In this document: positions 1-64,000 of the stretch, piece after piece | Position numbering within the stretch: position 1 is the first letter of the stretch | Layout: every line of letters starts with the position of its first letter | From: Escherichia coli | GTDB taxonomy: Bacteria > Pseudomonadota > Gammaproteobacteria > Enterobacterales > Enterobacteriaceae | Reading direction: 5' to 3' (one strand) | Assembly: GCF_003790525.1 (NCBI RefSeq) | Contig: NZ_CP033635.1 | Length of the DNA stretch: 64,000 nucleotides | Program-made: the position numbers and the translations under genes | The notes under the pieces: model-generated | Told to the model about the DNA's origin: nothing | Databases searched by the model: none | The model's input: only the letters and a program-made list of their open reading frames with translations

Positions 1-13517: not shown

Positions 13518-14500
13518 TGTACGATCCGGAGACATGGTAGACAGGTGTTCGGGGACATGGTGAACACTTTTTAACATTCTTTGCCATGGTGATCGACTTA
13601 TTTTTCAGGTCGATCACCCCCACTTTTGTACTGTACCACCAGACTTCATACTGACCGTCTTCCTGCGTCTCCTTCAGCCCCAGGCGTTCATTTCTGAATG
13701 CCTTGCCCGCACTCAGACTGACACCTCTCAGACTCAGTTTACCCCTGATATCCACCTTCCTGACTACCACACCCTCGTCATACTCCGGCGGCTCTACATT
13801 GCTCCTGAACTGTCGCGCTGACGGCTGATACCGTGAGGCAGGAACAGCCATATCCAGAGCTTCATGCGGGCGTTCAAGATTATAGACTGTACGCCAGTGA
13901 TCGAAGGCGCGCTGCAACTCACCCGCATCTGTAAACCACTTACCCTGCAAAACTTCCGCCTTCAGACTGCGGTGAAAACGTTCCAGCTTGCCCTGCGTCT
14001 GTGGATGGTACGGGCTGGAGTGCCCCACCTTGATACCCTGACGCATCAGCCATAACTCCAGTGCCGTCCAGGTGCATCCTGTCCGGCAGTCCGTAGTGTT
14101 CAAATACGCTGACCAGCTGTTGCTGCACGGTCGTCCGTTGTTCATTGGCGCAGTGAGCCAGACACAGGGAAAAACGGGAATGATCATCCAGCAGCGTTAA
14201 CGGATGGCAGCGTCCACCGCCAAAGGGAAAGTGCCCCTTAAAATCCATCTGCCAGAGCTGGTTCGGCGTGTTCGAAGCGGCCCGTCGCCGGGGCTGCCGC
14301 AACCAGACCGGGCAGAAGGCCATTGCGGGCCATCAGGTTATGCACCGTGCTGAAGGCGGGCAGAACAAACTCAGAACGTAGTGACATGGTATCTCTCGCT
14401 TCCCTGGGCATAAGCGGCTCCATAAACGGGTTCTGATGCCTTAGTTGTAAGTATCAACCATGTCTCCGAACAAGTGTTTACTATGTCTCCGCATCGTACA
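13518..14500 (-). mobile_element. IS481-family element inserted into the degenerate intron copy, 6-bp target-site duplication CACCTG
   Basis: About 45-bp terminal inverted repeats beginning TGTACGAT(C/G)CGGAGACAT...; CACCTG at 13512..13517 and 14501..14506. Confidence 0.6.
13560..14423 (-). pseudogene. IS481-family transposase with at least two frameshifts
   Basis: Three ORF pieces in three frames (14238..14423, 13940..14323, 13483..14187) with integrase-core motifs ...SPYHPQTQGKLERFHRSLK... and ...YNLERPHEAL... Confidence 0.65.
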
Positions 14501-14645
14501 CACCTGTCTGAGGGAGGAGACTGCCCGTCGCACTCTTTGTCTTGATTGCCGCAAATTGGCAGAGGTCGGCAACGCGAGTGTGATAAGCGTTAATGTCCCA
14601 GTGTTTTGCATACATGTCAGAACACCTTTGACTGTAAGCGCATAC
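14501..14645 (-). other. Degenerate second group II intron copy, fragment B
   Basis: Reverse complement aligns with intron 1 domain I at about 15737..15890. Confidence 0.45.
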
Positions 14646-14707
14646 TGATCTTACCCACCAATAGTGGACACAGGACTAAGTGAGTAAACTCTTAACCAGG
14701 GTGACTC

Positions 14708-15007
14708 ATGACAAAACCAGTATCAATCAGCAAGAAGCCCCGTAAACAACATACGCCTGAATTTCGTAACGAAGCCCTGAAACTCGCTGAACGCATCGGT
14801 GTGGCCGCCACAGCCCGTGAACTCAGCCTGTATGAATCTCAGCTTTATGCCTGGCGCAGTAAACAGCAGCAACAAATGAGTTCGTCAGAGCGCGAAAGCG
14901 AACTGGCCGCTGAAAATGTCCGCCTTAAACGACAACTGGCGGAGCAGGCTGAGGAACTGGCCATCCTCCAAAAGGCCGCGACATACTTCGCGAAGCGCCT
15001 GAAATGA
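14708..15007 (+). CDS. IS3 OrfA
   Basis: [54 protein letters not shown]... Confidence 0.85.
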
Positions 15008-15406
15008 AGTATGTCTTCATCGAAAATCATCGGGCAGAGTTCAGCATCAAAGCGATGTGTCGTGTACTTCGGGTTGCCCGCAGCGGCTGGTATGTCTGGC
15101 TCAGGCGTCGTCACCAGATGAGCCTGCGCCAACAGTTTCGGCTCACCTGCGATGCCGCTGTCCATAAGGCATTCTTTGAGGCAAAGCAGCGATACGGTGC
15201 TCCCCGCCTTGCTGACGAACTGCCGGAGTTCAATATTAAAACCATTGCCGCCAGCCTGCGTCGTCAGGGGCTGCGGGCGAAAGCCAGCCGGAAGTTCAGC
15301 CCGGCCAGCTACCGTGCACATGGCCTGCCCGTATTGGAGAATCTGCTGGAGCAGGACTTCAGCGCCAGCGGCCCGAACCAGAAGTGGGTGGGTGACATCA
15401 CGTACT
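15004..15406 (+). pseudogene. IS3 orfB, 5' exon (ends ...QKWVGDITY)
   Basis: ORF 15004..15471; IS3 OrfB homology stops exactly at the intron 5' end. Confidence 0.8.
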
Positions 15407-16062
15407 GTGTGCCCGGAGTTCAGGGCGAGCATAGACGCTCAAATGAACCACGAGTCTGTCTGGAATATTGAACCGGTAACTCACGATGAGAAACCCAACA
15501 ATCCCACCGGGTGTGACGGTGGAGAACCTGAGCGGCAGTGACCTGCGGCATGCCCGCAGGGTGATGTAACCCGCTGACAACGGGGATTGAGGCGAGATCA
15601 CTAAGCCGAGATGATCCTCAAGGTTAAGTACTGAAAGGCTTAAGAATATGAACCCGTTAATCCGCCTCTGTGGGTTGAAAACGTCACCACGGCCTACGTG
15701 ATCTGACAGGCCGTGCAGGAGGAACTGGCAGTGATACGTAAGCACTGCCGGTCGAAGGTGTTTTGACATGTATGCGAAACTCCGGGGCAGCAGCGTCTAT
15801 CACGCTCGCGTTGCTGACTTCTGCCAACTTGCGGCAAGCAAGGATAAAGAGTGCGACGGGCAGCCTCCTCAGTATGTCTGAGTCCAGTCAGGCAAACCGG
15901 GGAAGGTCAGCGACGGATGTTAAGGGGGCATGGCTCCGATGACGCGCTGGCTGGCGGAGCTTCCGTAGTAGTCCGCGATGGGGAAAGCCCATTACATGGC
16001 GAAGGGAAGCAGTTTGAATGTGTCTGCGACGTAAATTAACTGACCTAACGAGGTGAAGACCT

Positions 16063-17586
16063 TTGATAATCAGCGAAATGCAACGCAAGCTTGCCACATG
16101 GGCAGCCACCGATCCGTCCCTACGGATTCAACGGCTGCTGCGTCTGATAACACAACCAGAATGGCTGGCTGAAGCGGCGCGGATCACGCTTTCATCAAAG
16201 GGGGCGAATACCCCCGGTGTTGATGGCGTGAACAAAACAATGCTACAGGCCAGACTGGCTGTTGAGCTGCAAATCCTCAGGGATGAATTACTCTCAGGCC
16301 ACTACCAGCCCTTGCCCGCCAGGCGGGTTTACATCCCTAAAAGCAATGGCAAACTGCGACCACTGGGTATCCCCGCGTTGCGGGATCGTATTGTTCAGCG
16401 GGCCATGCTGATGGCGATGGAGCCGATATGGGAGAGTGATTTTCATACGCTCTCATATGGCTTCCGGCCTGAGCGCAGTGTCCACCACTCGATCCGCACG
16501 GTGAAATTACAGCTCACCGACTGCGGTGAAACCCGGGGACGCTGGGTGATTGAAGGCGACCTGTCCAGTTACTTCGACACCGTACATCATCGACTGCTGA
16601 TGAAGGCTGTACGCCGCAGGATCAGTGACGCACGTTTCATGACTCTGCTGTGGAAAACCATCAAGGCGGGACATATCGATGTCGGTCTCTTTCGGGCGGC
16701 CAGTGAAGGTGTGCCACAGGGCGGTGTTATATCGCCGCTATTGTCGAACATCATGCTGAATGAGTTCGATCAATACCTGCATGAGCGCTACCTGAGCGGG
16801 AAAGCAAGAAAAGATCGGTGGTACTGGAATAACAGTATCCAACGGGGCCGAAGTACGGCGGTCAGAGAAAACTGGCAGTGGAAACCCGCGGTGGCGTACT
16901 GCCGCTATGCCGATGATTTTGTCCTCATCGTCAAAGGCACCAAAGCACAGGCGGAAGCCATCAGGGAGGAGTGTCGGGGTGTGCTCGAAGGCAGTCTGAA
17001 ACTCAGGCTGAACATGGATAAGACTAAAATCACCCATGTTAATGACGGCTTTATCTTTCTGGGGCACAGGATCATTCGCAAACGCAGTCGTTATGGCGAG
17101 ATGCAAGTGGTCTCAACGATCCCGCTGGAGAAAGCCAGAAACTTCGCCGCATCGCTGACAGCACTGTTATCAGGCAACTACAGTGAAAGCAAAGTCGATA
17201 TGGCTGAACAACTCAACCGAAAACTGAAAGGCTGGGCCATGTTCTATCAGTTCGTTGATTTTAAGGCCAAAGTCTTCAGTTATATCGACCGTGTCGTGTT
17301 CTAGAAGCTGGCTCACTGGCTGGCCCGCAAATACCGTACAAGTATCGCTTCCCTGATGAGGTGGTGGTGTAAATCACCGAAACCGGGTCAGAGCAAAACG
17401 TGGGTTTTATTTGGTAAAACCAATCACGGCAAGCTCAGCGGCGAAATACTGTACCGGTTGGTGGGGCAAGGCAAGAAGCTGTTCCGCTGGCGGCTACCCG
17501 AAGGTAATCCCTATCTGAGGACGGAAACCAGAAAGACGTATACATCGCGCTTTACAGAAGTGGCAATGGCGTTCGCCAGCGTTTAA
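16063..17586 (+). pseudogene. Group II intron-encoded reverse transcriptase/maturase, interrupted by in-frame TAG at about 17302..17304
   Basis: RT motifs including ...CRYADDFVLIV...; X-domain motif ...KLKGWAMFYQF...; ORF 16063..17304 and in-frame ORF 17356..17586 (...KLAHWLARKYR...) together end just before domain V. Confidence 0.75.
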
Positions 17587-17591
17587 ATGGA

Positions 17592-17626
17592 GAGCCGGAT
17601 GCGCTGAAAGGTGCATGTCCGGTTCG
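17592..17626 (+). ncRNA. Group II intron domain V (catalytic hairpin)
   Basis: GAGCCGGATGCGCTGAAAGGTGCATGTCCGGTTC: AGC triad, GAAA tetraloop, two-stem hairpin typical of domain V. Confidence 0.75.
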
Positions 17627-17676
17627 GGGAGGAGAGGCAGGGAAATAGTCCGACTACGCCCTGCCTCTTACTCTAC

Positions 17677-18128
17677 TGCGTACCGATGAGGGCTGGTTGT
17701 ATCTCACAGTAGTCATCGACCTGTGGTCACGCGCCGTCATTGGCTGGTCGATGTCACCGCGAATGACAGCACAACTGGCCTGTGATGCACGGCAAATGGC
17801 GTTGTGGCGGAGAAGACGCCCGGAAAGCGTCATTGCTCATACGGACCGTGGTGGTCAATACTGTTCAGGGGATTATCAGGCGCTGCTGAAGCGACACAAC
17901 CTGCGTGGCAGTATGAGTGCGAAAGGCTACTGTTATGACAATGCCTGTGTGGAAAGCTTCTTTCATTCGCTGAAGGTGGAATGTATCCACGGGGAACGCT
18001 TTAGCAGCCGGGAAATAATGCGGGCAACGGTGTTTAATTATATCGAGTGTGATTACAATCGCTGGCGTCGTCACAGTGCCTGTGGCGGTCTCAGCCCGGA
18101 ACAATTTGAAAACCATAATCTCGCTTAG
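17677..18128 (+). pseudogene. IS3 orfB, 3' exon
   Basis: ...[30 protein letters not shown]...HNLA; ORF track 17697..18128. Confidence 0.8.
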
Positions 18129-18158
18129 GGCCGTGTCCACATTACGTGGGTAGGATCA

Positions 18159-18602
<444 letters not shown>

Positions 18603-18665
18603 TCAGTCTGGTAACTATCGTAAACCGTTCAGTGGGAAGGATATCAAGAGCACTGTAGCTTTTTA

Positions 18666-18827
<162 letters not shown>

Positions 18828-19805
18828 TCACTGGATTCCCGGTATGAGTAACTTTTATTAACGATAAGCCAGGCTATTTGTGCATTGGTGTTGAGGTGAG
18901 AATAGCACCAGTCAGGTGAGCAGATTATAATGTTACGAGACTTAAGCACCTCTGTAGCTCCCATGGTCTGATAGTTTCTCCCGTATACCGCTCATGCAAC
19001 TCCCGCATTAAAATATACTGTTCCTTCCGGATAATTACGTTAAAATATACACCTGCGTGCATCTGTGTCAGACTCCGTTAGATACCAGCGTACATTGTAA
19101 ACATGCCGGATGCACGCAATACAATAATCGGTCTTTTCGGAGTTATAGTCACCAGGCTGGCATCCCGTAAATATGTATCAGGTAGCAATTCAGGAAGCGA
19201 ACAAAAGCGCCTGGAGAAGGTTATCTCTGATAATAATTTACATGAAATGTCTCCTTTATTCTTCGCGAATAAGGCCTTCAGTGTTCTCCCCTTTTCAGCA
19301 ATTCTTACCGTAGTAATCACTCCTGCCTGTGTATAACACGAGAATTGCCAGAGTTTAACGTTTCGGTATCGTTATCCTGCATGATGTTGAACAGAACCGG
19401 GCGTGAATTCTGCGCCAGAATTTTCTTTCGAGGAACATTCCGGGTTATCTGTAGTACAGGAGGAGATTTTCTCCTATTTCAAATAAAATTCAATGACAGG
19501 TGAATATTTAAATATAAATGCATCGCTTCAACAGAGAAATCGGAATTACGCCCGGAACCAGGCCTGAATGAATAATGGAGGAGGTAAAATAATATTATTG
19601 ATGAAAATATCAAATTAAGTCCCCCTTCTCCTTCCCCAGCTTAAATATACTTACTTTTTCACTGGATAATATGTTATTGAATTACAAAGTTGATCCTGAT
19701 ATACATGATTTCCGGCTCTTGCATCCAGTGATAACTTTATATAGTCCTGCAAAGGCGAACTTCGTAAAAGTATACTTTTCTGTTGTAAGCATTGAGGTAT
19801 CGAAA

Positions 19806-20030
19806 ATGAGTGAGAATACCGGAAAATCCCATGAAAATAAAATGGTTATTATTGACTACGGGGAATATGATGAATACCTTCGTAACGCGTGGTTCCGAGG
19901 TTTTCGGGAAGGTTATGATATGGCGATGAAATTTGGATTAGGCTGCCAGCAATGTTATGAAACAGGTGAAAAAATAGCATGCGCAAGAGCTGAAGAATGC
20001 CGTAAAAAGATTAAGGTAATAAAACACTGA
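19806..20030 (+). CDS. Hypothetical small protein (74 aa, four Cys), low-GC
   Basis: ORF 19671..20030; internal start MSENTGKSHENKMVIIDYGEYDEY...; no recognisable family. Confidence 0.25.
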   Translation: MSENTGKSHENKMVIIDYGEYDEYLRNAWFRGFREGYDMAMKFGLGCQQCYETGEKIACARAEECRKKIKVIKH

Positions 20031-20158
20031 AACGGGCTGTCTGATATTTCTGTGAGCTAAAAAGACACCGTAATACAGGTATCTCACAGTAACTGAAAGA
20101 TATGCACATGCCGCCAGGGAAGATTAAGGGTAAGGGAGGATATCCCTTACCTGATTGA

Positions 20159-20683
20159 TTATGGGATGATACCACAGGCAATTCTTGCACCACCGCCACC
20201 TAGAGGTTCAGGATGGTCATCATGATTATCACCTCCTGCGTGGAGCATTAGCGAACGGCCATCGAGCTCCTTTAATTCAGATAGTCTTGGCGCAAGCACC
20301 GGGTAGGTTGCTTTTCCGTCATGAGTGACATAAAGCGCAGGGAGATCACCTAGGTGGCCATCAGGAGACCATGGACCGAGATGCTTCCCTGTTTTTTCCG
20401 GGTCAAAGTGACCACCTGCAGATAAAGCAGCGACAGTTTTTCCATCTTTCAGGGCAGGAGCACAACTTGCGTTTTCATGTACATGAAAACCATGAATGCC
20501 GGCGGGTAAGGAGTGAAGATCAGGGGTGAACAGCAGCCCGTAGGGTGTCTTCTGGATGGTTATTTTACCAATATTTCGCTCTTTTCCGTCACTATCAACA
20601 AGATTCATTGTTACATCTTTGGTGGCTGCATATCCACAGGATGATGTAGCCAGAATCACAAAGGCAATAAGTTTACGTTTCAT
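20159..20683 (-). CDS. sodC: Periplasmic Cu/Zn superoxide dismutase (horizontally acquired paralog)
   Basis: Signal peptide; Cu/Zn SOD motifs ...[10 protein letters not shown]..., ...[12 protein letters not shown]..., ...GDLPAL..., ...[10 protein letters not shown]... Confidence 0.85.
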
Positions 20684-20938
20684 AAACCCTCTGTTAACAG
20701 GTTAAAGATTTACTCAATAACTGTTGCGAAATAACAGTCAGCCAGATGATAGCTTATGATAGTTATTGAATGTGACTATCAGTGTAATTAATTATGCAAA
20801 TTAGAAGGAATGTTATGTGTGAAGCGCCCCTGTATCCCGCTCATACTGGCTAACCCAGACACGCAGAGTCTGTGGCGTACAGCCAGCATTTGAGGCAATG
20901 GAACAAATTACCCCAATTGTGAATCATACTCATCCTGT

Positions 20939-21491
20939 TTACCTCTTTCTCAGGGAGTTTAGTCTCCAGGATTCCCGGAGCAGTTCAAAGTGCCCTGTGC
21001 TGCTTAAAGTGCCGCTGCATGCCACCACATGGCTGAGCAGCAACAGGTATTGTTGTTCCTTCATGTTGTTCACGCAACCAGCGTAATACCACCGGCGAGG
21101 ATGGACTGTCAGTGTGATTACGTTCAGTAATACGTTCATAAAAGGAAGTTCAGAATGCATGAATCTGTTGTCCGTTGATGTTTCCTTCTGTCGAATTGTG
21201 TGTGAAGTGGACAATCAGAAAATGCGGCCAGTGATCCACTGCCTGTTGAATAAAACGCCGGATGTCTCCCGGCTCTGCAAGTAATGCTTCAGTTTCCTGC
21301 ACTATTTTATCCCTGTTGAATTTTGTCAAACCGGTGCAGACACGCAGGAAAGTATGCCAGCACTGGTGTAATGCCAGTAACATACAATAAGAATGAAATG
21401 ACGAATCAGTCAGGAAAGGGTGCCCCCATTGGCAACCCATTGACTGAGCAGAGGATACAATCAGGAAGGTTAACGAGAGTATCTCCGACAT
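20939..21491 (-). pseudogene. Fragmented copy of an island gene also present at 48328..49122
   Basis: ...IRRFIQQAVDHWPHFLIVHFTHNSTEGNINGQQIHAF... matches ...IRRFIQQAVDHWPRLLAVHFTLHSAEGNINGQQIHAF... at 48328..49122; two ORF pieces in different frames. Confidence 0.35.
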
Positions 21492-21559
21492 CAGGGGCAG
21501 GATTGATTTCTACAATACCAGCGCCGGCATTGAGCCTGTACATAGATTTATGTAATTGC

Positions 21560-22337
21560 CTGATTTTGATATGTTCAATTCAACATCAAATGAAAGCTAA
21601 ATTATGGACGACACACAATTGCAGGCTCTGGCTAACGAACTGGCCAAAAATCTCAAAACCCCTGAAGATCTCAGTCAGTTCGATCGCCTGCTCAAGAAAA
21701 TAAGTGTTGAGGCAGCTCTCAACGCTGAACTGACTCACCATCTGGGACATGAAAAAAATCAGACCAAATCGGGAACCAACTTCCGTAATGGCTATTCCAC
21801 GAAAACCGTCACCACTACCGACGGGCCGATGGAATTACGTACTCCACCTGATCGTGATGGTTCCTTCGAACCACAACTGGTGAAGAAAAATCAGACCCGC
21901 ATTACCGGCATGGACAACCAGATCCTGGCGCTGTATGCCAGAGGGATGACTACCCGCGAAATTACCTCAGCCTTCAAAGAAATGTACGACGCCGATGTCT
22001 CGCCCACGCTGATATCCAAAGTGACCGATGCGGTTAAAGAACAGGTCTCTGAATGGCAAAACCGACCGTTGGATGCACTGTATCCCATTGTTTATCTTGA
22101 CTGTATTGTGGTTAAGGTTCGTCACAGCGGGAGTGTCATTAACAAAGCGGTGTTCCTCGCGCTGGGCATCAATACCGACGGTCAGAAAGAGCTGCTGGAT
22201 ATGTGGCTGGCCGAAAATGAAGGTGCAAAGTTCTGGCTGAATGTACTGACGGAACTGAAAAATCGCGGCCTGAACGATATCCTTATCGCCTTCGTGGACG
22301 GCCTGAAAGGCTTCCCGGAAGCGATTAATGCCGTCTA
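21560..22337 (+). mobile_element. IS256-family copy, 3'-truncated, divergent 5' third
   Basis: Left-end motif TGTAATTGCCTGATTTTGATATGTTC; transposase ORF 21604..22395 nucleotide-identical to copy 2 from ...FEPQLVKKNQTRITGMDNQ... onward; homology ends at about 22337. Confidence 0.6.
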
Positions 22338-22705
22338 TCCCATAAAGCCGGATACGCTCATTTTGGGCGGGATCTCCACAAGCATATGGATATGATCTGC
22401 ACAGCACTCAGCTTCAAGAATCCGTACACTTTTCCACTCACACAGCTTTCTCAAAATACTGCCTGTTGCTTTACGCTTCTCTCTGTAGAACACTTTTCTT
22501 CGGTATTTTGGCGCAAAAACTATGTGATATTTACAGTTCCATCGGGTATGCGCTAAGCTCTTTTCGTTCCCCATTGGGACCCCCTTTTGATTTCTTGTTT
22601 GACACTTGCAGTTGCCAGACCGCAAGGTGTTTTAACAAATCAAAAGGGGTTTTAATAACTGGCTCAAAGCTGAAAGCTTTCCGGCCCCCAGCCTAGCTGG
22701 GGGTT
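22338..22705 (-). mobile_element. IS200 remnant: left end and first about 79 codons of tnpA
   Basis: MGNEKSLAHTRWNCKYHIVFAPKYRRKVFYREKRKATGSILRKLCEWKSVRILEAECCADHIHMLVEIPPKMSVSGFMG then stop; left-end palindrome CCCCCAGCCTAGCTGGGGG. Confidence 0.6.
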
Positions 22706-23810
22706 TTCTGTGCACAAAAATCCGGAAACGAGTGAGCGTTTCAGGATTCTTAAACAGACCCTGGATCGGTCAACTGCTCCTAAACTGATCGGCATTACAC
22801 CTGTCGGCTGCCGTTTTTTCAGCTCCGTGATCCATGGGCCGGGTTCTTTGGTCAGCAATGCTGCCGCCCTTGCCCCATGGATAAATAATGTCCGGTGGTA
22901 GGTATCCCCACGTTTGCTTATCCCCAGCATGCGAACCTTCCCAGCGGACCCCGTCTGCTTCGGCACCAGACAGACATAAGCGTCAAACTCACGTCCGGAT
23001 TTAAATGCTGAGGCCTCGCCCATGGTGGCGACCACCGCCGTAGCGATTAACGGCCCCACACCGGGGATTTCCATTAGGCGCTTACAGTTTTCGCTCTGCC
23101 GTGCCACGCTGTTAATCTGTTTATCAAGGCCATCTATCTGCATGCCCAGCTCACTCAGTCTGTTGTACTGGTATTCAAGCACAGTGATGAGATACGGCGG
23201 CAGGTTCGTCTTCATTCGCTCTAGGGCTGTCGGTAGCTTTCTGTCCATCGCTGTCCAATCTTTGTGGAGGATTTCACCAAACTCGAGGAGCGTGCCAAGG
23301 GTATTAATATGCGAGGTTCTGAACTTCACCAGTTGTCTGCGCGAACGGTGCAGGACCAGAACTGACTGCTTCTCTTCCGTTTTAACAGCGATATCTTTAC
23401 TGGGCTGCTGTACCGCCATCCAGATAGCACGCGCATCCATCACATCATTTTTGTTGCCCATGACGAATGCTTTAACGAAGCGAGCTTGCAACAGCCGAAC
23501 TTTGTGTCCCAGTTTTTTCCAGTTCCCTCGCCCAATGTTGGGAGCCTCCACAAGCCTCCATACCTATCAGACAGGGTTCCCGGTTGCTGAAGAACGTCAG
23601 AAAATCCTTGCTACGTAGCTGCTTGTCCACCACTTCGCCCGTGTACTCATTGATGAAGTGAACCTGAATCAGATACTTTGCGATATCAACGCCAACCGGT
23701 GTATATTTCATTTGTGGAGTCGCCAGTCTGAGGGCGCTTTTGCATCCCGTATTGGGCACTATGATGCCGGAAATCTGAGAGGCTCCACAGCAGACAATTT
23801 TACCCTTCAT
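22664..23810 (-). pseudogene. IS110-family transposase (second, different copy), frameshifted; element about 22706..23870
   Basis: N-terminal ORF 23472..23810 (...MKYTPVGVDIAKYLIQVHFI...) and C-terminal ORF 22664..23551 in different frames; C-terminal tail reads through into the IS200 hairpin. Confidence 0.6.
22685..22710 (+). terminator. IS200 left-end hairpin followed by T-run (terminator-like)
   Basis: Perfect 8-bp stem CCCCCAGC/GCTGGGGG followed by TTTTCT on the plus strand. Confidence 0.4.
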
Positions 23811-23950
23811 CCATCACAGTGCACCTCTCTTAACAGGGCAGGATGTGTTCAGTACATTTCTCCTTTTATGGTTACAGTTTATCCATCATGGCGTAATTGA
23901 AGGCTGTCGTGAAGGAGAGGAAGAGCATCTCATCACTTACAAACAAATAC

Positions 23951-23970
23951 ATTAATGATAACCATTTGCA
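23951..23970. promoter_or_regulatory. Fur-box-like sequence upstream of sitA
   Basis: ATTAATGATAACCATTTGCA resembles the GATAATGATAATCATTATC consensus (partial match). Confidence 0.4.
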
Positions 23971-23990
23971 TTTGTATAGATTATGCTATA

Positions 23991-24012
23991 AAACATAGCC
24001 GTTGCTATGTTT
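23991..24012. promoter_or_regulatory. MntR-type operator palindrome upstream of sitA
   Basis: AAACATAGCCGTTGCTATGTTT, inverted repeat AAACATAGC/GCTATGTTT, about 35 bp upstream of the sitA start. Confidence 0.55.
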
Positions 24013-24044
24013 GTTCTAATTTTGCTCACTATAGGTACTGAATT

Positions 24045-24959
24045 ATGCACTCAATAAAAAAATTAACCATGCTCTTGGGGTTCCTCGCCCTCACCTGCTC
24101 GATCGCATTTCAGGCGAGTGCAACTGAAAAATTCAAGGTCATTACAACATTTACCATCATCGCAGATATGGCCAAAAACGTGGCTGGAGATGTTGCAGAA
24201 GTCTCATCCATAACCAAGCCCGGTGCGGAAATTCATGAGTATCAGCCTACCCCTGGCGATATTAAACGTGCGCAGGGGGCACAACTGATTCTCGCCAATG
24301 GAATGAATCTGGAATTGTGGTTCCAGCGCTTTTACCAGCATCTCAATGGTGTTCCAGAAGTGATTGTCTCTTCGGGTGTGACGCCAGTAGGGATCACCGA
24401 AGGCCCCTACGAGGGAAAACCTAACCCTCATGCCTGGATGTCGCCAGATAATGCTTTGATTTACGTCGATAATATTCGTGATGCGTTGATAAAATACGAT
24501 CCGGCAAATGCAAAAACATACCAACGTAATGCCGATACTTATAAAGCCAAGATTACCCAAACCCTTGCCCCCCTGCGTAAGCAGATTGCTGAACTCCCTG
24601 AGAATAAAAGATGGATGGTCACCAGTGAAGGGGCTTTTTCTTATCTCGCACGCGATTTGGGGCTAAAAGAGCTTTATCTGTGGCCGATAAATGCCGATCA
24701 ACAAGGAACACCCCAGCAGGTACGTAAAGTGGTTGATATAGTGAAGAAAAATAATATCCCAGCGGTATTTAGTGAGAGTACGGTTTCCGATAAACCAGCG
24801 CGTCAGGTTGCGCGTGAAACCGGCGCACACTACGGCGGTGTGCTCTATGTCGATTCCCTGAGCACAGAAAACGGCCCGGTACCTACGTATATCGACCTTC
24901 TGAAGGTTACTACCAGTACGCTGGTGCAGGGAATTAAAGCCGGGAAAAGGGAGAAGTAA
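24045..24959 (+). CDS. sitA: Fe/Mn ABC transporter periplasmic binding protein SitA
   Basis: 304 aa, signal peptide, metal-binding SBP; first of four co-oriented overlapping genes. Confidence 0.9.
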
Positions 24960-25786
24960 TGATGCAATCTGCGGGTATTGTCGTTAATGGCGTTACTGTC
25001 ACCTGGCGTAACGGGCACACAGCACTGCGCGATGCATCCTTCACAGTACCAGGCGGATCTATTGCCGCTCTGGTTGGGGTAAACGGTTCCGGAAAATCGA
25101 CGTTATTTAAAGCGATTATGGGATTCGTGCGTCTGACTACCGGAAAGATATCTGTTCTGGGTATTCCCACGCGGCAGGCTCTGCAGAAAAACCTGATTGC
25201 CTACGTCCCGCAGTCAGAAGAAGTGGACTGGTCCTTTCCTGTACTGGTGGAAGATGTGGTGATGATGGGCCGCTATGGGCATATGGGTATGTTGCGTATA
25301 GCCAATAAGAGGGATCGTCAGGTTGTCACCGATGCGCTGGAACGTGTCGATATGGTAGATTTTCGCCATCGACAAATCGGCGAGCTTTCCGGTGGACAAA
25401 AGAAACGCGTCTTTCTGGCGAGAGCGATTGCACAGCAGGGTGATGTGATCCTGCTGGATGAACCTTTTACCGGCGTTGATGTGAAAACCGAAGCCAAAAT
25501 CATCAGCCTGTTGAGGGAGTTACGCGCGGAAGGCAAAACGATGCTTGTCTCAACGCACAATCTCGGATCCGTCACGACATTTTGCGATTATACGGTCATG
25601 GTCAAAGGCACCGTCCTGGCAAGCGGGCCGACAGACACCACTTTTACAGCCGAGAACCTGGAGCTGGCTTTTAGCGGCGTACTACGCCATGTCACACTTA
25701 AAGGCTCGGAAGAAAGCATTATTACTGACGATGAACGCCCCTTTGTGGCTTATCGACCATCAGCGGTGCAGAGGGAAGAAAGATGA
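24959..25786 (+). CDS. sitB: Fe/Mn ABC transporter ATPase SitB
   Basis: Walker [13 protein letters not shown] signature LSGGQKKR, Walker B ILLDEP. Confidence 0.9.
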
Positions 25787-26640
25787 ACGTGCTACTGGAA
25801 CCCTTCAGCTATGAATATATGCTCAATGCGATGTGGGTCGCGGCGATGGTCGGCGGTCTCTGCGCTTTCCTGTCATGCTATCTGATGCTAAAAGGCTGGT
25901 CGCTGATTGGCGATGCGCTGTCGCACTCTATCGTCCCGGGTGTTGCGGGGGCATATATGCTGGGGCTTCCGTTTTCTCTGGGGGCCTTCTTTTCCGGTGG
26001 ACTGGCTGCGGGCAGCATGCTGTTTCTTAACCAACGCACTCGCTTAAAAGAAGATGCCATCATCGGCCTGATCTTCTCGTCCTTTTTTGGCCTGGGGCTG
26101 TTTATGGTGTCATTAAACCCGACATCCGTAAATATTCAGACCATCGTCCTGGGCAATATTCTGGCAATCGCTCCGGCGGATATCCTGCAACTCACTATCA
26201 TTGGCATTGTCTCAGTCATAGTGCTCTTTTTCAAATGGAAAGATCTTATGGTGACCTTTTTCGACGAGAATCACGCCCGTGCTATTGGATTATATCCAGG
26301 AAGATTAAAAATCCTCTTCTTCACACTGCTGGCGGTATCGACCGTTGCAGCATTGCAAACGGTTGGGGCTTTTCTGGTGATCTGTCTGGTAGTGACCCCT
26401 GGCGCAACAGCATGGTTGTTAACCGATCGTTTTCCCCGCCTGCTCGTGATTGCTGTAACTATTGGCAGTGTAACCAGTTTCCTCGGCGCGTGGGTCAGTT
26501 ACTTTCTGGACGGAGCGACAGGTGGAATCATCGTGGTGGCGCAGACACTGCTGTTTCTTTTAGCATTTGTCTTTGCACCCACCCATGGGCTTTTGGCAAA
26601 TCGTCAGCGTGCGCATAAGGTGCTGGAGGATCGCTCATGA
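25783..26640 (+). CDS. sitC: Fe/Mn ABC transporter permease SitC
   Basis: 285 aa polytopic membrane protein, overlapping start/stop with sitB and sitD. Confidence 0.9.
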
Positions 26641-27515
26641 TGGCATTATTACTGGAGCCACTGCAGTTCACCTTTATGAGTCACGCACTGCTGATTTCAC
26701 TGGTAGTTTCCATACCCTGTGCGCTGCTGTCGGTCTTTCTGGTCCTGAAAGGTTGGGCACTGATGGGAGACGCGATGAGTCATGCGGTTTTTCCTGGTAT
26801 CGTGCTTGCGTGGATACTGGGTTTTCCTCTGGCGGGAGGAGCATTCGTCGCCGGAGTATTCTGCGCGGTGGCGACGGGATACCTGAAAGACAACAGCCGA
26901 ATCAAGCAAGATACAGTGATGGGGATTGTTTTTTCTGGCATGTTTGCCGCAGGTCTGATCTTGTATATTGCAGTCAAACCCGACGTACATCTTGACCATA
27001 TTCTTTTCGGCGACATGCTCGGGGTAACCATCGGCGATATAATCCAGACGGTGATTATTGCCGGGCTGGTTACACTTGTTATTAGCGTAAAATGGCGGGA
27101 TTTTTTGCTGTTCAGCTTTGATTATCAACAGGCGCAGGTAAGCGGTTTGCATACGAGATGGCTGCATTATGGGCTGCTGTGCATGGTCTCTCTGACCATT
27201 GTGGCGACGCTGAAAGCGGTAGGTATCATTCTCTCCATTTCTCTGCTCATTGCGCCTGGCGCCATTGCGGTACTCCTGACGCAACGCTTTCATATTGCGC
27301 TCCTGCTGGCGCTCGGTATATCGGTAATGGTCTCAATGACTGGTGTATGGCTCTCCTTTTTTATAGACAGCGCACCAGCACCAACGATTGTTATCTTATT
27401 CACGGTTGTATTCATCCTGACGTTTACCGCTTCCAGCATCAATGCTCACGCGAAGGAAAATGTCGATCCACAGGATCTCCCGACTAGTACAACAACCAGA
27501 GAGCAACATCTGTAG
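26637..27515 (+). CDS. sitD: Fe/Mn ABC transporter permease SitD
   Basis: 292 aa polytopic membrane protein. Confidence 0.9.
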   Translation: MMALLLEPLQFTFMSHALLISLVVSIPCALLSVFLVLKGWALMGDAMSHAVFPGIVLAWILGFPLAGGAFVAGVFCAVATGYLKDNSRIKQDTVMGIVFSGMFAAGLILYIAVKPDVHLDHILFGDMLGVTIGDIIQTVIIAGLVTLVISVKWRDFLLFSFDYQQAQVSGLHTRWLHYGLLCMVSLTIVATLKAVGIILSISLLIAPGAIAVLLTQRFHIALLLALGISVMVSMTGVWLSFFIDSAPAPTIVILFTVVFILTFTASSINAHAKENVDPQDLPTSTTTREQHL

Positions 27516-27750
27516 GCACATAGCAGTCATGGAGACAATCTTGTGAAGTCATAGAGTGTCGGGGGAAGGTATTGAAAGTCCCCGACCTCCGAAGAAAATA
27601 TGGGCGGCATGATCAGGAAAACACCGTCAGCTCCTGTATAAAGTTATTTGTTGCCACCGTTGCCCAAATCACTCATATCAACAAACGGAATATTCAGTTT
27701 GAATCCACATTCCATTGTGGGCGTACGAATAGCATCAAGTTTTGCTGTAT

Positions 27751-27772
27751 TGTCAACAACGGATGAAAAGTG
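27751..27772 (+). repeat. Solo IS21-family-type terminal motif TGTCAACAACGGATGAAAAGTG
   Basis: Near-identical to the IS100 terminal repeat at 4933 and to 40877..40898 (reverse strand). Confidence 0.4.
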
Positions 27773-27839
27773 GCACTTCCTTGGATTTACCTCTATATTT
27801 CCAGACATCTGTTATCACTTAACCTGTTACTGTCCTTCA

Positions 27840-28510
27840 ACTGCAGGTGATTCAGGGGGGCCAGTCTAACCGTTAAGAACACGTTCCCGAGATGAGCGTT
27901 TCCGTTGTCGCTCATGTAAAACATGTTTTCCAGCTCACTTACTCTTGGTGAAGTCAGGAAACCCGGCGTTAAGGAGCAGATCGTTGAAATGGCACATAAC
28001 GGCGCAGGTGTCCGTGATACCCATGAACACTGAAAATCGGCATCAATACCGTCATACGGACATTAAAAATGTTTTCGCCCCGGCGGATAACATCTACGCC
28101 AGTCGTTCACGCTGATGTTGCCCTTATCTTTGAAACTTGATGAGCAGTTAAATTTCGTTGGCAGCAAGGCGCAACAACACTGGTCTGCTTACAACACTAA
28201 AACTGCGGTGTGTTGGCTTATTCTTTCGGGCCACGGAATGATGAGACCTGTCGGGAACTGTTAGCCCTGTTGACTTCGTTCTATATCGGCATAGTGACCA
28301 GCAATGACAGGGGCTGCAACGTCAGAGAAGTGACGAAGGAGAAATACCTGACCGGTAAAATATTCACGCAACCTATTGAACTTAACAACCTGCCCCTCCG
28401 CACCCGCATCAAGCGGCTGGCACGTAAAACAATCTGCTTCTCGCGTTCCGTGAAAATCAACGAAAAAGTCATCGGTTCCGTCATTGAAAAGAACATGTTC
28501 TACTGATTGG
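27840..28510 (+). pseudogene. Degenerate IS1-family element (InsA/InsB-like frames with stops)
   Basis: InsB-like ...LTGKIFTQPIELNNLPLRTRIKRLARKTICFSRSVKINEKVIGSVIEKNMFY; related to copy at 46690..47400. Confidence 0.45.
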
Positions 28511-28758
28511 AAGCACTACCACATTTTTCATAGAATACCCAAGATCTTAGCGCAGATCAGTTGAAATGTTGGCACCTATGTTACCAATACTACTCAATGG
28601 CTACTACGGCAGTAGGTTTTCGCTTACCTTTTCATACGGGCAATGAAATGAGGATATGCGATAAATTTCAGTCAAAGATACATAAAACAGGCATAATGTT
28701 ATTCAGTGGTGAGCAGTCCGTTCCGGAGACGGAATATCTTTTTAAGGCCGTATATCAG

Positions 28759-30067
28759 GGTTTTCCCTTGTTATGGTGGCTGAAGGCATGATGATGGTGT
28801 TTTAATTGCCAAAGGTCACCGCCATGGACGAAAGGTCCCTCTACGCTCATATTATCAACCTGACCGCTCCATGGCAGGTTAAATATCTTTCTCTCGATGA
28901 AAACGCCGGTTCTGTTACCGTCACAGTTGGAATCGCTAAAAATGCCCGGTTAGCCTGTCCGACCTGCGGTAAATCCTGTTCTGTTCACGATCACCGTCAT
29001 CGTAAATGGCGTCATCTTGATATCTGCCAGTTCACCACTATTGTCGAAGCCGATGTGCCCCGCATTATGTGCCCGGAGCATGGCTGCCAGACGTTGCTAG
29101 TTCCCTGGGCTGGCCCCGGAAGGCGGTATACGCTGCTGTTCGACTCGTTCTCTCATGGCTGAAAATCAGCACTGTTGATGCTGTAAGGAAACAACTTAAG
29201 CTCAGCTGGAATGCGGTTGACGGCATTATGACCCGGGCAGTTAAGCGAGGTCTTGCCCGGATAAAAAAGCCATTATCCGCCCGTCATATGAATGTGGATG
29301 AGGTCGCCTTTAAAAAAGGACATTGTTATATAACTGTGATCTCCGATCGCGATGGTCGTGCACTGGCCTTAACGGACGATCGTGGCACAGAGAGCCTCGC
29401 CGGCTATCTTCGCACGCTTACTGACGGGCAGTTGCTGGCTATCAAAACGCTCTCAATGGACATGAATGCAGGCTGTATAAGAGCAGCGCGTATCCACTTA
29501 CCCTGTGCGGTTGAGAAAATCGCCTTCGACCGCTTCCATGTAGCAAAGCAACTTGGTGAAGTGGTTGATAAAATCCGTCAGGATGAACATCCACACCTCC
29601 CTGTTGAAAGTCGGCGTCAGGCAAAGGGGACCCGCTTCCTGTGGCAGTACAACGATAAATGGATGACCGAATCCAGGCAGGAAAAGCTGATATGGCTGCG
29701 TGCACAGATGAAGCTGACAAGCCTGTGCTGGGCGCTGAAAGAGCTGGCAAAGAATATCTGGAACAGGCCATGAAGTGAGGAAAGACGTAATGAGTGGGAG
29801 AGATTGCTGGCTCTGGCGGCCAACAGTGACATTACTATGATGAAAAACGCCACGAAAACGATAGGAAAAAGGCTGTATGGGATCCTGAATGCCATGCGAC
29901 ACCGTGTCTCAAACGGAAACGCGGAGGCGCTTAACAGTAAGCTCAGGCTGCTGAGGATAAAAGCCAGGGGATACCGCAATCGGGAACGCTTTAAGCTGGG
30001 CGTGATGTTCCACTACGGGAAACTGAATATGGCGTTTTGAGCCTTCCCACCATGATCAGGGAAGGCC
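28759..30067 (+). mobile_element. ISL3-family element, about 1.3 kb, with about 7-bp AT-rich target-site duplication (TATATCA)
   Basis: Imperfect terminal inverted repeats GGTTTTCCCTTGTTATGGTGG (left) and reverse complement GGCCTTCCCTGATCATGGTGGG (right); sits just downstream of iutA. Confidence 0.65.
28806..30040 (+). pseudogene. ISL3-family transposase, one frameshift plus in-frame TGA
   Basis: Zn-ribbon N-terminus (CPTCG...CPEHG), DDE region ...VDEVAFKKGHCYITVISD...FDRFHVAKQL...; ORFs 28806..29162, 29069..29773, 29804..30040. Confidence 0.65.
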
Positions 30068-30104
30068 CTTATATCAACATACCTTTGTTTCCAAAGAATT
30101 CCTG

Positions 30105-32306
30105 TCAGAATAATACTGAGTAACTCAGACCAAAGGTGCGGCCCCTGCCTTTGTAGCCGTACAGTGAAGCAGGGCCGTAACCCGGGCTGTAGTACAGTGG
30201 CGCACGCTGCCCCCAGACAGTGGTGTAGTCACGGTCGAAGAGGTTTTCAATGCTGAAGCTGAGTGTACCCACCGGAAGCTGATAACTGCCAAGCAAATCG
30301 ACGATGGTATAGCCATCGACCTTGTAGCCCTGCGCGTCGCTCACGTCAAAGGAGGTGGTGCTCTGCACTCGCAGACTCCACGGGTCCGGTGCCCAGCCAA
30401 TGTAGGCTGTCGCTTTTGATGGGCTTGCTGTCTTCACATCGTATTTCTGCCAGGTACCGTTCACTTTCGACTCAGTTTTCAGCACGTTGAAGTTCACTCC
30501 GGTACTCCAGTCAGTATCAGGAATCAGGTAGTCCACCGCACCTTCCACGCCGTAAATACGGCGTTTGTCGTCCACCACACTGATGGTCAGATCTTTATTC
30601 GCCACCACGCTCTTATCAGAAATCGAATAGTAGGCCGCGATTTGGGTGCGCAGATTATTGCCAGTAAAGCGCCAGCCCAGCTCATAAGAATCGACTTTCA
30701 CGCCTTCCAGCTTGCTGTCGCTGACGTTCACACTCTTTGTTAGAGGAAGATGGCCGTTCACTGCAGCACCATAGATGCCGCGACCATAGTATTTACCCGG
30801 GTCCGGCAGCTCCACGCCCTGGGAGAAGTTGAGCCATGCCTGCTGGCGTTCGGTGATATGCATCAGCAGACCAGCGTTGAACAGGAAGTTGTCGTAATCG
30901 ACTGAGCCGCCAGGAATGGCGTCGGCGGATATAGCCTTCCCGGCGGCAATCTGCCGTTGCTGCGCGTAGCCGATGAAATCATCAATCTTGTTTTCAGTGT
31001 ACTGATAGCGTACGCCACCGTTGAGGGTAAAGAGATTATTGATGTCATAGCCTGATTGCAGGAAGACCGCCAGGTTGGTGATGTCATATGACGGATAGCG
31101 CCCGGTGGTGTAAATCTTCTTGTTGTTCAGCCCTCCGGAAGCGCTTGCTTGAGCCAGGTCGAAGAACATCTGGTTGGAGGTAAAGCGCTCATGATCAGCA
31201 TCCAGCCCCCAGGTGATTTGCCAGCCGTCCATCGGTTTGCTGTTCAGAGTCAGTTTCATGCCGTACTGGTCGGTGTCCTGCTGTGACGAAGAGAAAGCCG
31301 TCACCTGTTTGTTCGCATTTACCGTCGGGAACGGGTAGAATCGCAACGACTCATCGCGGTAGTAAACCTGACCGACCAGCTCCTGTCCCAGGAAAGCGCT
31401 GTCAGAGTACTGCAGGCTGATCAAATGCCGCTCAGTGCCGGGAATACGGTCGGAATTCAGCCCGTTACTGACGAAGGGCGTGCTGGTCCCTCTGATGGCA
31501 GAGAAGCCTTTCCCGAGATTAAGCCCGTAATCGTCGTCGCCCTGGCTTTTATAGTACTGTGTGATCAACTGAAGCTGCCGGGATTCATCGATGTTCAACG
31601 TTCCAGTTCCCATGATGTCCAGCCGATCGGAGTACTGCAGGCCGGTCTGGGTGTTATCAAGCAGGGTGGCATCGCCGTTACCGTCAAACCAGCCGCCAAA
31701 TTTCTGATATGCCACGGAAAGACGTCCGGAGATATGCTCATTTCCGCCGGAGACAGCTCCGGCAATGCGTTCATCGTGATCTTTACTGCTGCTAAAGCCA
31801 CTTTTGGTGCCAGCCTCAAACTCCTTCATGGTTTCCGGCTGGCCTTTTTTGCTCACGATGTTGATCAGGCCACCGGTACTGCCGCCGCCATACAGGGACG
31901 TCGCACCGGAGATCACTTCAATATGGTCGATATTAAAAGGATCTATAGAGTCCAGTTGTCGGCTGTCGGTACGTGAAGAGTTGAGACGCACGCCGTCAAC
32001 CAGCACGACCAGCGGGCGGCCACGCACATTCATACCGTAGTTGGTGCGGCTCCGGCTGCTGACGTCAAGGCCAGGGATCAGCTGAGCCAGTGCGTCCTTA
32101 AGCTCTTTGCCGCCCTGAATCTGCTGTTCCAGTTCGGCGTTTTCGATAACCCAGGTGGTTTGTGCCATCTCCGCTACGGTGCGATTGCTGCGGTTGGCAG
32201 ACACCACGAACGTTTCATCATCGGTTTGTTGAGCGACTGCTGGCGCCATCATGGTAAGAAGCAGTGGGTTGAGAGCCCAAAGCGTATACTTTTTGCTTAT
32301 CATCAT
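30105..32306 (-). CDS. iutA: Ferric aerobactin TonB-dependent outer-membrane receptor IutA
   Basis: 733 aa, signal peptide, TonB-dependent receptor plug and barrel, C-terminal ...YSVLF. Confidence 0.95.
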   Translation of the reverse strand: MMISKKYTLWALNPLLLTMMAPAVAQQTDDETFVVSANRSNRTVAEMAQTTWVIENAELEQQIQGGKELKDALAQLIPGLDVSSRSRTNYGMNVRGRPLVVLVDGVRLNSSRTDSRQLDSIDPFNIDHIEVISGATSLYGGGSTGGLINIVSKKGQPETMKEFEAGTKSGFSSSKDHDERIAGAVSGGNEHISGRLSVAYQKFGGWFDGNGDATLLDNTQTGLQYSDRLDIMGTGTLNIDESRQLQLITQYYKSQGDDDYGLNLGKGFSAIRGTSTPFVSNGLNSDRIPGTERHLISLQYSDSAFLGQELVGQVYYRDESLRFYPFPTVNANKQVTAFSSSQQDTDQYGMKLTLNSKPMDGWQITWGLDADHERFTSNQMFFDLAQASASGGLNNKKIYTTGRYPSYDITNLAVFLQSGYDINNLFTLNGGVRYQYTENKIDDFIGYAQQRQIAAGKAISADAIPGGSVDYDNFLFNAGLLMHITERQQAWLNFSQGVELPDPGKYYGRGIYGAAVNGHLPLTKSVNVSDSKLEGVKVDSYELGWRFTGNNLRTQIAAYYSISDKSVVANKDLTISVVDDKRRIYGVEGAVDYLIPDTDWSTGVNFNVLKTESKVNGTWQKYDVKTASPSKATAYIGWAPDPWSLRVQSTTSFDVSDAQGYKVDGYTIVDLLGSYQLPVGTLSFSIENLFDRDYTTVWGQRAPLYYSPGYGPASLYGYKGRGRTFGLSYSVLF

Positions 32307-32387
32307 TATTCCTCCACACGGGCGGAAAAAATCAGCCCAAAGATGCTGTGTAGCGAGTTAAAGAAGCAGCCTCCGGCTGCGTTTTCC

Positions 32388-33665
32388 CTAGGTGCCGCTG
32401 CGCCACTGAATCAGGGCGGGCGGCATACTGAGATCGAATAAATCACGTCCCATTACACGATTAAGAATACGTGCAGATCTCCATGCCATCAGGCTGAGCT
32501 GAGGTTCGGCGATGCCATGGGTTTGCATACTGGCGTTGACCACGAAGATGTTGTTCTCTTTCGGGCCACTCCATTCCAGAGTGAAGTCATCACGCACTTT
32601 AAAGGTGTTCTTATCGTGCATGGTGATCAGCGGCATCAGTGAGGGAAGTATTTGTGGCAACGCAGAACGGTAACCTGTGGCGAAAATCACCACATCACTT
32701 TCCAGGCTCTCCCTGCCCTGATCCAGATGATGCTCCATCAGCAACTTCCAGCCAGGACCACTACTTTCCAGAGTTGTTACCGAGCGGCTGGGTAGCAGAC
32801 GGATATTTCTTGGTTTTCTCAGAACTTCAAAACGGTGGTACAACTCACGATAAATGGTCAGTAAAGAATCGGCAGTGATGCCATCCGATGTCATTTTCTG
32901 CTCATCCAGTAACTGATGGCGAATATCTTCCTCCAGTCCGGAGAAGCCTGAAATATATTCAGGTGTAAAATACTCATCAGCAAAAGCAGCCTCATCCAGT
33001 GCGTTAAAATTATTCCGCCGGGAGATCCAGTTTATTTCCGCCGCTTCTCCCCATTCCCCGCGTAATGCATTAAGGAACAGGTCTGCACCACTCTGTCCTC
33101 CACCAACCACGGTTACCCGTTTTTCACTAAGGTCCGGCCGACGAAGATTCATTTCACTGGCATGGAAACAGGATTGTGTCATATGCTTCACACAGGGTGG
33201 TAAATAAGGTTGTTTTCCTGTACCAAGGCAGATATTGTGGGCAAAATATTCTCCCCGGCTGGTTTGCACCAGAAACAATCGACGTTTTTTATCGAAATCA
33301 ATGTTTTCAACGGTATGACTGAAATACAGGTTATTCATATCTTCAGCAGCCCAGCGGAGGTAGTCAGAAAACTCTTCACGGGATACTGTACGTAGTCTGC
33401 TTGTAAGGAAGCGATAGAACTTTTTGTGCTTCACCAGATAGTTAACAAAGCTGTAGGGATTTGTAGGTGCAACAGCACTGACCAGATCTTTCAGAAAGAC
33501 GGTCTGCATATGACAATCCGGTACCAGCATACCCGGATGCCAGGAAAAATGAGGATGTTCATCAAAGAAGAGACAGTCCAGTTCTTCGATCTGATGTGAC
33601 AACGCAGCAATGCTGAGATTAAATGGCCCTGTCCCTACACCAATAAAATCGACACTTTTTTTCAT
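32388..33665 (-). CDS. iucD: L-lysine N6-monooxygenase IucD
   Basis: 425 aa, N-terminal FAD-binding GVGTGPFNLS, second dinucleotide motif VVGGGQSG. Confidence 0.95.
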   Translation of the reverse strand: MKKSVDFIGVGTGPFNLSIAALSHQIEELDCLFFDEHPHFSWHPGMLVPDCHMQTVFLKDLVSAVAPTNPYSFVNYLVKHKKFYRFLTSRLRTVSREEFSDYLRWAAEDMNNLYFSHTVENIDFDKKRRLFLVQTSRGEYFAHNICLGTGKQPYLPPCVKHMTQSCFHASEMNLRRPDLSEKRVTVVGGGQSGADLFLNALRGEWGEAAEINWISRRNNFNALDEAAFADEYFTPEYISGFSGLEEDIRHQLLDEQKMTSDGITADSLLTIYRELYHRFEVLRKPRNIRLLPSRSVTTLESSGPGWKLLMEHHLDQGRESLESDVVIFATGYRSALPQILPSLMPLITMHDKNTFKVRDDFTLEWSGPKENNIFVVNASMQTHGIAEPQLSLMAWRSARILNRVMGRDLFDLSMPPALIQWRSGT

Positions 33666-35404
33666 GATTCATATTCCTGAGTTACCAGCCACAGCGGATT
33701 TTGCAGATCCTCAAGGTAATTCGGCAGCATGCGGCTGCCGCCATCCAGATCAGGCCAGGTCAGTTTTACCGGGTTCAGCACCACGCGAATGATTTGTGGC
33801 CTGAAAAGTGAGAAAAGCGCAAAACGCTCTGACATTTGTGGATGTTTTTTCATGTAATCACTCAACACTGCTGCCAGCAGTTGATAAAATCGCCGTTCAG
33901 GTACGCCAAGACGAACCATCAGTGGCGAAATAAAACGCAGTACTGTCACGAAGTGACCCGTCTGCAAATCATGGATTAAGTAGTCCGCACTCAGGCGGGA
34001 TGTAACATCACGAACCTCCTGAGGCAAAGAGTCCATTTCGGGGAACTCTTCTTTCACCAGCCGCATATCGCCCTGGAAGTCTTTCAGCAGAACACGCTGT
34101 GGAACCCCCTTTTTCATGGCGAGCGTTATATTTTGTCCATGTGCAATAAGCGCGACACCGTAGCGGCAAAGCAGGTGATACAGAGGAACCACGACCACCC
34201 GGAACAGTTGCGTAAGCCAGGTTTCAGCGTCCAGCCCGGAGCGGTCTATATATGCGCCTGCCAGCGGCTGATCGTTTTCGTCGCACTCCATCAGTGTTGC
34301 CATCAGAACCGGACTTTCATCCGGTTTCAGCCAGCGGCACGGATTCTCCCGCCAGATAACACCAAGCATTTCCTGGTAGCGATAGGGAGCCCGGGCAAGC
34401 GCGGCATAGCCTTCATGGGAGACATAGCCTGCAGCCGGTTCACCAAGGATCACTGCACCGCTTTGCACCAGGGTAGCGTCGGTCGCAAAAACCTGTTGTA
34501 GCCAGCGTGAAGCCAGTGGTCCGGCAGCGATGTATCTGCCAGGAATCCCCCGGTAGCATGAGGTGTTGTAGATGGTCAGCGGCAGCTTGATATCCAGCCC
34601 ACCCCGGCGACTGGCGTTGGTCAGGGTACGCAGCGACTGCTGGGCGAGCCACTGGTCGCCAAACTCGCCGAGAGACACCATCCTGCCTTCGGCAAAATCA
34701 GCGATGAAGTCGGTGGCGATTTTTTGCTGCCACTGCCACGGATGTACAGGCAGCGGCAGCCAGTTATGATCCAGTCCGTTTTCCTGCCAGACCTGACTGA
34801 AGCGGGCAAACTCCTGCGGATCCATTGCGGCCGTCAACAACTGATGAATATCCATCTCGTTATCACAGCGCCAGATCATATGTTCACGTTTTACCGCCAG
34901 CCAGTGCAGTCTAAAGGTGTTGGCATACTCTGGCGCATATCGTTCCAGCGCCTCTTTACCCCAGCCACGGCGACCTTTATTAAAAACGAATTTAGGATGA
35001 CCGCTCAGCAGGCATTGCAGGCGGTCGGCACTAAGATTAATCAGGTCACTGGCGCTCAGCCCGCGACGGGCTTTCAGCAGTTGCAGGTCGCCCAGCAGCG
35101 TGGAATACAAATCCTGCATATGCTCAGCAACGGTTGCATCGCTCATTGACAGTACCTGCTTTAGCTGCATCAGCAGCGTCTGAGCCAGTACTGGCTCGTC
35201 CGCGCAGCGCAGAGTTTGAGCATCAATCCAGAGCCAGCCCCAGATACCACGTTCAGCGATGAAGCGCCATTGTGCTCCCGGCAGGTTAATGCAGTAGCGG
35301 TCATCGCCCTGAGATTCCGCGTGGAAAACCTGCTCATACTCCAGCTCAGACAACATTTTTGCCACCAAGCGGCGGTTGACCAAATCCCAGTCTTTGTGAT
35401 TCAT
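33662..35404 (-). CDS. iucC: Aerobactin synthase IucC
   Basis: 580 aa IucA/IucC-family siderophore synthetase; start overlaps iucB stop. Confidence 0.95.
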   Translation of the reverse strand: MNHKDWDLVNRRLVAKMLSELEYEQVFHAESQGDDRYCINLPGAQWRFIAERGIWGWLWIDAQTLRCADEPVLAQTLLMQLKQVLSMSDATVAEHMQDLYSTLLGDLQLLKARRGLSASDLINLSADRLQCLLSGHPKFVFNKGRRGWGKEALERYAPEYANTFRLHWLAVKREHMIWRCDNEMDIHQLLTAAMDPQEFARFSQVWQENGLDHNWLPLPVHPWQWQQKIATDFIADFAEGRMVSLGEFGDQWLAQQSLRTLTNASRRGGLDIKLPLTIYNTSCYRGIPGRYIAAGPLASRWLQQVFATDATLVQSGAVILGEPAAGYVSHEGYAALARAPYRYQEMLGVIWRENPCRWLKPDESPVLMATLMECDENDQPLAGAYIDRSGLDAETWLTQLFRVVVVPLYHLLCRYGVALIAHGQNITLAMKKGVPQRVLLKDFQGDMRLVKEEFPEMDSLPQEVRDVTSRLSADYLIHDLQTGHFVTVLRFISPLMVRLGVPERRFYQLLAAVLSDYMKKHPQMSERFALFSLFRPQIIRVVLNPVKLTWPDLDGGSRMLPNYLEDLQNPLWLVTQEYES

Positions 35405-36351
35405 TACAGACCGACCTCCGTGAAGAAGTGATGACGATCCGCCATCACCATGCGCGAGCGTTTATGTGGGAAGTCGAACTCTTTAATTGTCCGGTATCCC
35501 GCAGGCTCAAGATGGCGGAACAGGCGCTGGTTATCGGTGCGTGGCTCCAGTACTGTGCGCTGCGTACGTGGCTCATTCAGCAGCAGGTAATGTGTCACCC
35601 CGCGCAGCCAGCTTTGCACATAGTGGGCTCCGCGCCATTGCTGTTCACCAACCAGCAGATGCAGGCCACGGTCAAAGGGCTGCCACGAATAGTGGCGACC
35701 AATGCGGTCTTCCGCCGCCCAGTAGATTTCGAAATAACTGAACGGCCGATCGTCGAAACAACCAATCAGCGGGAATGCATGTTTACTGGTGAGCTGGCGT
35801 TCCAGATAGGCGATCTGTACCTCCAGTGAGCCACTTTGCTCCCAGAAATACTCAACGCGCGGATCGTTCATCCAGCGAGTGAAACGTTCTGCATCAGAAA
35901 CGGGATCGGCAATGCGGAAACTCAGCATCCTGCGAATGCGTGGATCGTAACGACGATAAACTTCACCCTGCGGACGGGGGGGGCGCTGCGGGAAATAAAT
36001 CTCACGCTCTGCATCAAAAACCATTTCACCGGAGGCCCGGTTTGCCGGAGAACTCAGCCATAACGGTAACTGCCAGAAAGCGGAACGATGGATAATGTCG
36101 CTTTGTACCTGTCCGAAAAGCGTCAGCGCCTGTGGCTCCTCACACCATTCGGACCAGGGAAGAACCACTGCTGAAAGTTGTGGTGCGGCGATAAATATCT
36201 GATCCAGCGCGTCGCACAGCCATCCTGTTGGCAGCTCCCCGGGCCAGTGCAACACCGCGCTATTGTCCAGCCCCCAGCCAAGATTCAGAGGCTTGTCGAG
36301 TTTTTCACAGCGCAGTCCATATCCGCTGTGAACAATGTTTGCCCCAGACAT
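35404..36351 (-). CDS. iucB: N6-hydroxylysine O-acetyltransferase IucB
   Basis: 315 aa acetyltransferase. Confidence 0.95.
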   Translation of the reverse strand: MSGANIVHSGYGLRCEKLDKPLNLGWGLDNSAVLHWPGELPTGWLCDALDQIFIAAPQLSAVVLPWSEWCEEPQALTLFGQVQSDIIHRSAFWQLPLWLSSPANRASGEMVFDAEREIYFPQRPPRPQGEVYRRYDPRIRRMLSFRIADPVSDAERFTRWMNDPRVEYFWEQSGSLEVQIAYLERQLTSKHAFPLIGCFDDRPFSYFEIYWAAEDRIGRHYSWQPFDRGLHLLVGEQQWRGAHYVQSWLRGVTHYLLLNEPRTQRTVLEPRTDNQRLFRHLEPAGYRTIKEFDFPHKRSRMVMADRHHFFTEVGL

Positions 36352-58621: not shown

Positions 58622-58639
58622 ATCAGAAAGGGGATTCTG

Positions 58640-59284
58640 ATGAGCAGCATTATCACCATCACAGTGTATACGCTGGATGAACTTTCCTGCCCGGTACGGG
58701 GAAAAGCCCGCGACGGGTACCGTCAGCATCATGCTGACAGCAACTGGTATGAAAACGTGTATGAGGACTTCAGGGCGGTCTGTGACATTTTCGGAATTGA
58801 CCTCCGCCAGCGCGTTTTCCGGCTCAGCAACGGCAGGTTTATGGAAGAGCCGTGCATCTGGTTCAGCGGATGCTGCAGCCAGGGGGACGGAGCCTGTTTT
58901 GAAGGACGCTGGCACTGGCAGCCGGCGACAGCCCGGATAATCCGGAAGTATGCCCCACAGGAGCATGAACTCCATCGTATCGCGGATGCCCTGCAGGCGG
59001 TGCAGAAGCGTAACTTCTGGCAACTGCAGGCTGAAATCCACCGCCGGGGACGCTACTGCCATCCGTACAGCATGGATATCACTGTTACCCGGAACAGTCC
59101 GACTGGTCAGACTATGACAACAGATGCGGAAGCCGCTGTCAGCGAAGCCCTGCGCGACCTGGCCTTATGGCTGTACCGTCAACTGGAAAACGAGCACAAC
59201 AGGCTGACCTCAGATGCCCCTGTGGATGAGGCCCTTCTCATCAACGAATACACCTTCACCGAAGCCGGTCTGCGCACCGGCTGA
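58640..59284 (+). CDS. Hypothetical protein (214 aa) inserted between the DUF987-like gene and the antitoxin
   Basis: Cys-rich segment ...CIWFSGCCSQGDGACFEG...; family not recognised. Confidence 0.45.
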   Translation: MSSIITITVYTLDELSCPVRGKARDGYRQHHADSNWYENVYEDFRAVCDIFGIDLRQRVFRLSNGRFMEEPCIWFSGCCSQGDGACFEGRWHWQPATARIIRKYAPQEHELHRIADALQAVQKRNFWQLQAEIHRRGRYCHPYSMDITVTRNSPTGQTMTTDAEAAVSEALRDLALWLYRQLENEHNRLTSDAPVDEALLINEYTFTEAGLRTG

Positions 59285-59333
59285 CCTGTCAAAGTTAAAC
59301 TATCATTCAACGATTTTCTGTGAGGATTTTATC

Positions 59334-59702
59334 GTGTCAGACACACTCCCCGGGACAACGCATCACGACGACAATCACGACCGCCTCTGGTGGGGACTGC
59401 CCTGCACCGTGACGCCCTGTTTCGGGGCACGTCTGGTGCAGGAGGGTAACCGGTTGCATTACCTTGCCGACCGTGCCGGTATCAGAGGCCGGTTCAGAGA
59501 TGCGGATGCGTACCATCCGGACCAGGCCTTTCCGCTGCCGATGAAACAACTGGAGCTCATGCTCACCAGCGGTGAACTGAATCCCCGCCATCAGCATACC
59601 GTGACACTGTATGCGAAGGGGCTGACCTGTGAAGCCGACACCCTCGGCTCCTGTGGTTACGTTTATCTGGCTGTTTATCCGACGCCCGAAACGAAAAAGT
59701 AA
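59334..59702 (+). CDS. Type IV antitoxin, CbeA/YeeU/YfjZ family
   Basis: GTG start after GAGGA; [54 protein letters not shown]... Confidence 0.75.
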
Positions 59703-59791
59703 ATCATCAGAATAATCTTCTGCTCCGGCCTGGTGTTTTCACCACGCCACTGTCCCATTTTTTATCTCTGCATATCAGGAAAATCTTCATT

Positions 59792-60166
59792 ATGAAAACA
59801 TTACCCGACACGCATGTACGGGAGGCATCGTGTTGCCCGTCTCCCGTCACCATCTGGCAGACACTGCTCACCCGGTTACTGGACCAGCATTACAGCCTTA
59901 CGCTGAATGACACACCGTTCGCGGATGAACGCGTGATTGAGCTGCATATTGAGGCAGGCATTTCACTGTGTGATGCGGTGAACTTTCTCGTGGAAAAATA
60001 CGCGCTGGTGCGTACCGACCAGCCGGGATTCAGCGCCTGTACCCGCTCTCAGTTAATAAACAGCATCGATATCCTCCGGGCTCGCAGGGCGACCGGCCTG
60101 ATGACCCGCGACAATTACAGAACGGTAAATAACATTACCCTGGGTAAGTATCCGGAGGCGAAATGA
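59792..60166 (+). CDS. Type IV toxin, CbtA/YeeV/YpjF family
   Basis: 124 aa, [43 protein letters not shown]... Confidence 0.75.
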
Positions 60167-60588
60167 TGAAACTGGCCCTGACATTGGAAGCAGACAGCGT
60201 TAACGTACAGGCACTGAATATAGGGCGAATTGTCGTTGACATTGATGGTGTTGAGCTCACTGAACTGATTAACAAGGTCGCTGAATACGGTTATTCACTC
60301 CGCGTGGTGGATGAACGTGACGCTACCGAAACACCGGCGACTTCTGCCAGCTCTCATCAGTTGCCGGAAGACAATACAGTGATACAGAGCGTGATGCCAT
60401 TAACCACTGAAACAGCGCTGGATATCCTCATTGCGTGGCTGCAGGACAATATCGACTGCGGGTCCGGAATTATTTTCGACAACGATGAGGATAAAACGGA
60501 TTCGGCAGCATTGTTGCCCTGTATCGAACAGGCCAGGGAGGATATCCGTACCCTGCACCAACTGCAACTTCTGCACCAGAACCGGTGA
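60163..60588 (+). CDS. Hypothetical protein (YeeW-like position)
   Basis: 141 aa acidic protein, start overlaps toxin gene stop. Confidence 0.4.
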
Positions 60589-60672
60589 ATCTCACTCACC
60601 AGACTTCATTCTCCTGACGCCAGCCTGAACAGAGCTGGCGTTTTCATTTATCTGCAAAAAGGAAAAACGATT

Positions 60673-61458
60673 ATGTCAGATACCACACTCTCCCGCCCGG
60701 AGGTGGTCAGCGGGCATACGGACGTTATCTGTTCCACCTCAGTCTGCCACATTCTGGCTGTACGAAAGAGTACACTGTTGCCAATCGACACACTTATCCG
60801 GCAACTGGCTAAAATCTCAATTCTGACGGAAAGTATTGGAGGTAAAACCGCCCCGGACTGGGCCATGAAACAGGATTTTCGCTGTGGCTGCTGGCTGAAG
60901 GAGAAACAGGAAACCGCAATGAAAGCCATTACCCGCAACCTTGACCGTGAAATCTGGCGTGACCTGATGCAACGTTCAGGGATGCTTTCCTTAATGGATG
61001 CACAGGCCCGTGATACATGGTACCGCTCACTGGAGTACGATAATTTTCAGGAAATCAGCGAAGCGAACATTCTGAGCACATTTGAACAAGTGCACCAGAA
61101 CAAGGATGAGGTGTTTAAGCGGGGAGTGATTAACGTCTTCAGGGAACTGAGCTGGAATTATAAAACCAACTCTCCCTGTAAATTTGGAAGTAAAATCATT
61201 ATCAACAATCTGGTGAGATGGGACCGGTGGGGATTTCATCTTATCACCGGACAACAGACTGACCGACTCGCCGACCTGGAAAGAATGCTACATCTGTTCA
61301 GCGGCACCCCCATCCCCGGCAACGGGAAAAACATAACCATTCATCAGGATGGCACATCCAGTCTGTTCAGGGTAAAGAGTGCTATGAAGATGAGATGTTC
61401 AGTATCAGATACTTTAAGAAGGGCTCCGCGCATATCACGTTTAAACATCCGGAACTAA
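60673..61458 (+). CDS. Hypothetical protein, last gene of the island module
   Basis: 261 aa ORF; family not confidently recognised. Confidence 0.4.
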   Translation: MSDTTLSRPEVVSGHTDVICSTSVCHILAVRKSTLLPIDTLIRQLAKISILTESIGGKTAPDWAMKQDFRCGCWLKEKQETAMKAITRNLDREIWRDLMQRSGMLSLMDAQARDTWYRSLEYDNFQEISEANILSTFEQVHQNKDEVFKRGVINVFRELSWNYKTNSPCKFGSKIIINNLVRWDRWGFHLITGQQTDRLADLERMLHLFSGTPIPGNGKNITIHQDGTSSLFRVKSAMKMRCSVSDTLRRAPRISRLNIRN

Positions 61459-61685
61459 TGGAAAGCTGAACTGGTAATTTCTAAGTATCTGCCCTCTAAT
61501 TCGATTTCGTAATACAGAACATCGAGTCAAACAGAATAATGGAGGAAGACAGAAAAAAGAGGAAAAATAGCACCAGAAGAATTCGAACTGCGCAAGGGGC
61601 CTTATTGGTGGCCCCTAAAAAACACAAACAAAACAACAAATGAAAAAACAATAGATTATACATCTAGTTTTATTCCTAAGGAGAG

Positions 61686-62855
61686 ATGATGCGCCATTGT
61701 GGGTGGTTGCTGGGATTGTTATCGCTGTTTTCTTTGGCAACACATGCCAGTGACTGGCAGGAAATAAAAAATGAGGCCAAAGGACAAACCGTCTGGTTTA
61801 ACGCCTGGGGCGGCGATACCGCAATTAACCGCTATCTCGACTGGGTTAGCGGCGAGATGAAAACCTATTACGCTATAAACCTGAAGATTGTTCGTCTGGC
61901 GGATGCCGCAGACGCGGTAAAGCGCATTCAGACCGAAGCTGTTGCCGGACGTAAAACGGGCGGCTCGGTGGATCTGCTCTGGGTGAACGGCGAAAACTTC
62001 CGCACCTTAAAAGAGGCCAATTTATTACAAACGGGCTGGGCGGAGACTCTGCCCAACTGGCGCTATGTCGACACACAGCTGCCGGTGCGGGAAGATTTTT
62101 CAGTGCCTACAGAAGGGGCTGAATCGCCCTGGGGGGGCGCGCAACTGACGTTTATCGCCCGCCGCGATGTTACGCCGCAGCCACCACAAACGCCGCAAGC
62201 CTTACTGGAGTTTGCTAAAGCCAATCCCGGCACGGTTACCTATCCGCGCCCACCGGACTTTACCGGCACGGCGTTTCTTGAACAGTTGCTGATTATGCTA
62301 ACGCCAGATCCCACAGCATTAAAAGAAGCGCCGGACGATGCGACTTTCGCCCGCGTCACTGCGCCCTTGTGGCAATATCTTGATGCACTGCATCCGTATT
62401 TGTGGCGCGAAGGAAAGGATTTCCCGCCTTCGCCCGCGCGGATGGATGCTCTGCTGAAAGCTAACACATTGCGCCTGTCGCTGACCTTTAACCCTGCACA
62501 TGCGCAGCAAAAAATCGCCAGCGGCGATTTGCCTGCAAGCAGTTACAGTTTTGGTTTTCGCGAGGGGATGATTGGCAACGTCCATTTCCTCACCATTCCT
62601 GCCAACGCGAATGCCAGTGCTGCGGCGAAGGTAGTTGCCAATTTCTTGCTCTCACCCGATGCGCAACTGCGTAAAGCAGATCCCGCTGTCTGGGGCGATC
62701 CTTCTGTTCTCGATCCGCAAAAACTGCCTGACGGGCAGCGCGAAACATTGCAATCGAGAATGCCGCAGGATCTGCCGCCGGTACTGGCTGAACCGCACGC
62801 AGGTTGGGTAAATGCGCTGGAACAAGAATGGCTACACCGTTACGGTACGCATTAA
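61686..62855 (+). CDS. ynjB: ABC transporter periplasmic substrate-binding protein YnjB
   Basis: 389 aa, signal peptide MMRHCGWLLGLLSLFSLATHA; sequence as I recall for E. coli YnjB. Confidence 0.85.
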   Translation: MMRHCGWLLGLLSLFSLATHASDWQEIKNEAKGQTVWFNAWGGDTAINRYLDWVSGEMKTYYAINLKIVRLADAADAVKRIQTEAVAGRKTGGSVDLLWVNGENFRTLKEANLLQTGWAETLPNWRYVDTQLPVREDFSVPTEGAESPWGGAQLTFIARRDVTPQPPQTPQALLEFAKANPGTVTYPRPPDFTGTAFLEQLLIMLTPDPTALKEAPDDATFARVTAPLWQYLDALHPYLWREGKDFPPSPARMDALLKANTLRLSLTFNPAHAQQKIASGDLPASSYSFGFREGMIGNVHFLTIPANANASAAAKVVANFLLSPDAQLRKADPAVWGDPSVLDPQKLPDGQRETLQSRMPQDLPPVLAEPHAGWVNALEQEWLHRYGTH

Positions 62856-64000
62856 TCTTTTTGCTGTGGGCGATGGTGGCGGTGATTTATGCACCGCTGA
62901 TCCCGGCAACTCTCACGCTGATATCGCCTGCTTTGTCGTTGACACACTGGCAGGCGTTATTTGCCGATCCACAGTTACCGCAGGCATTACTGGCAACGCT
63001 GGTGTCGACAACCATCGCGGCGGTCGGGGCGTTGTTGATTGCCTTGCTGGTGATTGTGGCGCTGTGGCCTGGGCCGAAATGGCAGCGTATGTGCGCCCGT
63101 CTGCCGTGGCTGCTCGCCATTCCCCATGTGGCTTTTGCCTCCAGCGCCCTTCTGCTCTTTGCTGACGGAGGGCTGCTTTATGACTATTTCCCATATTTCA
63201 CTCCGCCAATGGACAAATTGGGTATTGGGCTGGGCCTCACCCTGGCGGTGAAAGAAAGCGCATTTCTGCTGTGGATCTTAGCGGCAGTATTGAGCGAAAA
63301 ACGGCTGTTGCAGCAACTCATTGTGCTGGATTCGCTGGGCTACAGCCGCTGGCAATGCCTGAACTGGCTGTTGTTGCCCTCCGTCGCACCTGCACTGGCA
63401 ATGGCGATGCTGGCGATTGTCGCCTGGTCGCTGTCGGTCGTGGATGTGGCGATTATTCTTGGGCCAGGTAATCCCCCGACGCTGGCGGTAATTAGCTGGC
63501 AGTGGTTAACTCAGGGCGACGCCGATCAACAAACGAAAGGCGCACTCGCCAGCCTGCTGCTGCTGCTGTTACTCGCCGCCTACGTTTTGCTGGGCTATCT
63601 GCTATGGCGTAACTGGCGGCGTACTATTCCCCGCGTAGATGGCGTTCGTAAGCCTGCCACACCTTTACTACCAGGCATTACGCTGGCGATTTTTTTACCC
63701 TTGACCGGTGTGCTGTGTGTGGTTCTGCTGGCGATCCTCGCGGATCAGTCGACGATCAATAGTGAAGCGCTCATCAACAGCCTGACAATGGGGCTGGTGG
63801 CGACATTCATCGCTTTGCTCCTGTTACTGCTGTGGCTGGAATGGGGGCTACAACGCCGCCGGTTGTGGCTATGGTTGCCCATTTTATTACCCGCTCTGCC
63901 ACTGGTGGCGGGCCAGTACACGCTGGCGCTATGGCTGAACCTGGATGGAAGCTGGACGGCGGTGGTCTGGGGGCATCTGCTGTGGGTAGTGCCGTGGATG
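62828..64000 (+). CDS. ynjC: ABC transporter permease YnjC, 5' part (continues beyond window end)
   Basis: ATG at 62828 overlapping ynjB stop; hydrophobic polytopic translation with no stop before 64000; absent from ORF track because it has no stop in the window. Confidence 0.8.
   Translation, partial: MATPLRYALIFLLWAMVAVIYAPLIPATLTLISPALSLTHWQALFADPQLPQALLATLVSTTIAAVGALLIALLVIVALWPGPKWQRMCARLPWLLAIPHVAFASSALLLFADGGLLYDYFPYFTPPMDKLGIGLGLTLAVKESAFLLWILAAVLSEKRLLQQLIVLDSLGYSRWQCLNWLLLPSVAPALAMAMLAIVAWSLSVVDVAIILGPGNPPTLAVISWQWLTQGDADQQTKGALASLLLLLLLAAYVLLGYLLWRNWRRTIPRVDGVRKPATPLLPGITLAIFLPLTGVLCVVLLAILADQSTINSEALINSLTMGLVATFIALLLLLLWLEWGLQRRRLWLWLPILLPALPLVAGQYTLALWLNLDGSWTAVVWGHLLWVVPWM

Follow-up and report, generated by a model that had tools for sequence, protein, structure and literature searches.

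Can a group II intron that interrupts a transposase gene still be removed once the frame of its own maturase contains a stop codon, and is that transposase gene then lost for good? Both questions are raised by a locus in the window, i.e., the whole stretch of 64,000 nucleotides of Escherichia coli DNA analysed here, in which such an intron occupies orfB of an insertion sequence. The intron at 15407-17676 is referred to as the window copy in the following.

Anatomy, host element and identity of the intron

The intron and the two parts of its host element are arranged as follows.

15407..17676, plus strand: group II intron E.c.I4, bacterial class A, 2,270 nt, 5' GUGUG, 3' AC
14646..15406, plus strand: left part of ISEc16 (IS3 family), with the left inverted repeat TGATCTTACCC..., orfA, and the 5' portion of orfB
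14708-15007, plus strand: ISEc16 orfA, from the ORF list
17677..18158, plus strand: right part of ISEc16, with the 3' portion of orfB, (L)RTDEGWLYL...NHNLA, and its stop at 18126-18128

As a sequence-only reading of this DNA had described, the window copy begins with GTGTG (15407-15411) right behind the codons for KWVGDITY, with the T of a split codon in between; the preceding exon reads ...AAG TGG GTG GGT GAC ATC ACG TAC T, and the 5' portion of orfB ends in ...KWVGDITY plus this T. The 3' end is AC (17675-17676), as the group II boundary rule (5' GUGYG, 3' AY) prescribes, and the Rfam family RF00029 (domains V/VI) has been found to match 17590-17676 (64 bits vs. a gathering score of 40, E 2.8e-10), stopping exactly at the intron 3' end at 17676. 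Joining 15406 to 17677 gives the predicted junction ...GACATCACGTACT|TGCGTACCGATGAG, in which a Leu codon is split T|TG. The predicted ligated exons of the window (...ACGTACT|TGCGTACC...) are matched exactly at this junction by the annotated, uninterrupted ISEc16 of E. coli N18-04097, to which the host element is 99.2% identical. From the sequence, the spliced orfB is predicted to be an open reading frame of 284 aa that keeps the DDE residues, so that excision would indeed yield an intact IS3-family orfB, as had been proposed.

The window element shows the hallmarks of ISEc16, namely inverted repeats (the right one being ...GGGTAGGATCA), orfA and orfB, an A-AAA-G motif for -1 frameshifting near 14969, and the D/D/E contexts. 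IS3 itself is ruled out as the host, as ISEc16 is ~81% identical to IS3; the earlier description of a complete group II intron in IS3 orfB has thus held for the completeness of the intron and for the IS3 family, but not for the element named. ISEc16 in turn is embedded in an older, related class A intron, whose remnants surround it.

18159..18258, minus strand: older intron remnant 1, intron positions about 19/25-118, 84-90% identical
14514..14645, minus strand: older intron remnant 2, positions 332-464, which is the 132-bp E.c.I4-tr2 of SMS-3-5
about 13518-14513: IS fragment that parts remnant 2 from remnants 3 and 4
13364..13517, minus strand: older intron remnants 3 and 4, positions 483-545 and 666-759, with an internal deletion

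The 87.9% relative in HB37 has been considered as the source of these minus-strand fragments and rejected, being overall no closer than other relatives. A 3-bp target-site duplication is absent around ISEc16 (flanks ...CATAC and CTCCA...), which has no bearing on the identity of the element. The flanks correspond to non-adjacent positions of the older intron (332 and 118), pointing to a deletion or an IS-mediated rearrangement. The nesting of IS, older intron, ISEc16, and E.c.I4 records the order of the invasions.

The window copy is an E.c.I4 intron and the orthologue of E.c.I4-25 of strain SMS-3-5 (NC_010498:3241200-3243469). The two are 99.9% identical (2,268/2,270), with point differences at 16424 and 16489 only, and share the TAG, the locus, the host IS, and the flanking 132-bp fragment E.c.I4-tr2. 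Compared with intact copies encoding WP_001189111.1, identity is 98.7% over 2,270 nt (30 substitutions, 1.3%), and both values lie above the >95% nucleotide identity to a named intron that the naming rule of the intron database sets (PMC3552965). The IEP layout of RT, X, and C-terminal extension without D/En fits bacterial class A, to which E.c.I4 has been assigned (PMC3552965; PMC3522654). The window copy is already known, being flagged in RefSeq and present in the literature: Leclercq & Cordaux (2012, PLoS One 7:e52268; PMC3522654) have classed E.c.I4-25 as full length and ORF-disrupted and have placed it inside a strain-specific genomic island, in an account that names neither the ORF-disrupting mutation nor ribozyme changes nor mosaic relatives. 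According to the same work, E.c.I4 homes into one fixed orfB position of the IS3-family elements IS629, IS911, ISEc16, and ISEc31. The codons GA(Y)AT(Y)AC(N)TA(Y)N also precede each of the three further E.c.I4 copies with flanks read (two distinct targets), and at 44 related loci from Gammaproteobacteria the intron follows them with few exceptions.

The maturase frame and its amber codon

16078..17586, plus strand: RT/maturase pseudogene (ltrA-like), 502 codons if intact, RefSeq "internal stop"
17302..17304, plus strand: in-frame TAG, G-to-A at 17303 in the Trp409 codon TGG

The IEP starts at ATG 16078, or at an alternative TTG 16063 behind a GAGGTG Shine-Dalgarno sequence, and its frame ends at TAA 17584-17586; from 16063 to 17586 the TAG at 17302-17304 is the single in-frame stop, just as had been read earlier. 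Pfam analysis of the read-through protein has returned RVT_1 (residues 86-332, E 4.8e-34) and the maturase domain GIIM (residues 356-426, E 1.2e-10) and no endonuclease (D/En) domain; for the class-specific C-terminal tail of 76 aa, Pfam gave no match. Since codon 409 falls within GIIM, the TAG lies inside the X/maturase domain, which bears out its earlier placement. The best solved homologues of the read-through IEP are LtrA and the GsI-IIC RT, and in the structure of the latter (6AR1) codon 409 aligns with the thumb region. The TAG cuts the product to 408 aa and thereby removes the final portion of the thumb/X domain together with the 76-aa tail; for class D IEPs, the C-terminal region has been described as needed for maturase function (PMC3552965).

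Alignment of the IEP to intact homologues has shown that these read TGG and extend 93 residues further: position 17303 is A in the window copy and G (TGG, Trp409) in intact E.c.I4 and in 8/8 more distant relatives, which rules out codon 408 as a natural C-terminus. The X/maturase (thumb) domain has suffered a true nonsense mutation. The single-base difference from intact copies could suggest a sequencing or assembly error at a true TGG codon, but this reading is effectively refuted by the recurrence of A at 17303 in SMS-3-5 and in 41 E. coli entries of RefSeq whose listed identity over the full 2,270 nt is 100.0% and which come from many different laboratories and sequencing platforms. Moreover, this A co-occurs with about 29 other lineage-specific SNPs, and RefSeq independently reports an internal stop in 5/5 TAG-bearing records with annotation read, the window copy being annotated as "ltrA, pseudogene, internal stop".

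It might further be supposed that a product of 408 aa still works, as a naturally shorter or domesticated reverse transcriptase, or that the TAG is read through. The RT fingers/palm (RVT_1, 86-332) are intact, and E. coli K-12 likewise keeps a truncated E.c.I4 RT fragment, ykfC. Against such a function, homologues do not terminate at codon 408, other strains have TGG at the same locus, and amino-acid changes are not depleted relative to synonymous ones in the window lineage (4-5 vs. 3 in the ORF). The 93 codons past the TAG are still open as well, which is explained by a recent mutation. We know of no recoding signal in the E.c.I4 family that would favor read-through, and altogether a functional product is considered highly improbable.

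Ribozyme changes and confinement to one locus

17592..17625, plus strand: domain V, 34 nt, with AGC triad, GAAA tetraloop, and 2-nt bulge
17628..17674, plus strand: domain VI, with the bulged branch-point A at 17670, six nt 5' of the 3' splice site
15395-15400, plus strand: putative IBS2 ACATCA in the 5' exon, from a pairing table of 19 intron/exon pairs
15401-15406, plus strand: putative IBS1 CGTACT in the 5' exon, from the same pairing table
15562..15567, plus strand: putative EBS2 UGAUGU, identical in 18/19 aligned family members
15737..15742, plus strand: putative EBS1 CGUAAG, in the loop of the hairpin 15727-15749

Domain V had been called canonical, which is correct for the AGC triad and the GNRA loop; the bulge, by contrast, is AU in the window copy and AC in every compared relative, with U at 17616 replacing the C of intact E.c.I4 and of all compared distant relatives. 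The fold with the bulged A at 17670 has a z-score of -5.9. The putative IBS1 and IBS2 overlap the codons of the catalytic-Asp motif D-I-T-Y. Pairing of the putative EBS2 with the window IBS2 is complete (6/6), whereas the putative EBS1 pairs at 4/6 positions with the ISEc16 exon, being mismatched at -5 and -1, compared to 6/6 with the IS629-type exon CUUACG. The EBS1 register CGUAAG is suggested by covariation at -6, -5, and -1, the observed pairing being reached by 64/5,000 permutations; the alternative register GAUACG, with a potential 5/6 pairing to the ISEc16 exon, has been set aside because the family covariation favors CGUAAG. As Rfam at a permissive threshold gave no domain I-IV family match for a bacterial class A intron, the domain I fold is that predicted by RNAalifold, and this prediction, rather than a curated group II fold, has been used in the conserved-site analysis.

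Seven changes of the window lineage have been found at otherwise invariant sites, at 15433, 15641, 15647, 15888, 15893, and 16024 (invariance judged across 14 relatives) and at 17616 (8 relatives). In the RNAalifold structure, the change at 15641 disrupts a G-C pair conserved without exception among the relatives, and 16024 lies just 5' of the ORF start, in the region expected to contain DIVa, to which the maturase binds with high affinity. Invariance is no proof that a site is essential, as the active E.c.I4 lineage has one or two changes of its own at otherwise invariant positions, e.g., 15450. The complete ribozyme and the otherwise open ORF point to a recent inactivation.

Regarding distribution, the 54 full-length copies of at least 99.2% identity are all chromosomal, and the loci inspected are the same ibrAB...sodC locus in 9/9 cases, with no TAG-lineage copy at a second locus seen among these nine. 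This locus belongs to an IS-rich aerobactin/sit chromosomal island, and the TAG-bearing ISEc16::E.c.I4 copy is a marker of one lineage of that island. With near-identical copies found at one chromosomal locus only, the window copy looks like an immobile fossil.

One could still imagine a copy that is crippled in cis and nevertheless spliced, perhaps even mobilised, by a maturase supplied in trans from an intact E.c.I4, so that orfB would not be fully silenced. Intact E.c.I4 is only ~1.3% divergent and is present in full length (intron coverage of 80% or more) in 1,873/5,426 complete E. coli genomes. Some TAG-copy chromosomes contain further E.c.I4-like places, about 2-7 each, of which any intact one could supply the maturase, and the full-length ribozyme has kept both putative exon-binding sites, domain V, domain VI, and the branch A. 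However, group II maturases preferentially act on their own encoding RNA, many carriers have just one E.c.I4 place per chromosome (in XDL and 1517k, for instance, the TAG copy is the sole E.c.I4), and the TAG lineage has not been encountered beyond its single locus (9/9 orthologous). The changes at conserved positions of the ribozyme, among them the domain V bulge and 16024 near the expected DIVa, and the 4/6 IBS1-EBS1 pairing in ISEc16 also count against rescue in trans, which we regard as unlikely.

Probable history, mosaic relatives and known systems

The copy is very probably an E.c.I4 intron that retrohomed into ISEc16 orfB, acquired an amber codon at Trp409, and has since been passively inherited as a non-splicing, immobile fossil. 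In the sequence of events suggested by the nesting, ISEc16 would first have inserted into the older related intron within the aerobactin/sit island, and E.c.I4 would then have retrohomed into its usual target, the W-x-G-D-I-T-Y catalytic-Asp codons of ISEc16 orfB. A later G-to-A transition would have converted Trp409 of the reverse transcriptase/maturase into the amber stop, upon which the window copy most likely stopped splicing and moving, and ISEc16 transposase would no longer be made from that copy. Drift would have introduced the changes at conserved ribozyme positions thereafter, while the intron was passively inherited with the island. Bacterial group II introns require their own maturase for splicing in vivo, and with a maturase cut to 408 aa the window copy is most likely non-splicing and immobile. 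It is reasonable to expect impaired splicing on these sequence grounds, all the more given the lineage-specific ribozyme changes and the lack of spread to a second locus; loss of splicing and of mobility is what we infer from them.

The disruption of orfB by the TAG copy agrees with the earlier reading, which had called it permanent. This word is too strong, because in several other strains the same-locus copy is a mosaic in which TAG is replaced by TGG within recombination tracts; the stop has been removed in at least three strains (B771, EC17CM2, F1022) and possibly in TUM9803. The mosaics of B771, EC17CM2, and F1022 have an intact ORF and have kept U at 17616 and ends of the window type. 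Such mosaics most likely arose by gene conversion from active E.c.I4 copies, and they show that an inactivating mutation can be lost again when intron copies recombine. More tentatively, and with considerable doubt, a dead intron copy may be no evolutionary dead end, with fossils forming a reservoir that gene conversion reactivates; if repaired mosaics splice or move, this would be relevant to the extinction-recolonisation model of bacterial group II introns. Beyond correct annotation, the significance of the window copy itself is small, as it is a textbook case of a retroelement that parasitises another mobile element and then decays.

Among known systems, an intron in E. coli groEL described in a 2024 preprint has no relation to this E.c.I4 copy. 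RmInt1 in ISRm2011-2 of Sinorhizobium meliloti also lacks an endonuclease domain and resides in an IS transposase gene, and its inactive and fragmented copies build up in genomes. In contrast to the class A intron E.c.I4, RmInt1 belongs to class D and uses another IS family and another target motif, and its splicing and mobility have been measured experimentally. Active E.c.I4 / S.f.I1 (IEP WP_001189111.1) resembles the window copy in length, boundaries, exon-binding sites, an RT-X protein lacking an endonuclease domain, and insertion point in orfB of IS3-family elements, but is free of the stop at Trp409, the domain V bulge U, and the six other changes at invariant sites. Closest in fate is ykfC / E.c.I4-tr1 in the CP4-6 prophage of E. 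coli K-12, likewise a dead and passively inherited E.c.I4 copy; ykfC, however, is a 1,764-bp 3'-truncated fragment, whereas the window copy is full length and carries a point nonsense mutation.

The intron and its interrupted maturase frame

In the window sequence, the last bases of the 5' exon, up to 15406, read ...AAG TGG GTG GGT GAC ATC ACG TAC T; the intron starts with GTGTG at 15407, directly after the codons for KWVGDITY, where the sequence-only reading had placed it. The Rfam model of group II domains V and VI (RF00029) matches 17590-17676 with 64 bits (gathering score 40, E 2.8e-10), and the end of this match coincides exactly with the resumption of the 3' exon, TGCGTACCGATGAGGGC... 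Compared with shuffled controls, domains V and VI give a much better fold (z -5.9), with a bulged A at 17670, 6 nt ahead of the 3' splice site. In the ORF list, the frame of the intron-encoded reverse transcriptase/maturase (IEP) runs from TTG 16063 to 17304 (413 aa) and resumes from 17356 to TAA 17584-17586, its sole break being TAG 17302-17304. Boundaries, domain V/VI and long ORF are well beyond chance, and the earlier description of a complete group II intron with a single TAG in its frame has been borne out by the RF00029 match and the ORF list. RefSeq starts the IEP at ATG 16078; a Shine-Dalgarno-like GAGGTG lies 6 nt 5' of TTG 16063 (within 16051-16080), and the true start, with the expected maturase-binding site DIVa nearby, may be this TTG. 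A window-specific change, 16024, is located near TTG 16063 and the expected DIVa region.

The window intron differs from an intact copy by 30 substitutions, without any indel. Position 17303 is A in the window and G in that intact copy, which gives TAG versus TGG (Trp409, numbered from ATG 16078). The proposed alignment to intact homologues supports a genuine premature stop, as the intact copies encode 502 aa (WP_001189111.1, annotated as group II intron reverse transcriptase/maturase) and G17303 is present in each of the eight more distant relatives in the alignment (lowest identity ~78%). Pfam assigns RVT_1 to residues 86-332 and the maturase-specific domain GIIM to 356-426, so that codon 409 does fall inside the X/maturase domain; further Pfam domains are absent from the IEP, which therefore has no endonuclease domain. 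Residues 374-427 align with the thumb region (residues 310-365) of the solved GsI-IIC RT (6AR1). The truncated product is predicted to retain the polymerase core and to lose roughly the final quarter of the X/thumb domain together with the entire 76-residue C-terminal tail; in class D proteins, a part in maturase function and mobility has been reported for the class-specific C-terminal tail (PMC3552965). Judged from sequence comparison, the mechanism proposed earlier, in which a stop in the maturase domain would cause poor splicing and a disrupted orfB, is the most likely one.

The host element and its nested surroundings

With its flanks (14646-15406 and 17677-18158) joined, the host element measures 1,243 bp; it has inverted repeats of IS3 type, orfA, an A-AAA-G motif for frameshifting, and a 284-aa orfB, open throughout, in which the DDE contexts are kept. 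The host had been named IS3 orfB; it is indeed an IS3-family orfB, but the element is 99.2% identical to those named "IS3-like element ISEc16" by RefSeq and only ~81% identical to IS3 proper. The uninterrupted ISEc16 of E. coli N18-04097 reads ...GACATCACGTACTTGCGTACCGATGAG..., exactly the ligated exons predicted, and the intron boundaries, which divide a Leu codon of orfB into T and TG, are thereby fixed to the nucleotide. The expectation that splicing would restore an intact orfB agrees with both this match and the open 284 aa. Five of the six orfB nucleotide differences from a reference ISEc16 alter an amino acid (A101V, V129A, T145A, R173L, A188V), which fits a relaxation of constraint on the interrupted transposase.

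ISEc16 sits, in opposite orientation, within what is left of an older class A intron, 81-90% identical to E.c.I4, the class A intron represented by the window copy:

18258-18159, minus strand: older intron positions ~19/25-118
14645-14514, minus strand: older intron positions 332-464
13517-13364, minus strand: older intron positions 483-545 and 666-759

A frameshifted "integrase core domain" IS fragment lies between the second and third pieces, and the N-terminal part of another IS3-family orfB (minus strand) precedes the older intron, whose 5' junction, on direct reading of the sequence, seems to have been lost by a ~45-nt deletion. The arrangement is a four-level nest of IS3-family orfB, older intron, ISEc16 and E.c.I4, with the older intron broken by ISEc16 and another IS fragment. 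The inverted repeats of ISEc16 are intact, its flanks (14640-14650, 18155-18165) lack the 3-bp target duplication, and they correspond to positions 332 and 118 of the older intron, which are not adjacent in it. A rearrangement has therefore occurred during or after ISEc16 insertion, implying either that ~210 nt were deleted or that an IS-mediated rearrangement took place.

One locus, further lesions and mosaic copies

Full-length copies at least 99.2% identical to the window number 54, all chromosomal, 41 of them listed at 100.0% identity. Nine loci were inspected (SCU-115, SMS-3-5, LR-31, B771, TUM9803, EC17CM2, EF5-18-41, F1022, Ch1), and every one is the same, with ibrAB on one side and sodC on the other, within an IS-rich island that also has sitABCD and aerobactin genes; among these nine, there was no sign of a second site. 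At least 80% of a 6.5-kb query spanning the locus is matched in only 32 genomes, a shortfall for which the left-flank deletion seen in two inspected strains (EF5-18-41, EC17CM2) would account at least in part. By homology to E. coli Ch1, window ~1-13000 and 19000-46000 is an IS graveyard in a chromosomal island with ibrAB-like genes, sodC, sitABCD, the aerobactin iuc/iut cluster and numerous IS pseudogenes (IS3, IS110, IS66, IS21, IS256, IS630). At 22584-22705 (minus strand), the Hfq-binding sRNA family STnc490 (RF01405) is matched over its full length (133.7 bits, gathering score 56).

The polarity of the 30 differences has been inferred from relatives (14 for the first six sites, 8 for 17616). 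Derived states of the window lineage are found at 15433, 15641, 15647, 15888, 15893, 16024 and 17616, where every relative compared sides with the intact copy; the active lineage has changed at only one or two sites that are invariant elsewhere. In the RNAalifold consensus, 15641 G-to-U would disrupt a G-C pair invariant in all relatives, and the 15888 change a pair with 15459. The domain V bulge, whose second nucleotide is 17616, reads AU in the window and AC in the family, so that the domain V earlier called canonical is not fully so. The IEP ORF of this lineage has acquired 4-5 amino-acid changes plus the stop versus 3 synonymous changes, about the neutral expectation. Relaxed constraint following inactivation would be expected to leave such a pattern, the functional effect of each single change being inferred.

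At the orthologous locus (15407-17676), window-type and active-type diagnostic SNPs are mixed block-wise in five strains:

Mosaic copies (active-type tract; codon 409)
LR-31: 16206-17126; TAG retained
B771: 15641-15893 and 16491-17341; TGG
EC17CM2: 15641-17341; TGG
F1022: 16206-17303; TGG
TUM9803: 16323-16524, plus lone G at 17303; TGG

All five keep window-type ends, including U17616, and their chromosomes hold 5-9 E.c.I4-like places; ltrA is intact per RefSeq in all four TGG strains. Ancestral polymorphism as the source of the tracts is ruled out because they contain derived states of the active lineage (15807 T, 16743 A), which marks them as imports; the stop position of TUM9803 is the sole ambiguous case. 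The mosaics look like gene conversion between intron copies that would have repaired a dead retroelement ORF. "Permanently disrupted" thus fits the window copy in its present state, but over evolutionary time it need not apply to the locus, since TGG replaces TAG in four strains.

Target recognition and prior record

A search for exact matches to the intron's first 20 nt has gathered 44 loci from Enterobacterales, Vibrio, Photobacterium, Marinobacter, Pseudomonas and others, with overall identity down to 68%. In nearly all, the intron lies immediately 3' of ...TGG nnn GGn GAY ATY ACn TAY n, which encodes the W-x-G-D-(I/V)-T-Y motif bearing the first catalytic Asp of IS3-family transposases. 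Two candidate exon-binding sites (EBS) have modest support:

15562-15567: candidate EBS2, UGAUGU, conserved and single-stranded, complementary to exon -12 to -7 (6/6 pairing in the window)
15737-15742: candidate EBS1, CGUAAG, in the hairpin loop 15733-15743

Across the family, covariation links the EBS1 loop to exon positions -6, -5 and -1 (observed pairing reached in only 64 of 5,000 permutations). With the IS629-type exon CUUACG the pairing of CGUAAG is 6/6; in the ISEc16 exon, CGUACU, positions -5 and -1 are mismatched, leaving 4/6. On this assignment ISEc16 would be a workable but less than optimal target, and splicing efficiency could be reduced further as a result.

The 2,270-nt intron is matched by thousands of enterobacterial records, including 2,668 of 5,426 complete E. 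coli genomes (mostly 95-99% identity) and many Klebsiella, Citrobacter, Salmonella and Enterobacter plasmids. The defective copy is already on record, as it is listed in the literature and flagged in RefSeq ("ltrA ... pseudogene, internal stop" in SCU-115, SMS-3-5, LR-31, EF5-18-41 and Ch1). Supplementary tables of Leclercq & Cordaux (PMC3522654) place E.c.I4-25 of E. coli SMS-3-5 at NC_010498:3241200-3243470 and, 762 bp upstream on the opposite strand, the 132-bp, 84% identical fragment E.c.I4-tr2; the SMS-3-5 copy is said to "exhibit[s] a disrupted ORF" (PMC3522654). Its region aligns with window 10254-21045 at 99.7%. The feature is thus already known, a fossil copy of E.c.I4 within ISEc16, real but not new; recombinational repair in other strains is its only mildly interesting extension, and gene conversion has already been reported for another enterobacterial intron (PMC3522654). 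Class A, described in 2013 as 'three almost identical members', appears much broader, to judge from the 44 loci across Gammaproteobacteria that share the intron start, almost all of them with the same target codons, and from the covariation of EBS1 loop and exon. Within it, the closest known counterpart is E.c.I4-25, which differs from the window intron at 2 positions and has the TAG in common with it.

Follow-up and report, generated by a model that had tools for sequence, protein, structure and literature searches.

Beside sodC, in a 64,000-nucleotide stretch of Escherichia coli DNA (hereafter the window), lies a piece of sequence that resembles a gene of an intact alpA-linked module 27 kb away in the same island and on the same strand. 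How did this piece come to be there, and does it bear on the origin of sodC? An earlier note had described it as a duplicate fragment of a gene at 48328..49122 and had proposed that the sodC region derives from a second island of the same family, since broken up by IS insertions. Self-BLAST of the window paired 21030-21382 with 48587-48955 in the same orientation (370 columns, 79.7% identical; E 2e-91; 333 bits). Since the aligned sequence is not low-complexity, the match cannot be put down to a short low-complexity stretch, and the resemblance is real. By MAFFT alignment, the homology does not stop there but, in the direction of alpA, reaches 21531 of the fragment and ~49060 of the resident copy, and includes a 64-nt block that is present in the fragment and in other strains and absent from the resident spacer. 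The true homologous block of the fragment is therefore 21030-21531, and the matches from other genomes span the same interval. The span first proposed, 20939-21491, had been built from two spurious ORFs (20939-21214 and 21150-21491), which are a mixture of spacer, out-of-frame and IS sequence and were rejected as gene pieces. Calling the fragment a duplicate is also misleading, given an identity of only ~80% between the two copies. The remaining self-matches of the window are IS copies (IS1, 27931-28520 against 46821-47413; IS256; others) and tandem repeats inside a YadA-like adhesin gene. The region around the fragment is made up as follows.

18500..20747, minus strand: sodC module, consisting of sodC, a 74-aa hypothetical gene and an AT-rich flank (delimited by collinearity with other E. 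coli)
19806-20030, plus strand: 74-aa hypothetical gene
20159-20683, minus strand: sodC, allele WP_000823671.1
20748..20815, strand not applicable: 68 orphan nt between the sodC flank and the IS629-like remnant
20816..20987, minus strand: left end and internally deleted orfA remnant of an IS629/IS1203-like element of the IS3 family (~88% matches)
20988..21029, strand not applicable: 42 orphan nt, unaligned to family members
21030..21302, minus strand: pseudogene remnant of the 182-aa backbone gene, codons 1 to ~97 of 182 (alignments, blastx, PGAP)
21150..21152, minus strand: nonsense codon TGA in place of Cys51 (alignment columns 498-500)
21303..21531, minus strand: retained alpA-to-gene spacer, conserved and non-coding, 229 nt (alignment with six other loci)
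21532..22341, plus strand: truncated IS256-family copy with a terminal inverted repeat beginning GAGCCTGTACAT (self-match, end alignment, PGAP)

The coding part of the fragment belongs by sequence to the PF27752 family, with a DNA identity of 80-88% and, by blastx, 73-81% amino acid identity to family members across the first ~90 residues. Its GTG start (21302-21300) aligns at the same position as in those members, and the likeness to intact PF27752 genes covers the first ~97 codons and the spacer (80-85% at the nucleotide level). Unlike those genes, the fragment is truncated and has lost both its alpA neighbour and its 3' half. The lesions were read directly off an alignment with six intact or near-intact loci. 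Codon 51, which is TGT or TGC in all six other copies and encodes a nearly invariant cysteine in the family alignment, is TGA; a 12-nt deletion lies at the junction 21139/21140 (alignment columns 510-521), a frameshifting 5-nt deletion at 21050/21051 (columns 611-615), and all sequence past ~codon 97 is missing. No intact frame of about 170-182 aa, the size typical of the family, is left, and the fragment is unable to encode the 182-aa protein. On the spacer side, 229 nt can still be aligned, stopping ~36 nt short of the expected alpA stop codon (in one fetched locus, L003, the match ends at 6520 and alpA begins at 6557), and alpA itself is replaced by the IS256-family end at 21532. PGAP/RefSeq annotates 21048-21302 on the minus strand as a pseudogene ([quoted passage not shown]). 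A truncated ORF of 77 aa within the fragment bears a precomputed PF27752 assignment; Pfam, NCBIfam and PHROGs scans of the fragment's ORFs gave no match. Judged by these lesions, the fragment is a pseudogene of the PF27752/"UCP030791" family and not a functional member, a status already recorded in RefSeq, and as a feature it is ordinary.

IS sequence bounds the fragment on both sides. The terminal inverted repeat of the IS256-family copy begins at 21532, exactly where the backbone homology ends, and plasmid IS matches begin at the same base (query base 33). The copy (21532-22340) is 85% identical to 41619-42426 by self-BLAST and is labelled "IS256 family transposase, incomplete" by PGAP. On the other side, window positions ~20827-20996 match annotated IS1203/IS629/IS3-family transposase genes at ~88% in two pieces, and in three fetched loci (L014, L015 and L018) a complete IS3-family element has an end that matches the remnant at 95%. 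Its inverted-repeat tip, at about 20987, faces the fragment. The 42 orphan bases at 20988-21029 have no match among the fetched loci outside copies of the same island, and the 68 orphan bases at 20748-20815 have no other match there either. That IS insertions broke up the second module, as had been suggested, agrees with these two boundaries. Beyond the IS256-family copy, which is cut by a truncated IS200/IS605 tnpA remnant (22338-22574), a match to the Hfq-binding sRNA STnc490 of Rfam (22584-22705, minus strand; 133.7 bits against a gathering score of 56) abuts and partly overlaps that remnant.

The resident module, with which the fragment has to be compared, contains the following features.

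48328..48876, minus strand: intact backbone gene of 182 aa, WP_001167455.1 (PGAP)
48877..49076, minus strand: alpA-to-gene spacer of 200 nt, shortened by a 64-nt deletion compared with the fragment and five other strains (alignment)
49077..49313, minus strand: alpA-like HTH gene of excisionase/regulator type (Pfam Phage_AlpA 2e-10; PHROG 6e-10)
49382..49954, minus strand: hypothetical gene of the backbone module (conserved gene order)
50311..51042, minus strand: YagK/YfjJ inovirus-Gp2-like gene (Pfam YagK_YfjJ_C 3e-36)

The order within 48328-51042, namely the Gp2-like (YagK/YfjJ) gene, the hypothetical gene, the alpA-like HTH gene (its PHROG match is named "excisionase and transcriptional regulator") and then the 182-aa gene, is identical in MS15236, UTI89, F6326-C1, CUPF09 and E7. 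Downstream of the 182-aa gene the cargo varies between islands and includes cdiBA, MADS defence genes, ProQ and others. DNA of this family is widespread, being matched in 3766 of 5426 complete genomes, at a median of two places and up to nine per genome. The gene of 48328..49122 named in the earlier note was over-called, since the PGAP gene is 48328-48876. A 264-aa ORF over the longer interval, with a possible ATGA overlap with alpA, was rejected as a gene; other strains have stops upstream of the GTG, and their indels there (1, 2, 7, 11 and 12 nt) are not multiples of three, so this region is non-coding. Next to the resident gene and convergent with it, a ProQ/FinO-family gene on the plus strand (47802-48310) is frameshifted in the window; an intact 477-nt gene of that family occupies the same position in F6326-C1 (locus L010, 3263-3739).

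The usual spacer between alpA and the 182-aa gene measures ~266-278 nt, against 200 nt in the resident copy with its 64-nt deletion. The resident spacer also lacks an 11-nt block bearing an AAGGA ribosome-binding-like motif, which stands upstream of the GTG in UTI89, F6326 and E7. Because of the deletion and the absent block, expression of the seemingly intact resident gene may be altered. Two hairpins were noted in this part of the module. About 95 nt directly 3' of the alpA stop codon (48985-49079, minus sense) are nearly invariant across six islands that are otherwise 70-85% identical; the same element occurs in loci L008 (~4465-4559) and L010-L012, and the fragment keeps only its right arm (~21495-21531). 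RNAalifold predicts an imperfect hairpin of ~21 bp and a small second hairpin, with no U-tract following. Six pairs carry one-sided, pair-preserving changes, none a compensatory double change, and pair breaks occur only where alpA is a pseudogene. Neither the resident spacer nor that of the fragment has an Rfam match. The element may serve the alpA module as a cis-regulatory RNA or DNA sequence. The second hairpin is GC-rich and precedes GTTTTATT; it lies 30-45 nt inside the coding sequence of both copies (21273-21257 and 48847-48831, minus strand). It was flagged as terminator-like, is conserved family-wide and encodes EPGDIRRFI, and it may be an attenuator or a mere coding constraint.

The 182-aa protein itself gave no match in Pfam, NCBIfam and PHROGs scans. 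It is 99% identical to a cluster of 270 members; the family, of which WP_001534800.1 is another example, has PF27752 as its precomputed Pfam assignment and is named "UCP030791 family" by PGAP. The PF27752 family is small: an exhaustive HMMER search found only 61 representative clusters in 1.84 billion, with about 20 full-length remote relatives at 25-39% identity. Four of ten remote relatives showed sub-threshold, in-register matches to YagK_YfjJ_C (PF11726) at 18-20 bits against a gathering score of 25.8; the resident protein had no match to PF11726 even at E 10. Profile-profile comparison (hhalign) with the neighbouring Gp2-like proteins was in register over 129 columns (probability 77%, E 2e-5). 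YagK/YfjJ proteins (PF11726; inovirus Gp2 and rolling-circle Rep-like) occur in prophages CP4-6 and CP4-57 of E. coli K-12, and the 182-aa gene shares its module with a bona fide YagK/YfjJ gene. On the other hand, the 182-aa family lies below the PF11726 gathering score, and the His-hydrophobic-His motif, a His-x-His (H101, H103) invariant in the Gp2-like neighbours, is replaced at the aligned site by an invariant Arg-Cys (R90-C91, in "MRCLLLL"). The family is modelled by AlphaFold confidently as a palm/ferredoxin-like fold when the more diverse alignment is used (a shallow alignment gave a pLDDT of 58), and its fold matches fall on generic palm domains no less than on Rep domains. The 182-aa gene appears to encode a Rep/Gp2-like fold that lost its His-x-His motif, and its product is probably a Rep/Gp2-derived, non-catalytic, nucleic-acid-binding protein of the island backbone. 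This fold and the hairpin 3' of alpA are mildly useful by-products of the analysis; neither is specific to the fragment.

From which module, then, does the fragment come? Over shared alignment columns, the fragment and the resident copy are 80.3% identical (87.1% in the coding part and 68.9% in the spacer), and the fragment is 84.6% identical to the UTI89 copy and 82.9% to the E7 copy. The resident copy in turn is 85-86% identical to the copies of UTI89, CUPF09 and E7. A recent segmental duplication should leave two nearly identical copies, each the closest relative of the other, whereas both copies here are nearer to those of other strains. With 80% identity to the resident copy against as much as 85% to those of other strains, the fragment is, by these identities, not a recent duplicate of the resident gene. 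The higher identity to UTI89 and the retention of the 64-nt block imply that it must, to judge from the alignments, derive from a second, diverged alpA-type backbone module and not from the resident one. The best non-self DNA identity to the fragment in complete E. coli genomes is ~84%, and no intact precursor of its lineage was found there or in a collection of 5.8 billion protein clusters, where the matches are mostly partial proteins and the only one at 98% or more to the repaired translation is the fragment's own 77-aa truncated ORF. The donor island is for this reason inferred and not observed. The proposal of a second island of the same family therefore stands as far as a second alpA-type module is concerned; that the sodC region belonged to it is a separate matter, taken up below.

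These findings point to the following explanation. The fragment is very likely inert debris of a second, diverged alpA-type module, cut on either side by IS-associated events during the piecemeal assembly of the island, and its adjacency to sodC is secondary. The source would have been a diverged module with the order Gp2-like gene, hypothetical gene, alpA-like gene and 182-aa gene. An IS256-family element would have removed alpA and everything upstream of it, and an event involving the IS629-like element would have removed the 3' half of the 182-aa gene. The surviving codons would afterwards have gained the nonsense mutation, the 12-nt deletion and the 5-nt frameshift. The pathogenicity island of >100 kb would have been assembled by IS-mediated joining of pieces from several sources, the sodC cassette being one such piece, the sit operon another and the aerobactin genes a third. 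The homology, the lesions and the IS boundaries can be read straight from the sequence comparisons; the order of these events and the lack of function of the fragment are what we infer; read as IS-cut debris of a second module, the fragment has its position explained without a tie to sodC. It is an ordinary case of mosaic decay in a pathogenicity island.

A different account makes sodC the former cargo of an island formed by the second alpA-type module: IS insertions would later have destroyed the backbone and left the fragment next to that cargo. Such a history would suit the arrangement, in that the cargo of intact islands lies downstream of the 182-aa gene and sodC lies on that side of the fragment, on the same strand, with IS debris on the fragment's flanks. 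The surroundings of sodC make it unlikely. Upstream of sodC, the ABC-transporter and IS66 contexts and the IncF plasmids all carry the 3' end of a substrate-binding-protein (SBP) gene, and the window leaves this common upstream flank at 20747/20748, with 64 nt of it remaining. Because of this departure, the present neighbourhood of sodC is a derived junction. The opposite flank is collinear with the ABC-transporter context for >2.2 kb. Collinearity with the ABC-transporter/sodC region known from other E. coli strains holds for the whole of 18500..20747, within which the GC content drops to 35-39% (19350-20100). IncF plasmids from E. albertii and E. coli carry a cassette, corresponding to ~19936-20747 and comprising sodC and part of the small neighbouring ORF, that is 99.7% identical to the window; on these plasmids the fragment is absent and the cassette is bounded by IS2 on one side. 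An alpA-like gene (Phage_AlpA/HTH_17) or a PF27752 gene was found within 8 kb of an identical SodC in none of ten distinct contexts, in several of which sodC follows a ROK/GDPD/ABC-transporter/SBP operon; the plasmid copies have no such gene beside them either. A tblastn search of 1-43000 with all ORFs of at least 60 aa from 47800-62000, looking for further shared backbone around sodC, recovered the fragment alone. No tRNA was found in the window, and the annotation near sodC consists of IS remnants and cargo only. Finally, between sodC and the fragment there are two junctions and an IS remnant.

The break in the SBP flank, the 99.7% identical plasmid copies and the lack of alpA linkage indicate that sodC came from a different region and was joined secondarily; its independent circulation and its derived junction are seen directly in these comparisons. 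The origin of the sodC region in the second island, as put forward in the earlier note, is unsupported, in view of the ten contexts without an alpA-like or PF27752 gene and the flank break. As to the allele itself, WP_000823671.1 is diverged, other plasmid and prophage sodC alleles being only 74-77% identical to it, and its exact protein sequence appears in 9874 blocks of the protein collection. The allele is highly mobile: it is found next to the ABC-transporter operon, within the sit/iuc island and on IncF plasmids from both E. coli and E. albertii.

Retention of the fragment for a function is still less probable. It might serve as a promoter reading toward sodC, or encode a truncated protein from the 113-aa ORF at 21150-21491. 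The sodC strand bears a good sigma-70-like site, TTGACA-17-AATAGT, at 21329-21301, sodC is left with only 64 nt of its common upstream flank, the arrangement persists in at least 74 genomes, and a "hypothetical protein" is annotated at the fragment in some genomes. However, the region holds three promoter-like sites against 2.0 expected by chance, and the terminator-like hairpin with its T-run (21273-21257) lies just downstream of the site in question. In SMS-3-5 the fragment is split by IS2 and the island is still kept, and clonal descent would account for the persistence. The ORF is non-coding spacer plus 51 codons to the premature stop. It is accordingly very doubtful that the promoter region of the fragment was co-opted to transcribe through the IS629-like remnant into sodC; were this so, a relic of an island backbone would control a periplasmic superoxide dismutase in these extraintestinal/avian E. 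coli lineages. Least credible of all is the reading that the resident 48328-49076 was duplicated within the genome and that one of the copies then decayed: the two copies do lie in one island, on the same strand and 27 kb apart, but their identity of 80.3% (68.9% in the spacer) is below that of the resident copy to other strains (85-86%) and of the fragment to UTI89 (84.6%), the fragment keeps the 64-nt block deleted from the resident copy, and no flanking sequence is common to both.

The arrangement described here is shared by other genomes. The window is part of a chromosomal island of E. coli, of which the interval 18000-24000 is matched at about 100% in 52 complete genomes; the exact fragment is present in 53 and its left junction in 74, so that at least 74 share the truncated arrangement, and the difference between 74 and 53 includes genomes such as SMS-3-5, in which an extra IS2 splits the fragment. 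Its maintenance in 74 genomes could reflect shared descent or selection. The surrounding >100 kb are a patchwork of IS remnants and unrelated cargo, including iha, ICE remnants, amiC, ibrAB, a group II intron, sit, iuc/iut and a YadA-like adhesin.

Islands carrying sitABCD and iucABCD-iutA in extraintestinal E. coli and Shigella comprise SHI-2/SHI-3-type and ColV-plasmid-derived modules. The window resembles such IS-riddled sit/iuc pathogenicity islands in that its cargo (sit, iuc/iut, iha, ibrAB and sodC) is split by truncated IS elements and gene scraps, and in that the sodC cassette is common to IncF plasmids; nothing in it is unusual in this respect. A literature search found no paper specific to this island or gene pair. 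The fragment is one more marker of the piecemeal, IS-mediated assembly of the sit/aerobactin/sodC island and has little wider weight, and the junctions at 21532, about 20987 and 20747/20748 can mark the lineage of the complete genomes, at least 74 in number, that have this arrangement. Two further features of the mosaic may be recorded. The YadA-like trimeric autotransporter adhesin gene (43731-45326) contains tandem repeats at 44215-44629 (86-94% identity at an offset of ~100 nt). Between ibrAB and sodC, a group II intron lies within an IS3-family element (16063-17676); its Rfam domain matches at 17590-17676, and its ltrA reading frame has an internal stop.

Follow-up and report, generated by a model that had tools for sequence, protein, structure and literature searches.

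The locus analysed here is very likely a stack of dead insertion sequences (IS) lying 5' of sitABCD in the E. coli sit–aerobactin island. Its IS256-family member, copy A, is a broken remnant that has probably swapped short patches with a relative 20 kb away, a case of ordinary decay. Genome counts refer to comparisons of parts of the window (the whole stretch of DNA analysed, 64,000 nt) with 5,426 complete E. coli genomes. The 1,261-bp structure around copy A was 100% identical in 53 of these. Misassembly classically arises at IS copies, and a collapsed or chimeric assembly would be one source of such a structure; this is extremely improbable, since 53 complete genomes, sequenced independently and drawn from several continents and hosts, contain the same 1,261 bp, which have unique flanks on both sides. 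The larger fragments are already annotated in RefSeq, where they are labelled as partial IS genes. In the literature on ISEc39 and IS1414 we found genome-survey mentions only and nothing on the present locus.

Copy A is a truncated IS256-family element

21532 to 22337, plus strand: copy A, IS256-family, X lineage; the 5' 806 bp (61%) of a 1,314-bp element, with no right end
21532 to 21576, plus strand: left terminal inverted repeat region of copy A, GAGCCTGTACATAGATTTATGTAATTGCCTGATTTTGATATGTTC, which aligns with other left ends
21604 to 22395, plus strand: truncated transposase open frame from the ORF list, 263 aa

The X lineage, represented by NZ_CP119000 (1091127-1092440) and the IncF plasmid CP055749, is a sister of IS1414. 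Its identity to PGAP-named IS1414 is only about 81%, and to ISEc39 it is 67-90%. Positions 21532-21861 of copy A are 97% identical to the X-lineage copies L005 and P. The first-pass annotation had started the element at 21560; we place its left end at 21532, where the terminal inverted repeat begins (GAGCCTGTA) and where, at 21531/21532, the left flank departs from that of other copies. This end aligns with the left ends of L003, L005, L006 and L012, of a full-length copy further downstream (copy B) and of a third remnant (remnant C).

The protein encoded by copy A matched Pfam Transposase_mut (PF00872; E=7e-74, profile positions 17-246 of 379), which places it, like that of copy B, among the Mutator/IS256-type DDE transposases. 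Codons 1-245 of the frame are of IS256 type, and the last 18 codons are antisense IS200 read-through to a chance stop. Of three motifs that we take to mark the regions of the IS256 catalytic D, D, E triad, YLDCI (residue 164) and VDGLKG (231) are present and AIESLN (337 in copy B) lies beyond the truncation, which leaves the triad incomplete. Terminal repeats are likewise found at the left only (21532-21576), the right one having been deleted at 22337. PGAP labels the gene 'IS256 family transposase, partial, missing C-terminus'. Copy A is a fragment of an IS256-family member, an incomplete element, and because both the right end and the region of the third catalytic residue are absent it is predicted to be immobile.

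An EAST1 (astA) frame such as that of IS1414 was considered and rejected. Judged against what we take to be the astA sequence, the ATG is kept at the equivalent place in copy A and in the X lineage. Copy A is truncated 12 nt past this ATG, and in the X-lineage copies, X and P, reading of the aligned sequences gave a stop after 12 codons.

10800 to 11080, minus strand: remnant C, more divergent IS256-family; left end plus about 70 degenerate codons

For remnant C, the terminal motif recognized by the first-pass annotation held up, but the extent given there (10633 to 11075) did not: only about 10800/10863-11080 is IS256-like, on the minus strand. Positions 10863-11080 matched positions 1-223 of copy B in blastn (74% identity, E=4e-34), and protein-level similarity runs on in another frame to about 10800. 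A Pfam search of its 66-aa open frame gave no match.

Copy A abuts an IS200C fragment within a nested IS stack

22336 to 22337, no strand: illegitimate junction between copy A and IS200C, with a 2-bp microhomology TA (4/5 matches over TAYCC)
22336 to 22720, minus strand: IS200C, 5' 385 bp; tnpA-proximal end, 5' untranslated region and tnpA codons 1-79 (22338-22574)
22721 to 22796, minus strand: IS4-like terminal 76 bp, from the terminal repeat AATGCCGATCAG through a hairpin and T-run just upstream of insG
22797 to 23810, minus strand: IS110-family transposase remnant, frameshifted, interrupted by the IS4 end and short of its 33 C-terminal codons

Copy A ends at 22337, where the minus-strand IS200 fragment begins, as first annotated. 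The two had been described as fused head-to-tail; they actually meet tail-to-tail, as convergent elements with their 3'-truncated ends abutting. At the junction the window reads GCCGTCTATCCCATAAAG, against GCCGTCTACCCGGAG in X and CAGATATCCCATAAAG in IS200C. The far limit of the IS200 fragment, formerly set at 22705, extends to 22720, with the element ends defined by comparing two intact IS200C copies in different flanks.

The fragment is 97-98% identical to intact IS200C copies and matched Pfam Y1_Tnp (PF01797; E=1e-21, profile positions 2-69 of 121), making it a partial Y1 (HUH) transposase gene. Of the two ends carrying subterminal hairpins, only the tnpA-proximal one is retained, the distal 325 bp being absent. 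The sole match in an Rfam scan of 20800-24100 was STnc490, in the IS200C leader (22584-22705, minus strand, 133.7 bits).

Positions 22721-22796 are 91-92% identical to the insG-proximal IS4 end in more than 2,600 genomes. This fragment, which has the IS4 terminal repeat and no transposase gene, is not annotated in RefSeq. The IS110-family remnant beyond it matched Pfam Transposase_20 (PF02371; E=4e-20) and fell below the cut-off of 29 for PF01548, the DEDD-type N-terminal domain (21.6 bits). Its DNA is 91% identical to an intact, annotated IS110-family gene at L012, with homology ending exactly at 22797, and PGAP labels it 'frameshifted; missing C-terminus'. Neither the 76-bp IS4 fragment nor the truncated IS110-family element appeared in the first-pass annotation, which also lacked the recombinants between A and B described below.

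The elements are nested, with the IS200C start inside the terminal 76 bp of IS4 and IS4 inside the IS110-family element. The junctions of the IS200 start with IS4 and of the IS4 end with IS110 look like normal insertions, and only 22336/7 is illegitimate. In strain SC418 (L012), the homologous flank position is taken up by an intact IS256-family element bracketed by the 8-bp duplication CTGGCATT, and an intact IS110-family element lies beyond it in the same order and orientation as in the window, which is possibly the ancestral layout.

From this arrangement, IS4 would have inserted near the 3' end of the IS110-family element, and IS200C would then have inserted into the IS4 T-run after the hairpin near the insG start. 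An X-lineage copy A would already have been present a few hundred bp away, at the flank position of the intact SC418 element. One illegitimate deletion could then have joined position 806 of A to position 385 of IS200C at the TA microhomology, removing the right 508 bp of A, most of IS4, the IS110 3' end and the right half of IS200C.

IS fragments abound in the island, many of them truncated independently, and IS200C copies on ColV-type plasmids are truncated elsewhere, for example at the equivalent of 22381, as might be expected if A and IS200 had been truncated separately and the intervening DNA then lost, or if an inversion had preceded a deletion. Such a multi-step history is unlikely, as only one junction of the stack goes beyond ordinary insertion and its microhomology is typical of a single illegitimate join. 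The loss of both 3' halves in one deletion, already proposed in the first-pass annotation, would be the most parsimonious explanation of the junction, since only this one is non-transpositional; no undeleted ancestor was found in the 5,426 genomes. Specifically, a chimeric query of flank, copy A and X-type tail recovered no undeleted, full-length A at the sodC-side site, the only near-full matches being hybrids of A and B, and an intact IS200C beside the present IS4/IS110 remnant occurred in 0 of 5,426 genomes at a coverage of at least 80%. A plasmid origin of the IS200–IS110–sitA arrangement was also considered and rejected, as no plasmid carries it; what plasmids do show is limited to distant relatives of the IS110 element (ISEc11, about 80%) and IS200C copies beside ets genes that are truncated at other points.

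Copy B is a full-length element and a simple insertion

41619 to 42932, plus strand: copy B, ISEc39-like, full-length (1,314 bp), with two X-type patches; 99% ISEc39 outside them
41611 to 41618 (left) and 42933 to 42940 (right), no strand: 8-bp target-site duplication of copy B, ATTCTGAA, read directly

The ends of copy B read GAGACTGTAATTAAAATTGTGTAATTGCC (left) and GACCCTGTAAATAATTCTGTGTAACTGCC (right, reverse complement). A target-site duplication of 8-9 bp, as is typical of the IS256 family, is found at both copy B and the L012 element. The empty form of the site, with one ATTCTGAA copy, is contiguous in many genomes; together with the 8-bp duplication, this identifies copy B as a simple insertion. 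The protein matched Transposase_mut over nearly its whole profile (E=3e-114, positions 12-373 of 379). A -1 frameshift lies in an A-run at 42808 (A6, compared with A7 in ISEc39), and restoring it yields a 402-aa protein. PGAP labels the gene simply 'IS256 family transposase'.

Overall, copy B is 96.1% identical to PGAP-named ISEc39. Forty-one of the 52 differences fall within the two X-type patches (41959-42058 and 42298-42373), and copy B is a recombinant derivative.

Copies A and B share an identical mosaic block

21863 to 22325, plus strand: 463-nt block in copy A, 100% identical to 41949-42411 of copy B; internal mosaic
41949 to 42411, plus strand: 463-nt block in copy B, 100% identical to the block in A

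The blocks lie 20,086 bp apart on the same strand, as determined by pairwise alignment and a map of informative sites. The sharp identity boundary that the first-pass annotation had predicted for a dot plot is present, with 463 nt at 100% set against about 65% over the 330 nt 5' of the block. The chance of 463 consecutive matches is ~2e-33 at an average identity of 85% and ~2e-87 at 65%. Identity had been placed from about codon 90 of the transposase onward; it begins at codon 87 (frame start 21604), but it runs only to 22325; between there and the truncation, copy A has 12 more nt, which differ from B at 4 sites.

Lineages were mapped at 341 sites informative between ISEc39 (E) and its sister lineage X, which are 67% identical in segment 1 and 90% in segment 4. 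Within the block, 21863-21972 is X-type, 21990-22197 ISEc39-type and 22212-22325 X-type. Along its whole length, copy A reads X-X-E-X-X (X 104/108, X 28/29, E 47/49, X 12/12, X 4/4) and copy B reads E-X-E-X-E-E (E 107/108, X 27/29, E 47/49, X 12/12, E 4/4, E 137/139). The breakpoints sit in islands of 10, 17, 14 and 38 nt where X and E are identical, and the two blocks have a private variant in common (22041/42127). Donor-type tracts thus lie within recipient-type sequence in both copies: copy B has E-type sequence on either side of 41959-42373, with intact flanks and target duplication, and copy A has X-type sequence on either side of 21990-22197.

Both copies are therefore recombinants of ISEc39 and the X lineage, with patterns that require exchange in both directions. 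Recombination between two IS256-family lineages had been proposed in the first-pass annotation to account for the 5' third of copy A; the proposal is supported, but the mosaic is not confined to that third, as copy B is a mosaic as well.

Copies A and B probably exchanged sequence in place

We propose that copy A and the full-length ISEc39-type copy B, 20 kb apart in direct orientation, traded sequence both ways by homologous (homeologous) recombination or gene conversion, presumably with the help of RecA. Copy A would have gained an ISEc39-type patch of about 210 bp, and copy B would have gained X-type sequence on each side of its ISEc39-type patch, producing the shared X-E-X block of 463 bp. 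The three-segment pattern in B could reflect either two conversion events or one with patchy mismatch repair. The crossovers would have landed in the 10-38-nt identity islands. Efficient RecA recombination is usually quoted as needing roughly 25-30 nt of identity, so that simple RecA exchange may not apply at islands of 10-17 nt, and another mechanism may have operated at these shortest crossover points. As no intermediates were found, the order, number and location of these events rest on parsimony.

A and B might instead have inserted as recombinants already, with the block inherited from a common X-E-X hybrid in circulation. The three lineages examined are mutually patchy, which means that recombination is not unique to the island, and no pre-conversion state was found at the island sites: the patches are present in every one of the 64 genomes that have B there and of the 51-53 that have A. 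Searches for an unpatched B (flank, canonical ISEc39, flank) and an unpatched A (flank, X-type, IS200) at their sites returned patched copies only, with best matches of 97.2% and 96.2%, respectively. Nevertheless, we regard prior hybrid descent as distinctly unlikely. At 99% identity or more, the 5,426 genomes contain 53 matches to A and about 65 to B, and the island plus two deletion derivatives account for them; moreover, an X-backbone and an E-backbone element share the exact 463 nt at 100%, private variant included, which is hard to explain without direct copying. Exchange in place between A and B remains our preferred reading.

Recombination between the blocks would delete sitABCD and aerobactin

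The identical block would act as a direct repeat, and crossing-over between A and B would delete the sitABCD–aerobactin interval. An exact recombinant of this kind exists in two E. coli genomes, strains 702/18 and EF5-18-41. It is composed of the A 5' part, the block, the B 3' part and the B right flank; sit and iuc are absent, and the missing interval of 20,086 bp corresponds to sitABCD–iucABCD/iutA. Over 1,984 bp the two genomes show no difference, and they have a SNP in common, which makes it possible that both go back to one event.

In principle, a crossover in the 463-nt block can also run in reverse, and one event interconverts the two arrangements. The hybrid could accordingly be the ancestor, with a circular sit–aerobactin module integrating into a single hybrid element to give A and B. 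This is very improbable, given that copy B has a perfect 8-bp target duplication with flanks contiguous in many genomes, that the hybrid's own left flank, …CCGGCATT, does not match its right flank, ATTCTGAA…, and that the arrangement with A and B is found in 51-53 genomes versus 2 for the hybrid. We hold to deletion from the two-copy arrangement.

A bolder and very improbable idea is that the A/B pair makes the 20-kb sitABCD–aerobactin module a recombination cassette, the bidirectional patching being the footprint of repeated cycles of excision and integration and not of simple gene conversion. If so, crossing-over in the block would release a circle made up of the module and one hybrid IS256-family copy, and the circle could re-integrate by homologous recombination at any ISEc39 or X-lineage copy, including those on X-carrying IncF plasmids. 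This would amount to a transposase-independent shuttle of virulence and fitness genes between the chromosome and ColV-type plasmids.

Comparison with known systems

None of the fragments works as a mobile element, and they have little importance beyond bookkeeping. The 463-bp block, however, explains one-step loss of sitABCD and aerobactin in some strains, which is relevant to their use as ExPEC/APEC markers. The mosaics also call for caution when overall percent identity is used to type or date copies of the IS256 family, such as ISEc39, IS1414 and their relatives.

Copy B resembles ISEc39 in its 1,314-bp length, its terminal repeats and its 8-bp target duplication, and differs from it in the -1 frameshift near its 3' end and in two stretches of X-lineage sequence, about 110 and 115 nt long, where its identity to ISEc39 is 78% and 90%. 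In copy A, the likeness to ISEc39 is limited to the central patch, where 21990-22197 is 98% ISEc39-type. Elsewhere copy A follows the X lineage, being 97-99% identical in 21532-21989 and 22200-22337 with an identical left terminal repeat, and it departs from that lineage in the foreign ISEc39 patch and in lacking the right 508 bp. The IS200C fragment differs from the intact element in lacking the other 73 codons together with the distal end and in stopping at an internal, non-transpositional junction.

Mosaic IS1, IS3 and IS30 elements in enterics were reportedly described by Lawrence, Ochman and Hartl in 1992. PMC3004938 and PMC3205602 are examples of papers that discuss how IS copies undergo ectopic recombination and gene conversion. 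The present locus resembles ectopic gene conversion in having sharply bounded donor tracts in a diverged paralogue with unchanged flanks, and IS-flanked deletion in that direct repeats, here the A/B block, mediate loss of the interval. Textbooks already cover mosaic IS copies, deletions at microhomologies and deletions mediated by IS. Compared with known IS gene conversion, both partners lie side by side here, each with the other's tracts, and belong to lineages that are 67-90% identical, which makes the A/B pair a tidy example and not a new process.

Genomic setting and anatomy of the IS elements

The window, a chromosomal island of Escherichia coli, contains many IS fragments; its features include the following.

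20159-20683: sodC
21532-22337 (+): copy A, truncated IS256-family element
22336-22720 (-): IS200C fragment, tnpA-proximal 385 bp, 97-98% identity to intact IS200C
22721-22796: terminal 76 bp of IS4, 91-92% identical to the IS4 end
24045-27515: sitABCD
30105-38139: iutA and iucDCBA
41619-42932 (+): copy B, full-length IS256-family element

In 53 of 5,426 complete E. coli genomes, the 1,261 bp around the junction of copy A with IS200 recur without a single difference. RefSeq labels copy A "IS256 family transposase (partial, missing C-terminus)", the IS200 fragment "IS200/IS605 family transposase (partial)" and the neighboring IS110 remnant "IS110 family transposase (frameshifted, partial)". The basic anatomy of this stretch is thus real, reproducible and previously annotated.

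The terminal repeat GAGCCTGTACATAGATTTATGTAATTGCC… marks the left end of copy A at 21532, exactly where the flanks of other copies diverge. Its product matches Pfam Transposase_mut (E=7e-74) at profile positions 17-246 of 379 only, and the final 18 codons of its open frame (21604-22395) are antisense IS200 sequence. Copy A cannot transpose, since it is without a right end and its frame ends before the AIESLN motif region found in B, which by our motif-to-triad assignment is presumably the site of the third catalytic residue. Any activity retained by the truncated protein, such as binding to IS ends, is speculation.

Copy B (1,314 bp, both ends present) is 96.1% identical to PGAP-named ISEc39 copies. 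It is flanked by a perfect 8-bp target duplication (ATTCTGAA), and its two flanks are contiguous with a single repeat copy in many other genomes (the empty site), so it is a simple transposition insertion. A -1 frameshift at 42808 in an A-run (A6 versus A7 in named ISEc39) swaps out the last 17 residues of its transposase, and a 402-aa protein results when the base is restored. Named ISEc39 copies that were compared carry frameshift annotations too, at positions other than that of B. Downstream, a YadA-like adhesin gene contains 99-nt tandem repeats (95% identical) at 44215-44629, as well as a 106-nt repeat with a spacing of 309 nt.

A third IS256-family remnant on the minus strand has the left terminal motif in common (GAGAGTGTAATTTAAATTTTGTAATTGCCTGTTTTTGATATGTTC), as the first-pass annotation had recognized, and matches ISEc39 at 74% identity over 10863-11080 (E=4e-34), with frame-shifted protein similarity on to ~10800. 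The extent originally given (10633..11075) is too long, as no recognizable IS256 likeness was found from 10639 to ~10800; an IS66 copy ends at 10638. On this left side of the island, at 4088-10638, IS66-family fragments broken up by IS21/IS100-type elements are connected by a number of long inverted repeats (128-613 nt, 88-95% identical), forming a second nested IS graveyard.

Both IS256-family copies are mosaics

Aligned globally (21540-22420 with 41626-42520), A and B are ~65% identical up to 21862 and 100% identical to 22325, beyond which divergence resumes. With block limits set after adding lineage references to the alignment, the identical block covers 21863-22325 (41949-42411 in B), 463 nt on the same strand in copies 20,086 bp apart. 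The probability of such a run is ~2e-33 even at 85% average identity, so it is not a chance outcome. The sharp boundary described in the first-pass annotation, at about codon 90, is present, with identity starting at codon 87 of the frame beginning at 21604. The identical stretch falls short of the truncation, contrary to the earlier description; it stops at 22325, and four sites in the last 12 nt of A (22326-22337) differ from B.

To map lineages, A and B were aligned with PGAP-named ISEc39 (E; reference L003) and with X, an unnamed sister lineage of IS1414 (full-length reference L005, plus plasmid copy P), chosen as the lineage matching the 5' third of A. X shares ~81% identity with PGAP-named IS1414 and 67-90% with E, varying by segment.

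Lineage assignment of copies A and B by segment. Coordinates are those in A; counts are sites matching the named lineage among informative sites (those at which X differs from E).
Segment 1, 21532-21861: A, X 104/108; B, E 107/108
Segment 2, 21862-21989: A, X 28/29; B, X 27/29
Segment 3, 21990-22199: A, E 47/49; B, E 47/49
Segment 4, 22200-22325: A, X 12/12; B, X 12/12
Segment 5, 22326-22337: A, X 4/4; B, E 4/4
Segment 6, missing from A: B, E 137/139

Copy A is X-type apart from a ~210-bp central ISEc39 patch, and copy B is of ISEc39 type except in two X-type patches, one on either side of segment 3, which together hold 41 of its 52 differences from ISEc39. Recombination between two IS256-family lineages had been proposed earlier with A as the only recombinant; the informative sites bear out the recombination, but B is a mosaic too. 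A private variant (22041/42127) is common to both copies, and the four switch points sit in stretches of 10, 17, 14, and 38 nt where X and E are identical.

The simplest history would be exchange between A and B in both directions, in which segment 3 of A would derive from B or another ISEc39 and the X-type sequence of B from A. This would have taken at least two events or one with patchy heteroduplex repair. All matches of ≥99% to either copy (53 records for A, ~65 for B) are accounted for by this island, and unconverted A or B is found at these sites in 0 of 5,426 genomes ("unpatched" constructs had best matches of 96.2% and 97.2%), which argues that the exchange took place between A and B themselves, within this island. 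The right-hand switch of B is within 12-50 nt of the truncation point of A, which suggests, more weakly, that A was already truncated when serving as template for B.

Nested insertions and the probable deletion junction

The ends of IS200C were defined by comparing two intact copies with different flanks. The fragment holds tnpA codons 1-79 (Pfam Y1_Tnp, E=1e-21), and the leader/sRNA region of this dead element is intact, since it still matches Rfam STnc490, an Hfq-binding sRNA, over the full length (22584-22705, minus strand, 133.7 bits; family gathering score 56). In all three IS200C copies inspected (window 22700-22750; L007 975-1010; L008 975-1010), the tnpA-proximal end is directly behind a short flanking hairpin and then a T-run, a terminator-like arrangement that suggests a target preference; in the window, this hairpin is the one just upstream of insG in IS4. 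In ColV-type plasmids (L009, NZ_CP104534, 6000-6334), IS200C is cut beside etsABC at another internal point, corresponding to window 22381, so internal truncation of IS200C is recurrent.

Copy A and IS200C are convergent and thus join tail-to-tail, not head-to-tail as first described. Comparison of the window (GCCGTCTATCCCATAAAG), X (GCCGTCTACCCGGAG) and IS200C (CAGATATCCCATAAAG) places the crossover in the dinucleotide TA (22336-22337), inside a 4-of-5 match TAYCC.

The 76-bp IS4 fragment includes the terminal repeat and the hairpin and T-run just upstream of insG, and IS200C sits in this T-run. The IS4 terminus adjoins an IS110-family transposase gene that is 33 codons short at the boundary, with homology to an intact relative in strain SC418 (91%) beginning exactly at 22797. 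We read these layers as a probable insertion of IS4 into the IS110-family element, followed by insertion of IS200C into IS4. The junctions among these three are all normal insertion junctions and that of A with IS200C is the sole illegitimate one, so the single deletion originally proposed to have truncated both elements is the most economical account. Such an event would have taken the right 508 bp of A together with a spacer, the 3' end of IS110, ~1.35 kb from IS4, and 325 bp from IS200C. We infer this event rather than observe it, since no undeleted ancestor is present among the 5,426 complete E. coli genomes.

In SC418, where a 77%-identical flank is present, its homologous position is occupied by an intact IS256-family element bounded by an 8-bp duplication (CTGGCATT), and an intact IS110-family element comes next in the same order and orientation as in the window, plausibly the older arrangement. 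A and the SC418 element are inserted at the same point of paralogous flanks, which belong to the "UCP030791 putative phage-derived protein" gene family (window 21030-21531 versus 48407-49088; SC418 locus 3714-5772), and the third paralogue (48407-49088) is uninterrupted. Flank identity (77%) is similar to IS identity (82%), as if flank and IS had diverged as one unit. In some RefSeq records the IS110-family remnant is entered as "IS110 family RNA-guided transposase"; the non-coding 5' end of this remnant (23811-24044), just upstream of sitA, has no match in Rfam.

Loss of the sit and aerobactin genes

Strain 702/18, then EF5-18-41, were found during the search for full-length A. Each has a single hybrid element consisting of the flank and 5' part of A, the block, and the 3' part and right flank of B, directly adjoining the genes located after B in the window. 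Both are missing the 20,086-bp interval with the IS200, IS4, and IS110 remnants, sitABCD, iutA-iucABCD, and an MFS transporter gene. The hybrid is the derived state, resulting from crossing-over between A and B inside the block, because B is flanked by a target duplication and its empty site occurs in other genomes, in contrast to the mismatched flanks of the hybrid. Strains 702/18 and EF5-18-41 do not differ over 1,984 bp and have one SNP relative to the window in common, and so may represent one event rather than two. In strain 98232, the IS200 fragment is itself cut after ~95 bp by IS1203 (IS3-family) and sitABCD is absent (L013, 5207-6568), a further, independent route to sit loss from this island.

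Relation to known systems

The first interpretation of this locus was largely right, if incomplete. No paper dealing with this locus emerged from literature searches; ectopic recombination and conversion between copies of IS elements is an established subject (e.g., PMC3004938, PMC3205602). The finding is real and is ordinary IS decay, with one tidy feature, that the bidirectional mosaic is also the substrate through which the sit–aerobactin module is lost. The components all belong to described families, namely IS256 (ISEc39 and the unnamed IS1414 sister lineage), IS200C, IS4, and IS110, and the processes are all standard: nested insertion, microhomology-mediated deletion, ectopic IS conversion, and deletion between direct IS repeats.

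Follow-up and report, generated by a model that had tools for sequence, protein, structure and literature searches.

Putative Fur and MntR operators of the sit and aerobactin operons in an insertion sequence-rich chromosomal island of Escherichia coli

Described metal-regulated promoters and the present island

In Salmonella enterica, both Fe-Fur and Mn-MntR repress sitABCD, an operon orthologous to the one examined here (Ikeda et al. 2005, J Bacteriol 187:912, as relayed in PMC3852070 and PMC3212961). There, as at our locus, the promoter has a Fur box and, after it, an MntR inverted repeat. Repression of sitABCD by MntR and Fur is also covered in PMC3852070, PMC8970401 and PMC8264917 (dual repression additionally in PMC3212961). 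Binding and repression by MntR that depend on manganese have been described for the homologues from Salmonella, Shigella and E. coli (PMC3852070, PMC8970401), and loss of fur in Salmonella derepressed sitA 53.8-fold (PMC3212961, Table S2). Like sit, the mntH locus of E. coli K-12 controls a manganese importer, and it too is subject to dual repression by Fur and MntR (Patzer and Hantke 2001, as relayed in PMC3852070). The mntH promoter reads GAATTTGATAATCATTCTC, 15 nt, AAACATAGCAAAGGCTATGTTT, ribosome-binding site and ATG, which is the same order of Fur box and then palindrome as upstream of sitA, although mntH is a core chromosomal gene and sit is here the cargo of an island. For aerobactin, the operator of pColV-K30 has two Fur sites in promoter P1, upstream of iucA as in our study, of which the primary one covers the −35 and the secondary one the −10 (de Lorenzo et al. 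1987 and Escolar et al. 2000, as relayed in PMC3788343 and PMC2189734). The Fur box and promoter region are common to aerobactin and the divergent gene shiF (PMC6918656).

The window, by which we mean the whole 64-kb stretch of DNA analysed, is 100 % identical to the chromosome of E. coli SMS-3-5 (NC_010498.1, 3227129–3291128). It holds two metal-uptake operons and a divergent transporter gene, located as follows.

24045–27515, plus strand: sitABCD, Fe/Mn ABC importer operon (RefSeq annotation)
30105–38076, minus strand: iucABCD-iutA, aerobactin synthesis and receptor operon (RefSeq annotation)
38212–39405, plus strand: shiF-type MFS transporter gene, divergent from iucA (RefSeq annotation, MFS superfamily match)

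These gene calls, which had been made from the letters of the DNA in the earlier note, were found to be right by RefSeq annotation and by a family scan, in which SitA matched Mn/Fe substrate-binding-protein families and IucA matched NIS synthetase families. We considered whether iucD was a true pseudogene, which would weaken the case for functional cargo, and rejected this, as its 3′ end and 425-aa ORF are the same as in a ColV plasmid. The island is crowded with fragments of the IS1, IS2, IS3, IS21, IS66, IS110, IS200, IS256 and ISL3 families and also contains a group II intron pseudogene. A tRNA scan of the 64-kb window revealed no tRNA gene.

Repression of sit by Fur and MntR, and of iuc and shiF by Fur, is textbook knowledge, so that the finding itself is already known: the sit and iuc operators described below are real, intact and ordinary. 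They are very probably, to judge from their sequences, the usual cis-acting control sites of two metal-uptake operons that were acquired horizontally. Support for this comes from identity or similarity to characterized operators, from conservation, from statistical enrichment and from the presence of both regulators in the host. Actual binding, transcription starts and steric mechanism we infer by homology with Salmonella sit, E. coli mntH and the iuc operon of pColV-K30.

Putative operators and candidate promoter of sitA

The region between the insertion sequence remnants and sitA contains the following elements, none of the operators being assigned to a strand.

23951–23974: putative Fur operator of sitABCD, with three overlapping matrix matches (matrices and conservation)
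23972–23993: degenerate MntR-type palindrome (site 1), TTGTATAGATTATGCTATAAAA, with the core ATAGa-N4-GCTAT at 23976–23989
23991–24012: putative MntR operator (site 2) with a perfect palindrome, AAACATAGCCGTTGCTATGTTT; its first base lies 54 nt ahead of the sitA ATG
23965–23992, plus strand: candidate sitA promoter, with −35 TTTGCA (23965–23970), a 16-nt spacer and an extended −10 TGcTATAAA (23984–23992), from a relaxed scan

Site 2 is the palindrome of the MntR type that had been noted before, and it is present at exactly the coordinates then given. A search with the pattern AAACATAGC-N4-GCTATGTTT, allowing up to three mismatches, generated a single match in the 64 kb, compared to 0.00 expected from 100 shuffles. 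The K-12 mntH site AAACATAGCAAAGGCTATGTTT has the very same half-sites and an equally long spacer of 4 nt, although the central spacer reads AAAG at mntH and CGTT at sitA. Across 167 kb of E. coli chromosome examined, exact ATAGC-N4-GCTAT cores were seen at dps, mntS and sitA only, and dps and mntS are both MntR targets. The half-site string returned unrelated primer matches only from the full-text literature. By its repeat, its place in the promoter of a manganese-homeostasis operon and the presence of the cognate regulator in the host, 23991–24012 is a putative MntR operator.

A palindrome of 22 bp can also be read as an RNA hairpin that attenuates or terminates transcription in the sitA leader, or as an inverted repeat derived from an insertion sequence, and a terminator scan did mark 23991–24012 as a nine-pair stem followed by a T-rich tail. 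However, the fold of 23972–24044 was no more stable than that of shuffled sequence (z=−0.41, with 57 of 200 shuffles as good), only three of the pairs are G-C and there was no match in Rfam. The arms are kept across genera as sequence (ATAGC and GCTAT) without compensatory change, and the same motif stands upstream of mntH, mntS and dps. The palindrome moreover lies within sit-homologous DNA and not within IS DNA. The hairpin or terminator reading was rejected on account of the fold, which resembles that of shuffled sequence, and the lack of an Rfam match; we regard hairpin and IS-derived repeat together as extremely improbable.

Our study also revealed a companion to site 2. Site 1 was overlooked in the earlier note, which gave the downstream MntR site only. 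Its core matches 9 of the 10 specified positions and lies exactly 19 bp upstream of the core of site 2. The corresponding upstream site is less well preserved in the Citrobacter/Salmonella type, matching at 8 or 9 of the 10 positions in the Citrobacter loci. The same 19-bp tandem of MntR cores was found at the mntS (rybA) promoter of both K-12 and SMS-3-5, where, again, a distance of exactly 19 bp separates two ATAGC-N4-GCTAT cores, although mntS encodes a small protein and sitABCD a transporter. The mntS tandem was detected using the 14-nt core pattern; the strict 22-mer pattern, with up to three mismatches allowed, gave no match in the mntS–mntR region of K-12. At mntH, in contrast to sitA, there is a single full palindrome.

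Conservation of this arrangement was assessed in SitA-encoding loci from one genome per species, of which 21 Enterobacterales loci were examined, and in 3 E. coli alleles (SMS-3-5, UTI89 and a ColV plasmid). These 24 sit promoters represent approximately 20 Enterobacterales species, from roughly ten genera, together with the three E. coli alleles. All 24 carry the array of a Fur-like box ending in CATTT, an ATAGC-N4-GCTAT core and a second core 19 bp further on, the 19-bp offset being invariant, and column conservation was highest on the four ATAGC and GCTAT arms. The exact double core, with its 20 specified bases, occurs at the sit promoters of 10 loci. In Citrobacter, array and spacing are as in the window, and the Fur box contains the entire published 18-nt Salmonella site. 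The array was absent from the sit loci of Rhizobiales, Pseudomonas and the other non-enteric organisms examined. Non-enteric sit operons are controlled by a Fur-like manganese regulator rather than by MntR, and the missing array fits that form of control.

For sit and mntS in Enterobacterales, a pair of sites at a fixed 19-bp centre-to-centre distance may take the place of the single 'MntR box' that is usually drawn, and the upstream member of the pair may double as the −10 region. If the pair is truly obligate, it would point to cooperative binding of two MntR dimers. We found no description of tandem sit sites in the searchable literature, and the tandem may well be known already.

The Fur-like sequence upstream of sitA was also found where it had been reported, the best 19-mer being ATTAATGATAACCATTTGC at 23951–23969, which begins 94 nt before the sitA ATG. 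It matches the consensus at 14 of 19 positions. An equally good match (14/19) occurs at one other locus in the window, at position 20212, inside IS2, and consensus matching alone is consequently weak evidence for a Fur box at sitA. As plain consensus matching was uninformative, two matrices were used instead, both of them small proxies with independent training lists. Matrix 1 drew on 14 sites predicted at classical iron genes under Fur repression in Salmonella (PMC3212961, Table S2), excluding sitA, and matrix 2 on nine literature iron boxes (PMC10665472), excluding the aerobactin box and the consensus.

With matrix 1, the best six of 127,966 window positions were three overlapping or adjacent ones at iucA (22.9, 22.2 and 17.8 bits) and three overlapping ones at sitA (16.1, 15.2 and 15.0 bits), compared to 12.05 bits for the next-best position and a training range of 14.7–25.2 bits. 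Matrix 2 gave 24.4 and 23.9 bits at iucA and 20.05 bits at sitA, the next best being 14.8 bits and the training range 15.4–23.2 bits. The check proposed in the earlier note was a weight-matrix scan, with scores below threshold counting against the sites; because the sitA and iucA sites rank at the top with both matrices, neither Fur box falls below threshold. The sitA sequence might still be regarded as a chance match in AT-rich DNA, with MntR the sole regulator of sit here, and the 14/19 match with its equal in IS2 would agree with this. However, the site ranks directly after iucA with two independent matrices, is homologous to a box matching at 17 of 19 positions in the sit locus of UTI89 and in other E. 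coli sit loci, and keeps a fixed place ahead of the MntR sites in the 24 sit promoters. In addition, its three overlapping matches lie 6 bp apart, which is typical of Fur arrays. We therefore consider a chance match highly improbable. With scores in the matrix range and a conserved position, 23951–23974 is a putative Fur box, and one that would overlap the −35 region.

The candidate sitA promoter was the best in the relaxed scan, whereas a strict sigma-70 scan of 23940–24045 gave no promoter; for this reason the overlap of the operators with −35, −10 and +1 is one that we infer, and the −10 and the right arm of site 1 are inseparable by sequence alone. In the proposed arrangement, three operators (Fur, MntR site 1 and MntR site 2) would stand back to back over the likely promoter. 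The Fur site at 23951–23974 would cover the −35 region, site 1 (23972–23993) the spacer and −10, and site 2 (23991–24012) the edge of the −10 and the transcription start. Fe-Fur would occlude the promoter in the presence of ample iron, and Mn-MntR, probably as two adjacent dimers, would do so in the presence of ample manganese. As either complex would suffice for occlusion, the transporter would be made only when both metals are scarce.

The iucA–shiF divergent region

The segment between iucA and shiF was predicted to contain the following elements.

38119–38137, minus strand: primary Fur box of the aerobactin promoter, GATAATGATAATCATTATT, matching the consensus at 18 of 19 positions and with the top matrix score in the window
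38098–38116, no strand assigned: secondary Fur site over the iucA −10, TAAAATAATAACAATTATG, scoring 17.75 bits (matrix 1) and 13.6 bits (matrix 2)
38111–38139, minus strand: strong, P1-like iucA promoter, with −35 TTGATA (38139–38134), 17 nt and a TG-extended −10 CATAAT (38116–38111), from a promoter scan (10/12 matches)
38105–38133, plus strand: candidate shiF promoter, ATAACA-17-TATCAT, from a promoter scan, overlapping the same primary Fur box

A near-consensus Fur box had been placed at 38117–38140, and the best 19-mer, at 38119–38137, does lie within that interval. It is the only site in the window within three mismatches of the consensus, with 0.03 expected, and it overlaps both the −35 and the spacer of the iucA promoter on the minus strand. 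The secondary site was overlooked in the earlier note. Together, the two sites agree exactly with the layout published for P1 (PMC3788343, PMC2189734), and the position of the candidate shiF promoter fits the sharing of the box described in PMC6918656. The primary box differs at one base from the pColV-K30 sequence, reading GATAATGATAATC here and GATAATGAGAATC in K30. PMC10665472 prints the latter 19-mer without naming K30 as its source.

Unlike that of pColV-K30, the aerobactin region studied here is chromosomal and lies in an IS-ridden island, yet hundreds of ColV-type plasmids match it at an identity of 99 % or more. The 171-bp iucA–shiF intergenic segment was recovered at ≥99 % identity from 634 plasmid records, mostly conjugative Escherichia plasmids, and was covered over at least 80 % of its length in 826 records. 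A box over the −35, a secondary site over the −10, identity with the ColV type and a fur gene in the host together mark this segment as a putative P1/Fur operator of aerobactin. The near-consensus box and the secondary site would let Fe-Fur block the aerobactin promoter, and Fe-Fur would probably block the divergent shiF promoter too.

The IS110 junction and probable retention of metal control

Upstream of the sitA Fur box, the sit-derived DNA gives way to remnants of an insertion sequence.

22781–23943 (right end approximate), minus strand: IS110-family remnants, comprising a transposase pseudogene (22781–23711) and 5′ IS sequence (RefSeq annotation, matches)

Within these remnants, 23600–23860 matched ISEc66 and 23863–23934 matched DNA found just upstream of another IS110-family transposase. 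Homology to the sit loci of UTI89, ST131, WP4-S18 and the ColV plasmid begins at approximately 23942–23953, some 8–10 bp upstream of the Fur box. Approximately 93 nt further upstream are common to the other E. coli sit loci, and IS110-family remnants occupy their place here; in comparison with Salmonella sit, too, the native DNA upstream of the Fur box has been replaced by these remnants. The missing ~93 nt were sought across the window and were not found in it, so that any regulatory input possibly carried there would be lost. The exact IS110/sit junction was recovered from 53 complete E. coli chromosomes of human, poultry and swine origin; over 201 nt, identity was 100 % for 52 of these chromosomes and 99.5 % for the 53rd. 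This indicates an established feature of a lineage rather than a one-off event.

The junction raises the question of whether sit, though its operators are present, is wired differently here, such that the insertion, the loss of ~93 nt and a weaker Fur box shift basal promoter strength or the iron response and leave MntR control intact. The end of homology to the UTI89, ST131 and ColV-plasmid loci and the fixation of the junction across 53 chromosomes are consistent with such a change, as is the matrix 1 score of the sitA Fur box, at 15.0 bits here versus 23.8 bits for the UTI89 allele. However, the variant bases of the box (AACC and TTTGC) are also found at the sit Fur box in Enterobacter and Cedecea, and this recurrence looks like allelic variation and not decay. 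Salmonella sit carries a different allele, with CAAATAAGAATTATTTTC in place of ATTAATGATAACCATTTGC, and with matrix 1 that site scored 14.8 bits and the K-12 mntH Fur box 14.1 bits. The sitA box here is on a par with both, and both genes are Fur-repressed according to the literature. Furthermore, the whole 19-mer and the putative core promoter lie within sit-derived DNA, and the IS transposase gene is directed away from sitA. Altered wiring of sit thus appears unlikely. Taken together, an obligate pair of MntR operators at sit and mntS and an IS110-clipped sit region with a retuned iron response form a proposition that we hold as tentative and rather doubtful.

Ordinary, retained control is the reading that we prefer. 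The earlier note had concluded that the acquired uptake genes keep their regulatory wiring despite the surrounding IS turnover, and the sequence evidence supports this through the operators, their conservation and the regulators of the host, with the caveats that ~93 nt have been lost and that the sit Fur box is weaker. In SMS-3-5, mntR is intact at 844862–845329 and fur at 709445–709891, and 5421 of 5426 complete E. coli genomes carry mntR.

In summary, our findings are of little importance beyond annotation. The tandem MntR sites with their fixed 19-bp spacing and the IS110 junction adjoining the Fur box are the only items with any freshness, and the triple sitA operator, the 19-bp MntR tandem and the IS junction at the Fur box could guide the design of reporters or work on MntR cooperativity. 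The chromosomal sit–iuc island, carried by an environmental, multidrug-resistant E. coli lineage, appears to keep the canonical elements of iron and manganese control. With these elements kept and with Fur and MntR encoded in the core genome of the host bacterium, expression of the two uptake systems should stay limited to metal-limited conditions, such as those met within a host.

Tandem MntR-type palindromes upstream of sitA and mntS

The MntR-type palindrome that the earlier note had reported upstream of sitA was found not to stand alone, as a second palindrome of the same type lies exactly 19 bp upstream of it, measured from core to core.

23951-23969, Fur box upstream of sitA
23972-23993, second MntR-type palindrome
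23991-24012, MntR-type palindrome of the earlier note

This offset was invariant in all enterobacterial sit promoters compared (24/24; loci L007-L047, the retrieved regions upstream of sitA), and the same 19 bp tandem is carried by the mntS promoter, both in K-12 (3055-3095 of retrieved locus L090) and in a further retrieved E. coli locus (L092, 6734-6774). In many genera the 6 nt centres of the two palindromes, CCTGTG and CACAGG, are reverse complements of each other, and the tandem there thus forms a single palindrome of ~40 bp.

The IS110-family junction and further Fur- and promoter-like matches

The Fur box upstream of sitA begins only ~8-10 bp downstream of the point at which sit-homologous DNA starts (junction ~23942-23953). 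IS110-family remnants (22781-23934) precede this point, and IS110-family DNA replaces ~93 nt that are common to other E. coli sit loci. The same junction is shared by 53 complete chromosomes of E. coli, whose sources were human, chicken and swine, with 100 % identity in 52 and 99.5 % in the remaining one.

After the iucA and sitA boxes, the next-best match to the Fur matrix, which was built from nine literature iron boxes, scored 14.8 bits (19838-19856, GTCAATAATAACCATTTTA). It sits at the left end of an IS2 copy (19801-21029), with periplasmic sodC (18823-19347) lying some hundreds of bp away, and is probably a chance match.

Upstream of the main iucA promoter, a promoter-like pair, CTGACA-18-AATGAT, was observed on the minus strand (38153-38158 and 38129-38134), which, like the main promoter, overlaps the Fur box. 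This pair may be P2, the second promoter of the aerobactin operon.

Other island cargo and the ends of sitD and iucD

Other cargo of the island was placed as follows, and no tRNA genes were found within the window.

9761-11616, IbrB-like protein and PAPS-reductase-like protein, an ibrAB-type pair
43214-44840, YadA-like adhesin fragment and sigma-factor-like HTH protein
48000-61700, block typical of CP4-type integrative elements (antirestriction gene, YeeU/CbtA toxin-antitoxin pair, ParDE pair and several DUF genes), its end adjoining kpsF at ~63289

SitD is 292 aa long in the window versus 285 aa in plasmid pF1055-1. Near the 3′ end of the gene (27470-27515), a 7 nt gap puts the final codons out of frame and relocates the stop codon. 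Downstream, the DNA is unrelated to the pF1055-1 sequence, with an IS1 remnant further on at 27894. RefSeq lists iucD (32332-33665) as a frameshifted pseudogene. Its 425 aa ORF (32388-33665) and 3′ end agree with the counterpart in a ColV plasmid; over the 221 nt that were compared, the two differ by three base substitutions, and the stop codon is unaffected. The pseudogene call probably stems from a reference model that is longer, and not from true inactivation.

Possible promoter placement in Enterobacter and Lelliottia

The Enterobacter and Lelliottia sit promoters (L007, L008 and L010) carry a perfect −35 element, TTGACA or TTGATA, with TATTTT or CATTTT 16 nt downstream of it, inside the Fur box. 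Accordingly, the sit promoter of these genera may lie further upstream than that of E. coli, and both MntR sites may fall downstream of the transcription start, where bound MntR may block the path of the polymerase (a roadblock) instead of occluding the promoter.

What the first reader, a model, noticed from the sequence alone, without database searches (positions are those of the whole stretch)
61459..61686. Island boundary immediately upstream of ynjB with a GC-rich hairpin
The island module ends at 61458 and ynjB starts at 61686; ynjA, which I recall preceding ynjB in E. coli K-12, is absent. The 228-bp junction contains a 7-bp-stem hairpin (AGGGGCC...GGCCCCT at about 61594..61614). No tRNA or integrase gene is present at this end, so the integration mechanism or attachment site is not evident.
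Basis: partly seen in the sequence, partly recalled or inferred. Interest (0 to 1): 0.3.

Follow-up and report, generated by a model that had tools for sequence, protein, structure and literature searches.

The report
Island right end (attR) at ynjB
This stretch is the right-hand attachment site of a roughly 90-kb virulence island whose integrase and att arms are of the kind that normally targets the tRNA-Phe genes, but whose 7-bp crossover core has changed, so the island now inserts cleanly between ynjA and ynjB.

Summary
Island DNA runs to 61676. The chromosome resumes at a 7-bp direct repeat, TAAGGAG (61677-61683), which is the ynjA stop codon plus the ynjB Shine-Dalgarno.

ynjA is not lost. 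In 29 complete E. coli genomes with this same junction it sits intact at the other island end, about 90.7 kb away and outside the window. An intact P4-type tyrosine integrase lies beside it.

The integrase (88-94% aa identity) and both att arms (72-84% for the right arm) are homologous to the tRNA-Phe (pheV/pheU) islands. The reconstructed attP lines up with the tRNA-Phe attP, except that the central 7 bp are TAAGGAG instead of GAGTCCG.

The last 1.4 kb of the island is 100% identical in seven of the nine backgrounds compared. Their adjoining core DNA differs by 1-5%, with SNPs starting 4 bp from the core. This indicates repeated site-specific insertion.

The hairpin is at 61595-61616. It is the best-conserved block of the arm, and no T-run follows it. 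It is more likely a protein-binding inverted repeat, perhaps integrase arm sites, than a terminator.

Verdict: a canonical mechanism with a retargeted att site that I found undescribed in the searchable literature. Interest is moderate.

The parts
60673..61458 (+). Last island gene: DUF4942-family ORF, truncated or frameshifted. PGAP calls the equivalent gene a frameshifted pseudogene ending about 11 nt further on.
   Evidence: Pfam PF13708, E = 4e-44, covering profile positions 1-137 of 190. Annotated 'frameshifted' in TUM1886, SCU-115 and DG341-1.
61459..61676 (.). Terminal arm of the island (the P arm of attP, now part of attR). AT-rich, with no convincing ORF.
   Evidence: Present only in the 29 island-bearing genomes at megablast level. 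It is 72-84% identical to the right-end arms of pheV-type islands in 1,136 genomes. The 55-aa ORF at 61496-61663 (-) has no Pfam match. Rfam found nothing.
61595..61616 (.). GC-rich inverted repeat AGGGGCC-N8-GGCCCCT, the 'hairpin'. Proposed to be a pair of inverted protein-binding motifs, possibly integrase arm-type sites (inferred).
   Evidence: I4. The best-conserved 22-nt windows of the arm (61593-61622; 90% vs a 75% arm mean in 7 arms) overlap it; the hairpin itself scores 87%. The GGGG[GC]C motif recurs at +139, +151 and +182 in the other arm, 6 hits against 0.11 expected. No T-run follows the stem on either strand and no terminator was called.
61673..61676 (.). TTCC: the last island bases. 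Proposed left core-type half-site (C); it matches TTCT in attB and TTCC in tRNA-Phe.
   Evidence: Sequence comparison of attB, attL, attR and pheV att sites. The function is inferred.
61677..61683 (.). TAAGGAG: the 7-bp direct repeat and inferred overlap (crossover) region. It equals the ynjA stop codon TAA plus the ynjB Shine-Dalgarno AGGAG.
   Evidence: Present once in the empty site (L001, L029) and at both island ends (window attR; attL in L003, L030, L011, L031).
61684..64000 (+). Core chromosome: ynjB (annotated-equivalent start 61689, stop 62855) and the start of ynjC.
   Evidence: This stretch (from 61673) is 100% identical to island-free SMS-3-5 and 22 other island-free genomes. Pfam finds SBP_bac_8.
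49077..49313 (-). AlpA-family small DNA-binding protein inside the island. Candidate regulator or recombination directionality factor (inferred role).
   Evidence: Pfam PF05930 Phage_AlpA, E = 2e-10. Annotated as a helix-turn-helix regulator in TUM1886 and DG341-1.

Best explanation
61459-61683 is attR, the right junction of a roughly 90.7-kb genomic island. The island carries aerobactin iucABCD-iutA, sitABCD, iha, a YadA-like adhesin and a yee/cbtA-DUF4942 module. A P4-type tyrosine integrase encoded at the opposite end inserted it by site-specific recombination.

Shown: recombination took place within the 7-bp sequence TAAGGAG, which lies between ynjA and ynjB and is shared by attP and attB. 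Because this core is the ynjA stop codon plus the ynjB ribosome-binding site, both are rebuilt. No gene is damaged, and ynjA ends up about 90 kb away.

Shown: the element is a retargeted member of the tRNA-Phe (pheV/pheU) island family. Its integrase and both att arms are homologous to and colinear with that family. Only the central 7 bp differ: TAAGGAG here, GAGTCCG (part of the tRNA-Phe 3' end) there.

Inferred: the swap is most simply explained as capture of a secondary site's overlap, as in lambda 'saf' mutants. After that, the new attP targeted ynjA|ynjB efficiently and the island spread into many E. coli backgrounds.

Inferred, less certain: the GC-rich hairpin is a conserved inverted pair of GGGGCC motifs in the P arm, about 67-81 bp from the core. 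It is most likely a protein-binding site, perhaps for the integrase arm-binding domain, and not a transcription terminator.

Inferred: ynjBCD is now cut off from the ydjX operon promoter. It must depend on read-through from the island's last genes.
For: - Empty site versus junctions: attB ...gttct TAAGGAG agaagATG; attL ...gttct TAAGGAG ggtactacc...; attR ...tattcc TAAGGAG aga(t/a)gATG.
- About 5,380 of 5,426 complete genomes have ynjA directly upstream of ynjB. 29 have this junction.
- In DG341-1 and SCU-115, ynjA is intact and an intact 395-aa integrase lies 187 bp downstream. The island is about 90.7 kb.
- The integrase has Arm-DNA-bind_3 + Phage_int_M + Phage_integrase domains.
- It is 94% identical to an integrase found at pheV and pheU, and 87-88% identical to other pheV/pheU-type integrases.
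- Homology of the left arm begins right after TAAGGAG, and homology of the right arm ends at ...ATTCC right before it. The reconstructed attP sites align base for base, with only 2 of 7 identities in the centre.
- The terminal 1,400 bp of the island has 0 mismatches among 7 genomes. Their adjoining 2,300 bp of core differs by 21-118 mismatches.
- There are 9 flank haplotypes among 9 island carriers, with SNPs at +4, +19 and +51 from the core. The window's flank is 100% identical to island-free SMS-3-5. The left side shows the same pattern.
- Hairpin: present. The best-conserved 22-nt windows of the arm overlap it. The motif recurs in the other arm. No terminator or promoter is called in or near 61459-61686; the single terminator-like hit lies inside the DUF4942 ORF at 61261-61276 (-).
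Against: - No excised circular attP and no second species carrying the element were found. There were 0 hits in species-representative genomes, and the single metagenome hit is again attL at ynjA. Current excision and transfer are therefore inferred, not seen.
- The window itself does not contain the left end, so its integrase and attL are inferred from other genomes.
- Whether the 24 aa differences from the nearest tRNA-Phe integrase matter for targeting is unknown.
- Integrase arm-site binding to the hairpin is untested. The motif resemblance between the arms is short (6-7 nt).
- The literature search covered only open-access text.
Confidence: 0.8

Rival explanations
1. A single accidental (secondary-site or illegitimate) insertion of an ordinary pheV-type island happened in one ancestor. 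It was then inherited vertically or moved with flanking DNA by homologous recombination. On this view ynjA|ynjB is not a real attB.
For: Only 29 of 5,426 complete genomes carry it, and all are E. coli. No free attP was found.
Against: The island ends are 100% identical while the adjoining core differs by 1-5%. There are 9 flank haplotypes, and polymorphisms start 4 bp from the core on the right. The left side shows the same contrast. The window's flank equals that of island-free SMS-3-5. The integrase is distinct from its nearest tRNA-Phe relative (94% aa identity), and DNA this close to it (>=99%) occurs only in the 29 carriers. Both junctions carry the same 7 bp, as expected for a matched attP/attB pair.
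Confidence: 0.1
2. The hairpin is a Rho-independent terminator. It would end transcription of the island's last operon (DUF4942) and insulate ynjB.
For: A GC-rich 7-bp stem lies 137 nt downstream of the DUF4942 stop on the same strand. The region folds somewhat better than shuffles (z = -2.3).
Against: The stem is followed by an A-run on the + strand and by non-T sequence on the - strand. The terminator scan does not call it. In four of the six related arms the 3' arm reads GGCCTC with no compensatory change. The same G-rich motif recurs in the opposite att arm next to the integrase start.
Confidence: 0.15
3. ynjA (and perhaps more) was deleted when the island arrived, so the junction is a deletion scar rather than a clean att site.
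For: ynjA is not in the 64-kb window.
Against: ynjA is full-length, with its own stop codon, at the left end of the island in DG341-1, SCU-115, a draft contig and a metagenome contig. The junctions add up exactly to the empty site plus one 7-bp duplication.
Confidence: 0.03

Closest known systems
pheV/pheU (tRNA-Phe) pathogenicity islands of E. coli with P4-type integrases (e.g. pheV islands ending at kps or yghD)
   Same: The integrase is 88-94% identical with the same three-domain architecture. The left arm and int promoter region, and the right arm including the hairpin, are homologous and colinear. Both have the same terminal yee/cbtA-DUF4942 module. The cargo is of a similar type: aerobactin and iha.
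   Different: The central 7 bp of the att core are TAAGGAG instead of GAGTCCG. The two downstream positions corresponding to the tRNA 3' end also differ (GGTACTACC vs GGCACCACC). The target is the ynjA-ynjB junction rather than a tRNA gene. The direct repeat is 7 bp rather than about 21 bp.
Lambda site-affinity (saf) mutants and secondary attachment sites (Weisberg et al. 1983, J Mol Biol 170:319; reference listed in 10.1101/2023.11.06.565760)
   Same: In both, an attP with the usual arms carries an overlap region replaced by that of another chromosomal site. This redirects integration, because tyrosine recombinases need overlap identity. The saf biology is from my own knowledge; only the citation was seen.
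   Different: Saf mutants were made in the laboratory in a phage. Here the change is found in nature, in a 90-kb island, and has spread into many strains. The origin by excision from a secondary site is inferred, not shown.
Sa3int staphylococcal phages adapting their attP to alternative attB sites (PMC8649754)
   Same: This is natural or experimental evolution of the att core towards homology with a new bacterial site after integration at secondary sites, which then enhances integration there (abstract).
   Different: It involves a different recombinase family member and host. Sa3int shows heterogeneous populations with many sites, whereas here there is one fixed new site and a fixed new core.
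Satellite phage P4 / CP4-type islands (P4 integrase family, AlpA regulators)
   Same: Same integrase family architecture (Arm-DNA-bind_3 N-terminal domain). An AlpA-family gene is present in the island. Integration rebuilds the 3' end of the target.
   Different: The classical P4-type elements (P4, CP4-57) target tRNA or tmRNA genes (my own knowledge). This one rebuilds a stop codon plus Shine-Dalgarno between two protein genes.

Membership tests
Integrase-borne genomic island (site-specific, tyrosine recombinase) | Integrase gene at one end of the element | tested here: met
   An intact 395-aa integrase lies 187 bp from ynjA in DG341-1 and SCU-115, and the same arrangement occurs in a draft contig and a metagenome contig. 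It is not inside the window.
Integrase-borne genomic island (site-specific, tyrosine recombinase) | Direct repeat at both ends that occurs once in the empty site | tested here: met
   TAAGGAG is at attL and attR, and occurs once in L001 and L029.
Integrase-borne genomic island (site-specific, tyrosine recombinase) | Presence/absence polymorphism with a precise empty site in related strains | tested here: met
   29 genomes have the island and about 5,380 have ynjA-ynjB contiguous. SMS-3-5's flank is 100% identical to the window's but lacks the island.
Integrase-borne genomic island (site-specific, tyrosine recombinase) | Excision to a circular form with attP, and regeneration of attB | not testable with these tools
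   No attP junction was found in the public contig scans. This needs PCR, or read-level searches in carrier strains.
P4-type (heterobivalent) tyrosine integrases | N-terminal arm-binding domain plus central and catalytic domains with the catalytic residues | tested here: met
   Pfam PF13356, PF22022 and PF00589 are all above cut-off. The R...HxxR...H...Y motifs (LRTIELR, HGFRHT, LAHVDKN, GTYNH) are invariant in alignment A3.
tRNA-Phe (pheV/pheU) island family | Integrase and att arms homologous to those of islands at pheV/pheU | tested here: met
   88-94% aa identity. The left arm and int DNA are about 84-85% identical, and the right arm 72-84%.
tRNA-Phe (pheV/pheU) island family | Integration into the 3' end of a tRNA-Phe gene, with the tRNA 3' end as direct repeat | tested here: not met
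   There is no tRNA in the window. The core is TAAGGAG between ynjA and ynjB, and GAGTCCG is absent. It is therefore a relative by descent but not a member by target.
Rho-independent terminator (for the hairpin) | GC-rich stem-loop immediately followed by a T/U run on the transcribed strand | tested here: not met
   The stem is present, but it is followed by AAAAAACAC on + and TGCGCAG on -. The terminator scan did not call it.
Integrase arm-type binding sites (for the hairpin) | Short motif repeated in both arms of attP, conserved among relatives, and bound by the Int N-terminal domain | tested here: inconclusive
   GGGG[GC]C gives 6 overlapping matches at 5 sites (2 in the P arm, 3 in the P' arm) against 0.11 expected, and it is conserved in relatives. 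Binding itself cannot be tested here.

The most novel reading that the evidence does not exclude
This is a natural, recently mobile 'site-affinity' switch. A tRNA-Phe-type integrase island lineage changed only the 7-bp overlap of its attP (plus about 6% of integrase residues, half of them within residues 256-313 of the catalytic domain). It thereby moved from a tRNA gene to a stop-codon/Shine-Dalgarno junction.

If so, it pins the crossover of the whole pheV/pheU integrase family to GAGTCCG, flanked by TTCY/RG half-sites. It would also mean targeting in this family is set largely by overlap identity, so these integrases could be reprogrammed by editing 7 bp.
Probability: 0.5. Interest if true: 0.6.

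Novelty: new variant of a known kind. Interest (0 to 1): 0.4.

Why it matters
- It explains an apparently anchorless island end. It also adds ynjA|ynjB to the E. coli island insertion sites; I found no description of this site in the searchable literature.
- It is a natural example of att-site retargeting within a well-known pathogenicity-island family. The island carries aerobactin, sit and iha into diverse poultry-, pig- and human-associated strains.
- Only 7 bp are shared between attP and attB here, against about 21 bp at tRNA-Phe. The junction therefore locates the strand-exchange region for this integrase family.
- It gives matched integrase/attP pairs (94% identical proteins, swapped cores) for testing what sets target choice.
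- The insertion also separates ynjBCD from its operon promoter, which may alter expression of that transporter.

Tried and rejected
- Rfam scan of 60600-62000 at a permissive threshold: no RNA family.
- Sigma-70 promoter scan of 61200-61900: none. The only terminator-like hit lies inside the DUF4942 ORF at 61261-61276 (-) and is not the hairpin.
- The 55-aa ORF on the minus strand (61496-61663): no Pfam match, so it was treated as spurious.
- IHF consensus WATCAANNNNTTR in the reconstructed attP: no match.
- Exact-pattern scans for the island left end or attP (TAAGGAGGGTACTACCTTCAC): 0 hits in species-representative genomes. The 1 metagenome hit is again attL at ynjA, so there is no evidence for a circular form or for other host species.
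- Literature searches for ynjA/ynjB + island/integrase and for the integrase accession: nothing relevant. A review of E. coli islands does not mention this site.
- My first hand count placed TAAGGAG at 61666-61672. A script corrected this to 61677-61683.
- NCBIfam did not name the siderophore genes above its cut-offs. The names iucABCD-iutA were taken from the RefSeq annotation of DG341-1 instead.

Full report
**Observation.**

The sequence was read directly and ORFs were listed.
- An ORF ends at 61458. Pfam identifies it as DUF4942, covering only profile positions 1-137 of 190. RefSeq annotates the equivalent gene as a frameshifted pseudogene.
- An ORF begins at 61686 and is ynjB.
- The inverted repeat is real but sits at 61595-61601 / 61610-61616: AGGGGCC, an 8-nt loop, then GGCCCCT.
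- In shuffles of this 36%-GC stretch, any perfect 7-bp stem appears 7% of the time. One with at least 6 G/C pairs appears 0.005% of the time.
- The window contains no tRNA gene, no YnjA homologue and no homologue of the integrase described below.

**Where the boundary really is.**

Megablast against 5,426 complete E. coli genomes shows that homology to ordinary genomes starts at 61673. In about 5,380 genomes ynjA lies directly there.

Only 29 genomes share the full junction. The three sites compare as follows:
- Empty site (AGR6128, SMS-3-5): ...aaaaacgttct TAAGGAG aga(a/t)gATGcgcc...
- Window: ...tagttttattcc TAAGGAG agatgATGcgcc...
- Other island end in DG341-1: ...aaaaacgttct TAAGGAG ggtactaccttc...

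The island is therefore flanked by a 7-bp direct repeat, TAAGGAG (window 61677-61683). Counting the imperfect TTCY before it, the repeat spans 61673-61683.

The repeat is the ynjA stop codon TAA plus the ynjB Shine-Dalgarno AGGAG, so both are rebuilt by the insertion. The start codon that PGAP annotates corresponds to 61689. The ATG at 61686 results from an A/T polymorphism that island-free SMS-3-5 also has.

**ynjA and the integrase.**

In DG341-1 the island runs from record position about 673,043 to 763,788, roughly 90.7 kb. At the far end, ynjA is full-length and is followed 187 bp later by an intact 395-aa tyrosine integrase.

SCU-115, a draft contig and a metagenome contig show the same arrangement.

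The integrase has the P4-type architecture: Arm-DNA-bind_3, Phage_int_M and Phage_integrase. An AlpA-family gene lies in the window at 49077-49313 (-).

Cargo annotated in DG341-1 includes iucABCD-iutA, sitABCD, sodC, iha, a YadA-like adhesin and the yee/cbtA-DUF4942 module.

**What family it belongs to.**

The 214 bp between the DUF4942 stop and the core are not anonymous. In 'distant' mode they match, at 72-84% identity, the right-end arms of islands in 1,136 genomes. Of the seven I inspected, five abut kps or yghD, which is the pheV locus, and two abut a second integrase gene (tandem islands).

The alignment runs through ...GTTT(T/C)ATTCC. There the relatives continue with GAGTCCGGGCACCA, the 3' end of tRNA-Phe, while the window continues with TAAGGAG.

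On the other side, the integrase gene and its upstream arm are about 84-85% identical in DNA to integrases next to tRNA-Phe at pheV and pheU. That homology starts at the last base of TAAGGAG.

At protein level the integrase is:
- 87-88% identical to three of those tRNA-Phe-type integrases;
- 94% identical to P0121, a variant found at pheV, at pheU and in tandem arrays.

In a 5.8-billion-protein search, no listed relative outside the integrase's own 90%-identity cluster exceeds 89% identity. That cluster holds the 94%-identical tRNA-Phe integrase P0121, and every member read is from E. coli.

The two reconstructed attP sites are:
- This island: tagattatacatctagttttattcc TAAGGAG ggtactaccttcacttc
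- pheV type: ctgattacacaaccagtttcattcc GAGTCCG ggcaccactttcacttc

The flanks are colinear and roughly 70-80% identical. The central 7 bp share only 2 of 7 positions. This is a tRNA-Phe-type attP with a swapped centre.

The empty site reads TTCT-TAAGGAG-AGAA, a 4-bp inverted repeat around a 7-bp spacer. That is the canonical layout of a tyrosine-recombinase core, and its half-sites resemble the TTCC of the tRNA-Phe core. This last point is my inference from the sequences.

**One accident or a real attachment site?**

I compared the right junction in nine carriers: the window, SCU-115, DG341-1, NRZ14408, L26, SFE8, B771, strain 135 and TUM1886.
- The last 1,400 bp of the island have zero mismatches among seven of them.
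- The next 2,300 bp of chromosome differ by 21-118 mismatches, 95-99% identity.
- In the first 400 bp of flank there are nine haplotypes among the nine carriers, with polymorphisms at +4, +19 and +51 from the core.
- The window's flank is 100% identical to SMS-3-5 and 22 other island-free genomes. None of the complete-genome carriers has that flank.
- SCU-115's flank is nearly that of island-free AGR6128.
- The left end behaves the same way: island 99.96% identical, core 97.9%.

Vertical descent, or transfer with flanking DNA, would not give identical island ends abutting diverged flanks right up to the core. Repeated site-specific insertion of one recently spreading element is the economical reading. 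ynjA|ynjB is therefore a genuine attB for this attP/integrase pair.

**How the switch probably arose (inferred).**

Tyrosine recombinases need identity in the overlap region. Lambda saf mutants acquire the overlap of a secondary site and then prefer that site. The reference is Weisberg et al. 1983, which I saw listed in 10.1101/2023.11.06.565760. The biology is from my own knowledge.

Sa3int phages of S. aureus adapt their attP in the same way (PMC8649754).

Five of seven positions differ here, so stepwise mutation is unlikely. Capture of the overlap in one step after a rare secondary-site insertion is more plausible.

The two C-to-T differences just downstream (GGTACTACC vs GGCACCACC) lie where the tRNA 3' end would be. 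They fit relaxed constraint once no tRNA has to be rebuilt.

Twenty-four residues separate the integrase from its nearest tRNA-Phe relative, half of them within residues 256-313. Whether they matter for targeting is unknown.

**The hairpin.**
- The best-conserved 22-nt windows of the arm among seven related arms (61593-61622; 90% vs a 75% arm mean) overlap the hairpin, which itself scores 87%.
- In four of the six related arms the 3' half reads GGCCTC, with no compensating change.
- No T-run follows the stem on either strand, and the terminator scan does not call it.
- The motif GGGG[GC]C occurs six times in the 425-bp reconstructed attP against 0.11 expected. The positions are the two hairpin arms at -81 and -67, plus +139, +151 and +182 next to the integrase start.
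- Those other-arm copies are invariant among relatives.
- I therefore favour a protein-binding inverted repeat, perhaps arm-type integrase sites (about 40-45%), over a terminator (about 15%). This is not tested.
- Rfam has no match.

**Consequences for ynjB.**

In the empty site, ydjX-ydjY-ydjZ-ynjA-ynjB-ynjC-ynjD are tightly packed or overlapping, which suggests one operon. That is my inference.

After insertion, ynjB keeps its Shine-Dalgarno but is 90 kb from that promoter. No sigma-70-like promoter is found in 61200-61900. Expression would depend on read-through from the island's last genes.

**Comparison and novelty.**

The mechanism is canonical integrase-mediated insertion. By descent the element belongs with the pheV/pheU islands, but it fails their defining feature, integration into tRNA-Phe.

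Searches of the open literature for ynjA/ynjB with island or integrase, and for the integrase accession, found nothing relevant. No circular attP and no other host species were found.

I rate it a new variant of a known kind, of moderate interest.

Noticed in passing
window 61686-61691: ynjB has two in-frame ATGs (ATGATG) here because of an A/T polymorphism 4 bp after the att core. SMS-3-5-like backgrounds have T; AGR6128, SCU-115 and SFE8 have A (AAGATG). PGAP uses the second ATG. Both alleles have received the island.
   Followed up: yes
window 61673-64000: The window's core flank is 100% identical to SMS-3-5 and 22 other island-free genomes. All complete-genome carriers differ from it by 2.3-4.2%. 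The window's strain is therefore a carrier lineage not represented among complete RefSeq genomes.
   Followed up: partly
window 30105-39405: An aerobactin-type siderophore locus (iutA, iucD, iucC, iucB, iucA on the minus strand, plus an MFS transporter gene on the plus strand). sitABCD lies at about 24045-27515. The names come from the RefSeq annotation of the collinear DG341-1 island; NCBIfam gave only below-cut-off family hits.
   Followed up: partly
window 43731-45326 (-): A YadA-like trimeric autotransporter adhesin gene with internal roughly 100-bp repeats. The repeats show as self-similar matches around 44215-44626 at 86-95% identity.
   Followed up: no
window 1-12000: The left part of the window is dense with insertion-sequence genes and fragments (IS100/IS21, IS66, IS110, IS2/IS3). 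Only 78% of it is collinear with the other carriers, so the island interior differs between strains through IS content.
   Followed up: no
window 49077-49313 (-), 48328-49122 (-), 50311-51042 (-): An AlpA-family small regulator is flanked by 'inovirus Gp2 / YagK-YfjJ' family genes, as in CP4-type islands. It may act as the recombination directionality factor.
   Followed up: partly
L033 and L034 (2001-3653); L016 (2230-2500): Tandem island arrays at tRNA-Phe. In strains 13P484A and 1223 the conserved right arm and tRNA-Phe repeat are followed directly by a second, different integrase gene. In L016 the 94%-identical integrase sits behind only a 3' half of tRNA-Phe, next to ParA/DnaB-like genes.
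   Followed up: no
L027 (B771) 1-2029; L028 (strain 135): Two carriers have diverged or rearranged island termini (97.4% and 95.2% in the last 1.4 kb). B771 has F4/K88 fimbrial gene fragments in place of the cbtA module. Both keep the identical att junction.
   Followed up: no
L004-L007, L032-L034: In pheV-type relatives a toxin-antitoxin pair (ParDE, or DUF6088/AbiEii) sits between DUF4942 and the att arm. In the window's island that module is missing and the DUF4942 gene is frameshifted.
   Followed up: no
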